Positions 1 through 48,120 of a DNA stretch of 48,120 nucleotides are shown here, in pieces. Position numbers and translations under genes: made by a program. The notes below the pieces were generated by a model. It ran no database searches. It was not told the origin of the DNA and saw nothing but the letters and a program-made list of their open reading frames with translations. Where the stretch lies: positions 1 to 48,120 of the forward strand of contig NZ_LSUQ01000019.1 in assembly GCF_001642725.1 (NCBI RefSeq). The letters run 5' to 3'. The DNA comes from Ferroacidibacillus organovorans. Its GTDB lineage: Bacteria; Bacillota; Bacilli; Alicyclobacillales; SLC66. Numbering within the stretch: the first letter of the stretch is position 1; each line of letters begins with the position of its first letter.

Positions 1-1443
1 CGTATACACTGCCAATTCGAGCGGTGTATACACCTCGTTTTGCCCGATTGCCGTATAAGGCAGATCGGTCAACTGAAGCGAACTATCGTTGAGATATCCG
101 ATTTCTTCTTCAGGCAAATCTATGCCTGTCCCTGTTCCGAGACCGAACCCTCGACTGTATTGCTCTAGTCGATGAAGCGTCTGTGGACGATCCGTTTTAA
201 GCCATGTGGATGTTCTTTCATTGCCGCGTGGCGGCCACCGGCCGTACCGCAAACTTGCTTGATAAAAATATACGTCACATGATTCTGCAATTGCGTGCGC
301 CATATCGAGTGGATCGTGGCGCGTCCAACAGCGAATGGTCGTGCCATCCGTATTCGGAAGTTTTAGCGCACCGTTGCAGTCAATCGTTTCTTTTAACGTG
401 ATCGCGTGCTGATTATACGCAAAGAGTGCTGTTAACGGTTTCATTGTAGAACCAGGAGCAATTGGCGCTTGTGTGACCCAATTTCGCTCGGCCGGTGCAA
501 ATCCGTTTTGATACGTTTGATAAGAGATTCCTTGAGAAAACCACTGGGGCTTGTAATACGGATAACTGGCGAGCGCAAGAATTGAACCATCTTGGGGATT
601 CATCGCGATCGCCATGGCGTGATCGATGCCGCGATGCCCGTGAGCTTTTAAATAGTGCACTTGCGCCGCGAGTAGATTTTGAACGGTTCTTTCGTAGGTG
701 TGGCTCAACGTCAGGACAAGATCCGCGCCTTTACTCGCATCGTGACAATCTGGAAGTGCATGCAAAGGGACATTGCGACTGTCCACCTCCATCACGATGC
801 GTCCAGGCTTCCCTCGCAATGCATTGTCATAGTACCCTTCAACGCCAGCCCAGCCAACGCGAGTAGACGGCGGGAAATGTTCCTTCGTCACCAATTGTTC
901 GATGCGGTGTCGCGGGATAGCATTAATATACCCGAGTATGTGGCAGGCAGTATCCGCGTCAGGATAATTGCGAATCGAGTCTGATACGATGCGCACACCG
1001 GGCAATTCGGATTGATGTTCGCGGATGTAAGAAACCGCACGCGCAGACACACGACTGGCAACCAGTGTGTGAACACTCCCCGTCCCATCCTCCTTGAGAA
1101 GACGAGTGAGTTCTGTACGCGGAACTCGCAAAACGCGCGACAACCTTTTTGCAACCGCATCGATGGGGCGATCCGACCTGGCGTAAATCACACTAAACGA
1201 CGGTGTGTCATAAGCCATAACATGGCCCATTGCATCCATGATTCTGCCACGCGGTGCAGGCGTTGAAAAGGTGTCAACGCGATTGCGCGCACCCGCCGCG
1301 AGATATTCCGCACTCCTGCGACACTGCATATCCCCGAGACGAAAGACTACTATTACGGCAGGCACGATGATGAGAATCCATAGTGCGCGAAACCGTCGTT
1401 GACACTCTGCCCACTTTTCATCGTCTTTTGCATCTCGATCCAT
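1..1443 (-). CDS. mrdA: Class B penicillin-binding protein (PBP2/MrdA-like), partial; runs off the window's left end
   Basis: Not in the ORF track; translated by hand from ATG 1443 (SD AGGTGA) with no stop through position 1. It has an N-terminal TM segment, APRGRIMDAMG, SxxK motif PGSTMKP (450-439), SCD (282-274), GFGLGTGTGIDLP and TAIGQ. It lies directly after mreD. Confidence 0.9.
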   Translation of the reverse strand, partial: MDRDAKDDEKWAECQRRFRALWILIIVPAVIVVFRLGDMQCRRSAEYLAAGARNRVDTFSTPAPRGRIMDAMGHVMAYDTPSFSVIYARSDRPIDAVAKRLSRVLRVPRTELTRLLKEDGTGSVHTLVASRVSARAVSYIREHQSELPGVRIVSDSIRNYPDADTACHILGYINAIPRHRIEQLVTKEHFPPSTRVGWAGVEGYYDNALRGKPGRIVMEVDSRNVPLHALPDCHDASKGADLVLTLSHTYERTVQNLLAAQVHYLKAHGHRGIDHAMAIAMNPQDGSILALASYPYYKPQWFSQGISYQTYQNGFAPAERNWVTQAPIAPGSTMKPLTALFAYNQHAITLKETIDCNGALKLPNTDGTTIRCWTRHDPLDMAHAIAESCDVYFYQASLRYGRWPPRGNERTSTWLKTDRPQTLHRLEQYSRGFGLGTGTGIDLPEEEIGYLNDSSLQLTDLPYTAIGQNEVYTPLELAVYT

Positions 1444-1528
1444 GCATGCTTCACCTGTGAAGGGATTCCCGTTCCCACCCAGTCCCATAAAACTCGTTTA
1501 GAGGATGTACAAAAGAGTTCAGTCCGAT

Positions 1529-2050
1529 TCAAGATGCACCGTCAGCAGTCGCATCATTATAACTGACCTTCTTTTTCTTTAGAAAAGCCTTTCGATATGG
1601 TGCATAAAGAAGTAAAACGACAACCATGGAAACGAGTGACGTCTTGCTGGAACTGCGAATCACTTCGTGTAGCGTCGTCCCTGACGCCTCCAAGAGTCTG
1701 GCCTCTCCATACGTGACCCACGCAAACAACTCAGACGCAAGCCCTGTCACCAAAATGGCAAGCAGTGCACTCTCTCGCAATACCAGATGCCTAAAATAGC
1801 CTGCCAAATAACCGATCAACGCATACGCAAATGCAGTTTCACCAAGAAAACGTCCATAGTCAATATCTTGAATCAAACCAATGCCAAGCCCAAACAACAG
1901 GCCCATACGAGGTGTTCGCAAGAGGCCTGTCATGACAAGACCGATGACGACAAGGTTTGGCGCATACTCGGAGAGAATGGGCGCGCGAAAAACCGTCGAT
2001 TCTAAAACCAAACTCAAGAATAACGCCACGAAAAGAAGGGTTGACCTCAT
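1529..2050 (-). CDS. mreD: Rod shape-determining protein MreD
   Basis: 173-aa hydrophobic protein with GLIQDI motif; overlaps the mreC stop. Confidence 0.9.
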   Translation of the reverse strand: MRSTLLFVALFLSLVLESTVFRAPILSEYAPNLVVIGLVMTGLLRTPRMGLLFGLGIGLIQDIDYGRFLGETAFAYALIGYLAGYFRHLVLRESALLAILVTGLASELFAWVTYGEARLLEASGTTLHEVIRSSSKTSLVSMVVVLLLYAPYRKAFLKKKKVSYNDATADGAS

Positions 2051-2907
2051 GGAATCACCTGTCCCGCTCCCGGAACAAGAACAAACACGTAATCAATCGC
2101 ATTAAAGTTAGCGGCAGGAGCAATCACTGCAGATTTCGTAATCCCTGTTCCATCGAGTTGAAAAGATTGAACCTTTCCAATCAAGATGCCACGCGGATAC
2201 ATCGTAGACAACCCTGAAGTGACAACAAGATCCCCGACATGGGCCGTAGTTGACATCTGCGAGATAAACTGCATCAGCAGATCATTTGGCGCAGCCGCAT
2301 TGCCCGATACAATTCCAAACGTGGCTTGTTTGCCATTGATAATACTCGCGGAAACGCCGTCTGCGCTTGCGCTTGAAGTGAGCAGTGAAACGACGCTGCT
2401 CAGATTCGAGGCGGAAGTTACTCTGCCTACCAACGCCCCATTCTGGTTCAGAACAGGCATATCACGCGCAACACCTGCATCTCTTCCTACAGAAATGGTG
2501 ATATCAGAATCCCACGTGAGTGGACTGCGTCCCGTCACACGGGCCGCAATCAATTTGTATTGTGGATTCGTCGAGCGATATCCCACCATTTGCTGAAGTT
2601 GAACGTTCGCCTGTTTGATTTGATCGAGAGAAATCTGGAGTGTCGCATCTTTAGCAGCTAACGCTTGCAATGCGCTATTTTCCTGATAAAGCGCCGTCAA
2701 ATTTTTAATGCGTGAAAAAAAGGTTTCCACTTGAAACGTCGGCGTATAAAGCCACTCACTCACAATGGACGTCACATCGCGTACAGCACGTTCAGGCCAC
2801 GATGAGCGAAACGCCCGATTATGAAGTGTGACTGCCGCAACAATAAACAAGACGATCAGTCCGGCAAGAAAGCCGAGCAGTCGACCACCCGAAAAAAGTC
2901 TACCCAC
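2047..2907 (-). CDS. mreC: Rod shape-determining protein MreC
   Basis: N-terminal TM, coiled coil, GALVGRV, VGDLVVTSGL..YPRGILIG; lies between mreB and mreD. Confidence 0.95.
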   Translation of the reverse strand: MGRLFSGGRLLGFLAGLIVLFIVAAVTLHNRAFRSSWPERAVRDVTSIVSEWLYTPTFQVETFFSRIKNLTALYQENSALQALAAKDATLQISLDQIKQANVQLQQMVGYRSTNPQYKLIAARVTGRSPLTWDSDITISVGRDAGVARDMPVLNQNGALVGRVTSASNLSSVVSLLTSSASADGVSASIINGKQATFGIVSGNAAAPNDLLMQFISQMSTTAHVGDLVVTSGLSTMYPRGILIGKVQSFQLDGTGITKSAVIAPAANFNAIDYVFVLVPGAGQVIP

Positions 2908-2932
2908 GACCGCGCCTCTCCCTTACCCTCGG

Positions 2933-3988
<1,056 letters not shown>

Positions 3989-4714
3989 CTATTCCATTTC
4001 AATCGCTGCGTCCATGAAACCACGTTCACGCAAGCTTATATATCGTTTGTCACCGATGACAATATGATCCAAAACTTCGATCCCAAGAATGGTACCCGCG
4101 CGAACCAAACGTTGCGTCACACTGATATCCTCAGGACTCGGCGTCGGGTCACCTGAAGGATGGTTATGTGCGCAGATAATCGCTGCCGCGCTGCGGCGCA
4201 AAGGTGTTTTGAAAATTTCGCGCGGATGAACAATCGAAGCGTTCAAGGACCCTACAGACACCGTCTCTTCTCCGATGATTTGATGCTTCGTGTCGAGGTG
4301 TATCGTAAAAAAATGTTCCTTTTTGAGGAAGCGCAGCTTGTCCATTACATAATCTGCCGCATCCTTTGGTGAGCCAATCTTTACGATCGCTTCACCTCCG
4401 AGTGCAGAAACCCTGCGCCCCAATTCAATCGCCGCAAGGACGGCAAGCGCTTTTGCATGGCCAACGCCTGGGATTTGACGCAATTCGCGAACGTCCGCTT
4501 CCAAGAGTTCTCGAAGCCCTCCCATTTTTGAAAGAAGATCATCCGCTAGATCTAGAGCGGACACACCGCGCCGTCCTGTCCCCAAGAGAAGGGCTAGAAG
4601 TTCGCTTGTCGACAGCGACTGCGCGCCACGTTGCACCATTCGTTCTCGTGGTCGCTCGGCAAGCGGCCGATCCATCATCAGTGTACCACGTTCTTGCGCT
4701 CTACGCTCGGTCAT
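3989..4714 (-). CDS. radC: RadC/JAB-domain protein
   Basis: RPRER N-terminus, HhH segment IPGVG, VHPREIF and HNHPSGDPTPSPED; maf-radC-mreB synteny. Confidence 0.95.
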   Translation of the reverse strand: MTERRAQERGTLMMDRPLAERPRERMVQRGAQSLSTSELLALLLGTGRRGVSALDLADDLLSKMGGLRELLEADVRELRQIPGVGHAKALAVLAAIELGRRVSALGGEAIVKIGSPKDAADYVMDKLRFLKKEHFFTIHLDTKHQIIGEETVSVGSLNASIVHPREIFKTPLRRSAAAIICAHNHPSGDPTPSPEDISVTQRLVRAGTILGIEVLDHIVIGDKRYISLRERGFMDAAIEME

Positions 4715-5310
4715 TCGACATTCCCCCTCTGTAGGAGAAGATTAGAAATTTCTAACCTTGCAAACAGATCGAAGGTCAATGCGAGCGGCAACCCGACCAC
4801 AGCGTAAAAATCTCCGTGGATTTCCGTAATAAATGGCGCACCGATTCCCTGAATGCTGTAGGCCCCCGCTTTATCCATCGGCTCACCCGTTTTAACATAC
4901 CACGCAATCTCTTCATCGCGCAGCATGCGCATCGTGACGCGCACGTGCCTAAAGTCACTCACGCTACGATTGGCATTCTCATGAACAAGCGCTACACCTG
5001 TATACACATCATGCGTCTTTCCAGCCAATTTGCGCAGCATCGCCTTCGCTTCATCAGCAGACGATGGTTTTCCAAGCGGCTGATTCTCATAAAAGACGAG
5101 CGTATCTGCCCCCAATACAATGCAGTCCGTGTGCTTCACAGCGACACTTGCTGCTTTTCCATGCGCAAGCTTCATCACGAGCTCCTGAGGCGGCAGTAGC
5201 GTAGAATGTTTTTCTTCATAGTCAGGCGCCACAACTTCGTGTACGATACCCATCTGTGCTAACAAGTGCGTTCGTCTTGGTGAGGTTGAAGCCAAAAGAA
5301 TTCGGTCCAA
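4711..5310 (-). CDS. maf: Maf family nucleoside triphosphate pyrophosphatase
   Basis: LASTSPRR, GADTLV, LGKP and DKAGAYSIQG motifs. Start moved to TTG 5310, which has SD GGAGGA 7 nt upstream. Confidence 0.93.
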   Translation of the reverse strand: MDRILLASTSPRRTHLLAQMGIVHEVVAPDYEEKHSTLLPPQELVMKLAHGKAASVAVKHTDCIVLGADTLVFYENQPLGKPSSADEAKAMLRKLAGKTHDVYTGVALVHENANRSVSDFRHVRVTMRMLRDEEIAWYVKTGEPMDKAGAYSIQGIGAPFITEIHGDFYAVVGLPLALTFDLFARLEISNLLLQRGNVE

Positions 5311-5483
5311 ACAGGCATCCTCCTGAAACATTCGGTTTTGTCTTTAGTATAAAAGATGAGACACGACACGAACACTCCAATCGGATCCATCTGATATGTA
5401 CCGTGTGAGTTTTAATCAATTTCACAAAATGATACTTTCTACTCTCACGCGCTCATTTTTTCGTGCACCCTCCTAGTCCCCTG

Positions 5484-6455
5484 CTAGAATGATGCAATTT
5501 GCTGATAGCGAACATACGCTTTTGCCAGTTTCTCAATCACGAGTTCCTGATGATAGATTCCTGCTTGTCCTGGCGCATCCACCGCTTCCCACACCGCCTG
5601 CTGAAAACTGAACAGTTGTCGCTTAAAAGCAAGAGGGAGATTGGCACCTGATTTTAAGTATGCAAGATCTCGTTTGATTTGATGTGTCAAATCAAGCAAG
5701 GTTTGATGATGCAAGGCAGGTCGTTGCGCAAGTGAAAGCATAAGATCGACATCGAGTACCAACAATTCTTCGGTTCGTGACAGCAAATTTGTAGAAATCT
5801 GTCCGGCTCGCACAGTTCTCTGTGGAAGGGTGGATTCACTCACATAAAACGGTACCTCGCGATCATTTAAATAACTCGAAAACGGCGTGCCCTTCGGATT
5901 TGCGAGCGTCATCCCCACATAAACCGGAACGGGCTTCAGACTCCCCATGACAGCTTGCACACCACTTTGTGCAAGATCACTGACAGCCGACTGTGCACGC
6001 GCATGATTTCCGTACAATCCTGACTGATAGAGATAGACTGACACATTCGGCAAGATAAACGAATGCGTCGCTACCGCCTCTTTAATCCAAACAGAAGAGA
6101 GGGACTGCGTAAGTTCCTGAGCGTTTGCTTGCGCTTTGCTCACTGGTAGGCTGTGTAGAAGCGCCGTCAAAAGCGCGCCAAGAAAAAGCCCAATCGCAAG
6201 CGCGTACATCATGACATCACCAAACGTTTGCGTCGCGCCACGCGCAGCGTTTGGTCCTTTTGATCTGCGCGTTTTTTTGCGCGCGTTTAAGCGAGAATCC
6301 ATCGCACTTTTCCTGACGCGACGGCGATCAAAAGTCAAAGAAGAGGCCGCCGTTGCCACTTCACGAATCGCGTGTTCCATAGAATTCTGCGACGTTTCTC
6401 GCATCTTTTCAAATCGCCCATCCCGCGTCTTTACATAGGTCCACCGTGCCATCAT
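5484..6455 (-). CDS. Single-TM sporulation protein with a SPOR-like segment; probable SpoIIB-like positional ortholog
   Basis: Basic N-terminus, one TM, and YLYQSGLYGNHARAQSAVSDLAQSG resembling a SPOR repeat. It sits upstream of maf, like B. subtilis spoIIB, and has a sigma-E-type promoter. Confidence 0.6.
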   Translation of the reverse strand: MMARWTYVKTRDGRFEKMRETSQNSMEHAIREVATAASSLTFDRRRVRKSAMDSRLNARKKTRRSKGPNAARGATQTFGDVMMYALAIGLFLGALLTALLHSLPVSKAQANAQELTQSLSSVWIKEAVATHSFILPNVSVYLYQSGLYGNHARAQSAVSDLAQSGVQAVMGSLKPVPVYVGMTLANPKGTPFSSYLNDREVPFYVSESTLPQRTVRAGQISTNLLSRTEELLVLDVDLMLSLAQRPALHHQTLLDLTHQIKRDLAYLKSGANLPLAFKRQLFSFQQAVWEAVDAPGQAGIYHQELVIEKLAKAYVRYQQIASF

Positions 6456-6484
6456 CGATCACCTTAGTGTTTTGTCATTGCTAG

Positions 6485-6513
6485 AGTCTATGGCTGATTT
6501 CGTGAATCTATGA
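6485..6513 (-). promoter_or_regulatory. Sigma-E-type promoter for the spoIIB-like gene
   Basis: TCATA-N16-CATAGACT matches the sigma-E consensus (ATA-N16-18-CATAcanT). Confidence 0.7.
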
Positions 6514-6599
6514 ATGGCATGGAAGGGAGATTGAAACGCATAGAATTGAGAGAAGAGACGCCTGTCCTATAGACGTAAAAACTCATAAGGAGGTTTCGA

Positions 6600-7757
6600 A
6601 TGCGCACGGAACCTTTTGTCCTGTTCTCCCTGATTTGCATGATAGCCATCGCTGCATCGACGTTTACCGCACTGTTTCCGAAACTCCGTCTGCCGACCGC
6701 CGTCCTGGAGTTGTTGCTCGGCATCTTTCTTGGCAAATCAGGATTGCACACACTTCCTATCCCCTCTTGGTTTCACGACGCCTCTTCGCTCGGATTACTC
6801 TATCTCATGTTTTTAGCAGGGCTAGAAATACGGCCGCCGCAAAAAGGAACCCCACAAACGGCACGCGTCCCCTATCTACTCATATTTTCGATGTTTGCAC
6901 AGACGGCCGCACTCTCGATTCTTGCAGGGCAACTGCTTATTCATCTCGGGTGGTCATCCGATCCCCTGCTCAGCTCATTTATCTTTGCAACGACATCCCT
7001 CGGCATTCTGGTGCCAGTCCTACACGAACGTGGACTTTCAGCATCACGATTCGGACAATTAATTCTCCTTACAGCGGTCACCGCAGACATTGCGACTGCG
7101 ACACTGATCGGCATCGCGCTGCCAACGCGATCATCCGCGTTTAGCATTCCCATGCAATTGATCACCATGACAAGTTTGGGATTCCTTCTCTATTTCGCGA
7201 GTCGCATGTTTTTACGTGGCATGCGCAGTCGCGTTCCCATGGCGCGACGCGGTGCGTTTGGCATGCGTGGCGCACTCGCCATTGTCATGGTTTGCGGTGC
7301 GACCGCGCGCGTCATCGGCGCAGAATCGATTCTTGCCGGATTTACGGCAGGTCTTGTAGGTTCATGGCTTGCGGGTGATCAGCACAATGCGCTTCGCAGT
7401 CGACTTGAGACGCTTGGCTATTCCCTTTTCCTGCCCTTTTTCTTCATCTCAACCGGAATGTCTCTCACCCTGACACACGCGCGTATCGACCGTGTAGCCA
7501 GTCATCTTCCACTCTATCTCCTTCTCGCATTCGCCGTCAAAATCATCGGTTCACTCAGCATGCGCTTCCAATTCACATGGCGTGAAACATTTGCGGCAGG
7601 AACGCTGCTCTCCACACGCTTTACGCTCGTGATTGCCGTTGCGGCACTCGCCGCACACGCACATCTGATTGGCCAAACCGAAGAAGCGACTTTATTGCTC
7701 ACAGCGCTTGCAACCGTCATTCTGGCCCCACTCGCTTTTAGCCTTCAAAATCTCTGA
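6600..7757 (+). CDS. Cation:proton antiporter, CPA2 family (membrane domain only)
   Basis: Many TM segments; GLLYLMFLAGLE, TTSLGILVPVLHE, ILAGFTAGL and FLPFFFISTG motifs; SD AAGGAGG. Confidence 0.85.
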   Translation: MRTEPFVLFSLICMIAIAASTFTALFPKLRLPTAVLELLLGIFLGKSGLHTLPIPSWFHDASSLGLLYLMFLAGLEIRPPQKGTPQTARVPYLLIFSMFAQTAALSILAGQLLIHLGWSSDPLLSSFIFATTSLGILVPVLHERGLSASRFGQLILLTAVTADIATATLIGIALPTRSSAFSIPMQLITMTSLGFLLYFASRMFLRGMRSRVPMARRGAFGMRGALAIVMVCGATARVIGAESILAGFTAGLVGSWLAGDQHNALRSRLETLGYSLFLPFFFISTGMSLTLTHARIDRVASHLPLYLLLAFAVKIIGSLSMRFQFTWRETFAAGTLLSTRFTLVIAVAALAAHAHLIGQTEEATLLLTALATVILAPLAFSLQNL

Positions 7758-7777
7758 GTGTGATTCCCACACGCGAA

Positions 7778-7820
7778 TACAAAAAGGGAACATCCAAATG
7801 TGCGATGATCCCTTTTTGTA
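7778..7820. terminator. Bidirectional rho-independent terminator between the convergent CPA2 and brxC genes
   Basis: Inverted repeat TACAAAAAGGGA(A)CATC...GATG(A)TCCCTTTTTGTA with A-tract and T-tract flanks. Confidence 0.85.
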
Positions 7821-7842
7821 CTCTCTTCATCTGGATTGTCAC

Positions 7843-8175
7843 TTAAGCCTTTTCACCGTTTGCAATTGCAGTCGTTATGGACGCGTCCGTAATTTTATAG
7901 TGTGACGTATGCCATATCGCTTTTCCACGTTTAATTAAAATCACTTGGGGTGATGCGTGTCTCACACCGAGTTCATCCGCGAGAGCGAGCGAGAGCGAGC
8001 GTGACTCGATGACTTTAACCATTGCAATGGGGATACTCGCATGTTTCCCGTATTCGGTCACCTGACCGAACGCTGCCGCGCTAACGGGTCAGGTTGTACT
8101 GTGTTTAAAAAGAAGCATCAAATCTGAATTTTCCGCGATCGCAGTTAACGCATCACGCGTCTCAATTTCAATCAT
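7843..8175 (-). CDS. brxC: Monothiol bacilliredoxin BrxC/YtxJ, 110 aa, with in-frame TGA at the catalytic Cys (probable selenocysteine, U29)
   Basis: ATG 8175 with SD GGAGTG. It reads MIEIETRDALTAIAENSDLMLLFKHSTT-TGA-PVSAAAF...GVRHASPQ...WHTSH, matching YtxJ KHSTTCPIS, KHESPQ and WHTSH. The ORF track shows only the part after the TGA. Confidence 0.85.
8047..8088 (-). promoter_or_regulatory. Candidate bacterial SECIS element
   Basis: Perfect hairpin UUCGGUC-AGGU-GACCGAA (8070-8053), with 25 nt between the UGA (8091-8089) and the loop. An additional CCCGU/ACGGG lower pairing is possible. Confidence 0.7.
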
Positions 8176-8189
8176 CGATTTCACTCCAT

Positions 8190-8219
8190 AAAAAATCAGG
8201 GGAGCCTCGTGGCTCCCTC
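8190..8219 (-). terminator. Terminator-like hairpin after the G5/3D gene
   Basis: GGGAGCC-ACGA-GGCTCCC followed by CTGATTTTTT. Confidence 0.65.
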
Positions 8220-8268
8220 CGTCTTGCGGCGCTGTCTGAATCTGCATGCACTGTCTCTTGATATCCCC

Positions 8269-9261
8269 CTACTTACCGAGAATATACACTTGAACGACCT
8301 GACGACCATAATCGATCGCCTGAGAGACAGAGTTAAAACACAGATCAATGCGATACCCCTGAATAGCACCGCCCGTATCATCGGCTACACCATAGCCATA
8401 CCCCGGAATATAAAGTTTCGTTCCGAGTGGAATGATGCTTGGATCTACGGCGATATCCCCATACCCAGCTGGTTGACCCGTAGCGGTTGTACCACCTGGA
8501 TTGGAGTAGGCAGTGGCAATCATGGTGACGACTTGACTTGTCACAAGCGAAGAGTTGCTGCGCGAACTCACGACAGGAGCTGGCGTCGGCGTCGGTTGCG
8601 CCGAACCAACCTCGATGAGTTCAGAAACGGGTCTTCTTACGACCCTGAGGTGACGTACACTGCGCACCAAACGGTTGTTGCGAAAATACTTGGTTACAAT
8701 CACTTTGTCCAACCCTTTTTGTCCACGGCGCGCTACCACATTCGTGCCAGTGACAAAATTGTTGCTCGATTGACGAACGGTCGTGTAGGCAATCGACTGC
8801 ATCATCGACTGAACAACCGAACGCCCGCGGATAATACGAACCTTCATGCCTCGTGTTAGTGGAGCACGGAGAGGAACGCTGACTGAATCCTCGGGTCCCA
8901 GTTCTATCCTCAGTTCGTGAAGCAAGTCGCCTACGTTATGTACTAACGTATGGACGACTGTAGGACGGTGATTCCCAACGGTCAGGAGAATCGGCAACGC
9001 CCTGACGACAACGATCTTCATTCCGTTTTGAAGGAGTGTCGCTCTTGCTGGTTCAACCAAATCATAATCGGCTACATGAACGTGTTGGGATGCGAGATAC
9101 TTCGCAACAGACTCAGTGGCATACGTGCCGCCCGTCGTCATTTTTCCATCCACGGACACGGTCACCGATCGGTAAGGGCTCATCCCCGTCGTCACGCCAA
9201 GCGCTAAAAGCGCGGCGCACGTGGTGGCGATACCTAACCGCATTCGGCGGAACTTCTGCAC
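8269..9261 (-). CDS. YabE/RpfB-like cell-wall protein (ubiquitin-like DUF348 repeats, G5 and 3D domains)
   Basis: Signal/TM segment, G5-like region (GQKGLDKV...PVSELIEVG) and 3D domain ATAY...IAVDPSIIPLGT...DDTGGAI...RIDL. Confidence 0.9.
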   Translation of the reverse strand: MQKFRRMRLGIATTCAALLALGVTTGMSPYRSVTVSVDGKMTTGGTYATESVAKYLASQHVHVADYDLVEPARATLLQNGMKIVVVRALPILLTVGNHRPTVVHTLVHNVGDLLHELRIELGPEDSVSVPLRAPLTRGMKVRIIRGRSVVQSMMQSIAYTTVRQSSNNFVTGTNVVARRGQKGLDKVIVTKYFRNNRLVRSVRHLRVVRRPVSELIEVGSAQPTPTPAPVVSSRSNSSLVTSQVVTMIATAYSNPGGTTATGQPAGYGDIAVDPSIIPLGTKLYIPGYGYGVADDTGGAIQGYRIDLCFNSVSQAIDYGRQVVQVYILGK

Positions 9262-9342
9262 TGAAACACCTCTTTTCCAGTAGTGTGGCTACGGAAAAGG
9301 GTATTGCATTTGACAGCGCCAACTGCCCTAAAGACAATTCGT

Positions 9343-9371
9343 AGTATAGCGATAGACTGAAAAGAGCACAA
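9343..9371 (-). promoter_or_regulatory. Sigma-A-type promoter for the G5/3D gene
   Basis: TTGTGC-N17-TATACT. Confidence 0.6.
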
Positions 9372-9390
9372 TGGTTTAATTTGGAAACCA

Positions 9391-10860
9391 CTACGGCAAG
9401 AGTGCAGGTTGAGCCATCGGTTGCAAAATCAATGTCGAAAACTGCGATGTGCCTGTGACAGGATTCGTTACAAATCGACGGTCGTACACCAAGACAAGAT
9501 TTCTCGATGGACTCGCATCGCGAGTATGGTTAATGGTAGTCCCCCCATCGTGAGAAAACACGCCATGACGCTGTTTAGCTCCAGCTTCTAGGATGACATT
9601 CTGCGCTTCAATGCCACCATAGAGAGAAAACTTGCCTGATGCATTGGTGATGGAAACTGTGGACGCGCTCGCGAAGAAGGCGTGAAGAATGATAGCCGAT
9701 TCATCGCCTTTACGTTTAACACGCGTTGGCGAGATTTTAATAGATCCGTTCGAAAAAAGTTCGAGACGTACAGTGTTGCCCTGATCATTACCACGTTGTG
9801 CGAGATTCGAAAAATCGCTACTGCCGTTTACAAAAATAGCGTCGTCTGCATTTAAGTTGCCTTGTACGATGAGTTTTCCAGTGACATAGATCGGTTTGCG
9901 AAAGGTTACCGTCGTCCCTTTGGAAATGATAAGGTTGCCTTGCACATACAAGGGCTGATCGATCGTAAACTTGCGAGAGCGTGTTTTCACTCCGTCGGAT
10001 GATACAATAAACCGATCACGCAATGAATTCGATACCTCGTGTGCGTGTCCCAGATAAAGTACATCAGCTTCCGAAGTAAGTTTGGCTGCTTCCTGTTGAA
10101 TGATAGATAAAACGGACGGTGGAGAAAAGGATGGAAATGAATTCACCTGCGTGACCCCTGCAAAATACTTTGGGAGGGTTGATACTGAAAGAGGAACCTC
10201 TATCGCTTCATTTAATAAATCCACTTGCTTGCCCACCGCGAGGGAGTACGGAGCAGCTAGGTACGGCAAAGCAGACGACATACTTTGCTTTAAATACAGT
10301 GTACCTCCCACTGCCACATTTCCTTCTAATTCCGGTCCCCCAGTGATGTTCAGGTTGCCTGGCGTATAGATTACATCATCGAGCGAAGGGAGCATTCCAG
10401 AAAAGGAAACCGTGCCTTGTAACGTATTTGACATATTGCCAGAATACCCTGTCACCTTAAGCTCCATCTGGTCAAAGATGACAGAAGATACGTTTGCTGA
10501 AAGTGAGCGTGGTCCATAGGCGATGGTTAGATGAAATTCACGTTGCTCCGTGTTGATCTGACTCGCCCAACTCATCCATGTCGACTCAACCGCCAGAAGG
10601 TTTGCGCGCGCGACAGATAGGGATGGAAAATTACCGTTTGTTGACACCGCATTCCACAATGTTTGCAATTCGTGATACGCTGATAGATATCCACTGCGCG
10701 CATTCGATAGCGCTTGTTCATGGTTCTTCAATTGATTTGAATACATCATCTGTTGAACTGTCAGACCGAAAAACGCGGTCAAGAGAACGGTTAACATGAC
10801 GATCGAAACGAGTACTGCCAAAAAGGTCGATCCTTCTTCGTGATACGTTGAACGATCCAT
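9391..10860 (-). CDS. Large PilX/GspK-like minor pilin, possible tip adhesin
   Basis: Prepilin-like EEG|STFLAVLVSIVML lacking E5; C-terminal repeated (P)IYVxGxL beta motifs; last gene of the T4P operon. Confidence 0.65.
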   Translation of the reverse strand: MDRSTYHEEGSTFLAVLVSIVMLTVLLTAFFGLTVQQMMYSNQLKNHEQALSNARSGYLSAYHELQTLWNAVSTNGNFPSLSVARANLLAVESTWMSWASQINTEQREFHLTIAYGPRSLSANVSSVIFDQMELKVTGYSGNMSNTLQGTVSFSGMLPSLDDVIYTPGNLNITGGPELEGNVAVGGTLYLKQSMSSALPYLAAPYSLAVGKQVDLLNEAIEVPLSVSTLPKYFAGVTQVNSFPSFSPPSVLSIIQQEAAKLTSEADVLYLGHAHEVSNSLRDRFIVSSDGVKTRSRKFTIDQPLYVQGNLIISKGTTVTFRKPIYVTGKLIVQGNLNADDAIFVNGSSDFSNLAQRGNDQGNTVRLELFSNGSIKISPTRVKRKGDESAIILHAFFASASTVSITNASGKFSLYGGIEAQNVILEAGAKQRHGVFSHDGGTTINHTRDASPSRNLVLVYDRRFVTNPVTGTSQFSTLILQPMAQPALLP

Positions 10861-11400
10861 CTAATACCCACCCCCTGCCACATATTGCACGTTTTGCATC
10901 ACATGAAACGCCTCTGAAGTGCCAATTGCCGTCGCATTCAGGTGAAAAACGACGATATTTTGTTGAACTGTCATCGATGAATTCCGAAAATTTACATACG
11001 GGGTATTCCACGTCACACGTTTGATTTGCACTCCAGATGAATTGAATGCGGTCTCTTGAAATGTGTTCTGTCCATCAGGCAATCGAATCAATTGAAGATC
11101 CACCGTGTCACCATAGACATCAGTGCCTATCAATACACCCGAAGCGTTCACATGTGCTGATCCGAAGGTCATGTTTTGAACGAATTGTTGCAGATCAGTC
11201 TCCACTAATTCCAGGCTTGTATAGACGTGTTGTCGAGATACGACTTCGTTGAAACTAGCGGTTTCAAATGAAAAAATATAGATGATAAAACCCAGAATCA
11301 CAGTCGAAATGACGAGTGCAGCAAGGAGTTCAAGCAGCGTCGTCCCACGCTCTAAACCGTCAAGAAGATGAAAATCGGCGATCTTCTGATGGTCGATCAT
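10861..11400 (-). CDS. Type IV minor pilin (PilW-like)
   Basis: ERG|TTLLELLAALVI N-methyl motif. Start moved to ATG 11400, which forms an ATGA overlap with the upstream stop. Confidence 0.8.
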   Translation of the reverse strand: MIDHQKIADFHLLDGLERGTTLLELLAALVISTVILGFIIYIFSFETASFNEVVSRQHVYTSLELVETDLQQFVQNMTFGSAHVNASGVLIGTDVYGDTVDLQLIRLPDGQNTFQETAFNSSGVQIKRVTWNTPYVNFRNSSMTVQQNIVVFHLNATAIGTSEAFHVMQNVQYVAGGGY

Positions 11401-11831
11401 CTTGTAAAAAGTTGTTTTAATGTTACCCTTTCTGTGACATCGGTTCCACGAAATGTTGTCACCCACGAGACGGTCACCTCCACATCTACTAATCCGTTTG
11501 CATAGCGAGGTTCTGTCGACGTAAGGTTTAACAGAGAAAGATGGTATGTCGTTCCGTCGTACATTAGCGTCTTTGGTTCAGTTGTATTCAGTGTAACAAG
11601 CGCTCCTTGTTGTGCCATAACGGTAAATTGTTGATTGGCGAGCATCGACGCCTGCTGTTCTTGCACAGACAAGTGTTCATAAAAAAGAAAAGAGGAAAGA
11701 ACCATGAGAAGCACCGTAGAAAAAATCGCAAGTACGACAACACTCGCCAATGTTTCCAGCAGCGTGAGTCCATCTTGACGCAATGGTACGCTCGCCGTTT
11801 TGCGACCACAAACATCTCGCTTAAGCTGCAT
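11397..11831 (-). CDS. Type IV minor pilin (PilV-like)
   Basis: QDG|LTLLETLASVVVLAIF and C-terminal VEVTVSW; start codon uncertain. Confidence 0.8.
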   Translation of the reverse strand: MQLKRDVCGRKTASVPLRQDGLTLLETLASVVVLAIFSTVLLMVLSSFLFYEHLSVQEQQASMLANQQFTVMAQQGALVTLNTTEPKTLMYDGTTYHLSLLNLTSTEPRYANGLVDVEVTVSWVTTFRGTDVTERVTLKQLFTR

Positions 11832-12366
11832 AGGGCACAACACACGTAAAATTCAATTGAGAAGCGCCGTTCGCTGAAAGGGATAGATTTACCGATGAAA
11901 TTCCGGTAATCCACGGTGCCATTTGCACGTCTTGAATAAACTGTAGAAGTTGTGAGCGCTGTCCTGCGAGAGATAATTGCATCGCGAGATCAGACACGGC
12001 AGCCGATGCTCCGGAAAACCCAGCGTTCGCTGATGAGATTGGTGCGCTCGATGTCGTAGAAAACGACACATTCAAGATATGCGCGTGGGTCTCTCCGGCA
12101 ATTTTGTGAAAAAGCTGCAGCCAGGTTGTCTGCGCATTTCCTGTTTCCAAACGTTTTTCGAGCCCGCCTGATTGACGATCCTGTTTCAGCAATTGGCTCT
12201 GCTGAGCGACTTGTACAGATAGAATCTCAACCTGACTCTGAAGGGCTGTAATCATCTGATCATTATGAGTTACGCGCATCTGTGTCAAGCTATAAATACC
12301 GAGTAAGAGTGCCATGATGATGAACACAAAAATAAGATTGCGCGTTGATCGATTACGTAGGATCAC
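11821..12366 (-). CDS. pilO: PilO-like alignment-complex protein
   Basis: True start is GTG 12366 (SD GGAGGTG inside the pilN end). TM plus coiled coil plus LSLAGQRSQLLQFIQDV; follows pilN. Confidence 0.7.
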   Translation of the reverse strand: MILRNRSTRNLIFVFIIMALLLGIYSLTQMRVTHNDQMITALQSQVEILSVQVAQQSQLLKQDRQSGGLEKRLETGNAQTTWLQLFHKIAGETHAHILNVSFSTTSSAPISSANAGFSGASAAVSDLAMQLSLAGQRSQLLQFIQDVQMAPWITGISSVNLSLSANGASQLNFTCVVPYAA

Positions 12367-12890
12367 AGAAGAACCGCACCTCCCTTGACTTGAACCGTCA
12401 TTGTGAATGAAAAACCGGAAGACTGAAGAGATGTTACCGATTGCGTAAACGTTGACTGAATCGAGCGCAGGGTATTGAGTTTTAATTCGAATTGGGCAAT
12501 TTCCAAAAGCGTTAATGCATTTCCTGAGATGATCAGCGTGTTCCCATTTAAGGACAGTGTGCTCAAACTTGTCCCCGCCGGAAGGATACTCATTACTTCC
12601 GAGATGAGCCTCTGAACCATCCACTGTGAACCAACAGACTGAGCCAATTGAGAATTTGCGACATACATTTGCAGTTTTCCGTTTAAAGCATTTTGCTCTT
12701 GAAGAAGAGCGGATTGCTGAAAACGAATGGATTTCAGCGTTTGTTGCTCTGTGGTTAGTTGTGATTGATCGATTACGGTCACCGCTGCGGCGATTGCCGA
12801 AACACCTAGCAATAGGGTAATTAGCACACTGTTCACAAGGTATCGCGAACGCTCCCACATTGTTCGCCGCGGGAGAAGGTTGATATTCAA
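12363..12890 (-). CDS. pilN: PilN-like protein
   Basis: N-terminal INLLP PilM-binding motif, TM and coiled coil. Confidence 0.85.
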   Translation of the reverse strand: MNINLLPRRTMWERSRYLVNSVLITLLLGVSAIAAAVTVIDQSQLTTEQQTLKSIRFQQSALLQEQNALNGKLQMYVANSQLAQSVGSQWMVQRLISEVMSILPAGTSLSTLSLNGNTLIISGNALTLLEIAQFELKLNTLRSIQSTFTQSVTSLQSSGFSFTMTVQVKGGAVLL

Positions 12891-13834
12891 CGCACGCCCT
12901 CCTTGATTGCGAGGCCAAGCGAAACAAACTCTGACACCGGTGTTTGATTCATGATTTGTCGAAAATCATTCGACGATTCGCTTTTCCTGTACGCTGATAA
13001 ATCGTAAAACGTCGATTCGCCACGGTTCGTCAGTATTTGTTTGAACAGATCGTGCACGTGGAGCTGAGAATAGAAAAGATATACATTTTTTTGTAAAAAT
13101 AAACCGGGAAACGACATTTGGAAAAAATTTAAAATACGCTCAATCTCAGAAGTGAGCATTTGTGCAAATTGAGTGGAAGAGAAATCTGTTTGCACGTCAC
13201 TTACAAGTTCTAAATTTCGATAAAAGTAGAGAAATCCCTGTCGAAAAATGCTGATCGATAAATCTTCTTTTTCGACGTGAATCAACGTATAAAAACATGG
13301 TTCAACACAGGTTTTTGAGATTAAGCGATACAGAGCGAGAGGCGGAATATCAACCGCAATCGGCTGCAACTGTGCGCGTTTTGCCAATTCGACCGCCCGG
13401 TTGACGTGTTCGCGTGGCGCAGCGATCAAACTGATTGCCGTCAACTTCGGATCGATCTCCGTGAGTGGAGGAACTACAACCGCGTCAAACAGGGCATCCT
13501 CAAACGGCAGATGAATCGAAAGACCCAACTCATTTTGGATCATCGATTTGAGGTACTGATCAGGAACGGTGGGAACCGTCACATAGCGTACGATAAACTG
13601 GTGATTTGCAAGACCAATTACCGTTTTTACGCCCTGAAAACCGTTCCCCTTCATCACCTTACCCAAATCTCGGGTCTGTGTTGAATCTCCCGATGTCTCA
13701 TCGATGTCTTCGCTATTTCTTTGTTCGTTACTTCCTAGCCGCGTTACATTGCTTCGCGTGTGCCTAATGGCTGTCCACCGAAAGCTACGCGCTTCAAGGT
13801 ACAAACCTACTCGCGTCCTTGCCATGGTGCACAT
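12887..13834 (-). CDS. pilM: PilM-like actin-fold protein (divergent)
   Basis: VRYVTVP, HLPF, AVDIPPLAL, EIERILNFF and SLGLAIK motifs; precedes pilN. Confidence 0.8.
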   Translation of the reverse strand: MCTMARTRVGLYLEARSFRWTAIRHTRSNVTRLGSNEQRNSEDIDETSGDSTQTRDLGKVMKGNGFQGVKTVIGLANHQFIVRYVTVPTVPDQYLKSMIQNELGLSIHLPFEDALFDAVVVPPLTEIDPKLTAISLIAAPREHVNRAVELAKRAQLQPIAVDIPPLALYRLISKTCVEPCFYTLIHVEKEDLSISIFRQGFLYFYRNLELVSDVQTDFSSTQFAQMLTSEIERILNFFQMSFPGLFLQKNVYLFYSQLHVHDLFKQILTNRGESTFYDLSAYRKSESSNDFRQIMNQTPVSEFVSLGLAIKEGVR

Positions 13835-13862
13835 CCCATTTCTATGATCGATAAAATCCTTT

Positions 13863-13881
13863 AGGGCAGAAATACTGCCCT
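13863..13881 (-). other. Stem-loop just after the major pilin gene (mRNA-stabilising or attenuating)
   Basis: AGGGCAG-TATTT-CTGCCCT with no U-tract. Confidence 0.5.
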
Positions 13882-13887
13882 GTGCGA

Positions 13888-14514
13888 TTAATTCGCTCCA
13901 CTTCCAGCATCGGACACATTGGATATTGAAAGTGAACTTGCCGTTGTACCTAGTAGCGTGCCAGACGTCGTTGTACCTGAGTTTGCGCTCGTCGACGCTA
14001 CCGTTTGCGGTACTGAATTCTTATTTGTAACGTACAAGGCTGGATCTCCGGTAGCGAGCGTCGTCGACGGAGTCCCGATAATCGTTACGGTTCCAGACAC
14101 GGCTGCCTGCGTCGCCAACACGAACGAGTGACCGTGCGTTGAGTAGCCGTAGAAGAAATCATCGCTCCACGCGTCTTGAGGCAGTGACTGCATATAGGGG
14201 CCCCCAAACGTAGTCGACGACCCTGACGCTATGGTACCGGACGTGAGAAGCGACGCCAACGTGGCTGTGCCAGATGGCATTGGATAAACGCCGTCATTGT
14301 ACGCGGCATAGCGATCGAGCGCTTCTGTAATGATGGCCATGTCCTGTTTTGTTGTGTTCACTTTCGCCTGAACGATCGAATTTAGGACGACCGGAATCGC
14401 AATCGCCGCAATGATCGCGAGAATAACAACAACCGCCAACAATTCAATAAGGGTGACACCCTTTTCTCCTGCGGATGATGCGAATTTCCGAAACTTCCTA
14501 TGAAGAGATTTCAT
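13888..14514 (-). CDS. Probable major type IV pilin with a GspG-like head motif
   Basis: EKG|VTLIELLAVVVILAIIAAIAIP and GPYMQSLPQDAWSDDFFY; Ser/Thr-rich C-terminus; ATG 14514 with SD AAAGGAAGG. Confidence 0.85.
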   Translation of the reverse strand: MKSLHRKFRKFASSAGEKGVTLIELLAVVVILAIIAAIAIPVVLNSIVQAKVNTTKQDMAIITEALDRYAAYNDGVYPMPSGTATLASLLTSGTIASGSSTTFGGPYMQSLPQDAWSDDFFYGYSTHGHSFVLATQAAVSGTVTIIGTPSTTLATGDPALYVTNKNSVPQTVASTSANSGTTTSGTLLGTTASSLSISNVSDAGSGAN

Positions 14515-14609
14515 GAATGACCTTCCTTTCAAATGGGGTGTATCAACTGAATCAAATGAATTCCACTATGACGCGTGTGCCACGCATCCCCCCCCTCAAG
14601 ATCAATTTT

Positions 14610-15854
14610 TTATTGAAGCGTACCCACCTGCTGATAAATGGAAAACATCGGGAGAATGACAGACGTTACGATTGTTCCAACGATCACGGCGAGAAAGAGC
14701 ACCGTGAGAGGCTCAATGAACGCCTTCAATCGATCAACCATTGCTTCCGTCTCTGCCTCGTAAAAGTCAGCCACCTTCGAGAGCATCGATTCCAAATTCC
14801 CAGTCTCTTCCCCTACGCGAACCATGTGAATGAACATCGGTGGAAACAAACGATTTTCTGCGAGCGGCTCAGATAACGCTTGCCCGCGCGCCAGACTGTC
14901 TGAACTGTTTTTCAGTGCTCGCGCAATCACTTCATTATCTAGAATATCGGACGTAAGTTGAATGCTTTGCAGCACAGGCACTGCGCTCGAAAAAAGTGTA
15001 CTCAGCGTACGCCCTATCTTTGCCAACGACGATTTCACCAGAAGATCGCCAAACACTGGAACGCGAAACAAAACAGAGTCTCTCACATAGCGCCCGCGCG
15101 GTTTGCGCATCGCTCTCCGATAGAAGAAGATTACGATCGCCAGCAAAAACAGCAGTAGATACCCGTCACCCCTTAAAAACAGAGAGACATTCAAAACGAT
15201 TCGTGTCGCAAGCGGCAACTTCATATGATAGTTTTGAAACAGACCGACAAATGTTGGAATCATTCCTACAAGCAAAAAAATGGACACGCCAATTGAAACG
15301 ATGCCAACGAGAATGGGATACGTCATGGCCGATTTCATTTTTTCCGAAGTATAGTGTTCCTTTTCAAAAAAAACAGCCAATCGCTCCAAAACAATGTCAA
15401 GTGTACCAGATATCTCGCCTGCGCGGATCATATTAATAAATAGGGGAGAGAAAATGTCTCGGTGTTCGGATGCCGCTTGAGAAAGTTGATTTCCTTTTTG
15501 AATTTCAAGCGTCATCGCTTGAAGAGTCTTTGCAAACGTGCGATTTGATGTCTGCTCAGAAAGAATACGAATCGACTCAGAAAGAATAACACCTGCGCGG
15601 GTGAGCGCAGAGAGTTGCCGAACAAATACGGCCATCTCTCCACTTTTCACCTTTTTTCCAATTCGAATTTCCGCTTTGAGCGCCCATGTTAGGAGAGAGG
15701 ACGCAGCGCCGAATCGCTGTGCACGCTCGTGAATGCGCAGAACGATGAGCCCGCGCTCCCGCAACATGCGCACTGCCTCACTCTGATTGGAAGCCGTTAC
15801 ACGCCCCTTCTGAACGTTACCATCTGGCGCCATCACCTGATACGCATACTCCAT
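14610..15854 (-). CDS. pilC: Type IV pilus platform protein PilC (GspF family)
   Basis: Two T2SSF domains (AGEISGTLD, VGEETGNLE), MTYP and EP...LPMF. Confidence 0.95.
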   Translation of the reverse strand: MEYAYQVMAPDGNVQKGRVTASNQSEAVRMLRERGLIVLRIHERAQRFGAASSLLTWALKAEIRIGKKVKSGEMAVFVRQLSALTRAGVILSESIRILSEQTSNRTFAKTLQAMTLEIQKGNQLSQAASEHRDIFSPLFINMIRAGEISGTLDIVLERLAVFFEKEHYTSEKMKSAMTYPILVGIVSIGVSIFLLVGMIPTFVGLFQNYHMKLPLATRIVLNVSLFLRGDGYLLLFLLAIVIFFYRRAMRKPRGRYVRDSVLFRVPVFGDLLVKSSLAKIGRTLSTLFSSAVPVLQSIQLTSDILDNEVIARALKNSSDSLARGQALSEPLAENRLFPPMFIHMVRVGEETGNLESMLSKVADFYEAETEAMVDRLKAFIEPLTVLFLAVIVGTIVTSVILPMFSIYQQVGTLQ

Positions 15855-15869
15855 GCAATTCCCCCCCTC

Positions 15870-16895
15870 TCACATCGCGCTAACTAGCGCGAGCGCGTCC
15901 GCGTGAATTCGGCCTTCACCAATCAGTTCTCTCACATGCATCTCCATCGTTTGCATGCCGTGCGCCCGTCCCATCTGCATCGACGACCGAATCTGATGCG
16001 TCTTCTCCGTTCGAATCAAATTCGCAATCGCAGGCGTATTCATCAAAATCTCAAGCGCAGCGGTCCGGCCATTCCCTTGAAGTGTCGGAAATAGACGCTG
16101 AGAGATTACCCCGAGCAAAACGGACGACAACTGAGCGCGCACCTGCGCCTGCTGACTCGCCGTAAACGAATCGATAATTCGATCCATCGTCTGCACCGCG
16201 TCACTCGTGTGAAGGGTCGCCAATACGAGATGCCCCGTCTCCGAGGCAGTAATCGCGGTGCGGATCGTCTCTAGATCGCGCATCTCTCCGACCAAAATCA
16301 CATCAGGGTCTTGCCTGAGCGCCGCGCGCAGTCCACTTGAAAAATCTCTGCTATCCGAGCCAATCTCTCGCTGATCAATGATCGACTGGTTGTGCCGGTG
16401 GAGGTATTCAATCGGATCCTCCAGAGTAATCACGTGTTTGCGCTGCGTTTTATTAATATAATCAATCATTGCCGCAAGGGTTGTCGACTTTCCACTTCCC
16501 GTAGGCCCAGTCACCAGTACAAGACCGTGATGCCTTGTCGTGAATGATTTCAACACGGCAGGCAACCGCAGGTCGTCGAGCGTCGGAACGAACGCCGGGA
16601 TGATCCTCGCCGCGAGGCTAATGCAATTACGCTGGCGGTACACGTTTACCCGAAAACGCGAAACATTCGTTAAACTGTATGAAAAATCAAGATCCCCTCG
16701 CTCAATAAACAATTTCCATTGATCCTCAGTTAAAAGATCCCTCGCCATCGCATCTGTATCTTCCGGACGCAGTTTCTCACCTTGCGTTACCAATTCACCG
16801 TGGATGCGAAAAACGGGAGCCGCATTTACAGATATGTGAACATCTGACGCAGAGCGGGCATGCGCTTCACAAAAAATATCTTCAATCTCTCTCAT
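15870..16895 (-). CDS. pilT: Retraction ATPase PilT
   Basis: [29 protein letters not shown] and AIANLIR (AIRNLIRE-like). Confidence 0.95.
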
Positions 16896-18583
16896 TGCTC
16901 TCTCCCTTGCGCACCATCCAATTCATCTCTCATACACACACGAAGAACCTCGGCAAGCGTGGTCATCCCTTGCATCACCTTGTCGAGTCCATCTTGGAGG
17001 ATCGTCAAATTCCCGATTGCACTGAGCTGTTTTCGATAAACCGCGTCGCTTTGTCGTTTTAAAATCAATTCACGCAGACTGTCATCAAGACGTACGACCT
17101 CGTGCAGCGCAATTCTGCCGCGATACCCCGTCATGTGACAATTTCCACATCCACTGCCTTTAAGCAGGTGAGTAGGATGATACCCTCGCTCATTCAACCA
17201 TGTCGCTTCTGATCGGTTCAACGGCTCTTCTGTCTTACACGTCTCGCATATTTTTCTCACAAGTCGTTGACTGACAAGACCAACAATCGAAGAAGCGACG
17301 AGAAACGGCTCAATGCCCATATCAATCAGCCTTGTCACACTACTCACCGCATCGTTTGTGTGCAGTGTGCTAAACACGAGATGTCCAGTAAGTGCCGCGC
17401 GCACGGCTACCTCTGCCGTCTCGCGATCACGGATTTCTCCTACCATGATCACGTCCGGATCCTGGCGCAAAATCGCGCGAAGTCCACGCGCAAACGTCAT
17501 GCCAATGCCAGATTGGACCTGAACCTGATTGATTTCAGGCAACGAATACTCCACAGGATCTTCGATCGTGACGATGTTTTTGTCAGGCCCCGCAAGCGAC
17601 TGAAGCGCAGCGTAGAGGGTTGATGTCTTCCCGCTGCCAGTTGGCCCCGTCAACAGTACAATACCGTTTGGCAAACTGATCAGATCTTTAAAGCGCGCGG
17701 CATTCTGCTCAGACATGCCAAGCAACGAAAGACTTAAAACAGCGTTGCGCGCATCAAGAAGCCGCAGGACACACTTCTCTCCGTGCAGCGTCGCCATCGT
17801 CGACACTCGAACATCGATGCTTCCCACGTCGAGTTCCACCTGCATTCGTCCGTCTTGCGGCAATCGTCGCTCTGCGATGTTCAGCCCAGCCATGATTTTG
17901 ATACGCGCCGCAATCATCGGGTGCATCGAGCGCGGCAGGGACTGCTCCGTCCGCAGAATTCCATCGATTCGATAGCGAATCAAAACGCTACTCTCACGCG
18001 GATCAATGTGGATATCGCTCGCACGCTGAGTCACCGCGTGTGAGATAAACTGGCTGACCAGACGAACAATCGGAGAATCGCTCGCGGTGACCGCATCGAC
18101 AAGCGTCTCTTCTTTAGGCGCTGCCGCGAGCAACTCATCAACTGACTCCTGAAGGCCGTAATACCGATCAATAAACATCTCAATCTCGGACTTCGACGCA
18201 ATCACAGGGTCAATCGAGAAGCCCGTACTGATCCGCAATTCTTCTAGCGCATAGAAATCGAGCGGATCGTTCATCGCCACCGTCAGGCGATTTTTCGTGC
18301 GGCGAAAGGCAAACGCAAGAAAGCGACGCGCTAAACCTTCCGCAACGAGATGAACAATGGACGAATCGATCTCCACGCGATACAAGAGCACATGCGGGAT
18401 CCCCAATTGAAATTCGAGCACTTCGATCAATTGCGTCTCCGTCAAATAACCCTTTTTAATGATCAGATCGCCAAACCGTTCTTTAGTCGTTTTTTGAAGC
18501 AAAAGGATTTCATCCACTTGCGCTTGAGACAGGTGCTTCGCCTCAACAAGAATGTCACCGAGACGCTTCTTCTCTTCGCTCAT
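16892..18583 (-). CDS. pilB: Extension ATPase PilB (GspE/PulE family) with an N-terminal MshEN domain
   Basis: [23 protein letters not shown], two CxxC motifs and tandem RLG/RFG motifs at the N-terminus. Confidence 0.95.
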
Positions 18584-18614
18584 CCCAACCCCCCATTTGA
18601 TCCGTTTTGCCCAT

Positions 18615-19406
18615 TCACTGTGGAGATACGTGAAGTAAATGCAAATACCAATCGATTACGGGACTCCCAACCAGCGATGTCAAAAAGACTCCCCCCGCGA
18701 TAAACGGTACAAACGGTATCGCTTGACGCGGTTTTAGCCTCCCGCTAAAACGCAGCGAATAGCCGATCAAAGTCCCAAGCATGGACGCCGCAATTAAAGA
18801 AAAAAGCGTGCCGTAAGGCCCCAAAACAATGCCAATACTCAAATACAGCTTGGCATCGCCCAATCCCATCTTTCCTTTTGATAGGAGATGAATTCCGGTG
18901 ATGAGAAGAAAACCCACGGCCATTCCTAATAGCGCATCAGAGATTGACCTTGGGTGTAACACCACACAGATCAATAAAAAGAGCGCGGCAGAAGGATAAC
19001 TGATCACATTCGGTACAATCATCGCTTCCAGATCTGTCGAGGAAGTCACAAGCAAGAGGCCCCAAAAGAGCCACCACTCGCTGCGCAGCGTCCACGTTGG
19101 CTCATGCCATAAGGTGTATAACGCGAGAACACCTGCGAGCGTTTCAAAAACAACATGCTTCGCGGAAACTCGTCCACCACAAGTGCGACACGTCCCACGC
19201 AGGAATCCATAAGAGAGAATAGGTATTAATTCATAAAACATAAGCGGTCGCTTGCACAGATCACAGTGCGATCCCGGAAAAATGATCGACTCACCACGTG
19301 GAATACGCATACCGACCACATTTAAAAAGGAGCCAAAAAAAGCTCCCGCAACAAATACATAAATCGAAAGAAAAACCGCGAAGAGGGGTGAATCGGCAAA
19401 TGCCAT
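18615..19406 (-). CDS. pilD: Bifunctional prepilin peptidase/N-methyltransferase (PilD/ComC)
   Basis: GSFLNVV, CDLC and CRTC zinc motifs, STDLE and MGLGDAKL aspartates, IPFVPFI. Confidence 0.93.
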   Translation of the reverse strand: MAFADSPLFAVFLSIYVFVAGAFFGSFLNVVGMRIPRGESIIFPGSHCDLCKRPLMFYELIPILSYGFLRGTCRTCGGRVSAKHVVFETLAGVLALYTLWHEPTWTLRSEWWLFWGLLLVTSSTDLEAMIVPNVISYPSAALFLLICVVLHPRSISDALLGMAVGFLLITGIHLLSKGKMGLGDAKLYLSIGIVLGPYGTLFSLIAASMLGTLIGYSLRFSGRLKPRQAIPFVPFIAGGVFLTSLVGSPVIDWYLHLLHVSPQ

Positions 19407-19466
19407 GAGCGTCCCTGCATTCTCAACGTTATAAAATGCGCAAATCCTTTATCTACGCTTATGACT

Positions 19467-19493
19467 GTTCGACAAGAAACCCAAAATTCCTTC
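19467..19493 (-). promoter_or_regulatory. Candidate sigma-H-type promoter for the type IV pilus operon
   Basis: GAAGGAATT-N11-GTCGAAC against consensus RnAGGAwWW-N11/12-RnnGAAT (one mismatch); directly after the murC terminator. Confidence 0.5.
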
Positions 19494-19501
19494 ATAAAAA
19501 C

Positions 19502-19529
19502 AAAAAACCCGAACACGAAGTGTCCGGGG
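19502..19529 (-). terminator. Rho-independent terminator after murC
   Basis: CCCGGACAC-TTC-GTGTTCGGG followed by TTTTTT. Confidence 0.9.
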
Positions 19530-19542
19530 TCACCTATTTCTT

Positions 19543-20985
19543 TCACACAACATCTGGTTCGGGTTGCGCGAATACGTGTTGATCAATCCAGGAAGAGAGC
19601 TCAACTCCGATCTTCCACACATCCCCCGCCCCCATCGTTATCACGAGATCGCCATCGCGGACATGTTCCTTCAAATAAGCAAGCACATCATCTCTTGTTT
19701 TGCAGTATTTTGCGGCCGCCTGACTGCTCTCCCTGATTCCATCTACCAAACGACTGGCCGTCACCCCGGCGATTGGTTGCTCGCCAACAGGAGAATAAAT
19801 ATCCATAATCAGCACATCATCCGCTTCTGCAAACGCTTCGGTAAATTCTTTAAACAAGTGGTACGTCCGCGTGTATCGCTGCGGTTGAAAAACAGCGATT
19901 ACCCTGTGCCCCGTCTCACGGGCAACGGTTAAGGTCGCTCGAATCTCAGTCGGATGATGCGCGTAGTCATCCACAATCAAGATTCCCTGATCGTCGTGCA
20001 ACACTTGAAACCGGCGAAGTGCCCCGTGGAATTCTGCAAGCGCGCGCAACGCGACATCACAGGGCACACCTGTGCGCTCAGCGACCGCAAATGCACAAAG
20101 CGCATTATAAATGTTGTGATCTCCAGGCACGTGAAGGGTAAGCGTGCCTAAAATTTTCCCATTGCCCACAATCGTTGACGTACTCCCGCGCGCATTTCGC
20201 GTAATCTCTTGCGCGTAATAATCCGCGCCAGTGCCGCGCACCGAGACGGTTTTCACCTCACATGAAACTTCTGTGAGAAGGCGTCTGACCACAACGTCCT
20301 CATCATTCGTGACGAGCAACCCATTCTCAGGCACGAGCCGCATAAATTTTCCATACGCAGCTTCTAAATTTTCAACTCGTCCTTGATAGTGTTCAAGATG
20401 ATCCGCTTCGATATTAAGAACAACCGCAATCGTTGGTCGATAGTTCAAAAAACTTCCATCGCTCTCATCCGCTTCTGCGATCACCCACTCACTATGTCCA
20501 GCCTTCGCGCCTGTGTCAAGATTTGACACCACGCCGCCAACCAAGAACGTGGGGTCGAGTCCCGCCCGTTCCAGGACATACGCAATCATCGACGTTGTGG
20601 TCGTTTTCCCGTGCGCTCCTGCAACCGCGATTCCCGACCCGAGCTTCATGACCTCAGCGAGCATCTGTGACCGATGAAGCACAGGAATCTGCGCTGCGCG
20701 AGCAGCCGCAAGCTCCACGTTGTCATCTGGAACCGCCGTCGAATATACGACAATCTGAGCGCCGTCGATTTGCTCCGCCCGATGACCGAGATAGACTGTT
20801 GCACCGCGAGCGGAAAGCCTTCTCGTATAGTCATGCGCGGTCACATCGGAACCGGAAACAGGGTAGCCTCGATCGAGCAGAATGCTCGCAATCGTACCCA
20901 TACCTGCCCCGCCGATTCCGATAAAATGCACATGAGGATGATCCGCTTTTTTTTCGATCGACTCGAATTCTGTCACATACTCCAC
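19543..20985 (-). CDS. murC: UDP-N-acetylmuramate--L-alanine ligase
   Basis: HFIGIGGAGM, GAHGKTTT, EADESDGSFL, DDYAHHPTEI and FQP motifs. Confidence 0.97.
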   Translation of the reverse strand: MEYVTEFESIEKKADHPHVHFIGIGGAGMGTIASILLDRGYPVSGSDVTAHDYTRRLSARGATVYLGHRAEQIDGAQIVVYSTAVPDDNVELAAARAAQIPVLHRSQMLAEVMKLGSGIAVAGAHGKTTTTSMIAYVLERAGLDPTFLVGGVVSNLDTGAKAGHSEWVIAEADESDGSFLNYRPTIAVVLNIEADHLEHYQGRVENLEAAYGKFMRLVPENGLLVTNDEDVVVRRLLTEVSCEVKTVSVRGTGADYYAQEITRNARGSTSTIVGNGKILGTLTLHVPGDHNIYNALCAFAVAERTGVPCDVALRALAEFHGALRRFQVLHDDQGILIVDDYAHHPTEIRATLTVARETGHRVIAVFQPQRYTRTYHLFKEFTEAFAEADDVLIMDIYSPVGEQPIAGVTASRLVDGIRESSQAAAKYCKTRDDVLAYLKEHVRDGDLVITMGAGDVWKIGVELSSWIDQHVFAQPEPDVV

Positions 20986-21029
20986 CTCTTACCTTAACGA
21001 TAAAAACAAAAATGCCGTAAAACACCTAC

Positions 21030-22382
21030 TTAAGAAACAGGCGTAACGTCTACGCCAACACGTCTATCTCCAAGCTTCGCGCGCGCTTCCGCCACAGTAT
21101 AGAGTGAGCCCGTCACACAAATCGGGCATTTACCTGCGCGCGAAGCAAGTGCGATGGAGAGCGCATCCGCAATGGAATCGGCCACTGTGATGCAGAGTTC
21201 ACGTTGATAGGTTTGAAATGCAAGCTTGAGTTCATCAGCATCAAGTGCGCGCGATTGTGCCGGTTGCGTAACAATCACCTCTTTTGCTATGGCCGCAAAA
21301 TGCGGAATCATGGCCGAGATGTCCTTTTCTTTAAGACAGCCGACAATGAGAATCCCCTTAGGTAAACGCAATGTTTCCCACGTCGATTGTAACGCAATCG
21401 CGCCCGCCTCGTTGTGAGCGCCGTCAAGGAAAATCAGTGGATCGCTCCCAGCCACTTCAAACCGCCCTGGCCATACCACCTGACGCAATCCCGCGCGAAC
21501 CGCATCATCCGAAATTGCGAGGCCCGCATTGCGCGCGAGTTCAACGACCGCGAGCGCCACGCTCGCGTTGACCACTTGATGGGGACCGAGAAGTGAAAGG
21601 TTTGCGCCGAGGAGATCTCGCCGTCTTCCCCAATACGAAAAGCGCTGTGACGAAAGTGAGCGCTCTTCTTCAACGGAGCGAAAATCCCTTCCATAAATTA
21701 CGAGGGGAGAATTCATTTCGCGCGCAACATTCGCAATGACACCAAGCGCTGCACCACTTGCCGCCGTGACCACAGGCCTGCCCTGCTTGATGATCCCCGC
21801 CTTGTCGCTGGCAATCTTTTCTATGGTATCCCCAAGTATCTCCATATGATCCATGGAGACGTTCGTAATCGCGCTCACGAGCGGCACTACGACATTCGTC
21901 GCGTCATAACGGCCGCCAAGCCCCGTTTCAAGCACGACCACATCCGCTTTCTGATCTGCAAAATGACAAAAAGCGAGAACGGTAGCCACCTCAAAGGCAG
22001 TTGGTTGTAGGGGCGAGTCGGCGTCCAAAGACGCGATGGCCGTCGCAACCGCGCGCGTATGGTAAACGAGACGGTCTTCGCCGATTGGCATGCCGCGCAC
22101 CACGACGCGATCCTCAAAACCGGCGAGAGACGGAGAGGTATAGAGTCCAGTTCGCATGCCCGCCGCCTCGCAAATTGCATAGAGTAGCGCACACGTGGAC
22201 CCTTTCCCGTTCGTACCCGCGATGTGAAGGAAGCGCAATCCGCGCTCTGGATGGCCCATCGCATCAAGCAGCCACACAGTGCGAGACAGTCCAGGCTTTA
22301 TGCCGAATACACTGCGCGATGAAATGTATTCGCGCGCCTCTTGCCCGGTTTCAATTGGGCGATGTGCACCCATCCTATTCAT
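21030..22382 (-). CDS. folC: Folylpolyglutamate synthase/dihydrofolate synthase
   Basis: HIAGTNGKGS, ETGLGGRYDATN, WPGRFE, DGAHN and TGSLY motifs. Confidence 0.97.
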   Translation of the reverse strand: MNRMGAHRPIETGQEAREYISSRSVFGIKPGLSRTVWLLDAMGHPERGLRFLHIAGTNGKGSTCALLYAICEAAGMRTGLYTSPSLAGFEDRVVVRGMPIGEDRLVYHTRAVATAIASLDADSPLQPTAFEVATVLAFCHFADQKADVVVLETGLGGRYDATNVVVPLVSAITNVSMDHMEILGDTIEKIASDKAGIIKQGRPVVTAASGAALGVIANVAREMNSPLVIYGRDFRSVEEERSLSSQRFSYWGRRRDLLGANLSLLGPHQVVNASVALAVVELARNAGLAISDDAVRAGLRQVVWPGRFEVAGSDPLIFLDGAHNEAGAIALQSTWETLRLPKGILIVGCLKEKDISAMIPHFAAIAKEVIVTQPAQSRALDADELKLAFQTYQRELCITVADSIADALSIALASRAGKCPICVTGSLYTVAEARAKLGDRRVGVDVTPVS

Positions 22383-22389
22383 CCCCTAT

Positions 22390-25050
22390 TCACTCTGTCA
22401 CAGATCGGAGGCGAATCAATTCGCGATCCACTTGGTCGCGCTGCTTTTCATAGCCCACAAGTTTTTCGCGTTCTTTCGCAACAACCGCGTCAGGCGCACG
22501 CTCGACAAAGGATGGATTCGCGAGCTTTGCCACCAGACGGTCTACTTCAAACGTTAAATTCGCGCGCTCTTTTTCAAGTCTGGCACACTCCACATCAAGA
22601 TCGATCACGCCAAGCAGCGGCACATACAACTCTGCGTCCTGAAGAACACCCGTCGCACACTGATCAGGTGCCACGATCGAAGGGTCAATCATAAGCGAAG
22701 ACGTGTTGCATAACCGCTCTAGATACGCAGCCGCCGCGCACACGTCGGCCTCTCTTTTTCGTGCTGGGCGAATCAGAAGAGGGATCGCCTTACTCGGAGA
22801 AAGGTTTAACTCTTGCCGCATCGTACGCAGTGTCCTGATGATTTCCATAACATACTGCATGCGCTGTTCTGCGTCATCATCCTGCTTAAAGGAGCGAACG
22901 CTCGGCCACGGAGCACGCATGATGGTTTCTCCATCGTGTGGCATGGTCTGCCAAATCTCTTCCGTGACAAATGGCATAAAGGGATGCAAGAGTCGCAGTG
23001 CCTGATCGAGAACCGTGCGCAGTGTGCGTTTCGTGACGACGCGTGCGTCAGCCGCCGACTCTCCTTCTGCATACAGGCTCACTTTTGACAATTCAATATA
23101 CCAATCACAGAAATCGTTCCAAAAAAATTCATAAATCGCTTTCCCAGCTTCTGCAAATTCGTACGCTTCAAGTTTTAGTGTGACCTCAGAAACAGTTGCT
23201 GCGAGACGCGACAAAATATAGCGATCCGCGAGTTTCAATGCAGCTGCGTCGGGTTCCTCAGTCTGCGCGTCATCCAAGTTCATCATGACAAAACGCGACG
23301 CGTTCCACAGCTTTGTCACGAGTGCCTGCGCCGCCTCCACGCGCTCTTCATAGAAACGCATGTCTTGCCCCGGTCCGGCTCCTGTCAAAAGCATGAAGCG
23401 CAGCGCGTCAGCACTGTAGCGTTCAATCACTTCCATCGGATCGATTCCATTGCCAAGGCTCTTGGAAAACTTTCGGCCTTGCGCGTCACGTACGAGTCCG
23501 TGAATGAGCACATCCTGAAAGGGCGATTGACCCGTAAATTCGAGCGAAGTAAACACCATCCGCGCTACCCAGAAGTAGATGATGTCAAAACCTGTGACAA
23601 GAACTTGAGTCGGAAAAAAATCAGCCAAATCTTCCGTCTGCTCTGGCCACCCCATCGTCGAAAACGGCCACAGCGCGGAGGAAAACCAGGTGTCGAGCAC
23701 ATCCGTATCCTGTTCAATCTCAGTGCTTCTGCAATGCCCGCACACGGTGATGTTCTCGCGTGAAACCGTAATTTCTCCGCACGCGCTACAGTGCCACGCC
23801 GGAATCCGATGCCCCCACCATAATTGCCGGGAAATGCACCAATCGCGAATGTTTTCGAGCCAGTGCGCGTAGGTTTTTTCAAAGCGTTCCGGCACAAAGC
23901 GAAGCGCTCCTGACGAAACGACATCCATCGCAGGTTTCGCCAATGGCTCCATGCGCACAAACCACTGAAGGGACAGCCACGGTTCAACCACCGTACTGCA
24001 GCGTTCACAGTGACCGATTGATAACTGGTGGGGAAGTTCTACAAGTGCATTTTCTGCACGCAATGCGTCTAGAATCGCCGCCCGCGCCGCTCTACGATCC
24101 TGCCCAGCAAAAGCGCCCGCATGCGCATTGAGCGTACCATCGCGATTCATCACATTGATTTGCGGCAGCCCGTGACGACGACCTACTTCAAAGTCGTTCG
24201 GATCGTGCGCAGGCGTGATTTTTACCGCACCGGTACCGAACGCAGGATCGACATAGTCATCTGCGATCATTGGAATGACGCGATCGGTCAGAGGAAGACG
24301 AAGGGATTTTCCGATCAAGTGACGATAGCGCTCATCATCAGGGTGAACAGCAACCGCCACATCCCCAAATAGCGTTTCCGGTCGCGTTGTCGCAATCACC
24401 ACATGACCCGTGCCATCGGCAAGTGGATAAACGATTTGGTAGATCGACCCTTGCGTCTCTTCGTGAATCACTTCAATATCGGAAAGCGCCGTCTCACAGC
24501 GGGGGCACCAGTTGATGATATAGTTGCCGCGATAGATGAGTCCTTTCTCATAGAGCCGTACAAATACCTCGCGAACCGCCGCAGACAAACCCGGATCCAT
24601 CGTGAATCGCTCGCGCGACCAGTCACACGACGCGCCCATTCGTCTGATTTGGCTGCGAATGACCTCTGCGTAGGTTTCTTTCCACGCCCACACCCGTTCA
24701 ATAAAAGCTTCGCGTCCTACGTCGTGCCGTGTCAGGCCTTCTTCTTTTTTCATCGTCGATTCGACGCGTGTCTGCGTGGCGATTCCTGCGTGATCAGTCC
24801 CCGGCATCCAGAGTACGCGCTTTCCTCGCATTCGTTGATAGCGCGTCAGCAAATCCTGCATCGCCATGTCCATCGCGTGACCTAAATGGAGTATGCCAGT
24901 CACGTTTGGCGGCGGCATGACAATCGCATACGACGAGTCACCTTGCGAAGGCTTAAAATAACCCTGTTCCATCCACCACCGATAGCGGCGCGTCTCGATC
25001 TCATTAGCGTCATATGCGCCTAGTTTCGACGTTTTTTCCATGAGCGGCAC
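22390..25050 (-). CDS. valS: Valine--tRNA ligase
   Basis: PPPNVTG.LHLGH, DWCISRQLWWGH, KFSKS and a C-terminal coiled coil. Start moved to GTG 25050 (SD AAAGGAGTGA); the ORF-track extension runs through the T-box terminator. Confidence 0.97.
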   Translation of the reverse strand: MPLMEKTSKLGAYDANEIETRRYRWWMEQGYFKPSQGDSSYAIVMPPPNVTGILHLGHAMDMAMQDLLTRYQRMRGKRVLWMPGTDHAGIATQTRVESTMKKEEGLTRHDVGREAFIERVWAWKETYAEVIRSQIRRMGASCDWSRERFTMDPGLSAAVREVFVRLYEKGLIYRGNYIINWCPRCETALSDIEVIHEETQGSIYQIVYPLADGTGHVVIATTRPETLFGDVAVAVHPDDERYRHLIGKSLRLPLTDRVIPMIADDYVDPAFGTGAVKITPAHDPNDFEVGRRHGLPQINVMNRDGTLNAHAGAFAGQDRRAARAAILDALRAENALVELPHQLSIGHCERCSTVVEPWLSLQWFVRMEPLAKPAMDVVSSGALRFVPERFEKTYAHWLENIRDWCISRQLWWGHRIPAWHCSACGEITVSRENITVCGHCRSTEIEQDTDVLDTWFSSALWPFSTMGWPEQTEDLADFFPTQVLVTGFDIIYFWVARMVFTSLEFTGQSPFQDVLIHGLVRDAQGRKFSKSLGNGIDPMEVIERYSADALRFMLLTGAGPGQDMRFYEERVEAAQALVTKLWNASRFVMMNLDDAQTEEPDAAALKLADRYILSRLAATVSEVTLKLEAYEFAEAGKAIYEFFWNDFCDWYIELSKVSLYAEGESAADARVVTKRTLRTVLDQALRLLHPFMPFVTEEIWQTMPHDGETIMRAPWPSVRSFKQDDDAEQRMQYVMEIIRTLRTMRQELNLSPSKAIPLLIRPARKREADVCAAAAYLERLCNTSSLMIDPSIVAPDQCATGVLQDAELYVPLLGVIDLDVECARLEKERANLTFEVDRLVAKLANPSFVERAPDAVVAKEREKLVGYEKQRDQVDRELIRLRSVTE

Positions 25051-25105
25051 GATTCCGTCACTCCTTTGTCTCCAGCAGAAAAACCTTTCCCAACCCGAGA
25101 AACAC

Positions 25106-25320
25106 AAAAAAGACAATTTCCATCGCCATTGCAGGACGAAAGAAAATGTCTTCCGCGGTACCACCTGTCGTTCTGTGCAGTGCACAGCGCTTCATTGAGA
25201 GCGATAACGGACCCTACCCGAACAGCATCGCCTCGGGACGACGTTCAGCAAGCGCACAGAGGCGGCCTCTCAGCGTTTGGCGCCCTCTCTTACTGCTCGA
25301 CATGCTTACTCTTTCCCGCT
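25106..25320 (-). ncRNA. Valine T-box riboswitch (leader of valS)
   Basis: Stem I with AGAGA and GCTGAGA motifs, specifier GUC (Val) at 25242-25240, T-box AGGTGGTACCGCGG (25166-25153), antiterminator partner TTTCGTCCTG, and a terminator ending in a U-tract at about 25106. Confidence 0.93.
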
Positions 25321-25341
25321 GTTATTCACGTAATTTTTTAC

Positions 25342-25370
25342 AGTATAGAAAAGGACGCAACCCGTGTCAA
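25342..25370 (-). promoter_or_regulatory. Sigma-A promoter for T-box-valS-folC-murC
   Basis: TTGACA-N17-TATACT. Confidence 0.9.
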
Positions 25371-25399
25371 TCCTTCGTTGAATCGGCGCGCGTTTCACG

Positions 25400-25924
25400 T
25401 CAGCGTTTTTTCTTGCGATTGTAGCGATGGACACGCACACGCGGTTTTTCGAGCGTTTTCGTTTTTGAACGCGCAGGTTGTGTGCCCCGTTTCGCTTCCA
25501 GCTCAAGACGCTTCTTTTCCGTCCACTGACTCACGAACGAAAACAGCCAAGCGACGGCAAGAGTGCCGAATAAATAACCGACAAACCCGCTCAACACCAC
25601 ATTACGTGCAGGCCAATAGCGAGCATTCGCAAAGACAAACAAGAAGATCATCGTCACAATTCCCGCAAAGACGCCCCCAAGTGTACCTTGAATGACGCGT
25701 CGCGTTTTCGTTCGCGGGATGATAATGTATGGCGTCAGGAGCATTGCAAGCGCCAAACTCGTTCCCAGATTTCCGTTGACAGGTCCTTTTGAAACGAGGC
25801 CGAGAATTCCACCGAGAATACCGAAACTCGCGCCAACCAAAAAGATCAGCTTGTACCTCATGCCTTCTTTTGGAGTTGCGAGCAAGCGCTCCCGAACCCT
25901 TTCCCACGCAGATCGTTGCGCCAC
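25400..25924 (-). CDS. Hypothetical membrane protein (about 4 TM, highly basic C-terminal tail)
   Basis: Four hydrophobic segments. Start is uncertain: GTG 25924 (SD AAGGTG) or ATG 25861. An extended -10 TGCTATAGT lies at 26016-26008. Confidence 0.7.
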   Translation of the reverse strand: MAQRSAWERVRERLLATPKEGMRYKLIFLVGASFGILGGILGLVSKGPVNGNLGTSLALAMLLTPYIIIPRTKTRRVIQGTLGGVFAGIVTMIFLFVFANARYWPARNVVLSGFVGYLFGTLAVAWLFSFVSQWTEKKRLELEAKRGTQPARSKTKTLEKPRVRVHRYNRKKKR

Positions 25925-26073
25925 ACAAACACCTTGCTTTCCAAGAAATGATCGCCTGTCTTTTGATGGTTGCTTTTTACCACGCTTCGGTTTGAGCAAG
26001 CCTTTTAACTATAGCATGGCAAGCAGCCGTCAGAAAGAGGCACAGCAAGGAATTTTGCGTGGATTGTGCCGTT

Positions 26074-26101
26074 CACATCCCCTCTTTTTTCGCATAGGCT
26101 A
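26074..26101 (+). promoter_or_regulatory. Sigma-K-type promoter
   Basis: cAC-N16-CATAGGCTA matches the sigma-K consensus AC-N16-CATAnnnTA. Confidence 0.65.
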
Positions 26102-26146
26102 TAGGATGATCAAATCATCCACTGCAGCGATCGGGGGTTACTATCC

Positions 26147-26308
26147 ATGCCGCAGTTCTTCTATGCGCTGGCACGCTTTGCAAAAGTCATCCTATTAGGT
26201 TGCATTTTTTTAACCATGTTGCAAATGATGTTCTTCCCATCCTTTATAAGCCTACTCATTCTAGGAGGGCTCGTGCTCGTTCTTGTCACCCTCTTTCTCG
26301 GAACGTGA
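26147..26308 (+). CDS. 53-aa two-helix membrane micro-protein (below the ORF-track cutoff)
   Basis: MPQFFYALARFAKVILLGCIFLTMLQMMFFPSFISLLILGGLVLVLVTLFLGT; SD GGGGGT 8 nt upstream; sigma-K-like promoter. Confidence 0.7.
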   Translation: MPQFFYALARFAKVILLGCIFLTMLQMMFFPSFISLLILGGLVLVLVTLFLGT

Positions 26309-27364
26309 ATATGCCCCTAGTGTCTCGTCATCTCGTGTGGGGCGTGTCGCAGAAAAGAGCGCCGGAAGAATCTCTGTAGAAAGCAAATTGCTCGCTGTCC
26401 ACGCATCTTCAAGCGCGTCCACAAGGTCATCTTCATCAGCATTGCCATTCTTCAGACGCGCCTCAACACAGCGCATCACACCTTGCGGGTAGCAAAGCAA
26501 TTGGCCTAAGACCGCCCACTCTGCTTGATTGATCGGACGAATTGCCGCATAGGCCATCAGCGTGCGCCGCAAGACATCCTCGCGCGACAGGAATGGCGCA
26601 AGATAGTGCAACAAAAACGTCGCCAACTCTGCCATTTGCGGACCCGCATAAACGTGATCGTGATCAATCACCGCATACGTGCCACGCTCACTCTCTAGTA
26701 GATTCTTTCGCACATAAGATCCGTGACAGATCTCACCAGTAGCAAACGCATAGCTTCGCACGCCCTCATACTTCACTTCGCTCAGACGCTCACCTACTTC
26801 ACGCAAACGACGTTCCAATTCCTCATGCAGGCTTAAAAACCACTCGTCAAACTCGTGCGCCAAGCGATCCTTTGCGAGTACGCGCGCGCGCAGTGTATCG
26901 ATGGTCAGCAAATCATTGCGAATGCGCGCCGCCGCATCTGACCGTTCAGCAAACCAGAGGTTTCCAGGAACCGTGTGGGCGAGCGAATGCCAGCGCGCGA
27001 GTGTCTCCACGCCTTCTAAAAATAACGCTAAACGTTCAAACGAGGCTGGTTTTCCGTCGCAGCTCAGTGTAACATAATAATTTCCCGATTCATGGATGAC
27101 AAACGGATCACCAAATTGATTGTGCACAAAGCGAGCGACCTGTACCCCTCCCGAAACGCGATCAAGTAAAATATGAATCTGTTCAAGACGTTGTGCGGAG
27201 AAAGGTACACCTTTTACATAGTAGATTTCATCCGCCGCGTGAACGCGCCATGCCCCGCCGCATTTCTCGACACGCGCATCGGATAGGCCATACTCGCGCA
27301 GGATGTGTGGATCAAACGGCAGAGAAGACTGATCACGCTCTCGTGCAACCCCAATTTCTCTCAC
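26261..27364 (-). CDS. CotS/CotI-family spore-coat kinase-like protein (probable pseudokinase)
   Basis: APH/choline-kinase-like layout (YYVK, LARWH, ICHGSYVRKN, VIDHD, LLCYP). Start GTG 27364 overlaps the upstream stop; SD GAGGAG. Confidence 0.7.
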   Translation of the reverse strand: MREIGVARERDQSSLPFDPHILREYGLSDARVEKCGGAWRVHAADEIYYVKGVPFSAQRLEQIHILLDRVSGGVQVARFVHNQFGDPFVIHESGNYYVTLSCDGKPASFERLALFLEGVETLARWHSLAHTVPGNLWFAERSDAAARIRNDLLTIDTLRARVLAKDRLAHEFDEWFLSLHEELERRLREVGERLSEVKYEGVRSYAFATGEICHGSYVRKNLLESERGTYAVIDHDHVYAGPQMAELATFLLHYLAPFLSREDVLRRTLMAYAAIRPINQAEWAVLGQLLCYPQGVMRCVEARLKNGNADEDDLVDALEDAWTASNLLSTEILPALFSATRPTRDDETLGAYSRSEKEGDKNEHEPS

Positions 27365-28347
27365 AAACGGTTCTCCTCTCGCGAGATGGCCTTTTTGCGA
27401 GAAAGATGCGTCAAGCGCGCAACCCACATCTCCACATCTTCGCTGGAAAGTGGCGAGCGATCTTCACACGTTCGCAAATAGGCTTGCGCGATCTCTGCGT
27501 ATTCGTTTGGGAAGAGCGCCATGCCGACGATTCGCGACTGTCGTTCATCACGATTTCCGCCCACAATCTCATCATATACGGCAAGAAAAGAGGTCGCGAT
27601 TGCAGCCTCATCTTGCGGCAGTTCATAGACTGGTGAGGCATAGATCGCACGCAAAGCAAGGACGACATCCTCCTCGGGATCGCCCGGCTGTATGGAGTCT
27701 GCCTCGATCAGTGAAATCTGGTGATAGATGTCGCGACCAAAGGCGTGAAACGGATCGTTGCCAAGGCGCAGTTGCTGCGAATTTGCAGCGATCCGTTCGG
27801 GCATTCTCCCCTTTGCGACGGTAAGAAGTGCACGATCGGCGCGCTCAATGAGGTGCTGTCCCACGCGTGAAAAGTGCTCCAAAAAGGCGTTTCCTCCTTG
27901 TATTGCGCGCTGATTCAGATCGTAGAGCGACGCTCTTTTCATGCGCATGTCAGAGTACAAGGACGCGCTGTGATCCACGGATTGAACAGACACTCCTTCT
28001 AGTGCGAGATGGAACTTTGCGAGTTCCATTGCGAGCAACCGACCGTCTTCAAGGTTCATCCGCAGCAAACTGTGTTCAACGTCATCACAAAGTGAGAGGA
28101 GCACCCCCTGGACATCGGCCAGGGGATCCCCGTATTTGGTGCGAATGAGCCGTGGTGTCTTGCGATAGCGATGAAGCGCCACCTGATCAAGAATCTGAGA
28201 GCGGCGCAGCGCAGAACTCTGCTCCTCAATGCGCAGCCACTTGCGACCATGATCGGTCGCCAAGCGGCAGCGCTCTCCACTGACCCATTTCCAATCGTAT
28301 ACGCGATACCCGTAATGCTTCTCCACAGCATGTACTACGCTCTTCAC
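27361..28347 (-). CDS. YsxE/CotS-like spore-coat kinase-like protein (degenerate)
   Basis: VEKHYG, LATDHG, PRLIRTKYG, LAKFH and ALFP; directly after spoVID as ysxE is in Bacillus. GTG start with SD GGGAGG. Confidence 0.7.
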   Translation of the reverse strand: MKSVVHAVEKHYGYRVYDWKWVSGERCRLATDHGRKWLRIEEQSSALRRSQILDQVALHRYRKTPRLIRTKYGDPLADVQGVLLSLCDDVEHSLLRMNLEDGRLLAMELAKFHLALEGVSVQSVDHSASLYSDMRMKRASLYDLNQRAIQGGNAFLEHFSRVGQHLIERADRALLTVAKGRMPERIAANSQQLRLGNDPFHAFGRDIYHQISLIEADSIQPGDPEEDVVLALRAIYASPVYELPQDEAAIATSFLAVYDEIVGGNRDERQSRIVGMALFPNEYAEIAQAYLRTCEDRSPLSSEDVEMWVARLTHLSRKKAISREENRL

Positions 28348-28459
28348 ATGCAATCCTCCCCATGGTAAGCCACTCGGGTACATGTGGATGACAACACCTC
28401 GGCGCGCGCAGCCTGCCCACGCGTTCGCTTGTACTTGTCACTTGCGAAAACAACGCACA

Positions 28460-29893
28460 CTAATTGCGCGGTATATAGAGAAGCGCCCCGTCTGCGATTG
28501 GCTGCTCAAGCGATGCATTTGCGTGCAGCAATTGTGTTACTGTGAGATCGTAAGATGCAGCTACTTCTTCCAATGTTTCCTTGCCCCTGACAATGCGAAA
28601 CGTCATTTTATAGACGGATTCACCTGTGGGGATATTGAGCGTCTTCCAAAACCACTCTGCGGCAGTCATCTCAATGTGCGTCTCTGGAACGGCCGTATAA
28701 GACATCTGAGGCACTCCGTCTCCTTCTGACGCCGCGTACTTTTTCTCTGTCCTCTCCATGGATTCTTCTTCTTTTGGGAGGACAGGATGAACCGATGGAG
28801 CTACGGGCGATCCAAAAGGGGCCATGTTCGTTTCTAAAAAGGATTCACTCACACCGCCCGAGCCAAAAAGACTCTGATCAATCGCCGATCGCTCAGAATC
28901 CGGAGTTGACTCCATTTTCATTGGTTGATTCGTTGTAACGTCAGAGGACTCATAATGGAACGATTGCAGCTCAACCGTTTCATACTGCGCATTCACACGC
29001 TCATCATCTGTCCGTTCCTGCGGCTCTTTCCCTATCACAGCGGCCGCTTCTCTCTCACCAGCCGTTTCCATCGATTCATGTTTATTGTCAACCGACTCTG
29101 CAACTGCGCCAAACAGAGCGCGATCCGCTTCGACAAGATGCGTCTTCCACCCCAGTTCGGACAGAGATTCCGCTTGACCAGCGTTTGACTCCTCTTGATC
29201 GCTCCTCGCGTGAGGGTGCGAAGGAGGTACATGCGCTTGATCTGTCCACGTCTGGTACGCGAGACCTGACAAATCCTTCATCTCAAACGGCATGAGTGGC
29301 TCTTCCTCAGAGCGCAACAAGACAGCATCTGCGGGCGCTTGTTCAAATGTTGCGTCATTCGCTTCAAGGAATTCAGACGGGGACGTCTCTTTTGCAAATG
29401 GAGGCGCGACGAACGCATCCCCTTTTTCGCTCTCTGTTTCAGCACGCGCTGGAACAAGAATTTCCTGCGCGCCACAATGCGCCACATAACCTGCACGGTC
29501 ATCTAAACCCGTAATTTCAAGCGCACCTTTTACATTTACCCACCCGGGGCCCAAGACGCAAAGCTCCGCTTCTGGCATCTCGACACTCACATTCAGCATG
29601 GTCTGTGACTGCCCAGATACCGGGACGCGCAAATCAAACGGCATGCGGTGCCGCATGTGCTTAATGGACGATGCGTCAAGCGCCGCAGAAAGCTCCTGAG
29701 GTTCACGAAGAAAAGCGGAAAAAAGAATATTGCCTTCAAGGAAAAATGAATCACCGCGCTGTTCGAACGTTACAACTTCTGTCGGTGCAGAATACTCTTC
29801 CATCGTTTCATCGCCATGCACCACGTCCGTGAACACCTGTTGATCGACTTCCAAAACAATCTTTCGCGTGCGTTCCTCTTCTGGCACAGTCAT
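28460..29893 (-). CDS. spoVID: SpoVID-like spore-coat morphogenetic protein with a C-terminal LysM domain
   Basis: SpoVID-like N-domain (LEGNILFSA, HRMPFDLRVP), acidic low-complexity middle and LysM (IVRGKETLEEVAASYDL...LLYIP); syntenic position. Confidence 0.8.
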   Translation of the reverse strand: MTVPEEERTRKIVLEVDQQVFTDVVHGDETMEEYSAPTEVVTFEQRGDSFFLEGNILFSAFLREPQELSAALDASSIKHMRHRMPFDLRVPVSGQSQTMLNVSVEMPEAELCVLGPGWVNVKGALEITGLDDRAGYVAHCGAQEILVPARAETESEKGDAFVAPPFAKETSPSEFLEANDATFEQAPADAVLLRSEEEPLMPFEMKDLSGLAYQTWTDQAHVPPSHPHARSDQEESNAGQAESLSELGWKTHLVEADRALFGAVAESVDNKHESMETAGEREAAAVIGKEPQERTDDERVNAQYETVELQSFHYESSDVTTNQPMKMESTPDSERSAIDQSLFGSGGVSESFLETNMAPFGSPVAPSVHPVLPKEEESMERTEKKYAASEGDGVPQMSYTAVPETHIEMTAAEWFWKTLNIPTGESVYKMTFRIVRGKETLEEVAASYDLTVTQLLHANASLEQPIADGALLYIPRN

Positions 29894-29922
29894 CCCTCCC
29901 TAAGCCCAAAGGCTTCTCCCAC

Positions 29923-29952
29923 ACCATACGTACAGGATGAGTTGGATATACC
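29923..29952 (-). promoter_or_regulatory. Candidate sigma-E-type promoter for spoVID
   Basis: GGTATA-N16-CGTATGGT (imperfect -10); spoVID is sigma-E-dependent in B. subtilis. Confidence 0.45.
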
Positions 29953-30025
29953 TTTTGCGCGCGATGTTTACGCGACATCCGCATCCATTTCGCGTGATAT
30001 CATGAGGACAGAGGGGGTTCGATCT

Positions 30026-30265
30026 GTGGATCACATCCATTCACTGCTTTACAGCTACGCGACACTCGATATAAATTATCAAAAAACGAAAGACGCGACC
30101 TATAAAAAGGGGTTAGCGATGATGCGAACGCGTTTGCGTCGCCTCGGGATCGACATTCTTGAAGTGCACGCGGACGACACCTATGTGTACGTTCAATACC
30201 TTTGCGACAGAAAGGTGAGCGTACACGTCATCGAAACGAAAGCTCCCGCGCAACCGGCGCTTTGA
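30026..30265 (+). CDS. Small hypothetical protein (79 aa)
   Basis: GTG 30026 with SD GAGGGGG and extended -10 TGATATCAT (29995-30003). It fills the gap between spoVID and DUF192. Confidence 0.6.
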   Translation: MDHIHSLLYSYATLDINYQKTKDATYKKGLAMMRTRLRRLGIDILEVHADDTYVYVQYLCDRKVSVHVIETKAPAQPAL

Positions 30266-30605
30266 CACATAATTCCGTAAATTGCAAGCGATCGCGCGGC
30301 TCGATTCCCATGCGCCGCGCCGCGCCTGCCTGCAGCTCAAGCGTTTTGGCGGCGCCCCGGCAATAACTAAATTGCCCCGGTGGAACACACTCCACAACCT
30401 TGACGATTTCATCGCTCCGATCCATGAAAATGATATCGATTGGAATCTTCATAAAAAACGTATGCACCGCGCTGCAGTGATTAAAATACATTCCTGCGTG
30501 CGCAGACAGTCTATGAACTCCAGTCAAACCGCGAAGACGTTGGAAAAAAGAACGCGCCTCGTGAATATCGTGTGCAATAAGTAGATCCCCTTTGTACATA
30601 TACAC
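30228..30605 (-). CDS. DUF192 family protein
   Basis: RLRGL, VHTFFMKIPIDIIFMD and TLELQAG; a family commonly found at the end of tad clusters. Confidence 0.85.
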   Translation of the reverse strand: MYMYKGDLLIAHDIHEARSFFQRLRGLTGVHRLSAHAGMYFNHCSAVHTFFMKIPIDIIFMDRSDEIVKVVECVPPGQFSYCRGAAKTLELQAGAARRMGIEPRDRLQFTELCVKAPVARELSFR

Positions 30606-30618
30606 TATCTTTTCCTCC

Positions 30619-31509
30619 TCATGCGTGTGAGAGTCCCGCGATAATTCGCAAGACAGCAGGTCCCATTAAAATGACAAATAATCCTGGAAAGATAAAGAAT
30701 ACAAGTGGAAACAAAATTTTGATCGGAGCTTTCATCGCTTTTTCCTCAGCCTTTTGTTTTAGACGTCTGCGCACCTCAGCACCTTGGATGCGCAATACCA
30801 AAGCGATCCCCATCCCCACGCGGTCTGCGTGAATCAGTGCATTCATTACACTTTGAAACTCATCGATCCCCACCCGATTGGCGGCGTCGCGAAACGCATT
30901 TCTTCTTGATTTTCCGAGACTCATCTCAAGAAGAACCTGACGTAATTCATCGATCAAAGGCGAGTTCATCTGTTCCGTCACGCGGGTCAGTGATTGGTCA
31001 AACCCGAGACCTGCCTCAACGCTGATCGTGATCATATCGATAACCTGCGGTAAATCTCTTCGCGTTTTCTCTTGCAGCAATCGCTCACGCCGTTTTAAAT
31101 AAAAGCGAAATCCAATCAGAACAAAAAGAGGAAATACAATCGCCAATTCAAGGTGGATTGCGCTGTGTCCCGATAACAAACTGAAAATAGGCAAGATAAT
31201 TGCCACACCGTAAACACTCCCGCGCAAACGCTCGTATTGGCGAATGGCTTCTGCCGTTTTGAACCCTGATCTACGCGCTTGTACCTGCTCTCGCTCGCCA
31301 ATGTGCTTCGGAGTCATTCTTTGCAACCACGTCAAGTAGACCAGGGCGATACGACTCGCAGAAGTCCGCCAAGCCAGATGACGGGTGGACTCTGGTAAAA
31401 GTTCTTTGACGCGAGCTTCTACAGTGAGTTGTCGCGAAAACAGGAGGGTAAGTAACAAATAAAGCGCGAGTCCCGTTGAGCAAAAAAGAAGAATAGCGAT
31501 GGTAGACAT
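30619..31509 (-). CDS. tadC: Tad platform protein TadC
   Basis: VEAGLGFD and AEEKAMKAPIKILFPLVFFIFP. Confidence 0.92.
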   Translation of the reverse strand: MSTIAILLFCSTGLALYLLLTLLFSRQLTVEARVKELLPESTRHLAWRTSASRIALVYLTWLQRMTPKHIGEREQVQARRSGFKTAEAIRQYERLRGSVYGVAIILPIFSLLSGHSAIHLELAIVFPLFVLIGFRFYLKRRERLLQEKTRRDLPQVIDMITISVEAGLGFDQSLTRVTEQMNSPLIDELRQVLLEMSLGKSRRNAFRDAANRVGIDEFQSVMNALIHADRVGMGIALVLRIQGAEVRRRLKQKAEEKAMKAPIKILFPLVFFIFPGLFVILMGPAVLRIIAGLSHA

Positions 31510-31528
31510 GGGGACACCTCCTCACTCC

Positions 31529-32458
31529 CTACACTTCGATTTGAACAATTTTACGAATCAACAGGGCTCCCGTGATCTGTCCGAGTAAAGCAAGCGCGAC
31601 GAGGGTCAGTCCAAGTTCATTCGAAAAGAGCAGGGAAAGATAGCCTGGATTAAAAAGATCAAGAATGACTGCAATGCCTGGTGTCATCAAAAGGAAAATC
31701 CACATCGACATTCTCCCTTGAGCGGTAAGCGAGCGAATCTCCCCTTTTAAGCGTATACGGTCGCGAATGGTCTCCTCGACCGTTTCCAGCACCTCTGCCA
31801 AATTTCCGCCCACCTGTCGCGAGACCAGAAAAGCATTTGCAATCAGTTCAAAATCACCCGATTGAATTCGCAACACCGCGTGTTTGATTGCCTCTTCGAC
31901 ACTGACACCCAGGGACATCTCGCGAATCATTCGACGAAACTCATCGCCAAGAAGACCATGTGCATCACGCGCAACCATGTCAATCGCTTGAAAAAAAGAA
32001 TTTCCTGCTCGCAATGCGCCAGAAATGACACGAAGCATTTCAGGAAGGTCACGCTCGAATGCGCGAAGCCGAATGGATTTACGACGCCTTCTATCAAATT
32101 GAATCCACGCGTAGAGCGCACCCCAATACACCAGACCGAGCAGCGGTCTACCTATGAAAAATGCAGTCACAAACGGAACGAGGATTAAAACAGCCGAATA
32201 GATTCGTGCTCGCTCAAGTGAAACCGGCATCCCTGTTGCGATCATCCACGTCGCCAGCGCATCAAACCAGCGTGACAGGCGTGTTTCTTCAGATTTTTCC
32301 TTTTTTTGTCGCTTTTTGACGGGTCGTGACTCTTCTTTCATCAATCTGTCATCCGCTATGGCGCGCAGGCGATCTTTTACGCGTGCGTTTCGATTGGTTG
32401 CAAAAAAAAGTGGCGTATAGATCAAGAGAAAAGAGGTGAGAAAAAAAATGATTTGCAC
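31529..32458 (-). CDS. tadB: Tad platform protein TadB
   Basis: LRAGNSF, GGNLAEVL and IRSLTAQGRMS. Confidence 0.92.
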   Translation of the reverse strand: MQIIFFLTSFLLIYTPLFFATNRNARVKDRLRAIADDRLMKEESRPVKKRQKKEKSEETRLSRWFDALATWMIATGMPVSLERARIYSAVLILVPFVTAFFIGRPLLGLVYWGALYAWIQFDRRRRKSIRLRAFERDLPEMLRVISGALRAGNSFFQAIDMVARDAHGLLGDEFRRMIREMSLGVSVEEAIKHAVLRIQSGDFELIANAFLVSRQVGGNLAEVLETVEETIRDRIRLKGEIRSLTAQGRMSMWIFLLMTPGIAVILDLFNPGYLSLLFSNELGLTLVALALLGQITGALLIRKIVQIEV

Positions 32459-32496
32459 TCACACGCCCCCCATCCTCGCTCAAAATGATCATCTCT

Positions 32497-33861
32497 TCAC
32501 TCATCCAGCGCTTGAAACCAGTCCATGCGAAATGGGATGCCGTACGCTTGCATCGCCTCCGTACACGCTGGAACAATCCCAGTCGCACGGTGTTTCCCAA
32601 TTACCGTTCCGTCAGGACGTCGTCCACGCTGTTCAAAGGTAAAAATATCCTGAAGAACAATTTGATCACCCTCCATGCCCATCACCTCCGTAATATAGGT
32701 CACTTTACGGCCCCCGTCCGATAGACGCGACTGCTGAACGATGAGGTCAACGGCTGAAGCGATTTGTTCCCGAATCGCCCTCATTGGGAGGTCCATTCCC
32801 GCCATCATCACCATCGTCTCAAGGCGTCTGAGCATATCGCGCGGCGTATTCGCGTGAGCGGTCGTAAGCGATCCGTCATGACCCGTGTTCATCGCCTGAA
32901 GCATATCGAGCGCCTCTGCCCCGCGCACCTCACCGACAACGATGCGATCAGGCCGCATCCGGAGCGCGTTTTTAACAAGATCTCGAATTGAGACCGCTCC
33001 ACGTCCCTCCACGTTTGCAGGTCTCGCCTCAAGCGTAACCAGATGGCGTTGCTGGAGCTTAAGTTCTGCAGCATCTTCAATCGTTATGATTCGCTCATCC
33101 TCGCGAATAAAGTTCGAAACAACATTCAAGGTCGTTGTCTTGCCAGAACCCGTCCCTCCTGAAATGACGATGTTTAACCGTGCATTGATCGCGGCGCGTA
33201 AGAACTCTGCCATGGGAGGCGTCAGCGTCCCAAAGTGAATTAAGTCTGACACTTGAAGTGGTACGGCTGAAAACTTTCGAATCGTGAGGCATGGTCCTTT
33301 TAAAGCAAGGGGAGGGATGATCGCGTGAACACGTGAGCCATCCGGTAACCGCGCGTCTACATATGGGACTGACTCATCAATCCGCCGCCCTATTGGCGCG
33401 ACAATCTTTTCAATGATGCGATGTACATGATCCGCGTCTTTAAACCTGATTTCTGTGAGCTCAAGTTTCCCTTTTCTCTCGATGTACACTTGATCGGGCG
33501 CGACCACCATGACTTCACTGATTGTCTCATCATGCAAGAAGGGATCGATCGGGCCAAATCCGCGAATCTCGGCGCGCAATTCACTCCACAAACGGTCGCG
33601 ATCTGCCTTTGGCAATACAATGCCGTCCTCGGCCAATGCCTGAAGAAATACACTCTCATACTCCTCTTCATTCTCTTGCTCCGTTAAGCGATCAACCAAT
33701 TGAATGTGAAGTTTTGTTTTCAAATCGGTAACACCTGTGTTCACGATCTGCGTCGGTGCTTCTCGCACTTCATGAGGGACATACTCATCGACCGCTTTGT
33801 ACTCGTTTATCATCTCCGTCGTCTTTCGACGTTCCATGCGATCCCTTAGCGTCAGGCTCAT
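32497..33861 (-). CDS. tadA: Tad assembly ATPase TadA/CpaF
   Basis: DARLPDGSRV, GGTGSGKTT, LRMRPDRIVVGEVRG and AMNTGHDGS. Confidence 0.96.
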   Translation of the reverse strand: MSLTLRDRMERRKTTEMINEYKAVDEYVPHEVREAPTQIVNTGVTDLKTKLHIQLVDRLTEQENEEEYESVFLQALAEDGIVLPKADRDRLWSELRAEIRGFGPIDPFLHDETISEVMVVAPDQVYIERKGKLELTEIRFKDADHVHRIIEKIVAPIGRRIDESVPYVDARLPDGSRVHAIIPPLALKGPCLTIRKFSAVPLQVSDLIHFGTLTPPMAEFLRAAINARLNIVISGGTGSGKTTTLNVVSNFIREDERIITIEDAAELKLQQRHLVTLEARPANVEGRGAVSIRDLVKNALRMRPDRIVVGEVRGAEALDMLQAMNTGHDGSLTTAHANTPRDMLRRLETMVMMAGMDLPMRAIREQIASAVDLIVQQSRLSDGGRKVTYITEVMGMEGDQIVLQDIFTFEQRGRRPDGTVIGKHRATGIVPACTEAMQAYGIPFRMDWFQALDE

Positions 33862-35072
33862 CCTTTAGCCCCCCTTGCCAAAAAATTCAGCCGCGATGGT
33901 TTAGCGCGTGGCTCACGCCGTCTGGATTCCTCAGCGATTACTTTTGCCGCGAGGTGCTTTAGATCACGTACAGCGCGCGAAGTGCGATGTTCCAATACGG
34001 CGGGAATTCCCACATCAGCCGCTCCACAAAGTGTTCCTGGATCGTAGCCAATTGCAGAAAAGGTTTCCAGTGACAAAACATCCTCAACAGCACGTTCACT
34101 TAGCTTGCCACGCTGCACAAGAAGGTGACGCAATAATTTTGGCTCACTTCCTACCGCTTTGAGTGCTTTTAACAACCGTTGGTTATTCTTGATCGACGCC
34201 AAGTCTGCCGTACTCACGAGCCACGTCTCATCCGATGTTTCGAGTGCTGCAAATAACACATCCGACAGTGCAGGGGCAGTATCAATGACAATGTAGTCAT
34301 ACGATGAACGCAATGCTTTTACAAGATCTTCGATATAGTGTGCAGAAATCAATTCACCCTGTTCGATTTGTTGGGGCGCGGCAAGAAGCGCTAATCCACA
34401 AGAGTGAGTGAGCAAATACGATGGTACCATTTCAAGGTAGTGATCACCTTCTAGCATCAGCGTATAACTATTCCTCGATTGATCGCTGCACCCCAGCAAA
34501 AGCGCCGCGTCGCCAAAAAATAAATCAAGATCGAGCAAAACGACCTTTTTCCCTTTTGCCGCCATGGCGCACGCTACATTGACCGCGATCGTCGATTTTC
34601 CGACACCGCCTTTTGCACTCAACATAGAAATGACGCGGGAGCGCGAACGGAAATTTTCCGTCAAAATTTGTGTTGTTGTCGCACGAACAGAACGTTCCAT
34701 TTGGTGATAGACCGAGCGAATGGATTGCGCCAAACTCTCCGTTGTAAACGGTTTTAGAAGGTACTCTTTTGCGCCGACCTGAATGGCGCCTCGAAGTGCC
34801 TGAAACTCCTCTTGTACAGAGACGATGATCACCGCTGTATTCGGCGCCACCTCAGCGATTCTACGCGTCGCCTCGATGCCGTCCATCACTGGCATATTGA
34901 TATCCATCAAGACAAGATCCGGTTTTAATAACTCCACCAATGCGATTGCGTCTTTGCCGTTTTTTGCTTCACCGACCACTTCAAAATCGCTGTGAAACGA
35001 CAGAAGCTGCTTTTCCGTTTCTAGAATTTCCGTTGCGTCATCGACAAGAAGAATGCGAATGATCGATTTCAT
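33858..35072 (-). CDS. cpaE: CpaE/TadZ-like receiver domain plus MinD/ParA-type ATPase
   Basis: Receiver domain (VDD, LMDINMP, YLLKPF) followed by KGGVGKST and DLDL. Confidence 0.88.
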   Translation of the reverse strand: MKSIIRILLVDDATEILETEKQLLSFHSDFEVVGEAKNGKDAIALVELLKPDLVLMDINMPVMDGIEATRRIAEVAPNTAVIIVSVQEEFQALRGAIQVGAKEYLLKPFTTESLAQSIRSVYHQMERSVRATTTQILTENFRSRSRVISMLSAKGGVGKSTIAVNVACAMAAKGKKVVLLDLDLFFGDAALLLGCSDQSRNSYTLMLEGDHYLEMVPSYLLTHSCGLALLAAPQQIEQGELISAHYIEDLVKALRSSYDYIVIDTAPALSDVLFAALETSDETWLVSTADLASIKNNQRLLKALKAVGSEPKLLRHLLVQRGKLSERAVEDVLSLETFSAIGYDPGTLCGAADVGIPAVLEHRTSRAVRDLKHLAAKVIAEESRRREPRAKPSRLNFLARGAKG

Positions 35073-35800
35073 GGCCGACCTCCTGCAAAAACGGTGTCAT
35101 TATTCACTTGCTTACCAAGCGAAGTCGGGGAACCATGAGTTGGCTCCAGGAGCAGATCGAGCTGACCAAAGGTTTCAAGATAAGCAATTTGATTCGCTTC
35201 CTTCGGGTTGACTGCCAACACGACCGTCCGTGTCGCATTGGCAGTCCCAGAAGTTCCGCTTAAGGAATAAGACTGCCCAGTTATTGAAAGCACGTAGATA
35301 TGGTTCGCAAGGATATAGGACTCATAGAGATTATTGTCGTACGATTTTGTAAGAACACCGAGAACTGATACGTAATCTCCAGTCTGGATGAATCCACCAG
35401 CGTCATAGAGCGGATTGTACAAGACAGCCATCGCGACATCGCCACTCGGTATTTTGTCGGCAAATTGAAGCGTTTGTACTTGCCCTGAAACGAGTTGTGG
35501 GATGAGTTGTTCCCCAGGAAATAGATTTTGCGCCGCATATTTCCCTACCACTTGAGAGAATTGAACAAATGCGTTTGGTTCGCGGCCTCCGAGTGGAACA
35601 GAGGCAACTCGCCATGTCGTAGACGTAAGGGGTGAACCGGCCGTTACCTCTCTTGTCGCGACAAGCACAGGCACAGTTTTTACGCTGGCGCGCGTCGCTT
35701 GAACTGTGTTTCGAAGAATGGATTCAACAGTAACTGTGGCAAGCAATGCCATCACGACTGAGCTTAGCAATAACAGTGTCGAGAGTCGTAACCGTTTCAA
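35069..35800 (-). CDS. cpaB: Flp pilus assembly protein CpaB/RcpC (SAF domain)
   Basis: TM, VLVATREVTAG, GGFIQTGDYVSV and VVLAVNPKEA; TTG start 35800. Confidence 0.85.
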   Translation of the reverse strand: MKRLRLSTLLLLSSVVMALLATVTVESILRNTVQATRASVKTVPVLVATREVTAGSPLTSTTWRVASVPLGGREPNAFVQFSQVVGKYAAQNLFPGEQLIPQLVSGQVQTLQFADKIPSGDVAMAVLYNPLYDAGGFIQTGDYVSVLGVLTKSYDNNLYESYILANHIYVLSITGQSYSLSGTSGTANATRTVVLAVNPKEANQIAYLETFGQLDLLLEPTHGSPTSLGKQVNNDTVFAGGRP

Positions 35801-35851
35801 TGTAAACCCACCTTCGCTATAGCATTTCTCGAACACCTGAATTAAGCTCTG

Positions 35852-36751
35852 TCACAGATCGAGATGGACGCCGTATAGGCCAAAGTTTGGCCCCGGACCC
35901 GTTGAGCCTGAAACGACCATTTGCAAAAACCTGCCTTCGATCATTTGGTGGCCTCCTTCACCCGAGATTCCCTCAAGAAAAAAAGCGGCAAAGCCGACAA
36001 TCGTGACACTCGCTCGACCGTGACTGGGGAGGGCGTTTATCACAGGCAGAATCATGACGCGCGGCGAAGAGCGATTCACAGAGGTGTAGTCCTCGCCTTC
36101 TCCTTCACCCATGCGAAAATGAATGGCGGTGGCGACAGGACCTGTCATGATGCCAGGTTCACTCTCTACAACATCCCCTACATGCAACTCGCCAGAATAT
36201 CCGTACATTACATTGTTTTCAAGTACACTCGCGCCGGTACCGCCAAGTGCGAGAAATCCGTAATTCCCTTGACTCCCATCCCCTGCAGCGCACGACAATT
36301 GGACAAGTTGACCATACTGAAAACTTTGTTGAACGACGCCGATCGGAACAAATCCGGTTCCACCAATCAAGGTTTGCGCCTGCGCGTGCGAAACTGCTGA
36401 AACGGACGCCTGATTGACCCCAAAAACGCGAGCAAAATAGAGCGGAACAAGTTTTTCACTTTGCACGGTGACCGTATTCGTCGCAGCGTCAAAGGATACA
36501 GTTCCAATAGGTTCTCCATTCTCTGTCATATATTGATCTGCCGCCTGTGTCATTGCAGACATTCCGCCTAAAAATGCAGCCGCACCTGCCAATGCGCCGG
36601 CGTCTACAGCATTTGAAAGCGCTTGGCGCTCTACATACACGGTTCCAAAATCTGTGACAAGTCCTGTGAATCCGAGCAAACTCACGAGAGAGAGTGAAAA
36701 CAGTATGGCTACATTTCCCTTTTCCTCTCGAAGAATCCGCACCGTGTTCAC
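35852..36751 (-). CDS. tadG: TadG-like pseudopilin
   Basis: EKG|NVAILF, TDFG..Y and AVDAGALAGA Tad domain. Confidence 0.8.
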   Translation of the reverse strand: MNTVRILREEKGNVAILFSLSLVSLLGFTGLVTDFGTVYVERQALSNAVDAGALAGAAAFLGGMSAMTQAADQYMTENGEPIGTVSFDAATNTVTVQSEKLVPLYFARVFGVNQASVSAVSHAQAQTLIGGTGFVPIGVVQQSFQYGQLVQLSCAAGDGSQGNYGFLALGGTGASVLENNVMYGYSGELHVGDVVESEPGIMTGPVATAIHFRMGEGEGEDYTSVNRSSPRVMILPVINALPSHGRASVTIVGFAAFFLEGISGEGGHQMIEGRFLQMVVSGSTGPGPNFGLYGVHLDL

Positions 36752-37152
36752 TCCATTCTCATGGTCGTCTGCGCCGTCAAATTAATTTTTGCAGGAAGAA
36801 ACGTGAAGAGAAATGGATCAATCGCAACTGGATAAGAGACGGTAACCGTCACCGGATTTCCAGGGATCCGCTCACCGCTTGCAGGCGAGACAGTTATCGC
36901 GAGTTGACTCGGAATTAAAAAAGGACAGTCACTCACTACCACTGCGTCAATCTGTGTATCCGTCGCGCCAAGACTCGCATAGCGAGCCGCGTCACGCGAT
37001 GCAGCACTGATCGTGAGTTCGTTCCACATGATCCTTCCAAAATCAAAGACTCCGAATAAAAGCAATAGAAACAGCGGGATAACGAGCGCAAATTCTACAA
37101 GTGCTTGTCCTTTTTCTGAGCGAATCAGCGTGTGAAATCCGTTACGCACCAC
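36748..37152 (-). CDS. tadE: TadE-like pseudopilin
   Basis: EKG|QALVEFALVIP and ASRDAARYA. True start is GTG 37152 (SD GGAGGTG); the upstream ORF-track portion is a shadow of tadV. Confidence 0.88.
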   Translation of the reverse strand: MVRNGFHTLIRSEKGQALVEFALVIPLFLLLLFGVFDFGRIMWNELTISAASRDAARYASLGATDTQIDAVVVSDCPFLIPSQLAITVSPASGERIPGNPVTVTVSYPVAIDPFLFTFLPAKINLTAQTTMRME

Positions 37153-37610
37153 AAGAGAACACCTCCCGTGATGGCGAACGCATAAGGAATCGAAGGTTTG
37201 CTTGGCGCGAACGATTCGCGCAAAAGCGGGTCGGTTGCAATCGGATTCCCCAATCCTGCTGACACACGGGGAATGTTCGCGTGAATCACCAGCGCAAGAA
37301 ACGCTCCTGTCACCGCCATCCCCACCAAAACATAGGCCATTCCCGAGATGCCCACAGCAAGCCCTACAGCGCTTAGGAGCTTTACATCGCCAGCCCCCAT
37401 TCCGCGCAATACGTACGGTAAAAACAGTGCACAAAACCCGAGAAATCCGCCTTCTACCATAGATAAAAACGAACGATCCAGAAACATTCCAATAAAAATC
37501 GCGAAAAACGCGAATCCCCCTGTGAGCCAATTGGGTATCCTTCGCGCTCGAAGATCTGTGACCGAGGCAATCGTGCATGCCGTGAGGGTCAATAAAACTT
37601 CAGCGTTCAT
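37125..37610 (-). CDS. tadV: Flp prepilin peptidase TadV/CpaA (A24 family)
   Basis: TDLRARRIPN, MGAGDVKL and IPYAFAI. Confidence 0.9.
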   Translation of the reverse strand: MNAEVLLTLTACTIASVTDLRARRIPNWLTGGFAFFAIFIGMFLDRSFLSMVEGGFLGFCALFLPYVLRGMGAGDVKLLSAVGLAVGISGMAYVLVGMAVTGAFLALVIHANIPRVSAGLGNPIATDPLLRESFAPSKPSIPYAFAITGGVLLWCVTDFTR

Positions 37611-37662
37611 AGGATTCACCTCATAACCCCAAGGGGATGGAAGAGCAACTGCGTACGTTCTT

Positions 37663-37893
37663 TCAACTACCCGATGTAGTTAAAGTTCCTGAAATATTCT
37701 GAAATATGCCACCTAACCCTTTTCCTAATAAACCCAAACCGACAATCGCCGCAATCGCGACAAGCCCAATGATCAATCCGTACTCGACCAGCCCCTGACC
37801 CGACTCATCACGCAGGCGATGTTTTGCCAAATAGGCGACGCGGCCTGACCATACTGTAAGCGATACGATACCGTCTTTGATCTTATCCATCAT
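37663..37893 (-). CDS. flp: Flp family pilin
   Basis: DESG|QGLVEYGLII Flp motif followed by a hydrophobic helix. Confidence 0.93.
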   Translation of the reverse strand: MMDKIKDGIVSLTVWSGRVAYLAKHRLRDESGQGLVEYGLIIGLVAIAAIVGLGLLGKGLGGIFQNISGTLTTSGS

Positions 37894-37937
37894 CCCTGAC
37901 AACCCCTTTTCATTTTCTACTTTCTTTTCATGTATTC

Positions 37938-38029
37938 ATCATAAAAGAAAAGAAGAGTCACCCAACAGGGTAAACTCTCCTATCTTTTCTTGCATATTTA
38001 TTAATAGATTCCTAGGAAAAAAGACCTAG
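37938..38029 (-). promoter_or_regulatory. Putative flp/tad promoter with NarL/LuxR-type inverted-repeat boxes
   Basis: -10 TATGAT (37943-37938) with a weak -35 TTGGGT. Palindrome CTAGG-N8-CCTAG (38012-38029) and a related 16-mer at 37967-37982. Confidence 0.45.
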
Positions 38030-38755
38030 TATGCCCGTGTTTGTAGAAATGTCCTGGGACAGCGCCAGCACAACCGCCTGGGTTCTAGTCTTAACACCGA
38101 GTTTTTGTAAAATGCTCGTCGTATGATTGCGCGCTGTCTTAGGCGTGATAAACAGCCGATTTGCAATCTCATCGTTAGGGTGACCTTCTGCCATCAACCG
38201 CAGAACCTCCAATTCGCGCGGAGTGAGTTCCTCAAGTCCAGGCGAGAGTCGCGTAACCGTCGGCAAAGCAGTGGGTGTGCGCGTAGGATTCGTAGGTATG
38301 GGTTGAACGGTTTCCGATTCTTCTCCTCGAACCCGATCCATGAGATACGGTAAGAGTCGCTTGTCGATATAGCGTCTGCCAAAAGACACTTCCCGCACCG
38401 CGTTCTTTAACTCTTCACCGTCACAATCTTTTAATAGATACCCACATATTCCCGCGCGGATTGCGCGCAGAACCGTATCACTCGAATCGTCATTGCTGAC
38501 AATCAGAATCGGCGTGTCAATTGATGCGTCGCGCAATACACGAGCCACATCCACACCCGACAAATCAGGCAAGCCAATATCAAGGATGAGCACATCCGTC
38601 TCTGCGGCGTGATCCATCATATAGCGAATCGTATCTGACCCATTTTTGGTAGTACCTAGTACATGAATCTCATCTGATATTTGAAATAAAGCCATCATGC
38701 CGCTTACAAACAATCCCTGATCGTCCGCAATACACACTGAAATCGTAGAATCCAC
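38012..38755 (-). CDS. NarL/LuxR-family response regulator (DegU-like)
   Basis: Receiver domain (IADD, ILDIGLP, GYLLK), Pro/Thr linker and LuxR HTH LTPRELEVL...TARNH. Confidence 0.93.
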   Translation of the reverse strand: MDSTISVCIADDQGLFVSGMMALFQISDEIHVLGTTKNGSDTIRYMMDHAAETDVLILDIGLPDLSGVDVARVLRDASIDTPILIVSNDDSSDTVLRAIRAGICGYLLKDCDGEELKNAVREVSFGRRYIDKRLLPYLMDRVRGEESETVQPIPTNPTRTPTALPTVTRLSPGLEELTPRELEVLRLMAEGHPNDEIANRLFITPKTARNHTTSILQKLGVKTRTQAVVLALSQDISTNTGILGLFS

Positions 38756-38775
38756 AGACGTTCACGTCCTTTTAC

Positions 38776-39504
38776 TTAAACCTTAAGTCTGATTTGCACC
38801 GTCGTGCCTGTCCCTGGCGCCGTATCTATCGCGACATGCGCCCCGATCAACTTCGCTCTCTCTTGCAAGCCAAGAAGTCCATAGCGACCTGTCACCGCGC
38901 CTGCGCCCATGCCGACACCGTCATCTGCAATCGTCAGGATCAAATCGCCCTCTTCGCATTCGGCGCGAATGGAAATTGTCTGCGCCTGCGCGTGCTTCCC
39001 CGCATTTGTGATGCATTCTTGAACCATGCGATAGAGTGTGATCGATGCATCCTCCGAGAGTGCCGGCAGCGCATCCACATCAACCGTCACATTTCGATCA
39101 AGCAGGTTGACACAGCGCTCGCCATACGCGCGCAGCGCCCCCGCGAGTCCAATCTCCGCCATTTCAACTGGACGCAAATCATAGATCAAGCGCCGCAACT
39201 CTCCCACTGAATTGCGCATCAACTCTTGAATCCGCAGAATTTCTGGCAAGACGTGATCGGGTTGATGACGAAGCATTTCCTTGACGACTTCAAGTCGCAT
39301 CGTGAGATTCGTCAACATTTGCGCAGGGCCATCATGAATGTCGCGCGCAAGTCGCCTGCGTTCTTCCTCCATCGCTTCAATCGCAAAACGCGTATCCAAG
39401 ATCTCCGCACCTCCACCATCAAAAAGCGCCTGCACATCAGCGCAGACGCCCGGGACACCGCGTGAGCAATCGTTCGCGACTACGATCCCACACATCTCAC
39501 TCAT
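38776..39504 (-). CDS. Soluble HisKA_3 histidine kinase (DegS-like core, no TM sensor)
   Basis: EERRRLARDIHDGPAQ, QECITNAGKHA, DDGVG and GLLGLQERA. Start uncertain (39522, 39504 or 39495). Confidence 0.9.
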   Translation of the reverse strand: MSEMCGIVVANDCSRGVPGVCADVQALFDGGGAEILDTRFAIEAMEEERRRLARDIHDGPAQMLTNLTMRLEVVKEMLRHQPDHVLPEILRIQELMRNSVGELRRLIYDLRPVEMAEIGLAGALRAYGERCVNLLDRNVTVDVDALPALSEDASITLYRMVQECITNAGKHAQAQTISIRAECEEGDLILTIADDGVGMGAGAVTGRYGLLGLQERAKLIGAHVAIDTAPGTGTTVQIRLKV

Positions 39505-39546
39505 CTCACACTTGCGTTTCAACGGAATTTATCGTTCGTCTACGTT

Positions 39547-39593
39547 TGACGAAATTGTAAACCGGGATGACGAACCTGTCAAACTTTGTCGAA
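39547..39593 (-). promoter_or_regulatory. Sigma-A promoter of the kinase/regulator pair, overlapped by three Spo0A boxes
   Basis: TTGACA(39582-39577)-N17-TACAAT(39559-39554). TGNCGAA occurs on the + strand at 39547, 39568 and 39587. Confidence 0.75.
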
Positions 39594-39614
39594 TCAGAAT
39601 CGTCAGACACGATG

Positions 39615-40931
39615 TCAGTGAATCGCGCGCATCGCAGAATCGATCGCTTCACACGTTTCCGCCAAGGCCACATCGTCGTGCACGAGCGAGACGAACCCCG
39701 CTTCCAGGTGGGAAGGCGCCAGATATACGCTACGATCGAGCAACGCGTGAAAATAAGACGCATAACGCGCCTTGTCTGACTGCGCTGCGCTCTCATAATC
39801 AGTGACTGGATGCTCAGCAAAGAAGCACCCGAACATTCCGCCAAGGAAGGTTCCCTGGACTGGAAAACCATATCTTTTGCCTGCATCGAGAAAGGTTGAG
39901 ACAAGCTGTGCCGAACGCGCTTCAAGCCCTTCGTAGACCCCTTCTGTCGCGAGTGTCTTTAGCGTGGCAAGACCCGCCGCAACAGCTAACGGATTGCCGG
40001 AAAGCGTGCCCGCCTGGTAGACAGGACCTGCCGGAGCCACAAGGTCCATGATGTCTTTGCGGCCACCATAGGCGCCCACTGGAAGACCCCCACCAATGAC
40101 TTTCCCGAGTGTCGTCAAATCAGGTTTTACACCATAGTACCCTTGCGCTCCGCCAAACCGTACGCGAAACCCTGTCATCACTTCATCGAAAATGAGCAGC
40201 GCCCCATACGATTGCGTAACGGCGCGCAATCCCTGTAAAAAGCCATCCTTTGGCGGCACCATCCCCATGTTGCCGCCGACTGGCTCAACGATGATCGCGG
40301 CGATCTCCTCACCAAACTGCGCAAACGCGCTTTCCACCGCCGCGAGATCGTTATAGGGCAACGAAATCGTGAGTGCGGCAATTTCCGGAGGCACACCCGG
40401 AGAGTCCGGGAGACTAAACGTCGCTACACCTGATCCCGCGCGGATGAGCAGGCTATCCGCATGCCCGTGATAACAACCAATAAACTTGATGATTTTTGAG
40501 CGACCTGTAAACCCGCGCGCCAAACGCAGCGCACTCATCGTCGCTTCTGTGCCAGAATTGACCATGCGAACTAGGTCCATCGATGGCAGAGCACTCAAAA
40601 TCAAGGCGGCAAGATCCGATTCAAGCTCCGTCGGCGCGCCATAACTCGTCCCGCGCACAGTCTGCTCCGTAATCGCCTGAACGACCGCCTGGTGCGCGTG
40701 GCCGAGAATCAGCGGACCCCACGAAAGGACATAGTCGATGTATCGATTGCCATCAAGATCATAGAGATACGGACCTTCACCACGCGTCATGAAACGCGGT
40801 GTCCCCCCGACCGCCCGAAAGGCGCGCACCGGGCTGTTCACCCCGCCTGGAATCAACGTTTGTGCGCGTTTCATCGCCTCTGCCGAGCGAGCGGTGCGGC
40901 GTGTCATTGACACATGTTCATCCATTGACAT
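39615..40931 (-). CDS. hemL: Glutamate-1-semialdehyde 2,1-aminomutase
   Basis: [37 protein letters not shown] and [10 protein letters not shown]. Confidence 0.98.
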
Positions 40932-40962
40932 TCACTCCCGTCATCCCTAAAAACCACACTGA

Positions 40963-41949
40963 TTAGCGGCGATTTCCGTGATCTCTTTGCAGAATGCGTG
41001 CAACATCCTTTGAGAAATAGGTGATGAGGATATCCGCGCCCGCGCGCGTCAAGCTGGTCATCGTTTCCATGACGATCGCCTCTTCATCCACCCAACCGCG
41101 CTGTGCCGCCGCTTTGATCATCGCGTACTCCCCGCTCACGTGATACGCGGCGAGCGGAACATCATACTGTTCCTTAAGCGCGCGCACAACGTCAAGATAG
41201 GGCATGGCCGGTTTGACCATCAACATGTCAGCGCCTTCCGCCAGATCAGACTCCGCCTCGCGAAACGCCTCGCGCACATTGGCCGGATCCATCTGATAGC
41301 TGCGGCGATCCCCAAACGACGGGGCAGAGTGCGCCGCCTCGCGAAACGGGCCATAAAACGCTGACGCGTACTTCACAGAATAAGAGAGGATCGGGGTGTT
41401 TTGATAGGATGCTTGATCGAGCGCTTCGCGGATCGCCGCAATCCGTCCATCCATCATATCTGAAGGCGCAATCAAATCCGCACCAGCCTGCGCATGCGAA
41501 CGCGCCGTTTTTGCGAGCAGTGACAAACTCTCGTCATTCACAATCTCTTCGCCGCGTACGATCCCGCAATGCCCAGCCGGATTATAGGCGCAAAGACAGA
41601 CATCTGTTGCGACCACGATGTCTTTATTCTCTTCCTTAATCGCCCGGATCCCTTGTTGTACGATTCCCTCTTCCGCATACGCTTCTGAACTGAGATCATC
41701 CTTTGTCTTTGGGAGCCCGAACAAAAGTACAGAACGAACGCCGAGTTCCGAGAGTTCATGGATCTCTCGACGCAACGCGTCGATGGACAGGTGTTCCACA
41801 CCTGGCATCGCGTCGAGCGCGTCGCGACCTTCACCGTGTTTCACAAAAAGAGGTAACATCAACTGATCCGTATTCACCCTTGTTTCGCGGACCATGGCGC
41901 GAATCCCCTGGTGATTTCGCAGCCTGCGATGACGATCAAAGTCAATCAT
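40963..41949 (-). CDS. hemB: Porphobilinogen synthase (Zn-type)
   Basis: DVCLCAY...[23 protein letters not shown] and MVKP; start probably 41949 or 41955. Confidence 0.98.
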
Positions 41950-42718
41950 CCTCATGCCTCCTATACGCTTCATCTTTTTTATTCAAAGCGAGTCTCTGAA
42001 GCGCAGCAACAACAGACGCGCTGTCAGGCGCTCTCGCCTGTTCATCCACCCGCAAATTGCACGCCCTCATTACGTTTGACGTCTGCGGGCCAATCGAGAG
42101 AAATTGCAGGCGCCCATCTAGCCACACCCGCATCCGCTCGGTATGCCACCCTGCCGCAAAAGCAGTAACCGCCGAGCCGCTCGCAAACGTGACGACATCG
42201 ATTCGCCCCCGCCGTGCCGCGGTGAGTAGACCCTCCGCAGAAAGTGCTCTTGTCTCATAGAAAATCGGCGCCACGACCTGATAGCCAGCCGCCGTGAGAC
42301 GATTCGCAAGCTCATCATCCGCCAAGTTCCCGCGCGGATATACGATGCGCTCCCCACGTCCGTGTAAAAAGCGCGCCTCAATCCACGAGAAGACGCCCTC
42401 TGCGCGTTTCGTTTCTGCCTCATGAACGGTGTAAAACCCAGCCTGTTTTGCCGCTGCGCAGGACGCGCTGCCAACCGTTACGACAGGAATATGCCGGATG
42501 GCATTCAGCATGCGCGCATCCTGCATCAGGGCGCGGATCGCATTCACACTCGTAAAAATGATTAAAAATGCCTGATCCGGCACGAGTCGATCGACGGGAA
42601 GCAAGCGGATTTCAACAAGCGGAAAGTGCAACGGATACCCGCCACCTTTGCGGATGGCGCCAGACCAATTCGCACTTGTTTCAACAGGGCGTGTCAGGGC
42701 GATCCGCATCCCTTTCAT
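41942..42718 (-). CDS. hemD: Uroporphyrinogen-III synthase
   Basis: [22 protein letters not shown] and IGPQT; lies between hemC and hemB. Confidence 0.9.
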
Positions 42719-42721
42719 ATC

Positions 42722-43663
42722 TCAAACTTCTCCAACCATCGATAACAAGCGATCGCCACCGCTCGCGAGCATGCGCGCGGCCAATTCTCGCCCAAGTTCG
42801 CGCGCATCTTCACCCATCAACGCACCGCGCAGGACTACATTTCCACTCGCATCCGCGAGCATCGCCGTAAGATTCAAGCGGGAGAATGAAGGTGTAGCGT
42901 ATGCGCCAACCGGAACCTGGCAACTGCCGCCAACCTCTGCCAAAAACGCGCGCTCAGCCGTCACACAGCGTGCCGCTTCACGATCGTGAAGGGCAGCAAG
43001 CAGTTCTCGCACTTCTGTGTCTTGCTCGCGACACTCAATGGCGAGCGCCCCTTGCCCCGCTGCTGGGACACACTCAAACGGCGTGAGCGGCGTGGCCTCA
43101 TACGCCACGCCCGTCGTTGAAACGCGATTCTCAGTTAGCCATCCCATTCTGCGAATCCCGGCCGCGGCGAGTACGATCGCATCCAAATCCTGCAACTTTC
43201 GCAGACGCGTGTCAATGTTTCCGCGTAGAGACACGATCTCAAGGTCTGGGCGGATCGCCAAAAGTTGCGCTCGTCGACGAAGGGAACTCGTCCCTACACG
43301 GGCACCCTCCGGAAGTTCCAAAAGGGACTGACCGTGTTTTACGATCAAAAGATCGCGCGCATCTTCACGCGCTGGGATCGCCCCAATGACGAGCCCCTGT
43401 GCGAGGATCGCCGGAACGTCTTTTGCGCTATGTACGGCCAGATCGATGACACCTTCTTGAAGCGCCTTCTCAATCTCCGAGACGAAAAGACCCTTCCCAC
43501 CCACTTTGGATAAGGAGACATCGAGAATTTGATCTCCTCGGGTCACAATTTCAACCGTCTCAATGTCAAGGTCCGGTCGTTCCTTTTTAAGCGCTGCAAC
43601 CACATCGCCCGTCTGTGTCGTGGCGAGTTGACTCTTTCTTGTGCCTACACGCAGCCTTCTCAA
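42722..43663 (-). CDS. hemC: Hydroxymethylbilane synthase (porphobilinogen deaminase)
   Basis: GTRKSQLA, GGKGLF, VHSAKD, GTSSLRR, RGNIDTRL and GGSCQVP; TTG 43663 with SD GGGAGG. Confidence 0.97.
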   Translation of the reverse strand: MRRLRVGTRKSQLATTQTGDVVAALKKERPDLDIETVEIVTRGDQILDVSLSKVGGKGLFVSEIEKALQEGVIDLAVHSAKDVPAILAQGLVIGAIPAREDARDLLIVKHGQSLLELPEGARVGTSSLRRRAQLLAIRPDLEIVSLRGNIDTRLRKLQDLDAIVLAAAGIRRMGWLTENRVSTTGVAYEATPLTPFECVPAAGQGALAIECREQDTEVRELLAALHDREAARCVTAERAFLAEVGGSCQVPVGAYATPSFSRLNLTAMLADASGNVVLRGALMGEDARELGRELAARMLASGGDRLLSMVGEV

Positions 43664-43706
43664 GTGTAATCCTCCCCTGCACATGCTGTATCCTTGCCCA
43701 TATGCT

Positions 43707-44534
43707 TTACCAGCGATGAAACGCTGACATGAATTCACCGATCACCAAGAAATTCAATAGGACGCCAACAAAAGAAATCAAGTTAAACCACGCTGCGCGG
43801 CGACCGCTGATTCGCTCGGTGCCGCGCAGCCACAAATAGATGAAATAAAGGACTAACAAGAGTCCTGACGCAATCGGCTTTGGATCAAGCCACAAAAAAT
43901 GACGCGTAAGCATGGCGTACCAAATCGCCCCGATCAACATGCCAATCAATAAAAGCGGCCCGCCGACAAGCGCAGTTCGATACGCATAGACATCGAGTCT
44001 TTCAAGCGCCGGCAACCTGCGAAAAGGACCACTCGCAAACCGTTTTTTTCGCAGCGCTGTATCCTCAAGAAGGTAGAGCACGCTAAAAATCGCTGATACA
44101 GAAAAGAGCAAATACGATAAAATCGACACGGAGATATGAAGCACCAGTAGATCGCCTTGTTGCGGGACAGCCGTCGCCAAATGACCATGCACAATCGCGT
44201 CAAAGCCCACAAGCAAGAAACCAAACAGATTGACGAAAAGTGTAAAAAAATCGATGCGCGAAAAGAGACTGATCGCAACCGATAAACTGATTAAGAGCCA
44301 GGCAAAAAACAGGGTTGCCTGGACATAGGAATAGAGCGGCAAAGCGTGTTGCGCTAATACGCGCTGACTAAGAATTACCGTCTCAAGAACCCAGACGACG
44401 CCAAGCGTGAAAAGACCCACGCGGTTCGCAAGTTTGTTATCGCGAAGAAAATCAATAAAAAACAACGTTAGACTCACGCCATAACAGCTCAAAATGGCGG
44501 CGTACGCATAGGGGGACGCCAGTTCAATGAGCAT
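43707..44534 (-). CDS. hemX: HemX/CcsA-like membrane protein
   Basis: Multi-TM with LHI, RLPALERLD and W..DPK; located between hemA and hemC as in Bacillus; ATG 44534. Confidence 0.85.
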   Translation of the reverse strand: MLIELASPYAYAAILSCYGVSLTLFFIDFLRDNKLANRVGLFTLGVVWVLETVILSQRVLAQHALPLYSYVQATLFFAWLLISLSVAISLFSRIDFFTLFVNLFGFLLVGFDAIVHGHLATAVPQQGDLLVLHISVSILSYLLFSVSAIFSVLYLLEDTALRKKRFASGPFRRLPALERLDVYAYRTALVGGPLLLIGMLIGAIWYAMLTRHFLWLDPKPIASGLLLVLYFIYLWLRGTERISGRRAAWFNLISFVGVLLNFLVIGEFMSAFHRW

Positions 44535-44535
44535 C

Positions 44536-45960
44536 TCACGCGAGCGTCGGTGAAACGCGCGAACGGGGCGTCTCACCGGATTCAGATTTTGTCGCAAGGA
44601 CACTCGCTTGCGTCAGTGAGTGTGTCCTCATTGAATCAGAAGATGTGTTCGTCTTTTGCAAGAAAGTCTGATCAACACCGTGTGTCTCATCGGGTGGCGC
44701 GACCAGATCAAAGATGCGCGCAAACGTTCGCAATGCATCGCCGCCGCCCGGTTCTTTCGCCATTTCCTTGATGCTCGCAATCGGATCGCGCAACAACTGA
44801 TTCACAATGCTTGACGTGTGTTTTCTAAGCACGTCAACTTGGCGCTCATCGAGATCCGGCAATTTATGTTGCAGACTTTCCATTACCGCCGCCTGAATGG
44901 CGAACGACTTTTCGCGAAGCTCTGCAATGAGCGGCACAACCTGTTGCTCTGCCTGCCACTTGGCGAACGCGATGAGTTCATCTTCGATCATCTGTTCAAC
45001 CTGACTCGCCTCGTGATGCCGCAGCGCAAATCCTTCTGCCACCATCCCTTGCAAATCATCAATGTCATAGAGATACAACCCATCCAGCTGAGCGACACTC
45101 GGATCGACGTCTCTTGGCACCGCGATGTCGATGATAAAGAGCGGGCGACGTTTCCGAGAGCGAAGGGCTGTCGACACCATCGTTTCTGTGAGAACGTACC
45201 CTTTTGCACCCGTTCCGCTGATGACAATGTCCGCTTCTGCGAGAGATTCCGCCAATTGCTCCCAGGGACGCGCAATCCCCGCAAAAGCAGAAGCGAGCGT
45301 TTGGGCGTTTTCAAGCGTGCGATTGACCACAACAATTTTTGCGACGCCGTTTGCGCGAAGATGCGTCAGCGTCAATTCACTCATCTTTCCGGCGCCGATG
45401 ACCAAAACGGTTTTCCCGCTCATGGTTGAGAACACTTTTCTCGCAAGCGATACAGCCGCGTAGCTCACAGAAACAGCCGCCTGTCCAATCATCGTTTCTG
45501 TCTGCACGCGTTTTCCAAACGAGATTGCCGAGCGCATGGCGTAATTCATGAGGTGCCCTGTTGCCAAGTGGTCTTGTGCGATCAGATAGGCTTGGCGAAC
45601 CTGTCCAAGAATCTGCGTTTCGCCGATGACCATAGAATCGAGTCCTGATACGACCCGCAGGAGATGATCCACCACGTCCCGTTCTTGATAGCGGTTCAGC
45701 AGTCTCGAAAGCGTCTCTTGATCCATTTCACCAAAGCGTGAAAGATAACCAATAAACTTTGCGATGGCAGGTCCTGGCTGCTCAACATCAGCATAGAGTT
45801 CCGTTCGATTGCAGGTGGAAAGCAGCACAACCTCATGGATGCCCTGCATCTCGTGAAGTTCAGAGACGAGTTCACCAACCTGATCTTCAGGGACTGCGAA
45901 CCGCTCCCGCACTTCCACGGGCGCCGTTCGATAGTTAAGGCTCAGGGCCACAAGGCTCAC
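44536..45960 (-). CDS. hemA: Glutamyl-tRNA reductase
   Basis: TAPVEVRE, LSTCNRTE, SGLDSMVIGETQILGQ, GAGKM and DIAVPRD. Confidence 0.98.
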   Translation of the reverse strand: MSLVALSLNYRTAPVEVRERFAVPEDQVGELVSELHEMQGIHEVVLLSTCNRTELYADVEQPGPAIAKFIGYLSRFGEMDQETLSRLLNRYQERDVVDHLLRVVSGLDSMVIGETQILGQVRQAYLIAQDHLATGHLMNYAMRSAISFGKRVQTETMIGQAAVSVSYAAVSLARKVFSTMSGKTVLVIGAGKMSELTLTHLRANGVAKIVVVNRTLENAQTLASAFAGIARPWEQLAESLAEADIVISGTGAKGYVLTETMVSTALRSRKRRPLFIIDIAVPRDVDPSVAQLDGLYLYDIDDLQGMVAEGFALRHHEASQVEQMIEDELIAFAKWQAEQQVVPLIAELREKSFAIQAAVMESLQHKLPDLDERQVDVLRKHTSSIVNQLLRDPIASIKEMAKEPGGGDALRTFARIFDLVAPPDETHGVDQTFLQKTNTSSDSMRTHSLTQASVLATKSESGETPRSRVSPTLA

Positions 45961-46048
45961 AATAGAACATCTCCAACTCGGATTTATTCCGTAATAATAA
46001 ACAAGATGAGAACGAACATGAATTCAAGTTTCTCACGTTCCACAATAT

Positions 46049-46067
46049 ATTATAACATCTTGTCGAA
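46049..46067 (-). promoter_or_regulatory. Extended -10 promoter for the hem operon, with an adjacent Spo0A-box match
   Basis: TGTTATAAT (46057-46049); TGTCGAA at 46061-46067 on the + strand. Confidence 0.55.
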
Positions 46068-46118
46068 TTTGGTTGTCCAATCGATGTGAACGGTTCCTAT
46101 CACTTCTGTGCAAAAGTG

Positions 46119-46147
46119 TTGACGAGTAGCTTTACGAATGACACAAT
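46119..46147 (+). promoter_or_regulatory. Candidate sigma-A promoter for the EamA gene
   Basis: TTGACG-N17-CACAAT. Confidence 0.45.
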
Positions 46148-46166
46148 AGCGCGTGAGGTGAAAGGG

Positions 46167-47099
46167 TTGAACCGTGTTCTTGCCGATTGGGTACTCGTAT
46201 TGGTTACGTTTGTCTGGGGTGCAACATTTGTCGTCGTGCAAGACGCCATTAAAGACATTCCCGTCTTTGCATTTCTCGCCATACGCTTTTTATCGGCGGG
46301 CGTCATTCTGCTCTTCGCGGCGCTGCTGCTAAAGCGTGGAAGGGCTGCGTTGCGGACGTTCTCCTTGTGGAAAAACGGCCTCATCCTCGGTTTTTGGCTC
46401 TATGCAGGTTACGCCTTTCAAACGCTCGGACTCATGCATACCACTGCTGCCAAATCAGGTCTCATCACAGGACTATGTGTCGCGCTGGTGCCAATCTTTT
46501 CAATTTTCCTACTCCGCCACAAACCACCGCGCGGCGCGTTTATCGGCGTCGGGATAGCGACACTCGGACTTTTTTTACTCTCCGGTATTCGTTCAGGCAC
46601 TGTAAACATCGACGATTTTCTCACACTACTTTGCGCGATCGCATTTGCGATTCAGATCGTCTTGATGGCCAAACACGCGCGTGAGCACGACCCACTCACG
46701 CTCGCCGCTGTACAAATTCTGTTCGTTGGAGTGTTGAGCGAATTTTCATCGCTTTTTATGCGCGAATCACTCCACCTTATCGCGACTTCACTCACCGTAC
46801 CAACCGTCTGGATCGCCCTGCTGATTTGCTCACTCTTGGCCACCGTCATCGCCTACTTTGCTCAAGCAGCATTTCAACGCTATACTACGCCAACGAAAAC
46901 CGCGCTCATTTTTTCACTGGAACCTGTGTTTGCGGCGCTCGTCGCCGTTTGGTACGGCGGAGAATCACTAACCCTGTTTTCTATCTTTGGTGGTTTTCTG
47001 ATCGTCGCAGGTATGTTGACCGCAGAATTCTCAGGTCAGGAGCGTGCGCATTCCAGAAAGAAACAAGGTGAGCGTCCTGCGAAGCAATCTACGCTCTGA
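46167..47099 (+). CDS. EamA/DMT family transporter
   Basis: VWGATF, AIRF, QTLGL.HTTAAKSGLI and IFSLEPVFA; TTG 46167 with SD GAGGTG. Confidence 0.92.
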   Translation: MNRVLADWVLVLVTFVWGATFVVVQDAIKDIPVFAFLAIRFLSAGVILLFAALLLKRGRAALRTFSLWKNGLILGFWLYAGYAFQTLGLMHTTAAKSGLITGLCVALVPIFSIFLLRHKPPRGAFIGVGIATLGLFLLSGIRSGTVNIDDFLTLLCAIAFAIQIVLMAKHAREHDPLTLAAVQILFVGVLSEFSSLFMRESLHLIATSLTVPTVWIALLICSLLATVIAYFAQAAFQRYTTPTKTALIFSLEPVFAALVAVWYGGESLTLFSIFGGFLIVAGMLTAEFSGQERAHSRKKQGERPAKQSTL

Positions 47100-47117
47100 G
47101 AGGACTGCGGCGGGGGA

Positions 47118-47735
47118 TCACAAAAGATCCCCCACATCACTTTGACCTTTACTCAGACGCCCTTCAACATGTTCCCAAAGTGCATCAATTCCATACCCCG
47201 AGTCGGCAGATGTCAAAAAAATGGGATGATCAGCTTCGAGATGCAAGTCCTTGCGAATGACGTGTTGCTGTCGCGCATAGGCACCACGCGCTATTTTATC
47301 AGCTTTCGTTGCCGCAATCACGTGGCGTTCATAAAAAATGGATTGTAAATAAGCGGAAACATCGCAGTCGAGAGCACTCGGAGGATGCCTGATATCGATC
47401 AGTTGAATGACCCACACAAGCGTTTCTCGATCTGTAAGATAGCCTTCAATCATCGGTCCAAACTCGCTGCGTATCGATTTTCTCACATTAGCATACCCAT
47501 AACCTGGAAGATCAACCAAGCGAAAGGTCTGGTTGATATCATAAAAATTGAGCGTCTGCGTCTTGCCAGGCGTTGCTGATGTGCGCGCGAGTCTTCGACG
47601 ATTTAGCATGCGGTTAATGAGTGATGACTTTCCGACATTTGAGCGTCCAACCATCGCCAATTCTGGGCGATCCGCTTCCGGAAACTGTTCCTTGGTAACG
47701 GCTGATGTGAGAAATTCTGCTGCTTTAATAATCAT
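47118..47735 (-). CDS. engB: Ribosome biogenesis GTPase EngB/YsxC
   Basis: GRSNVGKSS, PGKT, DLPGYG and TKADK; follows lon. Confidence 0.97.
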   Translation of the reverse strand: MIIKAAEFLTSAVTKEQFPEADRPELAMVGRSNVGKSSLINRMLNRRRLARTSATPGKTQTLNFYDINQTFRLVDLPGYGYANVRKSIRSEFGPMIEGYLTDRETLVWVIQLIDIRHPPSALDCDVSAYLQSIFYERHVIAATKADKIARGAYARQQHVIRKDLHLEADHPIFLTSADSGYGIDALWEHVEGRLSKGQSDVGDLL

Positions 47736-47737
47736 TT

Positions 47738-48120
47738 TTACATTTGATCCCGCAACGCGTTTTCCAACACTTGATCCATATGCTCAACGAACACAAGATT
47801 CAGATGTTGACGAACCGTTTCTGGAATATCCTCCATATCTTTTGCGTTGTCTCGCGGCAAAAGCACCGTTTGTATCCCTGCGCGATGAGCACTCAAACAT
47901 TTTTCCTTCACCCCACCGATAGGCAAAACGCGTCCGCGCAGTGTAATTTCTCCTGTCATGGCGACATCGCGGCGAATCGCCCTTCCCGTCAGCGCAGAAG
48001 CGAGCGCCGTCGCCATGGTAATCCCGGCAGATGGGCCGTCCTTTGGAATCGCTCCTTCCGGAACGTGGATGTGAATATCGTGATTCTCAATAAAATCGCC
48101 AGGGATGGAAAGCTCATGCG
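47738..48120 (-). CDS. lon: Lon protease, C-terminal part (partial; begins beyond the window)
   Basis: The frame stays open to the window edge: [17 protein letters not shown] (catalytic Ser), MTGEITLRG and IGGVKEK (catalytic Lys). Confidence 0.97.

Follow-up and report, generated by a model that had tools for sequence, protein, structure and literature searches.

A ytxJ (brxC) gene on the reverse strand of the Ferroacidibacillus organovorans sequence analyzed here (the window, 48,120 nucleotides in all) very probably encodes a selenocysteine (Sec)-containing monothiol bacilliredoxin, Sec-BrxC/YtxJ. We regard ytxJ as almost certainly a genuine selenoprotein gene, the insertion of selenium at its in-frame UGA being predicted from sequence. 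By analogy with characterized homologs, the product would probably act as a bacilliredoxin, its de-bacillithiolation activity and recycling route being those proposed below.

The ytxJ frame begins with an ATG at position 8175, ends with a TAA at 7845-7843, and contains a single internal stop, a TGA at 8091-8089 flanked as LLFKHSTT-TGA-PVSAAAF; it is otherwise free of stops and frameshifts. Its start methionine matches the start of the homologs. The read-through product contains no Cys, leaving Sec29 as its only redox-active residue, and the predicted tryptic peptide across this position is HSTT-U-PVSAAAFGQVTEYGK. The read-through protein matches PF11009 BrxC (E 7.1e-30, 103.3 bits, cut-off 24.2) from residue 3 to 99 and profile positions 2-101 of 102, as well as the equivalog-level model TIGR04019 YtxJ (99.9 bits, cut-off 77.25). 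Because these matches run across codon 29, a single domain spans the TGA. Seven columns are invariant in the alignment with 33 Cys-containing homologs (H25, C29, S32, H73, P76, Q77, and S91). The original prediction described a 110-codon frame with a good Shine-Dalgarno sequence and a lone TGA on the redox Cys; every detail checked against sequence, translation, and alignment was accurate, and the BrxC/YtxJ identity that it proposed is borne out by two profiles above their curated cut-offs. It also anticipated that annotation pipelines would call a 72-aa fragment. Ordinary open reading frame (ORF) calling indeed replaces the full gene by two pieces, of 72 aa (7843-8061) and 52 aa, and the NCBI entry ATW55_07925 (Ferroacidibacillus organovorans) is a 72-aa "hypothetical protein" 80% identical to the part following the TGA.

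Table 1. Features of the ytxJ locus (positions in the window) and additional selenoprotein genes of the source genome
Feature	Position	Strand	Details
ytxJ/brxC gene	7843..8175	(-)	110 sense codons + TAA; from sequence and translation
UGA codon 29, predicted to be read as selenocysteine	8089..8091	(-)	Aligned to the invariant catalytic Cys, which is C31 in B. subtilis BrxC
Shine-Dalgarno GGAG	8184..8187	(-)	8 nt 5' of the ATG at 8175; read from sequence
bSECIS-like element	8047..8088	(-)	Minimum free energy, covariation, motif test, published constraints
Terminator-like hairpin + T-run	8191..8217	(-)	7 pairs, 6 of them G-C; between DUF348-G5-3D gene and ytxJ
Strong hairpin with A- and U-runs on either side	7775..7823	(-)	About 20 nt past the TAA
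Sec-Trx	source genome		Motif WUPGC; Pfam domain across TGA
Sec-Grx	source genome		Motif ATUVRC; Pfam domain across TGA
Sec AhpC/TSA Prx-like	source genome		Motif TWUPNC; Pfam domain across TGA
Sec AhpF-N-like	source genome		Motif TPTUPYCP; Pfam domain across TGA

Upstream of ytxJ and on the same strand is a DUF348-G5-3D gene (8269-9261). The terminator-like hairpin between the two genes (8217-8200, followed by its T-run) lies only about 15 nt ahead of the ytxJ ribosome-binding site, and no convincing promoter was found. Downstream lies a convergent Na+/H+ exchanger gene. The hairpin at 7823-7775 (-25.9 kcal/mol, z -7.06, equaled by 0 of 200 shuffles), which a simple terminator scanner missed, is likely a bidirectional terminator common to ytxJ and the exchanger gene. 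A search of positions 7750-8300 against Rfam identified no family, the sole match being a chance lncRNA (E 0.57).

An AlphaFold (AF2) model based on a 34-sequence alignment has a thioredoxin fold (pLDDT 97.0, pTM 0.90). Residue 29 is modeled directly before helix 30-43, at the classic N-cap site for the nucleophile; ahead of strand 77-82 comes the invariant S75-P76-Q77. The best fold match in Foldseek was PDB 3IV4 (TM 0.88, rmsd 1.3 Å), followed by thioredoxins. A sequence search likewise returned this entry and no other solved structure (E 2e-10), its Cys being aligned to U29. It is a 112-aa Cys form deposited as a "putative oxidoreductase with a thioredoxin fold," for which the entry records no function, and is 28% identical to Sec-YtxJ in the Foldseek alignment. 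The redoxin domain of the Deinococcus monothiol bacilliredoxin AbxC (NF053651) was weakly matched at 44.1 bits; with a cut-off of 340 bits and a 202-position, two-part protein, AbxC was excluded as the family.

The closest point of reference for function is B. subtilis BrxC (YtxJ; Gaballa, Su and Helmann 2021, PMC8113031). As described there, BrxC strips bacillithiol from S-bacillithiolated GapA, GapB, BrxB, and Bdr, requires its single Cys31 for activity, and itself becomes bacillithiolated. The two proteins share family (PF11009/TIGR04019), length, thioredoxin fold, and a single active-site residue in a T-x-P-[I/V]-S context. They differ in that Sec, specified by UGA and a SECIS-type hairpin, would take the place of the catalytic Cys, and in gene order: B. 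subtilis brxC belongs to a ytxGH-brxC operon according to the same paper, whereas here a DUF348-G5-3D gene precedes ytxJ, with a terminator-like hairpin between them.

The link to bacillithiol suggested in the original prediction is supported, with reservations. Family membership speaks for it, as do bshA (509 bits), bshC (371 bits), and a single brxA/B gene (183 bits) in the source genome, all above their cut-offs; bshA, bshC, and BrxA/B are a point of resemblance to the B. subtilis BrxC system. The link is weakened in two respects: the best bshB1 match scored 100.5 bits, below the cut-off of 182.5 (three LmbE-type paralogs are present), and Bdr/YpdA (TIGR04018), the partner of BrxC in B. subtilis, was not found in the source genome (best match 59.9 bits, cut-off 339.9). 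The weak TIGR04018 matches there include TrxR-like flavoproteins, for instance at C12:23855-24457 and C16:28371-29348. None of 18 further genomes in the source family has Bdr/YpdA above the cut-off, and among 61 genomes of the order it occurs in one genus only (12 of 15 genomes), a genus without YtxJ. Pairing with Bdr/YpdA characterizes the B. subtilis system rather than the YtxJ family as such. Since Bdr/YpdA was not found, the B. subtilis pathway does not carry over in its entirety, and the occurrence of YtxJ without Bdr/YpdA across the order points to a different route for recycling the oxidized protein and bacillithiol disulfide.

We propose that SelB carrying Sec-tRNA(Sec) would bind the hairpin just past the UGA and insert Sec at codon 29. 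The resulting protein of 110 residues would have a thioredoxin fold, with Sec29 capping the N-terminus of helix 30-43. If it behaves as B. subtilis BrxC does, its Sec29 selenolate would attack the mixed disulfide between a protein and bacillithiol and free the protein thiol, passing through a BrxC-Se-S-bacillithiol intermediate. A second thiol, either bacillithiol or another reductant, would then resolve this intermediate.

It is conceivable, though rather unlikely, that the gene encodes a genuine Sec protein whose main role is something other than general de-bacillithiolation, such as selenium/sulfur trafficking or service to a specific partner. Bdr/YpdA is missing wherever YtxJ occurs in the order, and in three genomes of the Symbiobacteriaceae type (a second group with Sec-YtxJ, described below) selA lies about 1.1 kb from bshC; in the one genome inspected the order is selA, a SelD-like AIRS gene, and bshC, the last two overlapping by 4 bases. 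The source genome, however, has no such linkage, its loci being spread over contigs C34 (selA-selD), C14 (bshC), and C19 (ytxJ). The match to YtxJ at equivalog level and an active-site motif unchanged save for Sec also speak against a different main role.

The original prediction proposed a search for selA, selB, selD, and tRNA-Sec, and all four are present in the source genome, a draft of 3.03 Mb in 98 contigs that is 96.8% complete. The protein genes score above curated cut-offs (selA 567 bits, selB 372 bits, selD 388 bits), selD has its own in-frame TGA at the canonical SGUGCK site, and the tRNA-Sec exceeds the Rfam gathering score (63.3 bits) and is called tRNA-SeC with anticodon TCA by ARAGORN. 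No match to FdhA (TIGR01553) above the cut-off was found in this genome, weaker matches to molybdopterin enzymes being without in-frame stops; judged by the TIGR01553 query, the Sec trait is therefore not maintained by formate dehydrogenase in this organism. A scan of the genome for SECIS-like hairpins combined with coding potential gave 1429 ranked raw candidates, and Pfam was run on 12 picked by hand from the best 45 of these. Four of the 12 are further thioredoxin-fold selenoprotein genes, each with one domain across the TGA (table 1). Another four (L071-L074) were rejected as adjacent genes sharing one frame. The last four lacked a convincing domain: nothing in Pfam matched L070, L075, or L077, and the PDZ match of L076 fell short of the threshold. 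The selenoproteome of this organism may be larger than the genes found among the 12 candidates.

The TGA is shared with relatives. Our sample of the order comprised 61 genomes, of which 31 have YtxJ (34 matches in all), and 23 of the 34 genes were checked codon by codon. The catalytic codon is TGA in nine of these and TGC or TGT in 14, the remaining 11 matches showing no stop in the alignment spanning the catalytic site. The nine TGA-bearing genomes represent five genera (source genome G000, G001, G005, G007, G011 in its second copy, G013, G014, G017, and G056), and the Sec form is the sole YtxJ copy in eight of them. The recurrence of TGA at the same codon with sequence conserved on both sides, which had been suggested as a check, was thus observed, and argues that the alignment of Cys with TGA is not due to chance. 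All nine TGA-bearing genomes have selA above its cut-off and all eight YtxJ genomes without such a selA (one of them only 60% complete) have Cys, counts that carry no statistical claim since the relatives are kin rather than independent samples; a further 14 genomes combine selA with a Cys-form YtxJ.

Immediately 3' of the UGA is a hairpin resembling a bacterial SECIS element (bSECIS). Its lower stem is formed by CCCGU (8088-8084) and ACGGG (8051-8047) and its upper stem by GUUCGGUC (8071-8064) and GACCGAAU (8059-8052), enclosing an apical AGGU loop (8063-8060) located 25 nt 3' of the UGA. RNAfold gives a stem of 7-8 bp and minimum free energies of -13.0 (39 nt) and -20.0 (52 nt). The bSECIS constraints set out in PMC13188914 are an apical loop of 3-9 nt, an upper stem of 4-16 bp, a G in the first two loop positions, a distance of 16-37 nt from the UGA, and a minimum free energy of -7.5 kcal/mol or lower; the ytxJ hairpin lies within all of these published limits. 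The other Sec forms likewise each have a hairpin of 5-8 bp with a loop of 3-5 nt starting 19-25 nt past the UGA. Stem sequences vary among genera, and the hairpin sits in coding sequence with differing amino acids. In a loop-anchored alignment of eight Sec forms, one row of which (with a 3-nt loop) is out of register by one column, six of the seven pairs change on both sides. Pairing is found in 89% of the cells of this alignment compared with 27-52% in controls with the partner slid, a contrast inflated by counting covariation on the sequences that gave the structure.

A strict bSECIS-type test was passed by 16 of 18 distinct Sec forms, the two misses (L024 and L061) being hairpins with two G-U pairs that RNAfold finds and the script, allowing one, does not. 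Only 1 of 14 Cys forms passed, and the background rate among 23,635 sampled genomic TGAs was 8.7%. One Cys form, L038, is alone among the Cys forms in keeping the stem, but with an AUGU loop in place of AGGU. The Trx, Grx, Prx-like, AhpF-N-like, and selD genes of the source genome have hairpins with stems of 5-7 bp and loops at +17 to +23 (GGU, GGU, GGG, and GGU in the four new genes and GGC in selD), and the YtxJ hairpin is of the same kind as those of these five selenoprotein genes. An alternative minimum free energy fold pairs ACCUGACC, which includes the UGA, with GGUCAGGU; it was set aside for the AGGU-loop hairpin because the latter is conserved and covaries across genera. ACC precedes the TGA in 7-8 of the nine Sec loci of the order, and the ACCUGACC/GGUCAGGU pairing may hold within the source genus.

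Leaky read-through of UGA occurs in bacteria, and the codon could in principle be decoded without selenium, whether by a suppressor tRNA or through near-cognate insertion of Trp or Cys. We consider this highly unlikely for ytxJ. In the order, the TGA is never found without selA above its cut-off, and it goes together with a covarying hairpin of SECIS type that is nearly confined to the Sec forms in the strict test. Trp in place of the invariant catalytic Cys would be inactive. TGA is also the most common ordinary stop of the source genome, ending 1298 of the 2567 ORFs that are 200 codons or longer, which indicates that it has not been reassigned genome-wide.

The Sec form extends beyond the source family. 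Scanning species genomes for the exact motif [F/Y]-K-H-S-[S/T]-T-TGA-P-[I/V]-S returned 15 loci, all of them full-length PF11009 proteins with TGA at the catalytic site. Six belong to the source family and nine to a separate clade (support 93/91), whose records are titled Symbiobacteriaceae (4), Bacillota (3), Clostridia (1), and, in one evidently mislabeled case, a Mycobacterium leprae MAG. Members of this Symbiobacteriaceae-type clade have a hairpin with the stem GCCCAC/GUGGGC and a CGUGC loop about 21 nt from the UGA, and of five genomes inspected, four have selA and four have bshC above cut-off; being picked by their TGA pattern, these records are uninformative on the frequency of Cys forms in that group. 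In an even sample of the class (251 genomes, 146 with YtxJ), a stop was present in 0 of the 150 matches listed, the source genome's own being among 11 matches outside those 150, and we conclude that the Sec form is rare and confined to few lineages. When the catalytic column was masked, a tree built from 32 sequences, its Symbiobacteriaceae-type members all chosen by their TGA, required six changes between Sec and Cys, at least three of them forced by well-supported branches. Two switches are very recent. One separates G052 (Cys) from G056 (Sec) within a single genus. The other is seen between two syntenic contigs in a single MAG, which align colinearly for 2272 bases at 88.9% DNA identity, one having TGC and the other TGA; they more likely represent two populations binned together than paralogs.

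For a decaying ytxJ to acquire a nonsense codon in place of the catalytic Cys would take one base change (TGC or TGT to TGA) and would leave the 72-aa remnant that standard callers report, yet a pseudogene is very improbable given how the gene has evolved. The TGA is kept in the nine genomes and five genera of the order and in the nine Symbiobacteriaceae-type records at protein identities of 38-73%, additional stops and frameshifts are absent, and no second YtxJ copy exists in eight of the nine Sec-bearing genomes. Between the source genome and its congener G001, dN/dS is 0.27 over the 28 codons before the TGA (dS 0.84) and 0.10 over the 77 codons after it (dS 1.3); for a pair from another genus the values are 0.13 and 0.11, respectively. 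Both halves of ytxJ are under purifying selection, and the low ratios on either side at a dS of about 1 indicate that the gene has not been dead since before the lineages split. A sequencing or assembly error, a concern that came with the original prediction and with a 98-contig draft, is refuted for practical purposes by three contigs (X5, X6, and X7; sediment, mine drainage, and an unspecified metagenome, from three other studies), which cover 7800-8300 at more than 99% identity and keep the TGA while each differing from the window at 2-4 positions (five distinct sites: 7870, 7998, 8118, 8136, and 8188), and by the TGA of related species.

Sec-YtxJ appears to be an uncatalogued selenoprotein family. 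Neither PF11009, TIGR04019, YtxJ, nor BrxC is named among the 87 selenoprotein families tabulated in PMC9312934 (2022) or the 119 families and subfamilies tabulated in PMC13188914 (2026), the latter taking in families known only from GenBank annotation, and Sec-YtxJ is not among the nine new families in the main-text Table 3 of the deep-Sep study (PMC12013277). Full-text literature searches returned no paper joining YtxJ with selenocysteine or DUF2847 with selenoprotein, and only one unrelated review for bacilliredoxin with selenoprotein; no Sec-YtxJ was among the matches listed for bacillithiol with selenocysteine. The statement in the original prediction that no characterized Sec-BrxC was known therefore stands for the catalogs and literature searched, an unpublished database annotation being possible.

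The family is of an expected type rather than categorically new, exchange of Sec and Cys in thioredoxin-fold redoxins being a well-known pattern in the accounts of PMC9312934 and PMC13188914. As presented in these catalogs, Sec thioredoxins, glutaredoxins, and Prx-like proteins resemble Sec-YtxJ in having a thioredoxin fold whose first active-site helix is N-capped by Sec instead of the nucleophilic Cys, abundant Cys homologs, and a bSECIS just 3' of the UGA. Those redoxins use a resolving Cys in UxxC or TxxU motifs and belong to the glutathione and thioredoxin systems, whereas Sec-YtxJ is mono-chalcogen (T-U-P-V-S, no Cys) and would belong to the bacillithiol system. Sec-BrxC is apparently the first selenoprotein of the bacillithiol system and a mono-selenol redoxin.

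The bacillithiol redox system, hitherto described with Cys enzymes only, thereby gains a first sign of a selenium-dependent form, in a gene of which annotation pipelines keep 72 aa as a "hypothetical protein." The family has one redox residue, no Cys, and closely related Sec/Cys pairs, and so offers a clean natural system for assessing the benefit of Sec over Cys in a monothiol redoxin. More speculatively, and with only a small chance of being right, Sec-BrxC could be the entry to a Bdr-independent, selenium-based bacillithiol relay, or could shuttle selenium between bacillithiol adducts and SelD, the shuttle being hinted at by the selA-selD-bshC gene string of the Symbiobacteriaceae-type genomes. 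As a relay, it would form a thiol/selenol network with Sec-Trx, Sec-Grx, and the Sec Prx-like and Sec AhpF-N-like proteins in Alicyclobacillales-type bacteria of mine drainage, where a selenol may be favored because it stays ionized and reactive when a thiol would not. If true, either the relay or the selenium shuttle would give selenium a new physiological role in the Bacillota.

The switch between selenocysteine (Sec) and cysteine at the catalytic codon of YtxJ can be followed within a single metagenome-assembled genome (MAG), in which two contigs carrying the gene (L038, G011:C43, and L043, G011:C19) are colinear over 2272 bases with 88.9% identity. One contig has TGC and a downstream hairpin with the apical loop AUGU, the other TGA and the loop AGGU. 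This pair is a very recent Sec/Cys switch, the two contigs probably representing two related populations in one bin. A Sec-YtxJ gene is also present in L051 (JBLNEM010000133.1), titled 'MAG: Mycobacterium leprae isolate MAG73', and groups with the Symbiobacteriaceae-type sequences, a separate clade of Sec-YtxJ MAG records; the Mycobacterium leprae label on this contig or MAG looks wrong.

YtxJ and the reductase Bdr/YpdA cooperate in Bacillus subtilis, but in the 61 genomes sampled from the order of the window genome they are mutually exclusive. None of the 31 YtxJ-bearing genomes of this sample has a YpdA above the cut-off; YpdA occurs in 12 genomes, every one of them from a single genus in which YtxJ is found in none of 15 genomes.

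The promoter scan found no promoter-like site between the ribosome-binding site of ytxJ and the terminator-like hairpin preceding it (table). It is possible that ytxJ is transcribed by read-through or from a promoter type outside the coverage of the scan. Elsewhere in the window, the minus strand of 9391-12927 encodes a series of ORFs with pseudopilin-like hydrophobic N-termini, of which the table lists two examples, together with a 489-aa protein having only a weak adhesin-like Pfam match. Judged solely by its translations, this region is a possible gene cluster for a type IV pilus or a competence pseudopilus.

Features of the window, the window genome (G000) and a Symbiobacteriaceae-type locus (L081, G295:C36:22000-32000)
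Feature	Location	Strand	Remark
Terminator-like hairpin with T-run	window 8191-8217	-	only ~15 nt upstream of ytxJ ribosome-binding site
Pseudopilin-like ORF	window 11397-11843	-	hydrophobic N-terminus
Pseudopilin-like ORF	window 10861-11466	-	hydrophobic N-terminus
AhpF-N-like/Thioredoxin_3 protein	G000 C76:8341-9024	+	motif TPTUPYCP
Glutaredoxin	G000 C24:6584-6829	-	motif ATUVRC
AhpC/TSA Prx-like protein	G000 C53:13635-14168	+	motif TWUPNC
Thioredoxin	G000 C11:33621-33929	+	motif WUPGC
SelD	G000 C34:8759-9679	+	motif SGUGCK
selA	L081 5615-7117	-	Symbiobacteriaceae-type genome
AIRS/AIRS_C gene, selD-like	L081 4535-5509	-	between selA and bshC
bshC	L081 2898-4538	-	last in order selA, AIRS/AIRS_C gene, bshC

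On the minus strand of L081 (2898-7117), the selD-like AIRS gene and bshC overlap by 4 bases, which suggests that Sec-synthesis and bacillithiol-synthesis genes are co-transcribed in this locus. About 1.1 kb lies between selA and bshC in two more Symbiobacteriaceae-type genomes. The window genome contains at least five selenoprotein genes besides ytxJ (table), and a Sec-type formate dehydrogenase was not found in it; thiol-redox proteins seem to be the users of the Sec trait in this organism.
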